A DNA stretch of 64,000 nucleotides, from assembly GCA_964016885.1 (NCBI GenBank), contig OZ024751.1:42904001-42968000 (forward strand), in the 5' to 3' direction. Position numbers and translations under genes: made by a program. How positions within the stretch are numbered: the stretch's first letter is position 1; each line of letters opens with the position of its first letter. Shown piece after piece: positions 1 to 64,000 of this stretch. This stretch comes from Eledone cirrhosa. Taxonomy: Eukaryota. Below the pieces are notes generated by a model. It made no database searches. It worked only from the letters and a program-made list of their open reading frames with translations, and was not told where the DNA came from.

Positions 1-15235: not shown

Positions 15236-15863
15236 CATATTTTTATACATGTATATGCATGTATGCACATATATCTGTGTACCTCTCATTATTGTATATA
15301 TACGTATATATATATATATTTGAGTGGGTTCGTGCTGTGTGTGTGTCTATTCATACATATATATATATATGTGAACATTTGTTTATATATATATGCATAT
15401 ATCTATATATCTATATGAACATTTGTTTATATGTATGCATATATGTAAATGAACATGTTTATATGTATGCATATATGTATGTACATGTATGTGTGTGTGT
15501 ATATGTGTGTGTGTATATGTGTGTGTATATGTGTCTGCTTATGATGGACTTGTGAATGACTTCCATTTTCAAGCAATCATTCGTCAGGTAGAGATTGTTA
15601 ATGGAATACATTTGCCTGAAGTCTCGCATTATGAGATCAAACCGAGATCTACATTGTTGGGGCCTTTTGTCCGACGCTCAAACGATTCTACAAAACCACT
15701 GCCCTACCAATGGCCTAATAGTAATCATTTCTAACATAGGGACAAGACCAGGAATATGGTGGGGTGGGGGTGGGGGTCAATTGATTATATCGACCTCCGT
15801 ACATATCTGATACCTTAATTTATCGATTTCGGAATATTATCTCTCTCTCTCTCTCTCGCTCGC

Positions 15864-15940
<77 letters not shown>

Positions 15941-15961
15941 CTCTCTCGCTTTCTATCTCTG

Positions 15962-16216
<255 letters not shown>

Positions 16217-16390
16217 TTGGGTGATTAATGCCTTCTTGACCACCTTTTCAGTTTTGTATGGCTTCTTAACACATTGTTTAGCTCTGGTTTTTAACTATTG
16301 AGCACTTTGCCAGTATCATTTCTGAATTTTTGTGTTTCGCTTCGCTTTTCCTGCTCGCCGAAAATACGATTCTCGCTGAATCTTTATTTG

Positions 16391-16430
<40 letters not shown>

Positions 16431-16431
<1 letters not shown>

Positions 16432-16629
16432 GTAGGTCCCGGGTTGAGTCGGGGATAACCACAGTAAGTAAGGTACTCAATACATGGCAGAGTAAAATTT
16501 TTTATTTTATAGAAGGAGCTTCTACAGGACTAGTACTGTTTCATTCAGATGAAATCTTCAGCTTCCTGAAGATTTCATCTGAATGAAACAGTACTAGTCC
16601 TGTAGAAGCTCCTTCTATAAAATAAAAAA
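16431..16629 (-). mobile_element. fold-back Penelope-like mini-element, family B (~67-nt tail plus ~130-bp near-perfect palindrome)
   Basis: Palindrome 16498-16629 centred on cttc; tail homologous to 50721-50780; in (TA)n. Confidence 0.8.
16560..16610 (+). ncRNA. minimal type I hammerhead ribozyme
   Basis: agcttc CTGAAGA t-ttc-atct-gaa-t GAAA cag-tactagtc-ctg TA gaagct; palindromic ACTAGT in loop III. Confidence 0.75.
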
Positions 16630-16771
16630 AAAATATATATATATATATATATAGTACTTTTCATAGAAATGAAACAGTTTTAGTCCTGTAGTAGTTATTT
16701 CTATACGAGTATTTCTTACGAGTAAATTTTGTAACTGTAGACACGTTCCGATACCCATCGAGAATACACTC

Positions 16772-16841
<70 letters not shown>

Positions 16842-16938
16842 TATGTAAATGGTACACAACAAAGAGGGTGTGGTAAGATAGCAGGTGGACCATAACACAC
16901 CAGAGATATTCTGCCGTCGGGGTCCTGACTCTCTTCAT

Positions 16939-16976
<38 letters not shown>

Positions 16977-17494
16977 TGTATGTATGTTTTGAATTCAAAT
17001 CCCACCAAAATCAACTTTTCATCCTTCCAGGGTCGATAACATAATATACCAGTTAAATACTGAGGTTGATTTAATCAACTTTGCCCTTTCCCCCAATTTT
17101 GCTGGCCTTACGCCTACATAACAAATCAATATATAACGCCGCCAGCTAATACAAACGAAGAGTATCCGGTGAATATTAATAGGATAGTCTGCGATCGACC
17201 CACAACCAAATTACAAAATGTTTGCTAAATTAATTTTCACCTCAATTAACCTTAAAGCCATTAGTTTTCATATATTTATTTTATATTTTTCAAGAAGTAA
17301 TTTGAGGTCATTTCTATTTCGTATATCAGTTTTTTTCTGTCAACAACCGAGACGTTTGTTGTGTTAGTATTTTTAGATTTAGAGTAAATCAGTCATTTAA
17401 GAAACTATCGGGGGTGCTAGCCTAGGGAAATATATATACTTCTATGGGTCCATCTAGATTTGTTTGTTTGTTTCGTGAAATATATATGTATATA

Positions 17495-17736
<242 letters not shown>

Positions 17737-17833
17737 TATATATATATATTTATATATATATATATTCATACATATATCTATATATATATATATAAATAAG
17801 TAAATAAATATATATATATACACACACACAACG

Positions 17834-17894
<61 letters not shown>

Positions 17895-18289
17895 GTATGT
17901 ATATATACTTCTATTGAACGAATTATATCCTATTTCTTCAGATAACTGAATTAAAGATCATACTGTGTTGGTATTCCTATCTCTTGGGATTCCTTTATTT
18001 TTAATGGAAATGAAACAGAATTCCGAGGTGTGCTTCAATTTATAACTATTTCTTTTTAACTCGTTGAAAGATGGAGGAGAATAAAGAAATGTTATCAAAA
18101 ATATAACATACTCCTTAGGGTCGTATGTTAATGGTGGAAACCTCAGGTCGCTGCACCTGGAAGGTAGGCCGTTTAATTTAGCAAATCTGATGAAAGGCAC
18201 AGTATTCTAGAATATTTTTAGATTTTGTTTTTTGTTAATGTTTATATTATTTATTCATATGATATCAAAGAGTTCCGCATTAGGTATAA

Positions 18290-18780
18290 CGGAGAAAACA
18301 TTGGAGTGTCAGATTAGATAAAGTAAAGCAACAACGGAGATAGCTGAAGTTCGGAATTGGATATAGTAGGATAAAAATTAGAGCTTTGAGTAGATAGAGT
18401 GGAACAAAGGTTGGCGTTTCAAGTTAGATTGAGTGGAACAAATATTGAAGATGTCTGGAATAAATATTGAATTTTGAAGTTAGATAGATAGAGTTAAGCA
18501 AATATTAGAGATAGCTGAAGTTCGGAATTAGATATGGTGGAAGTAAAATTGGAGCTTCGAGTTAGATAGGGGGTTGAACACAGGAATTTTGAGTTAGATA
18601 GAGTGAAGCAAACATTGGAGATATCCGAATTTTGGAATTAAATATAGTGGAAGAAAAACTGTAGCTTCAAGTTAGATAGATGGAGTGGGGCGATCATCGG
18701 AGATAGCTGAATTTCAGAATTAGATATAGTGGAACAAACATTAAAGATATAGTGGAACAAACATTAAAGATATCGAAAGA
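18290..18780. repeat. old degenerate minisatellite
   Basis: Recurring ttagatagagtggaacaaa and ggagatagctgaagttcggaattagatatagtgg motifs. Confidence 0.65.
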
Positions 18781-19410
18781 TTCTGAGGTTAATCAACAAA
18801 TCTTTCAAGATTGCAACGAGCTAACGAGAGAATCTTTACGAGGTGATACGGTCTAATGGAGAAATCAGCCATTATCCCCTCAGTCTACCTCAATATTCAG
18901 CAAAAAGTTATTGCTTGCTTCTATATCTAGCTTAGAAGTAAATATCTAGAAGCATAATAGGTTAGGGTGACACAACTTCACCACCAGTTTACAGTAGACC
19001 ATAAAACGTATGTGGGTAGAAGATCAGTCTGTCAAGGACCTCAACCATATGTTATGTGGTCTTTGATGGCGCCACAGAATTATCGGTCTTGAAGTTACTA
19101 AATTAGGCCCCCTACTGTCAAAATCCTAGTCCTTCACTCTGGATAGACCCATAGTGAGTGCTGTCATCCAAACCCAACTAGACTCAGAACTCGTTGTCTG
19201 AAGTAACTAAAACACTAAACTTAAAGAAGAAGAACATTTTAGTTACGTTTTTGTATTATTTTTGCAAGGTTCTTAATGTTAAATCGTGTGTTGAAACAGA
19301 TGGAAGAACCGTTGAAATCTAAACTATAATAAAGTAAGAAGCGCGGGATTGCGTACGGTTTATAATTTTTTATCCCATTAGTAAAATAAGTTAGATTACT
19401 TTGAATAAAT

Positions 19411-19672
19411 AATTGTTTCTACTTTTGGCACAAGGCCAGCAAATACCCAATGCATTACTGGTACTTTATTCTATCGACCCCGGAAGAATGAAAGGCAAAG
19501 TTAACCTCGGCGGGATTTGAACTTACTTTGAATAAATAATGGTTTCTTATTTAGGCACAAGGCCATCAATGGGGGGGGGTCGATGAAAATGACCCCAGTG
19601 CGTGACTGGTACTTTATTTTATCGACCCCGTAAGGATGAAAGGCAAAGTTAACCTCGGCGGGATTTGAACTT
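19411..19672 (-). mobile_element. two tandem 5'-truncated CORE-type SINEs
   Basis: Both end at gggatttgaacttactttgaataaataat. Confidence 0.8.
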
Positions 19673-20015
19673 ACTTTGAATAAATAATGAATGAATATTA
19701 CATAATTTAGCTACTAAATTTCGTGGCTGTTCATTAAATATATTTTATTATTTATTTAAAGATTCACTTCTTTAAAATTTTTAAATGTCAACATTTCCGG
19801 TGGCGATCGCTTAAATAAACATATTTTTCTGTCACTAATTTTCTCCTAATGCAATTTATGTATAATATCGTCTTTTTTTAATGTATCATGGATTACGTTA
19901 CTGATTACTTCAGACACACGAAGCGTGGTTTTTCTGCTAGTAATTATAATGAATAAACAACTCATGTAACTTCAGCATCTTTATTAATGTTATTATATAT
20001 ATATATATATATATA

Positions 20016-20210
20016 ACGAAGGAGTTGTGGTAAGGAACCAGATGGACCATAACGCACCAGAGTACTCAATACTTAGGGTAGTAGAGTGGGTAATAGGAAA
20101 ATGTATGACCCCGACGGCAGAGCTCAAGCCGTTTCAACGGCTATTTCTGAATAGCCGTCGAAATAGCCGTCGAAACGGCTTGAGCTCTGCTGTCGGGGTA
20201 ATACATTTTC
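20016..20210 (-). mobile_element. family A fold-back element
   Basis: Same tail as 5621; inversion centred in putative stem II (cggctatt...aatagccg). Confidence 0.75.
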
Positions 20211-20655
20211 ATATATATATTCCCTTGCCGGAATTAACACGTGATAATTATAGATACGATAAGCAGCATGTAGCAGCAACATATAATTTATCACTCCGAT
20301 CCTAGGAAGAGCGATAAACCTGTTGATAAACTGAATCCTACGTTCGATCACCAATACCATGAGCTTGCCTTTCAAGTAAGTCTGATATTTGATTTCGGAT
20401 TCAAAGAAACACTTTAAACGATTGTTCGTTTAATTTGTCCAGGTGTACTTTTCTCAAACTGTTAGTTCTATCATTACTTTGGTATAGTATTGTGTGTTAG
20501 ATTTGCCTACCACATTGTTCGATTTGTCAAGCTATTTAAACGTATGTTATTACTCTAAGGCTCTAACTTATCGAGTGCTTTGCTAACTCATCATTTCATA
20601 TAAGTAGGCCGAATTTACTTGCAAAGCGCCAGAGATTCGATTTTACTAAATTTCC

Positions 20656-20701
<46 letters not shown>

Positions 20702-20759
20702 AACATTAATGGTATAATGGTAATGAGTCAGGTATGTTAGACATCTATTATTATGTTGT

Positions 20760-20905
20760 CCCAGCATAGTTACCTCCCTTTACGATCTGAGTTCAAATCC
20801 CGCCGAGGTTGACTTTGCCTTTCATCCTTACGGGGTCGATAAAATAAAGTACCAGTAATGCACTGGGTAATTGCTGGCCTTGTGCCAATAGTAGAAACAA
20901 TTATT
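20760..20905 (+). mobile_element. CORE-type SINE, 5'-truncated, with target-site duplication
   Basis: attattatgttgtccca on both sides; B box gagttcaaatcc. Confidence 0.85.
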
Positions 20906-21484
20906 ATGTTGTCCCAAATCAGTTATTTAAGATCACAGTGGAGGTCAGAAATGGTAAGAGTATGGAAAAATAAACATTTATGTCAGTGGTTTAGAAGAGT
21001 TGTATTCCGACATTGAAAAAACACAAATGATTTAGAAATTATTTTTCTGTTCTTTGAAGTGGGCCAAACATTTCCTAAGAGATATTGGCACAATGTCGTG
21101 TTGTCTGAAACAGCAATTTGGTTTGCTTGAGTCAGGTAATCACAGAAGTAATTTCTAGTAGAGATTTCTCTCATATTGGCAGGAATAGACGTTTGTTTCT
21201 GTTCAGCCGCAGGTTATTCCATCTGATCCAATAAACAGATAATCAAAGATATTTCAACCGAAACAATAACATCTTCGTTTCTCATGCTATTATCGGTCTT
21301 GGTTTATCTAAGACTATATTATCTAATGTGTCCCTAACGTAAAGACGTAAAGATGGTTGTAGAGTGTTATTTGAGGAAGATTTGGCTTCTAATTTCTAGC
21401 AGATGAAGTGATCTTGTAGATAGTCTGAGCTTTGGCACTCTCACCATACTGCTGCTGCTACTGGCAGCTACTGCTGCTGCTACA

Positions 21485-21544
<60 letters not shown>

Positions 21545-21622
21545 GCAATACTACTACCACTACTACTACTACTAATAATAATAATACAATCACCACCACT
21601 ACTCGTACCACCACCAACAAAC

Positions 21623-21696
<74 letters not shown>

Positions 21697-21699
<3 letters not shown>

Positions 21700-21811
21700 A
21701 AAAGAGTCAGGACCCCGACGGCTGAGCTCAAGCCGTTTCGACGGCTAATTCTGGACGGAATTAGCCGTCGAAACGGTTTGAGCTCAGCCGTCGGGGTCCT
21801 ACTCTTTTCCT
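21697..21811. mobile_element. family A fold-back element, symmetric, no tail
   Basis: ~115-bp palindrome centred on gacggctaattc-tggacg-gaattagccgtc. Confidence 0.8.
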
Positions 21812-21830
21812 ATATATATATATATATATA

Positions 21831-22132
21831 TAGTTAGTCCTTCATCAGTGATCTTCCAACCATCATTGGTATTTCATCGCTTTAAAGACCATATACCTCC
21901 GGTTGGTGCGAGCAACGGCTAAAAAAAGTCGTTGGGACACAAAAAGTCGTTGGGACACAAAAATGGTGAGCAACGAATGCTCACCATTTTTGTTGTTTAC
22001 ACTCTTGTCCCCTTTATTTACGTGTCCCAATGACTTTTTTTTAGCCGTTGCTCGCACCAACCGGAGGTATATGGTCTTTAAAGCGATGAAATACTAATGA
22101 TGGTTGGAAGATCACTGATGAAGGACTAACTA
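21831..22132. mobile_element. fold-back/MITE-like element with ~115-bp inverted arms in (TA)n; homologue at 38453-38540
   Basis: tagttagtccttcatcagtgatc...gttgggacac vs gtgtcccaatgac...gatcactgatgaaggactaacta. Confidence 0.8.
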
Positions 22133-22288
22133 TATATATGTATATATATATATATATAAACGGAAAAAATGAAACTAAATTTCATTTCCCACTCTTAGTA
22201 CGGCTGTTACTTAAATATAAGTATGTACACGTATAAACCCATGCAAGCGTGGAACACGGACGTTAAACGTTGATGATGATAATGATGA

Positions 22289-22369
<81 letters not shown>

Positions 22370-22372
22370 GAC

Positions 22373-22452
<80 letters not shown>

Positions 22453-22800
22453 CATACGACGAGTGTAAAAGGCAATATGCGCAATATAGAAGTCAGGAAA
22501 CGATAATAGATGTGAGAGAATGGCGTTCATTTAAATAATATATTCAAAATATATCGAAGAAACCTCGCCATCTTGGCGCCTGCATTATATTATGTAAGGA
22601 GATAAACTGTATTTTATAAATTCTATCTATCAGGGGGTGTTTGTTGGGAGGGATTGATTTAGGGGACTATGTGGGTCTGGTGGTGGTGGCGGTGGTGGTA
22701 GTGGTTGTAGTGATTGCGGTGGTGGTGGTGTTGTTAGGGGTTGTGGTGGTGTTAGTGGAGGAAATAGTATTATCTGCAGGAGGTTATTATGGTGGTTGTG

Positions 22801-22868
<68 letters not shown>

Positions 22869-23028
22869 CATATATATTTACATATATATATATATTTATA
22901 CATATATATAAATATATATTTATATATGTATGTATATATATATATGTATCTAGCTATCTATATATATACATATATATATATGCATATATATATATATATA
23001 TACATATATATTATATATATAGATATAG

Positions 23029-23103
<75 letters not shown>

Positions 23104-23135
23104 TACATACATACATACATACATACATACATACA

Positions 23136-23220
<85 letters not shown>

Positions 23221-23239
23221 TTCGTTTCTGAATTTGTAT

Positions 23240-23361
<122 letters not shown>

Positions 23362-23765
23362 GAAGCACGATTTTGTTTCTGTTGTCGTTTTCTTTTTGTT
23401 GTGTTCGTCTTGTTTTTCTCGTTCCTTCTCAATGTGTTTGTTATGACAATGTAAGTTTAAAATGTTGGAACTTTTCCCAGGAATCTAACATGCCAAACGA
23501 TCATTATATTCCATATTGTTTTGTGTTAAGCATGTACTATTTACATTTGAACTCTGACCTCATCACAATACACATAGAAGCACACCCGCACGCACACACA
23601 CCCACATACACACCCCAACACTCACATGCGTAAACTTACACATGCAAACACCCAGGCGCACACGCATTATAATTTCATGGTCCTTTCAACTTCACTTCAT
23701 CCATGAAATATATTCTAGCACACATATACTTACATATACATACGTGTATGTACATGTATATATAT

Positions 23766-23814
<49 letters not shown>

Positions 23815-23967
23815 GGGGGAGGGGTTCAATTATTGTACATAAGAATCTGATTACATACACTGACACATACATGTGAGTATATATATAGGTGTGAGTGTAA
23901 GAATATATGCGTACATTATATATATATATATATATATACACATGTATGTATATATAATTATATATAT

Positions 23968-24065
<98 letters not shown>

Positions 24066-24262
24066 CTATATATAATTATATATATATACATACATATATA
24101 TATATATATTTATATATATATATATATATATATACATGCATACATGAAGGACTAGCGTCCGAAACATTAGGACCCTCTTCCTGCTATATCAAGCGTTACA
24201 AGCGTTAACCTAATATATACCTTCCATATACTGTACCGATTGTTTTGTTATTTATGTATACC

Positions 24263-24396
<134 letters not shown>

Positions 24397-24854
24397 TAAC
24401 ACAACGTACATTACACTTCCTATTACTTTGTTCTTTATTGATTTAAGTGTTTATTTCGTACAGTTTTTGCATTCCTGAATATTTTAGTGGGAGAATGGTG
24501 GTGGGGTGGGGGCAGAATTAAAGGCGTGGTGGTATGGAATGATATACCATTTGTTTCTTATGGTATGGAAGGAACTGTAGAATTCCAAATAAATATATCA
24601 GGGAACAATTTATGATAGTTATTGAATTGGCAGAATTGGCAGAATTGGCAGAAATGTGGGTAGAATGGGTGGTGGTACACGGTCCAGCTCTCTGCTCTCT
24701 TTGAGTTCAAATCCCACAAAAATTAAATTTGCTTGTCTTACTTTCGAGATTGATAAAAAAAAATGTACCAGTTCAGTCGTGGGGTCAATTCTACTTCTAC
24801 ATCTCTATCATACTTCCTGAGAAGCAGCTGGAATTCATAACAACGTCTTTCAGC

Positions 24855-24894
<40 letters not shown>

Positions 24895-25093
24895 TTCATT
24901 TATTGGCCACAAGGGCCGACATATAGGGGACAATACAAAAAACTGGGACAGTGGGGTTTTACAGAAAAATCGAGTAAACAATATGAATAAACAAAGTAAC
25001 AATAACAAAGTAACAATAAAGTAACAATAAAATTACAACAAGAAAAAATTCCCCAAATGGGGGGATGACCACCTAGGGTTCGCTCAGGTGTCC
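24895..25093 (-). mobile_element. Tx1/L1-like LINE 3' UTR end
   Basis: Terminus tttattggccacaaggg matches the 3' termini at 42330, 42725, 46898, 47056. Confidence 0.55.
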
Positions 25094-25104
25094 AATAATA
25101 ATAA

Positions 25105-25985
25105 TAATTGTTTCTACTTTTGGCACAAGGCCAGCAATTACCCAGTACATTACTGGTACTTTATTTTATCGACCCCGTAAGGATGAAAGGCAAATAATAA
25201 TAATACAGGTTGATCGACTGGCACCTATGCAAAGTAAACAATTTACCACATTCTGAGAAGTGGTGTGAGCATAAGCCAGAGTCGGTGATAGAAAACAATC
25301 AGGTAAAGGTGCTATGGGATCTTAGGATACAGATGGACATGAAACTGGAACACTTCAAAAGGCATGCTTGTTGGGAACACCAAGAACCTTCCGATACTTC
25401 CTGAATGTCTGAGGCTGCAGGTAGCGACTTGATATTAATTTCAACAAACTTTCCAGTTAAATAACTGTTTCTACTTTAGGCACAAGGCCAGCAATTACCC
25501 AGTGCATTACTGGTACTTTATTTTATCGACCCCGTAAGGATGAAAGGCAAATAATAATAATACAGGTTGATCGACTGGCACCTATGCAAAGTAAACAATT
25601 TACCACATTCTGAGAAGTGGTGTGAGCATAAGCCAGAGTCGGTGATAGAAAACAATCAGGTAAAGGTGCTATGGGATCTTAGGATACAGATGGACATGAA
25701 ACTGGAACACTTCAAAAGGCATGCTTGTTGGGAACACCAAGAACCTTCCGATACTTCCTGAATGTCTGAGGCTGCAGGTAGCGACTTGATATTAATTTCA
25801 ACAAACTTTCCAGTTAAATAACTGTTTCTACTTTAGGCACAAGGCCAGCAATTACCCAGTGCATTACTGGTACTTTATTTTATCGACCCCGTAAGGATGA
25901 AAGGCAAAGTTAACCTCGGCGGGATTTGAGGTTGACTTTGCCTTTAACTTTCCATTTAAATAACATCAATGACTGAGACACAAAT
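25105..25985. mobile_element. 357-bp tandem duplication of (SINE fragment on - plus internally deleted Dong-like LINE fragment on +)
   Basis: Identical ORFs at 25210 and 25567 (LPHSEKWCEHKPESVIENNQVKVLWDLRIQ); Dong 3' end taacatcaatgactgagac at ~25960. Confidence 0.85.
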
Positions 25986-26044
25986 AATAATAATAATAAT
26001 AAAAACTGCAACAATTGGATCTACATATCTAAGGGAATCACATG

Positions 26045-26189
26045 ATTGGCAGGGTTTACAATAGGGGGCAGACTTCCGAAGGCCATCGTGGAGAAAGCCC
26101 ATTTTTCTACATTCAATTTACAGGCACATACTCAGAGTATTCACTTGGGCCATTCTTGCCTCTCTCACCCATCTTTCAACAAAATGCTG

Positions 26190-26190
<1 letters not shown>
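26045..26190 (-). mobile_element. Tx1/L1-like LINE ORF2 C-terminus fragment
   Basis: QHFVERWVREARMAQVNTLSMCL*, homologous to the peptide at 42570-42705. Confidence 0.6.
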
Positions 26191-26254
<64 letters not shown>

Positions 26255-26257
<3 letters not shown>

Positions 26258-26468
26258 GCTTCTTATATAGGCACAAGGCCAGCAATTTTGGGGGAAGGGA
26301 AAGTGGATTAAAATCCACCCCAGTACATTACTGGTACTTTATTTTATCGACCCCGTAAGGATGAAAGGTAAAGTTAACCTCGGCGGGATTTGAGCTCAGA
26401 CTGTAAAGGGCCGTAACTGTATGCGTCAAAGCATGGCGTCCAAACCTCTACCGATACTGCCGATCCAC
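26255..26468 (-). mobile_element. full-length CORE-type SINE
   Basis: A/B boxes and core on minus strand, (ATT)n tail. Confidence 0.85.
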
Positions 26469-26487
26469 TATATATATATATATGTGT

Positions 26488-26558
<71 letters not shown>

Positions 26559-26610
26559 GTGTGTGCGTGCGTGCGTGCGTGCGTGCGTGTGTGCGTGCGT
26601 GCGTGCGCGC

Positions 26611-26677
<67 letters not shown>

Positions 26678-27144
26678 TGTGTTTTTATACATGTGTCTAT
26701 TATGTATGTATGAATATTGCTTCAATTAACGAAGGCTTGATGCAATCAGTCGATGGTCGTAGATGCTGGTGTTTGGAATGGAACCCAATAAAACATATAG
26801 AACGAAACTCTACTATTTGTAGTTATCATTAACAACGCAACGGTGGTTAGGATTGATTTCAAGATATGAGAATATCGTGAATATCGTGCTTGGTTTTTAT
26901 GAATGAGGGGGATGGAATAAAAGTTTAAAATGGTAGAAAATATAATATATAAAAATACAAACAAACATATGTATATTTAGAACATTATAACGAAATGATA
27001 AGAGATCTGTGCTAGAGCTTCGTTTAAAATATCACAAGTTCAAAGAGTTAAAGAAGAGAAGCAATAAATGTTTGCTCGTATGATCTGAGATTCTACAAAG
27101 CTGGAAATTAGCATTTGGAGGCTCTATCTATACTATTGATAAAT

Positions 27145-28325
<1,181 letters not shown>

Positions 28326-28377
28326 AGAAATTTCTAGGGCTGTTTAAATGGTACAAAAAAGCCCAATAAAATACATG

Positions 28378-28397
28378 AAAGAGAGAGAGATAGAGTC

Positions 28398-28428
<31 letters not shown>

Positions 28429-28451
28429 AAGATAGATAGAGAGAGAGAGAT

Positions 28452-28498
<47 letters not shown>

Positions 28499-28518
28499 GG
28501 AGAGAGAGGGAGAGAGAG

Positions 28519-28577
<59 letters not shown>

Positions 28578-28666
28578 AGAGAGAGAGAGAGAGAGATAAA
28601 GAGATATGGAGAGAGAGAAATATGGACAGATATGGAGAGAGAAAGAGAGAGGGAGATAAGGAGAGT

Positions 28667-28703
<37 letters not shown>

Positions 28704-28840
28704 GGAGAGATATGGAGAGAGAGATAGTGAGAGATAAAGAGAGAGAGATACATAGAGAGGAAGGGAGATAGAGAGAAAGAAGGAGCACGAGGGAAAGAGT
28801 AAGATAGTTAGATATAGAAACAGAAAGAGAGAGAGAGTAT
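28378..28840. repeat. (GA)n-rich tract
   Basis: Direct reading. Confidence 0.95.
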
Positions 28841-28857
28841 ATATACATTTGTGGGCC

Positions 28858-29460
28858 TGTGTATTACGTGTCCATTATGTGTGTATTACGTGTGTATTAT
28901 GTGTGTATTACGTGTGTATTCTGTGTGTAATATGTGTGTATTATATGTGTATAGGGTGGTGAATTGGCAGTATCGGTAGAGGGTCGGACGCCATGCTTTG
29001 ACGCATAGAGTTACGGCCCTTGCCATTCTGAGTTCAAATCCCGCCGAGGTTAACTTTGCCTTTCATCCTTACGGGGTCTATAAAACAAAGTACCAGTAAT
29101 GCACTGGTTATTTGCTGGCCTTGTGCCAATAGTAGGAAAAATTATATGTGTACTATGTGTGTATTATGTGTGTATTATGTGTGTATTACGTGCGTATTAC
29201 GTGCGTATTATGTGTTTATTATGTGTTTATTATGTGTGTATAACGTGTGTATTCTGTGTGCATTATGTGTGCATTATGTGTGTATTATGTGTGTATTATG
29301 TGTGTATTATGTGTTTATTATGTGTTTATTATGTGTGTATAACGTGTGTATTCTGTGTGCATTATGTGTGTATTATGTGTGTATTATGTGTGTATTATGT
29401 GTGTATTACGTGTGTATTATGTATGTATTACGTGTGTATTATGTGTGTATTACGTGTGTG
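28858..29460. repeat. 11-bp minisatellite (gtgtattatgt) interrupted by a SINE
   Basis: Unit present on both sides of the SINE at 28954-29145. Confidence 0.9.
28954..29145 (+). mobile_element. full-length CORE-type SINE
   Basis: tggcagtatcggtag (A box), gagttcaaatcc (B box), core; near-identical to 48598, 52065, 53868. Confidence 0.9.
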
Positions 29461-29467
29461 TTGACAC

Positions 29468-29745
29468 AGCATGGCCGAATGGTTAAAACGCTCGCTTTAC
29501 AATCATTAGGTCCCGGGTTCGATTCCACTGTAGGACATGCTGGGCAAGTACCACTTACCATAGCCCCAGGTTGACACAAGCCTTGTGAATGACATTGGGT
29601 AGACATAAACTATTTATAAGCCCGTCCATGCTGAATCTCCCTGAGAAATACATTAAAGGAAGGTATACGTGTCTGTGAAATGTTCAGCATATTTGGACGT
29701 TAATTTCACTCGATCAGATTCTTCAGTTGATCAAAGAGCTGGGGA
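29468..29745 (+). mobile_element. second tRNA-derived SINE family, diverged
   Basis: tggccgaatggttaa (A box), ggttcgattcc (B box). Confidence 0.65.
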
Positions 29746-29874
29746 AGTCATCGTCGAGACCGACAGAGGTCCCTTAATCGATCGGTTTGTGTGTGTAGGG
29801 GTGGGGGGTTAGAAAAAGTGAGATAGGAAAAACGAAACAAGTTCAGAAAAAGATATATATGTATATATATATGC

Positions 29875-29916
<42 letters not shown>

Positions 29917-29918
29917 GC

Positions 29919-29956
<38 letters not shown>

Positions 29957-29991
29957 CTATATATATATATCTATATATATCTATATATATA

Positions 29992-30100
<109 letters not shown>

Positions 30101-30183
30101 TTGTGTGTATATATATATATAAATATATATATATATACATGCATATATATACATATATCTTTTTCTGAACTTATTTCTCATAC

Positions 30184-30229
<46 letters not shown>

Positions 30230-30230
30230 T

Positions 30231-30264
<34 letters not shown>

Positions 30265-30268
30265 CATT

Positions 30269-30304
<36 letters not shown>

Positions 30305-30324
30305 CATATACGTATATATATATA

Positions 30325-30464
<140 letters not shown>

Positions 30465-30837
30465 TTGAAACGAACCTTTTATAGGAAGTCATATATATGT
30501 AATATATGGGAATCTGCGAACTATTTCGTACTTTTGCAATTTTATTAGAAAATAAATTCCAACGAAGCCAAAAATAAAAATATAGAAATGAAGATATAAA
30601 AACAAAATATTTGATTGTGAGGTTTATTTATTTTTACTGTTTTTTTTTTTTTCTTTTTAATTTCAGAACAAAGTAACCAGAAATGATAAAAATAAAGTAA
30701 AATGCATTGATGAAAAAATTTGTAGGATTTTATGTACGAAAAATAAGATTGTACCACACTGAATCTTACTGCAAAATGTGTTAATGACAGGGTGATGGTT
30801 GTGCTTAACCCCCCCCCCCCACCTCTCTCTCTCTCTA

Positions 30838-30897
<60 letters not shown>

Positions 30898-30940
30898 GAA
30901 AGGTATAGAAAACATTGTAGCAAAAAGCCAACAGTATTCC

Positions 30941-31006
<66 letters not shown>

Positions 31007-31007
<1 letters not shown>

Positions 31008-31194
31008 CGAAGGAAATGTGGTAAGGAACCGGGTGGACCATAACGCACCAAAGTACTCAATACTTAGGGTAGTAGAGTGGGTAATAGGAACGAGTAGGAC
31101 TCCGACGGCTGAGCTCAAGCCGTTTCGACGGCTAATTCTGGACATGAGCCGTCGAAACGGCTTGAGCTCAGCCGCCGGGGTCCTACTCGTTCCT
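31007..31194 (-). mobile_element. family A fold-back element
   Basis: Tail plus palindrome centred in putative stem II. Confidence 0.8.
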
Positions 31195-31556
31195 ATATAT
31201 ATATATATATGTAGGAGGTGAGTTTTATTGTAGCGCAATAAAGCAATGCAAATATCGGATGATATGTTGATTTAACACTTCACTGCTCGCAAGTGTTTTT
31301 TAAGCTTCATATCATGTCTCCCTATTTTATCTGATGAGAACGCAAATATCATCCCATGATACGTTTCTGAGACTAGTCCTTCATCAGCAACTAGAATGAG
31401 AAATAAAAGATGAAATAGAAAGATAGAGTGATAAATACATACATACATACATACATACATACATACATACATACATACATACATACATACATACATACAT
31501 ACATACATACATACATACATGCATACATCCATACATACTTATATATATATATATAG

Positions 31557-31672
31557 GCATGTGGCTGAGTGGTTAGAGAATTGAATTCGCAATCGTAAGG
31601 TTGTGAGTTCGATTCCTGGACCAGGCGATGCGTTATGTCCTTGAGCAAGACACTTTATTTCACGTTGCTCCT
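31557..31672 (+). mobile_element. tRNA-derived SINE 5' part
   Basis: gtggctgagtggttag...gagttcgattcc...tgtccttgagcaagacactttatttcacgttgctcc. Confidence 0.75.
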
Positions 31673-31835
31673 TCTACCTGGAGTTGCGACCGATAGATAG
31701 TATTAGCAATTGGAAAGACCAACGGAAACATTGTTCCCTCGGTCCTATATTTATTTATTAAAATAACAGATTAAAGTTTAAACAAAGAATCGCTGCTTTC
31801 ACCGATTGGATTTTAGTCTTCACATTTATTATTAT

Positions 31836-32878
<1,043 letters not shown>

Positions 32879-32879
32879 C

Positions 32880-32937
<58 letters not shown>

Positions 32938-33244
32938 ATATATGTATGTATGTATTAATAGATTTCACTGCTATTTCTAGCAATCTGAGTCACCATGTAG
33001 AGGCACCCTCATAAACGTTACACCTGATTCTGTTTCACATAGGATTCTTTAGTGTTCTGATAATATATATTTTCTATTTATATATATATATTTAAGGAAT
33101 CTAAACAGGTGTAAGATATAAACCCTGCCAAACAGTCATAGCTTGCCCCTTTTTCTAGATATCTCACCCGCCCCTATATCTTCCGAGGACCTCAGCTCTG
33201 GGTTTTAGTTTCTTGTTATTATCATCATTATTATTATTATTATT

Positions 33245-34240
33245 ACATTACGTCCTTTTATGATCTGAGTTCAAATCCTGCCGAGGTTAACTTTGCCTTT
33301 CATCCTTACGTGGTCGATAAAATAAAGTACCAGTAACATACTGGGATCGATTTAGTGGTGTATTAGCAGAATAATGAGAACGTCCGGTAACATCATTTGC
33401 GACTTTCTACGGTCTGAGTTCAAATCATGTCGGGTTCAACGTTGCCTACATTTTCATCCGTCCGAGGTCTATAAAATAAAGTTGATATAATCGACTTTCC
33501 CCTCCTCATCAATTGATGGCCTTTTTTTCTAAATTAGAAACCATTATTACACCCACAAGGGCGGGGGATTGGCAGTATCGGTAGAGGGTCGGACGCCATG
33601 CTTTTCAGCAAAGAGTTACGGCCCTTTATGATCTGAGTTCAAATCCAGCCGAGGTTAACTTTGCCTTTCATCCTTACGGGGTTGATAAAATAAAGTACCA
33701 GTCACGCACTGGGGTCGATTTAATCGACATTCCCCTCCCTAAAAATTGCTGGCCTTGTGCCTATATAAGAAACCATTATTATACCCACAACATTAAGATA
33801 TTTTACGTTCTGCGTTCAAATCTCGCTTTTCATTCTGACGGGGTCAATAAAATAAAGAACAAGTAATACACTAGGTCGATTTAATCGACTTTCTCTACCT
33901 CCCCACAAAAAATTGCTGGTCTTGTGCCTAATTCAGAAACCATTATTACTTCCAGAACAAAGGCAGTGGATTGGCAGTATCGGTAGAGGGTCGGACACCA
34001 TGCTTTCCAGCATAGTTACGTCCCTTTACAGACTGAGTTCAAATCCCGCCGAGGTTAACTTTGCCTTTCATCCTTACGGGGGGGGGGGGTCGATAAATTT
34101 GCTGGCCTTCTGCCTAAATCAGAAACCATTATTGCTTCCAGAACTTACCTATCATCCTTACGGGGTCGATAAAATAAAGTACAAGTAATACACTGGGTTG
34201 AAATTGCTGGCCTTGTGTCTAAGGTAGAAATCATTATTAC
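33245..34240 (+). mobile_element. cluster of about 6 head-to-tail CORE-type SINE copies and fragments
   Basis: Repeated gagttcaaatc / tttcatccttacgggg / gctggccttgtgcct..agaaaccattatt. Confidence 0.85.
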
Positions 34241-34715
34241 ATCTTGAACATCTGACACACTTCAACCTTACCACATACCACCCCATACCTGACATTAGAA
34301 CAAAGGTTTCATGTTTAACTCTAAAATTAATGTCTCTATGATATTACCTTTACACATAAGAGGTGTGTAATTAATGGAACGAACCACTTGAAAACCATCT
34401 TCTCAATAAATTTCACTTAGTTCTGTTTTAGTTATCTTATCATATTACTCAACCTAAATATAACAATGTTGAAGAAAGTTTATCTTTTCTCTCTTTTATT
34501 GAATTTCTCCAGTAAATTGAGTCGGTGTATAGGTGTATAGGCAAACACGTTAGAAGGTCGTATAATACGCATTGAGGTCTCTTCGAGTTCAAATCCTGCC
34601 GGTGTCAACTTTGTCTTTTATCCTTTCGAGGTCGATAAAAAAAAAAAAAATTCAGTTCAGTATTGGTGTCGATTCTTCCTCTATATCTCTTTCACTTTTC
34701 TTCTTCTTCTCTCCA

Positions 34716-34766
<51 letters not shown>

Positions 34767-34792
34767 ATCTATCTCTCTCTCGCCCTCTCGCC

Positions 34793-34834
<42 letters not shown>

Positions 34835-34914
34835 GAACAAGGCTGAATGAGTGTAGAAAGATCGTGGGATGAAGCCAATGAAATGTCCTGGTGGGTTGAA
34901 GAATAATAATGAGA

Positions 34915-34994
<80 letters not shown>

Positions 34995-35046
34995 ATATAT
35001 ATATATAATTTATATATATATATATAATTTATATATATATATAATT

Positions 35047-35077
<31 letters not shown>

Positions 35078-35469
35078 GTATATACATATAATACATAGCT
35101 AATTAAACGTTTAACCATAATTATATAATTATATACATATATTTATATATATATGTGTGTATATGTATATATATATATACATATATACATATATACATAT
35201 ATATGTATATATATGAGTGTGTATGTGTATTCATATATATGTATATATATGTGTGTGTGTGTATGTGTGTTTGTGTGTTTGTGTGTAATTATGTGTGTGT
35301 GTGTGTAACACTTAATTAGCTAATCTATGTAATAATACACACAGCATTCTCACCATGTTTAGGTCTTCATCAGCTTTATGTTGTTATCTCTGAATGTTTT
35401 ACAAAACACGCTGAAACACGCCGTCGTGGGCGGGTGAGTTAATCAGATTCTACGCATGTATGTGTAGGT

Positions 35470-35510
35470 GTATATGATTGTCAGTTTGTGTGTGTATGTG
35501 CGTGTATGTG

Positions 35511-35543
<33 letters not shown>

Positions 35544-35706
35544 ATGCATGGGGGTGTATACATGGGGGTGTGTAGTTGTCAGTTTGTGTGTGTGTGTGTG
35601 TGTGTGTGCATGGGGATGTATGCGTGGGTGTGTGTGATTGTCAGTTTGTGTTTGTGTGTGTGTGTGTGCATGGGGGTGTATGCATGGGTGTGTGTGATTG
35701 TCAGTT

Positions 35707-35737
<31 letters not shown>

Positions 35738-35833
35738 CCATGGGGGTGTATACATGGGGGGTGTAGTTGTCAGTTTGTGTGTGTGTGTGTGTGTGCATGG
35801 GGATGTATGCGTGGGTGTGTGTGATTGTCAGTT

Positions 35834-35864
<31 letters not shown>

Positions 35865-36080
35865 GCATGGGGGTGTATACATGGGGGGGTGTAGTTGTCA
35901 GTTTTTGTGTGTGTGTGTGTGTATGTGTGTATGCATGGGGGTGTGTGATTGTCAGTTTGTGTGTGTGTGTGTGTGCATGGGGATGTATGCGTGGGTGTGT
36001 GTGATTGTCAATTTGTGGGTGTGTGTGTGTATGCGTGCGTGTGTGTGCGTGTGCGTGCGTGTGTGTGTGTGTTTGTGTGT
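35470..36080. repeat. (TG)n-based ~60-bp higher-order repeat
   Basis: ttgtcagtttgtg...catgggg recurs about 9 times. Confidence 0.85.
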
Positions 36081-36103
36081 TTAGTTAAAAACACCTCTGT
36101 TAC

Positions 36104-36505
36104 TACGAGGGTGAGCTGAAAACTTTATATGCTGACTATGACGGAGTGACGTTAGAGCTGTGAAATCTAACATGCATTAATTTCAACTTTTCTTATTAAT
36201 AACTTCATTGTTTTTGTTGTTTTTTTTTGTTTTATTTTGTTGTTTTTTCAGGTAAACTTGTTTTTTGTTGTTTTTTTTTTCAGGTAAATTGACATCTGAC
36301 TGTTCAAAAAGAAAAAGTCTTCAAAAATAATTAGTAGCGACTTCTCTTGAAAATGGACAACATTTGGTGTATCGTGGTGTTATCAAGTACCTGCAGATAA
36401 ATGGTTTAGTCCCCAGGGACATTCATGCTGACATGGTTGCTACATTAGGGAATGTGTTTAGTCCCCAGGGACATTCATGTTGACATGGTTGCTACATTAG
36501 GGGAT
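36104..36505 (+). mobile_element. mariner transposon 5' fragment (TIR plus frameshifted transposase N-terminus)
   Basis: TA-CGAGGG terminus; ATG 36353 then YRGVIKYLQINGLVPRDIHADMVATLG, typical mariner N-terminal HTH; ~50-bp local duplication. Confidence 0.75.
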
Positions 36506-36589
36506 GTGTGTTTGTGCGTGCAATTATCTCTGTGGCTGCTATGAGTTTAGTTACACATGTGGGAGTGTAATCATGTGTGTGTGTTCATC

Positions 36590-36862
36590 AGGCTGGTGTT
36601 TATCCCGGTTTTCGGGGGGTTAAGCGACTGAGAGTACAAGATTTCACTCTAGAGAGGACGCCAGTCCATTGCAGGGTTAGACTCACCACCTATTGCTGAT
36701 GTATACCGGAACAACGTGAAATGAAGTGTTTTACTAAAGAACACTTCATTTCTAGTTGTCCCAGTATACATCAGTAACAGCTGGGGAGCCTAACCCTGCA
36801 ATGGACTGGCGTCCTTTCAACCCAGTCAAGGAATCGAACCCACCACTAAGACACGCGCCACC
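36590..36862 (-). mobile_element. SINE remnant containing a ~160-bp internal fold-back
   Basis: aggacgccagtccattgcagggttag vs ctaaccctgcaatggactggcgtcct; B box on minus (ggaatcgaacc). Confidence 0.65.
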
Positions 36863-37166
36863 ACTAGAAAATATTATTAGATTATGACTTAGATTTCATT
36901 GAAATTATCAAAATACAATTGTGAAGAAGTGATAGGTAAGGGAGGATAACTTAGAAGAGAAATATACGTATATCATCAATATGACATTGAACTGTGCAGA
37001 GGTGTTATTAAGATAGTCTTGTGTTACAAACTTTGCTAAACAGCCTTATTAGATATAGACATTAATAAGGTAATAATGAACGCTTACTTATATCTAGTGT
37101 AGACTTATGAACGTAAGTGATAAAAATACAGGGAGAAAAGGAGGATGGAAAAAGTAGGCTTCTGCC

Positions 37167-37205
<39 letters not shown>

Positions 37206-37296
37206 TGTATATGTATGTGTGTGTGTATTTATATTATATATATATGTGTATGTATATATATATATATATATGTGTATGTATATATATATATATATG

Positions 37297-37383
<87 letters not shown>

Positions 37384-38303
37384 GTATGCGTATATAACTT
37401 TATGCACATGTATGTGTGCATAAGTGTAGCTTGAATCAGGGGCTGTGGAAAATGGGAGGAGGGGTACATATAGGATTTTGAGTATTAAGAAGTTATTTCA
37501 ACATATGCTACCCAAAAAAGAAATATTCAAAGAAGCTGTATAAAAAAATTAACAGGAAGCTAAATTGGAATAATGAACCAGTAACAAACATTTCCAAACA
37601 TTTTAGGTATACTTCTGAAAATGTACTACACAGGTCGGCGGTGAAAGTGGTCGAGGACTTAAAAAAGGTTGGAAACCCTTGGTCTAGTCGTCTGTCTATA
37701 GCTACCACATGGAAGGCAGAGTCTTTAGAGAGTTAGTCAAAATATTTGTGCTATTTAATTTCGGTCCTTTACGTTCAGAGTTTAAATCTCTCAGAGGTCA
37801 ACTTTGCTTTTTGTCCTTCTGGGTTGATAAAATAAATACCATTCAACGATAATGGTTATTTTTGGAGTATAACCTAATAAAGATTCTTACATAAAATTAT
37901 GATGGGAGCTTTTTAGATAAATCTTAAGAACTTTGCCAAGTAAATCCTGGGGCAGTTTGAGATCGTTTGGAATCAAAATGGTAAAAGCTGTTGGTTGGGA
38001 TTTGAAATGATGTGGCTGATATTATTAGCATTTCAAGTGATTACGTAAAGGCTGACATTCAGATGATCAATAAGCTGATATAAGCAACCGGATTTTGATT
38101 TAATTATTGTCACACACGAATGGTTAACATCAATGGCGGACTGAGAATTAAGGATCTATATTTAATCACCATAATTATCCATGGACATATAATCAACAAC
38201 TATTATATCTTGAGAATATATATATATACACACATATATATACATATATATATACACACACTCACATATATATACATATATATATATACATAAATATACA
38301 TAA

Positions 38304-38334
<31 letters not shown>

Positions 38335-38353
38335 TATGTATGTATATATATAT

Positions 38354-38401
<48 letters not shown>

Positions 38402-38773
38402 AAATGGGGAGAAGAATACTGCAGGTAGCACATGGATAACATGTTATAAAATGAGTCCCTCATCAGTGATTTGCCAACGATCATAGATATTTTATTGCAT
38501 TAAAAATCATATACCTCACGTTGGTGCAATAATAACTAAATTAAGTTATTAGGACAATTAAAACGCGTAAAGCGAGTGAGACAAGTAAACAACAAAGAGA
38601 AAAGCTAACCGTAGATAGGAAGAGGCACAAGCTACATATAGTTATTCTGTCAGCGTAAGCTGGGTGAATATATGAGCGCGTAGAAAATAGACCTTTCGAG
38701 ATGAATTCAATGTAAGAAAGAAGGAAATTGTTTTCGTCGCGAACGGGTATATATATATATATATATATATATA

Positions 38774-41700
38774 TGAATATAGACATAGAATATTCGAAAA
38801 TATTCTGTATGTTTATAATAAACATTTTGAAGACCTAATCGCTATAGAATAGAATACGTCACGTATTACAATTAGATTCTCGATAAAAGCAAGGGAAGTA
38901 ATCTACGCGTTTCATTCTTGTTAGAAATCATCAGGACTACATATCCAGTGCTTTTATCGAGAATGACACAGCTAGAGACTTATAGAATACTTAGCTGTGT
39001 ACAGGAACTGGTTTGAAAGAGCGGTTGCCGGTCCGGCAGAAATTAGAAATTGGAATAAATGCTCTGAAATAGCGATATATATGTGAATATAGACATAGAA
39101 TATTCGAAAATATTCTGTATGTTTATAATAAACATTTTGAAGACCTAATCGCTATAGAATAGAATACGTCACGTATTACAATTAGATTCTCGATAAAAGC
39201 AAGGGAAGTAATCTACGCGTTTCATTCTTGTTAGAAATCATCAGGACTACATATCCAGTGCTTTTATCGAGAATGACACAGCTAGAGACTTATAGAATAC
39301 TTAGCTGTGTACAGGAACTGGTTTGAAAGAGCGGTTGCCGGTCCGGCAAAATGTTTATTATAAACATACAGAATATTTTCGAATATTCTATGTCTATATT
39401 CACATATATATCGCTATTTCAGAGCATTTATTCCAATTTCTAATTTCTGCCGGACCGGCAACCGCTCTTTCAAACCAGTTCCTGTACACAGCTAAGTATT
39501 CTATAAGTCTCTAGCTGTGTCATTCTCGATAAAAGCACTGGATATGTAGTCCTGATGATTTCTAACAAGAATGAAACGCGTAGATTACTTCCCTTGCTTT
39601 TATCGAGAATCTAATTGTAATACGTGACGTATTCTATTCTATAGCGATTAGGTCTTCAAAATGTTTATTATAAACATACAGAATATTTTCGAATATTCTA
39701 TGTCTATATTCACATATATATCGCTATTTCAGAGCATTTATTCCAATTTCTAATTTCTGCCGGACCGGCAACCGCTCTTTCAAACCAGTTCCTGTACACA
39801 GCTAAGTATTCTATAAGTCTCTAGCTGTGTCATTCTCGATAAAAGCACTGGATATGTAGTCCTGATGATTTCTAACAAGAATGAAACGCGTAGATTACTT
39901 CCCTTGCTTTTATCGAGAATCTAATTGTAATACGTGACGTATTCTATTCTATAGCGATTAGGTCTTCAAAATGTTTATTATAAACATACAGAATATTTTC
40001 GAATATTCTATGTCTATATTCACATATATATCGCTATTTCAGAGCATTTATTCCAATTTCTAATTTCTGCCGGACCGGCAACCGCTCTTTCAAACCAGTT
40101 CCTGTACACAGCTAAGTATTCTATAAGTCTCTAGCTGTGTCATTCTCGATAAAAGCACTGGATATGTAGTCCTGATGATTTCTAACAAGAATGAAACGCG
40201 TAGATTACTTCCCTTGCTTTTATCGAGAATCTAATTGTAATACGTGACGTATTCTATTCTATAGCGATTAGGTCTTCAAAATGTTTATTATAAACATACA
40301 GAATATTTTCGAATATTCTATGTCTATATTCACATATATATCGCTATTTCAGAGCATTTATTCCAATTTCTAATTTCTGCCGGACCGGCAACCGCTCTTT
40401 CAAACCAGTTCCTGTACACAGCTAAGTATTCTATAAGTCTCTAGCTGTGTCATTCTCGATAAAAGCACTGGATATGTAGTCCTGATGATTTCTAACAAGA
40501 ATGAAACGCGTAGATTACTTCCCTTGCTTTTATCGAGAATCTAATTGTAATACGTGACGTATTCTATTCTATAGCGATTAGGTCTTCAAAATGTTTATTA
40601 TAAACATACAGAATATTTTCGAATATTCTATGTCTATATTCACATATATATCGCTATTTCAGAGCATTTATTCCAATTTCTAATTTCTGCCGGACCGGCA
40701 ACCGCTCTTTCAAACCAGTTCCTGTACACAGCTAAGTATTCTATAAGTCTCTAGCTGTGTCATTCTCGATAAAAGCACTGGATATGTAGTCCTGATGATT
40801 TCTAACAAGAATGAAACGCGTAGATTACTTCCCTTGCTTTTATCGAGAATCTAATTGTAATACGTGACGTATTCTATTCTATAGCGATTAGGTCTTCAAA
40901 ATGTTTATTATAAACATACAGAATATTTTCGAATATTCTATGTCTATATTCACATATATATCGCTATTTCAGAGCATTTATTCCAATTTCTAATTTCTGC
41001 CGGACCGGCAACCGCTCTTTCAAACCAGTTCCTGTACACAGCTAAGTATTCTATAAGTCTCTAGCTGTGTCATTCTCGATAAAAGCACTGGATATGTAGT
41101 CCTGATGATTTCTAACAAGAATGAAACGCGTAGATTACTTCCCTTGCTTTTATCGAGAATCTAATTGTAATACGTGACGTATTCTATTCTATAGCGATTA
41201 GGTCTTCAAAATGTTTATTATAAACATACAGAATATTTTCGAATATTCTATGTCTATATTCACATATATATCGCTATTTCAGAGCATTTATTCCAATTTC
41301 TAATTTCTGCCGGACCGGCAACCGCTCTTTCAAACCAGTTCCTGTACACAGCTAAGTATTCTATAAGTCTCTAGCTGTGTCATTCTCGATAAAAGCACTG
41401 GATATGTAGTCCTGATGATTTCTAACAAGAATGAAACGCGTAGATTACTTCCCTTGCTTTTATCGAGAATCTAATTGTAATACGTGACGTATTCTATTCT
41501 ATAGCGATTAGGTCTTCAAAATGTTTATTATAAACATACAGAATATTTTCGAATATTCTATGTCTATATTCACATATATATCGCTATTTCAGAGCATTTA
41601 TTCCAATTTCTAATTTCTGCCGGACCGGCAACCGCTCTTTCAAACCAGTTCCTGTACACAGCTAAGTATTCTATAAGTCTCTAGCTGTGTCATTCTCGAT

Positions 41701-41911
41701 AAAAGCACTGGATATGTAGTCCTGATGATTTCTAACAAGAATGAAACGCGTAGATTACTTCCCTTGCTTTTATCGAGAATCTAATTGTAATACGTGACGT
41801 ATTCTATTCTATAGCGATTAGGTCTTCAAAATGTTTATTATAAACATACAGAATATTTTCGAATATTCTATGTCTATATTCACATATATATCGCTATTTC
41901 AGAGCATTTAT

Positions 41912-41917
<6 letters not shown>
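38774..41917 (+). mobile_element. hammerhead retrozyme-like tandem array, 310-bp monomer: ~1.9 inverted units (38774-39348) plus ~8.3 direct units (39347-41917), in (TA)n
   Basis: Exact 310-bp period, no unit differences seen by eye, one HHR per unit, inverted 5' segment, 35-nt 3' tail. Confidence 0.92.
39546..39588 (+). ncRNA. type I hammerhead ribozyme (repeats every 310 bp to 41716-41758; minus-strand copies at 38898-38940 and 39208-39250)
   Basis: gtagtc CTGATGA t-ttct-aaca-agaa-t GAAA cgcg TA gattac; stem I extended by 16-bp attctcgataaaagca/tgcttttatcgagaat after an internal loop; palindromic ACGCGT stem III; GUA cut after 39582. Confidence 0.9.
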
Positions 41918-41958
<41 letters not shown>

Positions 41959-41959
<1 letters not shown>

Positions 41960-42115
41960 CGAAGGAAATATGGTAAGGAACCAGATGGACCATAACGCAC
42001 CAAAGTACTCAATACTTAGGGTAGTAGAGTGGGTAATAGGAACGAGTAGGACCCCGACGGCTGAGCTCAAGCCGTTTCGACGGCTTGAGCTCAGCCGTCG
42101 GGGTCCTACTCGTTC
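41959..42115 (-). mobile_element. family A fold-back element
   Basis: Tail plus palindrome; stem II collapsed through the shared acggct. Confidence 0.8.
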
Positions 42116-42277
42116 ATATATATATATATATATATATATGAAGTATATATATGTATGTATATATTATCATTATTATTGTTAAGTCCAAGTTGGGGTCTGT
42201 TACTATGGAGTTTTTCTAGCGTATTCACAGGGTCACCAGACAAGGCTCTAGATAGATAGATAGATCGATAGAGAGAG

Positions 42278-42324
<47 letters not shown>

Positions 42325-42326
<2 letters not shown>

Positions 42327-42961
42327 TATTTCTTTATTAGCCACAGGGGCACAAAAGGAGGGGACAAATACAAAGGGGGAAGTTTACATACAATAAAAAC
42401 GTGTAAAATGTTATCACAAATGCAATTTAAAAAAGTTAGTCGATTTTCCCCAATAGAGGGAGACAGTTTATATGGGTAACACATACCCCCGAAAAAAAAT
42501 GTGCAACCCTCATCTCCAGGAGTACGAAGAGTTTGTACTCCTTTCCTCTCCTCCTCCTTTTCCTCAACCTACAGGCTGATATAGAGAGAAGGCCCATTCA
42601 CTCGGGCCATTCTCGCCACTTTCACCCACCTTTCATAAAACTTGCTGGGGTACAGCACCTCTCTCTCCATCCTGATTCTTCTTCCAAAGTGGTATTTGAA
42701 AAAAAGAATCAGTTGATAGATATGTTTCTTTTATTTGCCACCAGGGCATCAAAAGTGGGACAAGTACAATGGGGGGAGTTTACAAAACAAGACGTCCTCA
42801 ATAAGGAGGAGGCAATAACAATATATAAAAATAAAATAAAATATAACAAAAAATAAAATTTATAACAAAATCCTCAATAGAGAGGAGGCGCCTTGGGGGG
42901 GTCGCACCCCCCCCCCCCCGAAAAAAGTGTGCAACCCTTCTCCTCAGGAGCACAGAGAAGG

Positions 42962-42962
<1 letters not shown>
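42325..42962 (-). mobile_element. two 5'-truncated Tx1/L1-like LINE 3' ends within (GATA)n
   Basis: Minus-strand FFKYHFGRRIRMEREVLYPSKFYERWVKVARMARVNGPSLYISL*; both end ...tggc(t/a)aataaa.gaaa followed by (TATC)n. Confidence 0.65.
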
Positions 42963-43044
<82 letters not shown>

Positions 43045-43238
43045 GGATCACATGCCGATTAGTATATCAATTGTCTAAAGATGAATATATATACATCGTG
43101 TTGCTGAGATACGGCGGAATCGGAATAGGATTCATGGCTGACAAAACATGATAAATAAATATAAACAACAACGACTTGTAACAGATCACGTGTCGTTAGA
43201 TCATTACTGTCTACCATTGAACCTACTCCTTTGTATTG

Positions 43239-43297
<59 letters not shown>

Positions 43298-43339
43298 TGT
43301 ATGTATGTATGTATGTATGTATGTATGTATGTATGTATG

Positions 43340-43452
43340 TTATCTCTTTCTCTTAACTTCGAGTATATTTTTTTGACCGGCCACCTTCCTGGTGGCAAGG
43401 TTGTAAAAGAAAAGAAATTGTCATCCCTTGAATCGCAAGAATGTTTTGCAAA
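43340..43452 (-). mobile_element. 3' end of R4-like LINE in (TATG)n, same family as 49283-49512
   Basis: Near-identical reverse complement of 49401-49512. Confidence 0.8.
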
Positions 43453-43540
43453 TGTTGATGTATGTATGTATGTATGTATGTATGTATGTATGTATGTATG
43501 TTTGTATGTATGTATGTATGTATGTATGTATGTATGTATG

Positions 43541-44148
43541 TCAGGTCACCAGTTGGTGCTACTGGTAACATGTATCCCAGTACAACCTGTCTCATGGTCG
43601 GGTCGTTGGCGACTAAACTGGCAACCCCACCAAGGTTTCTTGGTGAGGAGGGTGACTTTGGACATCCTGCAGGACTAAAAACAAAACCTGTCAAAGGCCA
43701 AAGGAGCTCTTAAGAGTCAATGGCCATCCAAAATCACCGGGAGGGATGACCCCTTAGCCTTTGTCAAGGCAGAATTCTAGGAGAAGGAAAACTCTGATAT
43801 AACACCTGCAACCCTGATGGTATCCAATGATGTTGACTTGTTCTTCTTTTTGGTAAATATCATCTTGGTTAAGAGAGTGGGACTGGCTTTGTGCAGTGCC
43901 TTTGCTCACTATAAAAGCTTCACGGCACAGGCATTGCTTTCTATCTGGAGATCGCTCTGCACTTGTCGTCACATGGTACCATGGGCCCAGCACTATGTGT
44001 CAATAATTGTCACAAGTGTAGTGTTTGTACCAGAGTTTTCAAGTCGCTGGCTGGACTAAAAAGTCACACTTGTTTAGCGCATCGGTAGAGGTTCTCCTAC
44101 ATGGATATAAAGTAGTGGCCGTACTCGAAAACGAGTTGGCAGCCACCA
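43541..44148 (-). mobile_element. probable 5'-truncated non-LTR retroelement 3' region with (ATAC)n tail
   Basis: GC-richer ~600-bp island flanked by (TATG)n on both sides; no recognisable ORF. Confidence 0.4.
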
Positions 44149-44217
44149 TGTATGTATGTATGTATGTATGTATGTATGTATGTATGTATGTATGTATGTA
44201 TGTATGTATGTATGTAT

Positions 44218-44482
44218 CAGGATGGATTTAGTTCGGAACTGGTTAGACCATTACTCAACAGAGTACTCGATATTTGGAGTAGTAGAGTATGGTTATATTA
44301 GAAAGACTCGGAGCCCGACGGCTGAGCTCTTGCCATTTCAACAGCTATATATATATATATTATAATGAGTCGGGACCTGAGTTCTTGTCGTTGCAATAGC
44401 AAATTCAAAACTCTGGAACTAGCTGTTGAAATGGCAAGAGCTCAGCCGTCGGGCTCCGATTCTTTCTAATATAACCATATTC
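44218..44482 (-). mobile_element. diverged family A fold-back element
   Basis: gagtactcgata..gtagtagagt tail; arms ggagcccgacggctgagctcttgccatttcaacagcta / tagctgttgaaatggcaagagctcagccgtcgggctcc. Confidence 0.7.
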
Positions 44483-62310: not shown

Positions 62311-63007
62311 ATAGATACACACGCTCACACATATACACATATACACACAAGCAGACACACTCATGCACACAAAGACATACACACATACATACACACGGAC
62401 ACAGGCAGACTCATGAAACCAAAGACCTCTGTCGAACACACACACACACATGAACACAAATACAGAAACACGTACATCCATACACACACACATACAGTCA
62501 TACACATACACCCATATATACATACATGTAGAAACACATACGTGCACACAAAGACTCACACACAGACACACTCATGAAACCAAAGATAGAGACACATATA
62601 TGCACACACACACATACACACACACACAAAGCCACACACACACACATTTAGATACACACAAAGACACACTCATAAACACAAAGATAGACAGACACACACA
62701 AAGACACACACACACAAAGATACACACACACATACACACAGACACACCCACAGACACACACACAGACACACACATAGATACACACACACACACAAAGACA
62801 CACACACACACACACACACACAGACACACACACACACACATATAGATACACACACACACAAATTTTATTCATGGAATCGTGTTTCTAGAATCGGCAATGA
62901 TGAATTATTTGCTTTTCAGTTACTATGGCAACACACTCTATGTCATGTGACAGCTGGATTCATTCAACATTGCTACCCTTTCTTTTACTGTATCTCTCTA
63001 TTTCTTC

Positions 63008-63211
63008 CTGTTGTTGTTGCTGTTGTTGTTGTTGCTGTGCTCGTTGTTGGAGTTGTGCTCGTTCTTGGTGTTGTTGTTGTTGTGCTTGTTGTTGTAGATG
63101 TTGCAATTGTTATTGTTGTTGTTGTTGTTGTTGTTGTTGCTGTGCTCGTTGTTGTAGTTGTGCTCGTTCTTGGTGTTGTTGTTGTGCTTGTTGTTGCAGA
63201 TGTTGCAGTTG

Positions 63212-63243
<32 letters not shown>

Positions 63244-63263
63244 GGTGGTGGTGGTGGTGGTGG

Positions 63264-63294
<31 letters not shown>

Positions 63295-63364
63295 GCTGTT
63301 GTTGCTGATGGTGTTGATGTTCTTGATGCTGTTGTTGGTGTTGATAATGTTGTTGTTGTGCTTG

Positions 63365-63396
<32 letters not shown>

Positions 63397-63491
63397 GGTG
63401 GTGGTGGTGGTGGTGCTGTTGTTGCTGATGGATGGTGTTGATGTTCTTGATGCTGTTGTTGGTGTTGATAATGTTGTTGTTGTGCTTGTTG

Positions 63492-63523
<32 letters not shown>

Positions 63524-63934
63524 GGTGGTGGTGGTGGTGGTGGTGGTGGTGGTGGTGGTGGTGGTGGTGATGGTGGTGATGGTGGTGGTGGTGGTGGTGG
63601 TGGTGGTGGTGCTGTTGTTGCTGATGGATGGTGTTGATGTTCTTGATGCTGTTGTTGGTGTTGATAATGTTGTTGTTGTGCTTGTTGTTGTTGTTGTAGT
63701 TGTGCTCGTTGTTGTTGTTGTTGTTGATGATACTCTTGTAGATGTGCTTGTTGTAGATGTTGTAGTTGTAGTTGTTGTTGTGCTTGTTGTTGATGGTGTA
63801 GTTGCTTTTGTTGTTGTTTCTGATGTTGATGATGTTGTTGTTGTTGGTGGTGTTGGTGGTGGTAGTGCTGTTGTTGCTGATGGATGGTGCTGATGTTCTT
63901 GATGCTGTTGTTGGTGTTGATAATGTTGTTGTGC

Positions 63935-63987
<53 letters not shown>
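63008..63987. repeat. (GTT/GGT)n compound tract with a recurring block
   Basis: gctgatggatggtgttgatgttcttgatgctgttgttggtgttgataatg block occurs 4 times. Confidence 0.9.
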
Positions 63988-63988
<1 letters not shown>

Positions 63989-64000
63989 GAGAAAGGAAAT

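What the first reader, a model, noticed from the sequence alone, without database searches (positions are those of the whole stretch)
38774..41917. 310-nt hammerhead retrozyme array: candidate viroid-like circRNA retro-element in a cephalopod-type genome
Seen: exact 310-bp period with no visible differences, and a complete type I HHR in each unit (8 on +, 2 on -). The HHR has CUGAUGA/GAAA cores, a GUA triplet, a stem I extended by a 16-bp helix beyond an internal loop, and a palindromic ACGCGT stem III. The rest of the monomer is also paired (aatacgt/acgtatt, atgttta/taaacat, agaatatt-TTCG-aatattct, atagcgat/atcgctat, tgccgg/ccggca, acacagcta/tagctgtgt), suggesting a branched fold with no ORF. 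Known: metazoan non-LTR retrozymes are tandem repeats of a few hundred bp with type I HHRs that yield circRNAs and are thought to use Penelope-like RTs; palindromic stem III allows dimeric cleavage. Inferred: a recent single insertion made by rolling-circle reverse transcription of a 310-nt circle.
Basis: partly seen in the sequence, partly recalled or inferred. Interest (0 to 1): 0.92.

Follow-up and report, generated by a model that had tools for sequence, protein, structure and literature searches.

The report
Young retrozyme with Penelope-type insertions
A 310-base self-cutting-RNA repeat has recently spread to over a thousand sites in this mollusc genome, and its insertions carry the marks expected if a Penelope-type jumping gene copied it from a small RNA circle, which makes an untested idea about these elements directly testable.

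Summary
The array is real: an inverted arm of 1.85 units and a forward arm of 8.29 units, exact 310-bp period, ten type I hammerheads. It is one copy of a very young dispersed family (at least 1,034 insertion ends and 14,861 internal units). All 42 two-armed loci seen whole have outward-facing arms ending about 130 and 165 nt past the cleavage site, mostly in (TA)n. Penelope-like elements of this genome, one of them young with intact frames, show the same layout. Variants are fixed across both arms of a locus (55 of 56), inner ends ignore the cleavage site, and arrays show no growth with age. Best reading: a metazoan non-LTR retrozyme copied by rolling reverse transcription of one monomer, probably a circle, by Penelope machinery. 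The class is known and the Penelope link was already proposed; I found no report of this insertion-level evidence. Cleavage, circles, expression and the partner are unshown, and nothing supports 'viroid-like' replication. The scan had not noted this element, but noted a ribozyme-free element with similar ends in another genome.

The parts
38748..38773 (.). (TA)n target, left flank
38774..39348 (-). inverted arm, 575 nt, 1.85 units; outer ('short') end 130 nt past the cleavage site, next to the unit's internal ATATATAT
   Evidence: same end in the family
38898..38940 (-). hammerhead in the inverted arm (predicted cut between 38904 and 38903)
   Evidence: core position, site check
39208..39250 (-). 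second hammerhead in the inverted arm (predicted cut between 39214 and 39213)
39347..39348 (.). inner junction of the two arms, 2-nt exact overlap
39347..41917 (+). forward arm, 2,571 nt, 8.29 identical units, eight hammerheads (predicted cuts after 39582 + 310n)
39522..39610 (+). first forward hammerhead with the 16-bp helix that extends stem I (39522-39537 with 39595-39610); stem I 39546-39551 with 39583-39588; core from 39552
39583..39892 (+). one 310-nt monomer from cut to cut, the predicted circle; 34% G+C, non-coding, branched fold
41883..41917 (+). 35-nt 'tail' present only at the 'long' outer end (165 nt past the cleavage site)
   Evidence: 1,034 such ends followed by ATATAT genome-wide
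41918..41958 (.). (TA)n target, right flank

Best explanation
A very young, non-coding, non-autonomous retroelement of the metazoan non-LTR retrozyme kind, mobilised by a Penelope-like (Neptune-type) reverse transcriptase/GIY-YIG protein. Shown in the genome: dispersed two-armed arrays with two fixed outer ends in (TA)n, one haplotype per locus, the same layout in co-resident Penelope-like elements. Inferred: read-through transcripts of an array fold neighbouring hammerheads into a double hammerhead and release 310-nt monomers; these are ligated into circles that cannot cut themselves efficiently alone; the endonuclease cuts a (TA)n tract and both target ends prime reverse transcription at two fixed points of the same monomer (130-139 and 165 nt past the cleavage site); the enzyme runs round the template for a variable number of turns; the two cDNAs are joined at short microhomologies. 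My odds by step: mobile dispersed family 0.98, Penelope machinery 0.9, covalent circle as template 0.7, the young family called D here as the partner 0.45.
For: Copy number, each with a reversed-pattern control of 0: 4,470 exact 40-nt hammerhead cores, 14,861 internal unit segments, 1,034 long ends followed by ATATAT. Layout: 44 of 51 loci are two-armed; all 42 with both ends in view have one short and one long end. In the 11 loci not chosen for an end (L001-L010 and the window) 9 are two-armed and 9 of 9 follow the rule. 36 of 42 have at least 6 nt of TA just beyond both ends. Inverted 5'-truncated copy, 30-40-bp tail at one end and (TA)n bias are described Penelope features (PMC8557442, passages). 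Same layout in RT + C-terminal GIY-YIG elements here: short/long ends 76/141 (family A) and 124/164 (family D) nt past a hammerhead-like motif; family D is young (146 of 150 best hits without a stop, 50 with the same score; copies 98-99.7% alike). One monomer per insertion: 25 haplotypes in 51 loci; 55 of 56 arm-fixed substitutions are also fixed in the opposite arm. Read-through of the junction: 2 of 88 inner ends lie within 5 nt of the cleavage site (3.1 expected), phases not distinguishable from uniform, both arms over one unit in 32 of 42; 544 of 550 junction crossings match their locus majority. Not local growth: 18 of 43 arrays have no internal difference (up to 14 full units), 35 singleton vs 9 shared substitutions in 390 units, length vs divergence rho -0.19, p 0.22. 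Selection on RNA structure: an older paralogous family (about 65-70% identical) keeps the helices through 9 double and 4 single changes, with 2 broken, among 38 pairs; 0 of 22 fixed variants hit the catalytic core. Double hammerhead is the minimum-energy fold of a dimer, as described for metazoan type I hammerheads (PMC4209133, passages).
Against: No RNA, cleavage or circle was observed. Stem II is weak (pair probability about 0.15 in the monomer circle, U.U at its base), and only 1 of 9 Xenopus retrozyme dimers cleaved in vitro in 10.64898/2026.07.22.740005. No significant sequence likeness between the unit and the ends of families D, A or C (358, 378 and 42 of 500 shuffles score as well), so the partner rests on geometry and youth only; 150 of 10,595 GIY-YIG candidates were scored, so a closer partner may be unseen. 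Exceptions: L059 changes haplotype within one arm; 5 of 51 loci are one-armed with an atypical second end, one of them at an assembly gap; 9 variants are shared by a subset of units. The excess of pair-keeping among fixed variants is not significant (4 of 22 break a pair vs 22 of 50 singletons, Fisher p 0.06). 40 of the 51 loci were chosen for having the long end, and all but the window are from one chromosome. Fixed variants alone do not separate a circle from a helix-closed linear monomer.
Confidence: 0.7

Rival explanations
1. Penelope machinery, but a linear template: either uncleaved multi-unit read-through RNA, or a cleaved monomer whose ends are held together by stem I and the 16-bp helix so that the enzyme jumps across the nick each turn.
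For: The hammerhead is weak as a monomer, so multimers could persist. The two ends of a cleaved monomer are juxtaposed in the predicted fold. Two different one-base insertions are fixed within 5 nt of the junction in 6 of 63 loci. L059 shows a switch between two haplotypes.
Against: Multimer templates would pass on single-unit mutations as single-unit mutations, yet 25 nested haplotypes are each fixed across whole arrays. Jumping across a nick usually leaves per-turn errors (my own knowledge of R2 and group II intron RTs); 544 of 550 junctions are clean and inner ends do not pile up at the nick.
Confidence: 0.18
2. Short Penelope-type insertions that later grew into satellites by unequal crossover or slippage, the route discussed in 10.64898/2026.07.22.740005.
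For: A founder monomer would also fix its variants in both arms. Nine variants are shared by subsets of units, so some local exchange occurs.
Against: Long arrays with no internal difference, no rise of length with divergence, shared variants in adjacent units in only 1 of 6 loci that have them; both arms multi-unit in 32 of 42; the older paralogous family has shorter arms, at most 1.5 units in the 20 loci fetched (picked by similarity to one copy).
Confidence: 0.07
3. A viroid-like RNA replicon that multiplies RNA-to-RNA and is only now and then written into the genome.
For: Size, branched fold and hammerhead resemble such RNAs; RNA-to-RNA replication is raised as a possibility for retrozymes in PMC7761336 (section 7). 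Nested haplotypes could arise in an RNA pool.
Against: No hammerhead core on the antisense strand of the unit; loci differ by only 0-6 fixed changes; thousands of genomic templates suffice.
Confidence: 0.03
4. Assembly artefact: collapsed or expanded repeats homogenised by consensus calling.
For: Identical tandem units are hard to assemble; unit number at this locus was not checked against reads.
Confidence: 0.02

Closest known systems
Metazoan non-LTR retrozymes (Cervera & de la Pena 2020, PMC7229834: Acropora, Mytilus, axolotl)
   Same: Non-coding 150-450-bp tandem units, one type I hammerhead each, G+C under 50%, self-paired fold, thousands of copies, co-resident Penelope elements; palindromic weak stem III as in axolotl HHR_Amex1 and U.U at the base of stem II as in HHR_Amex2 (parts 2-4 read).
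   Different: There described as head-to-tail repeats with target duplications; here every complete insertion is two outward-facing arms with fixed ends in (TA)n. Circles are shown there and not here.
Penelope-like elements, Neptune clade, and non-autonomous Chlamys such as MRC1 (Craig et al. 2021, PMC8557442)
   Same: Inverted 5'-truncated copy, 30-40-bp tail at one end, partial tandems, microsatellite targets, target duplications hidden in the repeat (passages).
   Different: No coding body and no detected likeness to a co-resident autonomous 3' end, unlike the Chlamys non-autonomous families; up to 19 units per arm.
Vertebrate retrozymes as Penelope derivatives (Li, Clavereau & Pollet 2026, 10.64898/2026.07.22.740005)
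   Same: Concludes that retrozymes are non-autonomous partners of Penelope elements.
   Different: Argues from co-occurrence and pLTR phylogeny, discusses local tandem amplification, has no mollusc and does not discuss inverted arms or tails (parts 1-3 of 5 read; term counts; supplements closed).
Dimer-dependent type I hammerheads of metazoan repeats (Cervera & de la Pena 2014, PMC4209133)
   Same: 6-bp helix I, 4-bp helix II, 1-2-bp helix III with palindromic loop, double-hammerhead cleavage; opposite-strand pairs 100-700 bp apart already noted for minimal Penelope hammerheads.
   Different: U.U instead of the usual G10.1-C11.1; multi-unit arms on both strands.

Membership tests
Metazoan non-LTR retrozyme | Tandem non-coding unit of 150-450 bp, G+C under 50% | tested here: met
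   310 bp, 34% G+C, longest frame 59 aa
Metazoan non-LTR retrozyme | Type I hammerhead in every unit | tested here: met
   Core, stems and triplet present in all ten; stems I and II covary with the paralogous family; Rfam score below gathering
Metazoan non-LTR retrozyme | Many dispersed copies of variable unit number | tested here: met
Metazoan non-LTR retrozyme | Highly self-paired monomer | tested here: met
   60% paired, 0 of 100 shuffles as stable
Metazoan non-LTR retrozyme | Target-site duplication longer than 4 bp | tested here: inconclusive
   Hidden in (TA)n in most loci; about 14 bp by eye in L004; candidates of 18-34 bp in imperfect TA tracts, not separable from chance
Metazoan non-LTR retrozyme | Self-cleavage and accumulation as linear and circular monomer RNA | not testable with these tools
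   Needs in vitro transcription, northern blot, RNase R
Penelope-type insertion | Inverted 5'-truncated copy adjoining the main copy | tested here: met
   44 of 51 loci; 9 of 11 among loci not chosen for an end
Penelope-type insertion | 30-40-bp tail at one end only | tested here: met
   35 nt (26-35 depending on how the AT microhomology is assigned) in 42 of 42 complete loci
Penelope-type insertion | Microsatellite (TA)n targeting | tested here: met
   36 of 42 with TA on both sides; only 14 long ends genome-wide continue AT then a non-A base against 1,034 continuing ATATAT
Non-autonomous derivative of a particular Penelope family | Sequence likeness to the pLTR or 3' end of an autonomous family | tested here: not met
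   Families A, C, D: 378, 42 and 358 of 500 shuffles score as well; other families not examined
Autonomous Penelope-like element | RT and GIY-YIG open frame | tested here: not met
   No frame over 59 aa
Viroid / viroid-like replicon | Ribozymes in both polarities | tested here: not met
   No core on the antisense strand of forward units
Viroid / viroid-like replicon | RNA-to-RNA replication without a DNA stage | not testable with these tools
   Thousands of genomic DNA copies exist; RNA replication not examined

The most novel reading that the evidence does not exclude
This is a currently active retrozyme-Penelope pair in which a covalent 310-nt circle is reverse-transcribed from both ends of one endonuclease cut for many turns, and the autonomous partner (a 4.7-kb unit that also forms tandems and two-armed insertions with ends 124 and 164 nt past its own hammerhead-like motif) moves by the same circular route. 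That would explain pseudo-LTRs, inverted heads and tails of Penelope elements by one mechanism and give a natural RT that rolls on RNA circles.
Probability: 0.35. Interest if true: 0.87.

Novelty: new variant of a known kind. Interest (0 to 1): 0.62.

Why it matters
How animal retrozymes get back into the genome is open: Penelope elements are called a 'strong candidate' and multi-unit cDNA from a circle is a model (PMC7229834, PMC7761336), while a 2026 preprint discusses local amplification. The Penelope insertion mechanism itself lacks an in vitro system (PMC8557442). A family this young keeps the insertion products almost unaltered at over a thousand sites, with exact priming points, and sits beside an intact candidate enzyme, so both questions can be tested with a 310-nt template. 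A reverse transcriptase that rolls on RNA circles and inserts at a defined repeat would also be of practical interest.

Tried and rejected
DNA search of the own genome with the unit returned nothing (common words are skipped), so patterns were used. No RNA holder listed among public runs; this says nothing on expression. Read depth and joints across the locus were not obtained, so unit number here is unchecked against reads. Rfam at gathering level found only a Plastid-psbJ-2 hit on a neighbouring hairpin plus TA tract, which I reject as chance. The consensus fold is unusable because 2 of 10 rows were out of phase; the helix comparison was redone pairwise with hand-set anchors, and I dropped its 3-pair 'h220' row as out of register (38 of 41 pairs counted; one pair of families, so few independent events). 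The similarity next to a Penelope 3' end in L012 is a separate insertion of the older paralogous family, not a shared pLTR. A simple snap-back copy of one cDNA is rejected because either arm can be the longer (long-end arm longer in 26, shorter in 16 of 42, counted by hand). The 12 loci, fetched for clear target duplications, gave none. An apparent 1.5-unit ceiling in the older family is not claimed: one search lists a locus with two full matches 315 bp apart. Literature searches that found no report of this element or of two-armed retrozyme insertions; the supplement of PMC7229834 could not be read, the preprint's supplements are closed, and PMC4918200 was seen only as a listing, so a cephalopod example may stand there or in repeat databases that I could not search.

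Full report
Observation. The stretch 38774-41917 is two arms of one 310-bp unit between (TA)n tracts: 575 nt on the minus strand and 2,571 nt on the plus strand, overlapping by 2 nt, with no mismatch at period 310 in either arm. Numbering the unit from the predicted cleavage site (window 39583 = 1), the left end is at 130 and the right end at 165. Each unit has a type I hammerhead of the usual metazoan build: 6-bp stem I, 4-bp stem II above a U.U, palindromic ACGCGU stem III, GUA triplet (build described in PMC4209133, passages). Rfam sees it only weakly (E 0.026, below gathering). The monomer is non-coding and folds better than all 100 shuffles. The host is a mollusc; octopus is my recollection from its repeats, untested.

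Family. Exact patterns count 4,470 hammerhead cores, 14,861 internal unit segments and 1,034 long ends followed by ATATAT, with reversed controls at 0; these are lower bounds and amount to at least about 4.6 Mb. A short-end pattern gave 1,216 matches but includes internal variant units. I examined 51 loci: the window, ten stretches around the first listed cores, and the first 40 unfetched long ends, all on one chromosome. 44 are two-armed with arms facing outwards; all 42 with both ends in view have one end at 130-139 and the other at 165-170. The unbiased subset gives 9 of 11 two-armed and 9 of 9 obeying the rule. The short end sits at an internal ATATATAT of the unit; 36 of 42 have TA beyond both ends. 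Target duplications are mostly hidden; L004 shows about 14 bp.

Penelope signature. An adjoining inverted truncated copy, a 30-40-bp tail at one end and microsatellite targets are the described marks of Penelope-like elements (PMC8557442, passages). This genome has many such elements (10,595 GIY-YIG candidates, 150 scored). [quoted passage not shown] They show the same layout: ends 76/141 nt past a hammerhead-like motif in family A, 124/164 in family D, about 121/168 or more in family C. Family D is young: 146 of the 150 best hits have no stop, 50 share one score, about 29 have a 784-aa open frame (counted by eye), copies are 98-99.7% alike. Its geometry is the nearest to 130/165, but the unit shows no significant sequence likeness to D, A or C, so the partner is only a candidate.

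One monomer, many turns. Relative to the window unit, variants are fixed across whole loci: 25 haplotypes in 51 loci, 84 fixed calls against 16 partial and 87 single; 55 of 56 substitutions fixed in one arm are fixed in the other, L059 being the exception. A linear monomer primed at 130 or 165 could give at most 165 nt, yet both arms exceed one unit in 32 of 42 loci, inner ends are spread evenly and avoid no site (2 of 88 near the cut, 3.1 expected), and 544 of 550 junction crossings in 63 loci match their locus majority. Inner junctions mostly show overlaps of a few bases or short fillers. Either arm can be the longer, which rules out plain snap-back. Local growth fits badly: 18 of 43 arrays with three or more full units have no internal difference, divergence is 0.029%, length does not rise with divergence, and an older paralogous family with the same ends has arms of at most 1.5 units in 20 fetched loci. 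Some exchange does occur (9 shared variants). A helix-closed linear monomer with faithful jumping cannot be excluded from DNA alone.

RNA function. The minimum-energy fold of a two-hammerhead transcript is the double hammerhead with a 6-bp ACGCGU duplex, while in the monomer circle stem II forms with probability about 0.15: a built-in switch that cuts multimers and spares circles, as proposed in PMC4209133. Between this family and its 65-70% identical paralogue, stems I, II, the long helix and two others keep pairing through 9 double and 4 single changes with 2 broken among 38 pairs (hand-set anchors, one row dropped). No fixed variant touches the core; the trend towards pair-keeping is not significant (p 0.06). 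Activity is not shown, and most Xenopus dimers tested in the 2026 preprint did not cleave.

Comparison. By every genome-level feature that I could test it is a metazoan non-LTR retrozyme (PMC7229834, parts 2-4 of 6 read). That paper and PMC7761336 (passages and section 7) propose Penelope mobilisation and multi-unit cDNA from circles without insertion-level evidence; 10.64898/2026.07.22.740005 (parts 1-3 of 5) supports a Penelope origin by phylogeny in vertebrates and discusses local amplification. PMC5680766 was seen as passages. Opposite-strand pairs of minimal Penelope hammerheads were noted in PMC4209133 (section read). Searches found no cephalopod retrozyme and no two-armed retrozyme insertion; unread supplements and repeat databases may hold one. 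The scan's own notes have nothing for this genome or sequence; one unchecked note describes a ribozyme-free 334-bp element with Penelope-type ends in another genome, and another a sea-squirt retrozyme.

Verdict. Real, young and ordinary in kind, but unusually informative in form. I file it as a new variant of a known kind: a retrozyme whose insertions carry the Penelope signature and record rolling copies of a single monomer.

Noticed in passing
window 8537-9976: Three identical 428-bp copies, separated by (TA)n, of another short two-armed element with a minimal hammerhead (palindromic AT-rich stem III) in each arm; relatives in 12 of 149 fetched loci.
   Followed up: partly
window 41959-42116 (also 5621, 20016, 31007, 51037): Short repeat with a hairpin-like inverted junction between TA tracts, right beside the array; several copies in the window and in 19 of 149 loci; likely another Penelope-type end fragment. 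It causes the spurious Rfam Plastid-psbJ-2 hit.
   Followed up: partly
window 38398-38747: A 350-bp repeat between TA tracts left of the array; the same repeat flanks retrozyme insertions in L064 and L005, suggesting nested insertion in shared (TA)n hot spots.
   Followed up: partly
L116-L135 (e.g. L127:1070-1790), L012:2433-2864: Older paralogous retrozyme family, about 314-bp unit, 65-70% identical, same two end positions, short arms, GUU triplet, non-palindromic stem III, same U.U at stem II; 2,706 candidates.
   Followed up: yes
L136-L147: A third hammerhead family with 9,206 exact copies of a 32-nt core, not tandem, ends about 21 and 86 nt past the cut; about half of the 11 distinct loci shown are 5'-truncated just upstream of the core, unlike the even spread in the 310-nt family (by eye).
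   Followed up: partly
L098:1863-8951; G000:C2:359516607-359532821: Family D Penelope-like element: 4,734-bp tandem period, overlapping 455-aa and 784-aa frames in several copies (intron or frameshift unresolved), and a five-copy array at about 3.9-kb spacing.
   Followed up: partly
L086:5170-5900, L098:5100-5330: Families A and D carry hammerhead-like motifs with the U3-A8 core variant described for Schistosoma Cercyon (PMC4209133); family D also departs from GAAA, so it may not cut.
   Followed up: no
L059:506-4524: The only locus where an arm switches haplotype part-way (outer four units one base, inner two and the whole other arm another): possible template switch between two RNA molecules or gene conversion.
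   Followed up: no
L007:1899-2170: 272 bp of unrelated sequence captured at the inner junction of the two arms.
   Followed up: no
window 55174-58542: G+C-rich, strongly skewed region with a 1,122-codon stop-free frame; not examined, possibly a satellite.
   Followed up: no

Follow-up and report, generated by a model that had tools for sequence, protein, structure and literature searches.

Metazoan non-LTR retrozymes are tandem arrays of non-coding, low-GC units of 150–450 bp that carry a type I hammerhead and are bordered by target site duplications (TSDs) of more than 4 bp, and the accessible text of their description names Penelope-like elements (PLEs) as a strong candidate mobiliser, with RNA circles as the template (PMC7229834). 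Circles as templates for more-than-unit copying have also been proposed (PMC4209133), and a recent preprint, as far as its available text goes, treats animal retrozymes as non-autonomous PLE derivatives (Li, Clavereau and Pollet 2026, bioRxiv 10.64898/2026.07.22.740005). Insertions of EN+ PLEs are described, in the accessible parts of three papers, as having 8–10 bp TSDs, AT-rich or (TA)n targets, a hammerhead upstream of the tail and two reverse transcriptase (RT) start sites, and multicopy non-autonomous derivatives are noted for Chlamys in the same group of papers (PMC8557442, PMC3846280, PMC11167929). The PLE traits listed in one of them are an inverted 5'-truncated copy, a 30–40 bp one-sided tail and microsatellite targets (PMC8557442). 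In another, in vitro work shows both strands being cut at AT-rich sites and extended by a PLE protein, which is predicted to be a dimer, and two internal RT start sites mark the limits of the tail (PMC11167929).

The window, a 64,000-nt stretch of the Eledone cirrhosa genome, holds a young insertion of a non-coding repeat family with a hammerhead motif, one among more than a thousand. Its array consists of two opposed arms of the same 310-nt unit (position 1 is 39347) and is flanked by (TA)n on both sides, with remnants of the target at 38748–38773 on the left and, as (AT)n, at 41918–41958 on the right. The inverted arm (38774–39348, minus strand), which at 575 nt is the longest exact reverse-complement match to the unit, runs in the RNA sense from unit position 102 round to a short 3' end at 56, i.e., 1.9 units. 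The direct arm (39347–41917, plus strand) comprises 2571 nt, or 8.3 identical units matched exactly throughout, and stops at unit position 91, the long 3' end being at 89–91. The arms meet head to head in a 2-nt overlap, CA (39347–39348), directly after TGCCGGTCCGGCA (39336–39348), a TGCCGG-T-CCGGCA palindrome. An earlier, sequence-only reading had described a reverse-complemented stretch at 38774–39348 joined through CA after the hairpin, and exact matching bears this out in full; the single inverted 5' copy that it saw there is indeed inverted but is a second multi-unit arm. Similarly, the 35 nt by which it had the direct arm run further (91 − 56; 41883–41917, plus strand, unit positions 57–91, at the long end only) are exact, but A56 and A90–T91, the latter being the last 2 nt of this tail, could equally belong to the (TA)n target, which puts the true offset in the window at 33–36 nt.

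The right (AT)n remnant is shared with a separate small element (41959–42115), which consists of a near-perfect palindrome (42040–42115) and a 59–80 nt extension, has TA at both ends and looks like another PLE-type two-armed mini-insertion. The same sequence adjoins PLE ends at four other loci (L126, L175, L221 and L247), and a copy that is 75–80% alike lies at 44226–44480. An Rfam match to Plastid-psbJ-2 (42042–42182) covers this palindrome and (TA)n and was judged spurious. Two further young tandem repeats in the window, at 8465–10047 (period about 500, with internal (TA)n) and at 25103–25908 (period 357, 99% identical), have no similarity to the 310-nt unit.

The unit has a GC content of 34%, its longest stop-to-stop frame is 59 aa, and when folded as a circle it reaches −67.8 kcal/mol, compared with −46.3 ± 4.6 kcal/mol for 100 shuffles. 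Eight copies of a type I hammerhead motif occur at 310-nt spacing in the direct arm, starting with 39546–39588 (plus strand), and two in the inverted arm (38898–38940 and 39208–39250, minus strand). The motif is made up of stem I (GTAGTC/GATTAC), CTGATGA at 39552, stem II (TTCT/AGAA over a U-U pair) and GAAA-CGCG-TA, with a predicted cut after 39582, i.e., after unit position 236. It is enclosed by a 16-bp stem (39522–39537 with 39595–39610, plus strand) that covaries across sister families: when the window unit and six units of sister families are aligned, two-sided changes affect 23 of the 89 predicted pairs, mostly in this stem and the hammerhead helices, and the hammerhead core alternates between C3-G8 and U3-A8. 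Among 885 copies matched by flanking pattern, 882 keep the core CUGANGA and UA. The base of stem II is U-U in 638 of these copies and A-U in 247, unlike the G-C (G10.1-C11.1) of the family consensus (PMC4209133), and Rfam called no hammerhead in the window at its gathering score. As judged from sequence alone, then, the unit is not a canonical hammerhead, having neither the G10.1-C11.1 pair nor an Rfam-level match. In Xenopus, eight of nine retrozyme dimers failed to cleave in vitro, according to the accessible text of the preprint (bioRxiv 10.64898/2026.07.22.740005). The element otherwise resembles the described non-LTR retrozymes in unit size, base composition, lack of coding capacity, type I core and TSDs of more than 4 bp (PMC7229834, accessible text), and, the canonical stem II pair excepted, it probably works like one.

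Exact patterns gave 16,637 matches in the 3.0-Gb genome for a 25-mer of the tail and 1,029 for the long end followed by TA; 12 of the first 16 arrays on one contig, C1, carry the latter pattern, which puts the family at roughly 1,400 arrays. A further pattern count, 1,208, includes internal C57T units and does not count ends. We compared 96 arrays, all from C1, in two sets: the first 16 arrays, not chosen on their ends (15 complete, 1 cut by a locus edge or gap), and 80 consecutive long-end matches among the 1,029, chosen on one end (75 complete, 5 cut in the same way). The head-to-head layout is present in 13 of the 15 and 71 of the 75 complete arrays, the inversion being absent in 6 of 90, and each of the 84 complete inverted arrays has one short and one long end, at unit positions 52–65 and 89–92, respectively. 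Since all 13 inverted arrays that were not selected on ends show these two ends again, with the long end always at 89–92, those of the window are not a product of chance. The sequence-only reading had named random ends and absence of inversion in other copies as what would count against it; its claim survived this test across the 90 complete arrays. Its prediction of constant termini held for the long end, but the offset is not strict, the short end lying at position 56 in 46 of 84 arrays, at 65 in 27 (C57 is kept, and the unit's own ATATATAT then merges with the target), at 52–54 in 7 and at 58–61 in 4. The apparent offset is 35 in most complete inverted arrays, within the 30–40 bp of a one-sided PLE tail, and 26–39 over all 84.

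TA-rich DNA adjoins 166 of the 168 outer ends. One array in a non-TA target (L037) has its long end at A89 and a duplicated flank of 13–14 nt, and flanks of 10–12 nt are duplicated in L039, L046, L054 and L068 (L037, L046 and L068 by script, L039 and L054 by eye). Short TSDs in AT-rich DNA are thus legible in five arrays, the (TA)n around the other 79 of 84, window included, being too uniform to read. From the distribution of short ends and the A89 end of L037, the tail amounts to ~33–34 templated bases in most copies and is shorter in a third. Which arm is the longer varies (in 48 of 84 arrays it is the long-ended one, p = 0.15), and in 69 of 84 each arm is more than one unit long.

We consider it likely, with a probability of about 0.8, that the array is a young insertion of a non-coding hammerhead-motif repeat, reverse transcribed by a borrowed PLE RT/GIY-YIG protein that used both 3' ends at a staggered (TA)n cut as primers. 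The endonuclease would cut both strands of (TA)n about 11–14 nt apart, and each 3' end would prime a cDNA on the proposed repeat RNA, one at unit position 89 and the other at about 55–57. Both cDNAs would traverse many units, stop at scattered places and be joined at their ends by a few bases of microhomology or by short inserts, so that the arms stand head to head, only one of them has the tail and a short piece of target is duplicated. In most cases the template would probably be one monomer copied round and round, i.e., a circle arising from hammerhead cleavage and ligation, and sometimes an uncut linear multimer. Of this account, the geometry, the constant outer ends, the scatter of the junctions and the homogeneity are read from the sequences, and the enzyme, the RNA, its cleavage and its circular form belong to the proposed part. 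The insertions are like those of EN+ PLEs in their inverted truncated copy, tail at one end, short TSD and AT-rich target (PMC8557442, PMC3846280 and PMC11167929, accessible parts), and unlike them in that the window family has no ORF, both arms are multimers and the junctions are not palindromic. They carry the PLE footprint; the element itself, to go by its sequence, is not an autonomous PLE, and there is no RT plus GIY-YIG ORF within the window's array.

The genome contains 10,597 GIY-YIG candidates and RT plus GIY-YIG ORFs of up to 938 aa. Our partner search drew on 30 GIY-YIG loci, 20 long-ORF loci, 20 loci of a related hammerhead family and 30 sister-family loci, and reached about 70 of the 10,597 candidates. 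Four coding PLE families among the examined loci end in (TA)n at two sites, which are 68, 65, 38 and 58 nt apart. Seven PLE ends were compared with the window family: Neptune-like A, B and C, Hydra-like, Poseidon-like, family D and L068 (clade names by motif resemblance, not by tree). None of the seven shares the tail or the start region, for which no match rose above shuffles, and the one match that beat all 200 shuffles is 28 nt of hammerhead core and stem II in the pLTR of the Hydra-like element. The autonomous PLE with a common tail that the sequence-only reading expected was therefore not among them, and we infer the enzyme from the footprint; the proposal of mobilisation by a PLE RT and endonuclease is sustained by that footprint and by the same two-end geometry of coding PLEs in (TA)n, but not by a matched enzyme. 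Two candidate partners were set aside, Neptune-like C, with a TTCA(CA) end ahead of (TA)n, a similar stem II and a palindromic loop III, and Neptune-like B, which has a 38-nt offset; neither scored above shuffles.

Sister retrozyme families that are 60–80% alike end at homologous sites, with an offset of 35 in 12 of 14. Compared with the window unit, their units are 67–84% alike over positions 1–124 and 43–60% around the hammerhead, and such a peak of likeness around the two start sites is as expected if a PLE protein reads that region.

Several other families were seen along the way. The sister families (314–322 nt, 4,102 exact matches; L041:5382–5695, L117:363–680, L243:1501–1818, L251:1501–1817 and L256:1692–2013) have different hammerheads, some with U3-A8, and mostly short, older arrays. 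In the Hydra-like coding PLE (L209, L210, L215 and L224), the pLTR hammerhead shares core and stem II with the window unit, a 26-mer has 9,561 exact copies and the ORF begins just past the long end; a Pfam search of three Hydra-like ORFs found no domain. A Neptune-like family (L087, L088, L090, L098, L107 and L111) has a U3-A8 hammerhead with U-U at the base of stem II, a tail that itself contains a (TA)n tract and, as in the window family, the short end TTCA(CA). Other hammerhead tandem families of ~460–500 nt with a GAAA-CTAG loop III are nested in the same (TA)n tracts (L035, L038, L081, L224 and L243).

As for the template, 167 of the 178 arms cross the predicted cut site, so it would be a circle or an uncut multimer and not a cut linear monomer. 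The arrays are homogeneous, with 109 single-copy changes in 285,160 bases; 45 of them carry 21 haplotypes and differ from each other by about 3 changes. Both arms carry one haplotype in 28 of 30 arrays, and the arms differ at a site in L058 and L143 (in L058, one arm alone changes from A to G at 202, in its inner part); it seems that the two arms usually share a source, either a single RNA or a single donor. Among array-wide changes, only A>G at unit positions 202, 256 and 185 is seen on more than one background (five, three and two, respectively), and all three adenines are in predicted A-U pairs with a 5' U. With the window's haplotype as the reference for polarity, A>G and T>C origins number 15 versus 4 (p = 0.003), and the bias is reversed among single-copy changes, at 10 versus 17 (Fisher p = 0.007). 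The preference of ADAR gives ground for reading the recurrent A>G changes as A-to-I editing, which is what we infer, and these G-U-tolerant changes could also recur through selection on RNA structure. Repeated copying of one monomer would be the simplest way to put an edit into all units of both arms. These patterns incline us, at a little better than even odds, towards a circle as the usual template. We put forward the full scheme more tentatively, at somewhat less than even odds: a PLE protein pair would cut (TA)n and hold one 310-nt hammerhead-made RNA circle at two sites ~34 nt apart for double rolling-circle reverse transcription, A-to-I edits of the circle being fixed in all units of both arms and uncut multimers serving as a minor template.

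The same PLE enzyme and two-ended priming could instead have worked always on a long uncut linear transcript, with unit number growing by DNA duplication in a few master arrays. In L084, two outer units of one haplotype are followed by another in both arms, and L067 is likewise an in-register mosaic; the likeliest reading of both is that the two RTs copied a single multimeric RNA, and they speak for a linear template, as does the non-canonical stem II. Repeated variant patterns inside L047, L048 and L071 show that DNA-level duplication occurs, and the available text of the in vitro study reports that HHR cleavage was dispensable for insertion, with no reads ending at the cut site (PMC11167929). 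However, linear copying can neither raise unit number nor fix a new change in every unit, and the same A>G array-wide on five backgrounds (in up to 14 of 14 copies, L051) would call for a separately amplified master each time. Moreover, a minor variant is shared in register in only 2 of 88 two-arm arrays, against 71 variants confined to one arm. We regard an exclusively linear template as rather unlikely.

In sequencing runs X1, X3 and X6, coded as three other organisms, the unit assembled as a single closed 340-nt contig at a depth of 10–15 that is identical to the window haplotype on 39560–39869, possibly from trace host DNA or RNA. Such closed contigs are ambiguous, as a tandem array collapses the same way. 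Their coverage of the Hydra-like pLTR is low, and nothing follows from a lack of coverage.

Where the two proposed cDNAs meet bears on how the inversion arose. The 89 junctions are all different, and the 178 arm starts are spread over the whole unit, mildly unevenly (p = 0.03), with 4 near the predicted hammerhead cut site (6.3 expected). Of 59 junctions without extra bases, 36 overlap by at least 2 nt, against 18% expected (p = 4e-13); the other 30 of 89 contain extra bases, several matching nearby unit sequence. Scattered junctions of this kind are in line with two cDNAs that were primed independently and then joined at their ends, and not with the palindrome-based self-priming modelled, in the text available, in PMC3846280. 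That fold-back model, which here would act at the TGCCGG hairpin, draws on palindromes reported at inverted junctions in the same source, and three arrays are in keeping with it, the window and L038 having their junctions at unit position 102 and L036 being joined through the 16-bp stem. Yet the two arm starts are within 10 nt of each other in only 7 of 89 junctions, which is chance level (p = 0.40), the second fixed outer end is left unexplained, and only 4 of the 178 arm starts fall at the palindrome, counted over unit positions 100–116, where 9.8 are expected. In the whole genome, the unit is left immediately after the palindrome at only 32 places, of which some are point variants, and the hairpin, next to which the sequence-only reading had placed the window's junction, is not a preferred turning point in the family. 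For this repeat family, fold-back self-priming is largely refuted, and we think it very improbable.

L1-style twin priming also leaves an inversion with microhomology and a target duplication. A LINE RT could on this ground have mobilised the repeat, and LINE-like ORFs are common in the examined loci. But the arrays lack poly(A) and share no tail with LINEs, the site of the second start, ~34 nt away from the first, is nearly fixed, the two arms have content in common, and GIY-YIG-coding elements of the same genome show the same geometry, which together make a LINE origin highly unlikely. Perfect unit identity and long palindromes, which are hard to assemble, might suggest a DNA-level satellite or an assembly fold-back artefact, an explanation to which we give hardly any credence in view of the two defined ends, the lack of any repeat among 89 junctions, the array-specific haplotypes and the short-read contigs of run X2, which may be the source sample, that stop in loose (TA)n at the short end (39721).

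The link between retrozymes and PLEs has thus already been proposed in print (PMC7229834, accessible text), and the insertion-level evidence is, within the literature searched, the new part. The available text of that paper does not contain the terms "inverted" or "target site" and describes no opposed multi-unit arms with PLE ends. Li et al. rest their case on co-occurrence and pLTR homology in Xenopus and favour local amplification, whereas ours rests on insertion geometry, with no pLTR homology beyond the 28-nt hammerhead match found among the seven ends; "tail" and "target site" do not occur in the text available of their preprint, and "inverted" only in a reference title. We found no description of two-armed retrozyme arrays with PLE ends or fixed edits in open-access main texts; subscription papers or supplements could hold them.

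The enzyme that spreads animal retrozymes and the use of circles as transposition template have been proposed, not demonstrated (PMC7229834, PMC4209133 and Li et al. 2026, as far as their accessible texts show), and how PLEs make insertions with an inverted copy and a tail is called open in PMC8557442. A very young family of ~1,400 insertions gives exact RT start sites, the cut stagger and junction statistics, and its junction data argue against fold-back self-priming. The 310-nt unit is a substrate on which the proposed mechanism could be put to a direct in vitro test with the PLE assay described in the accessible text of PMC11167929.
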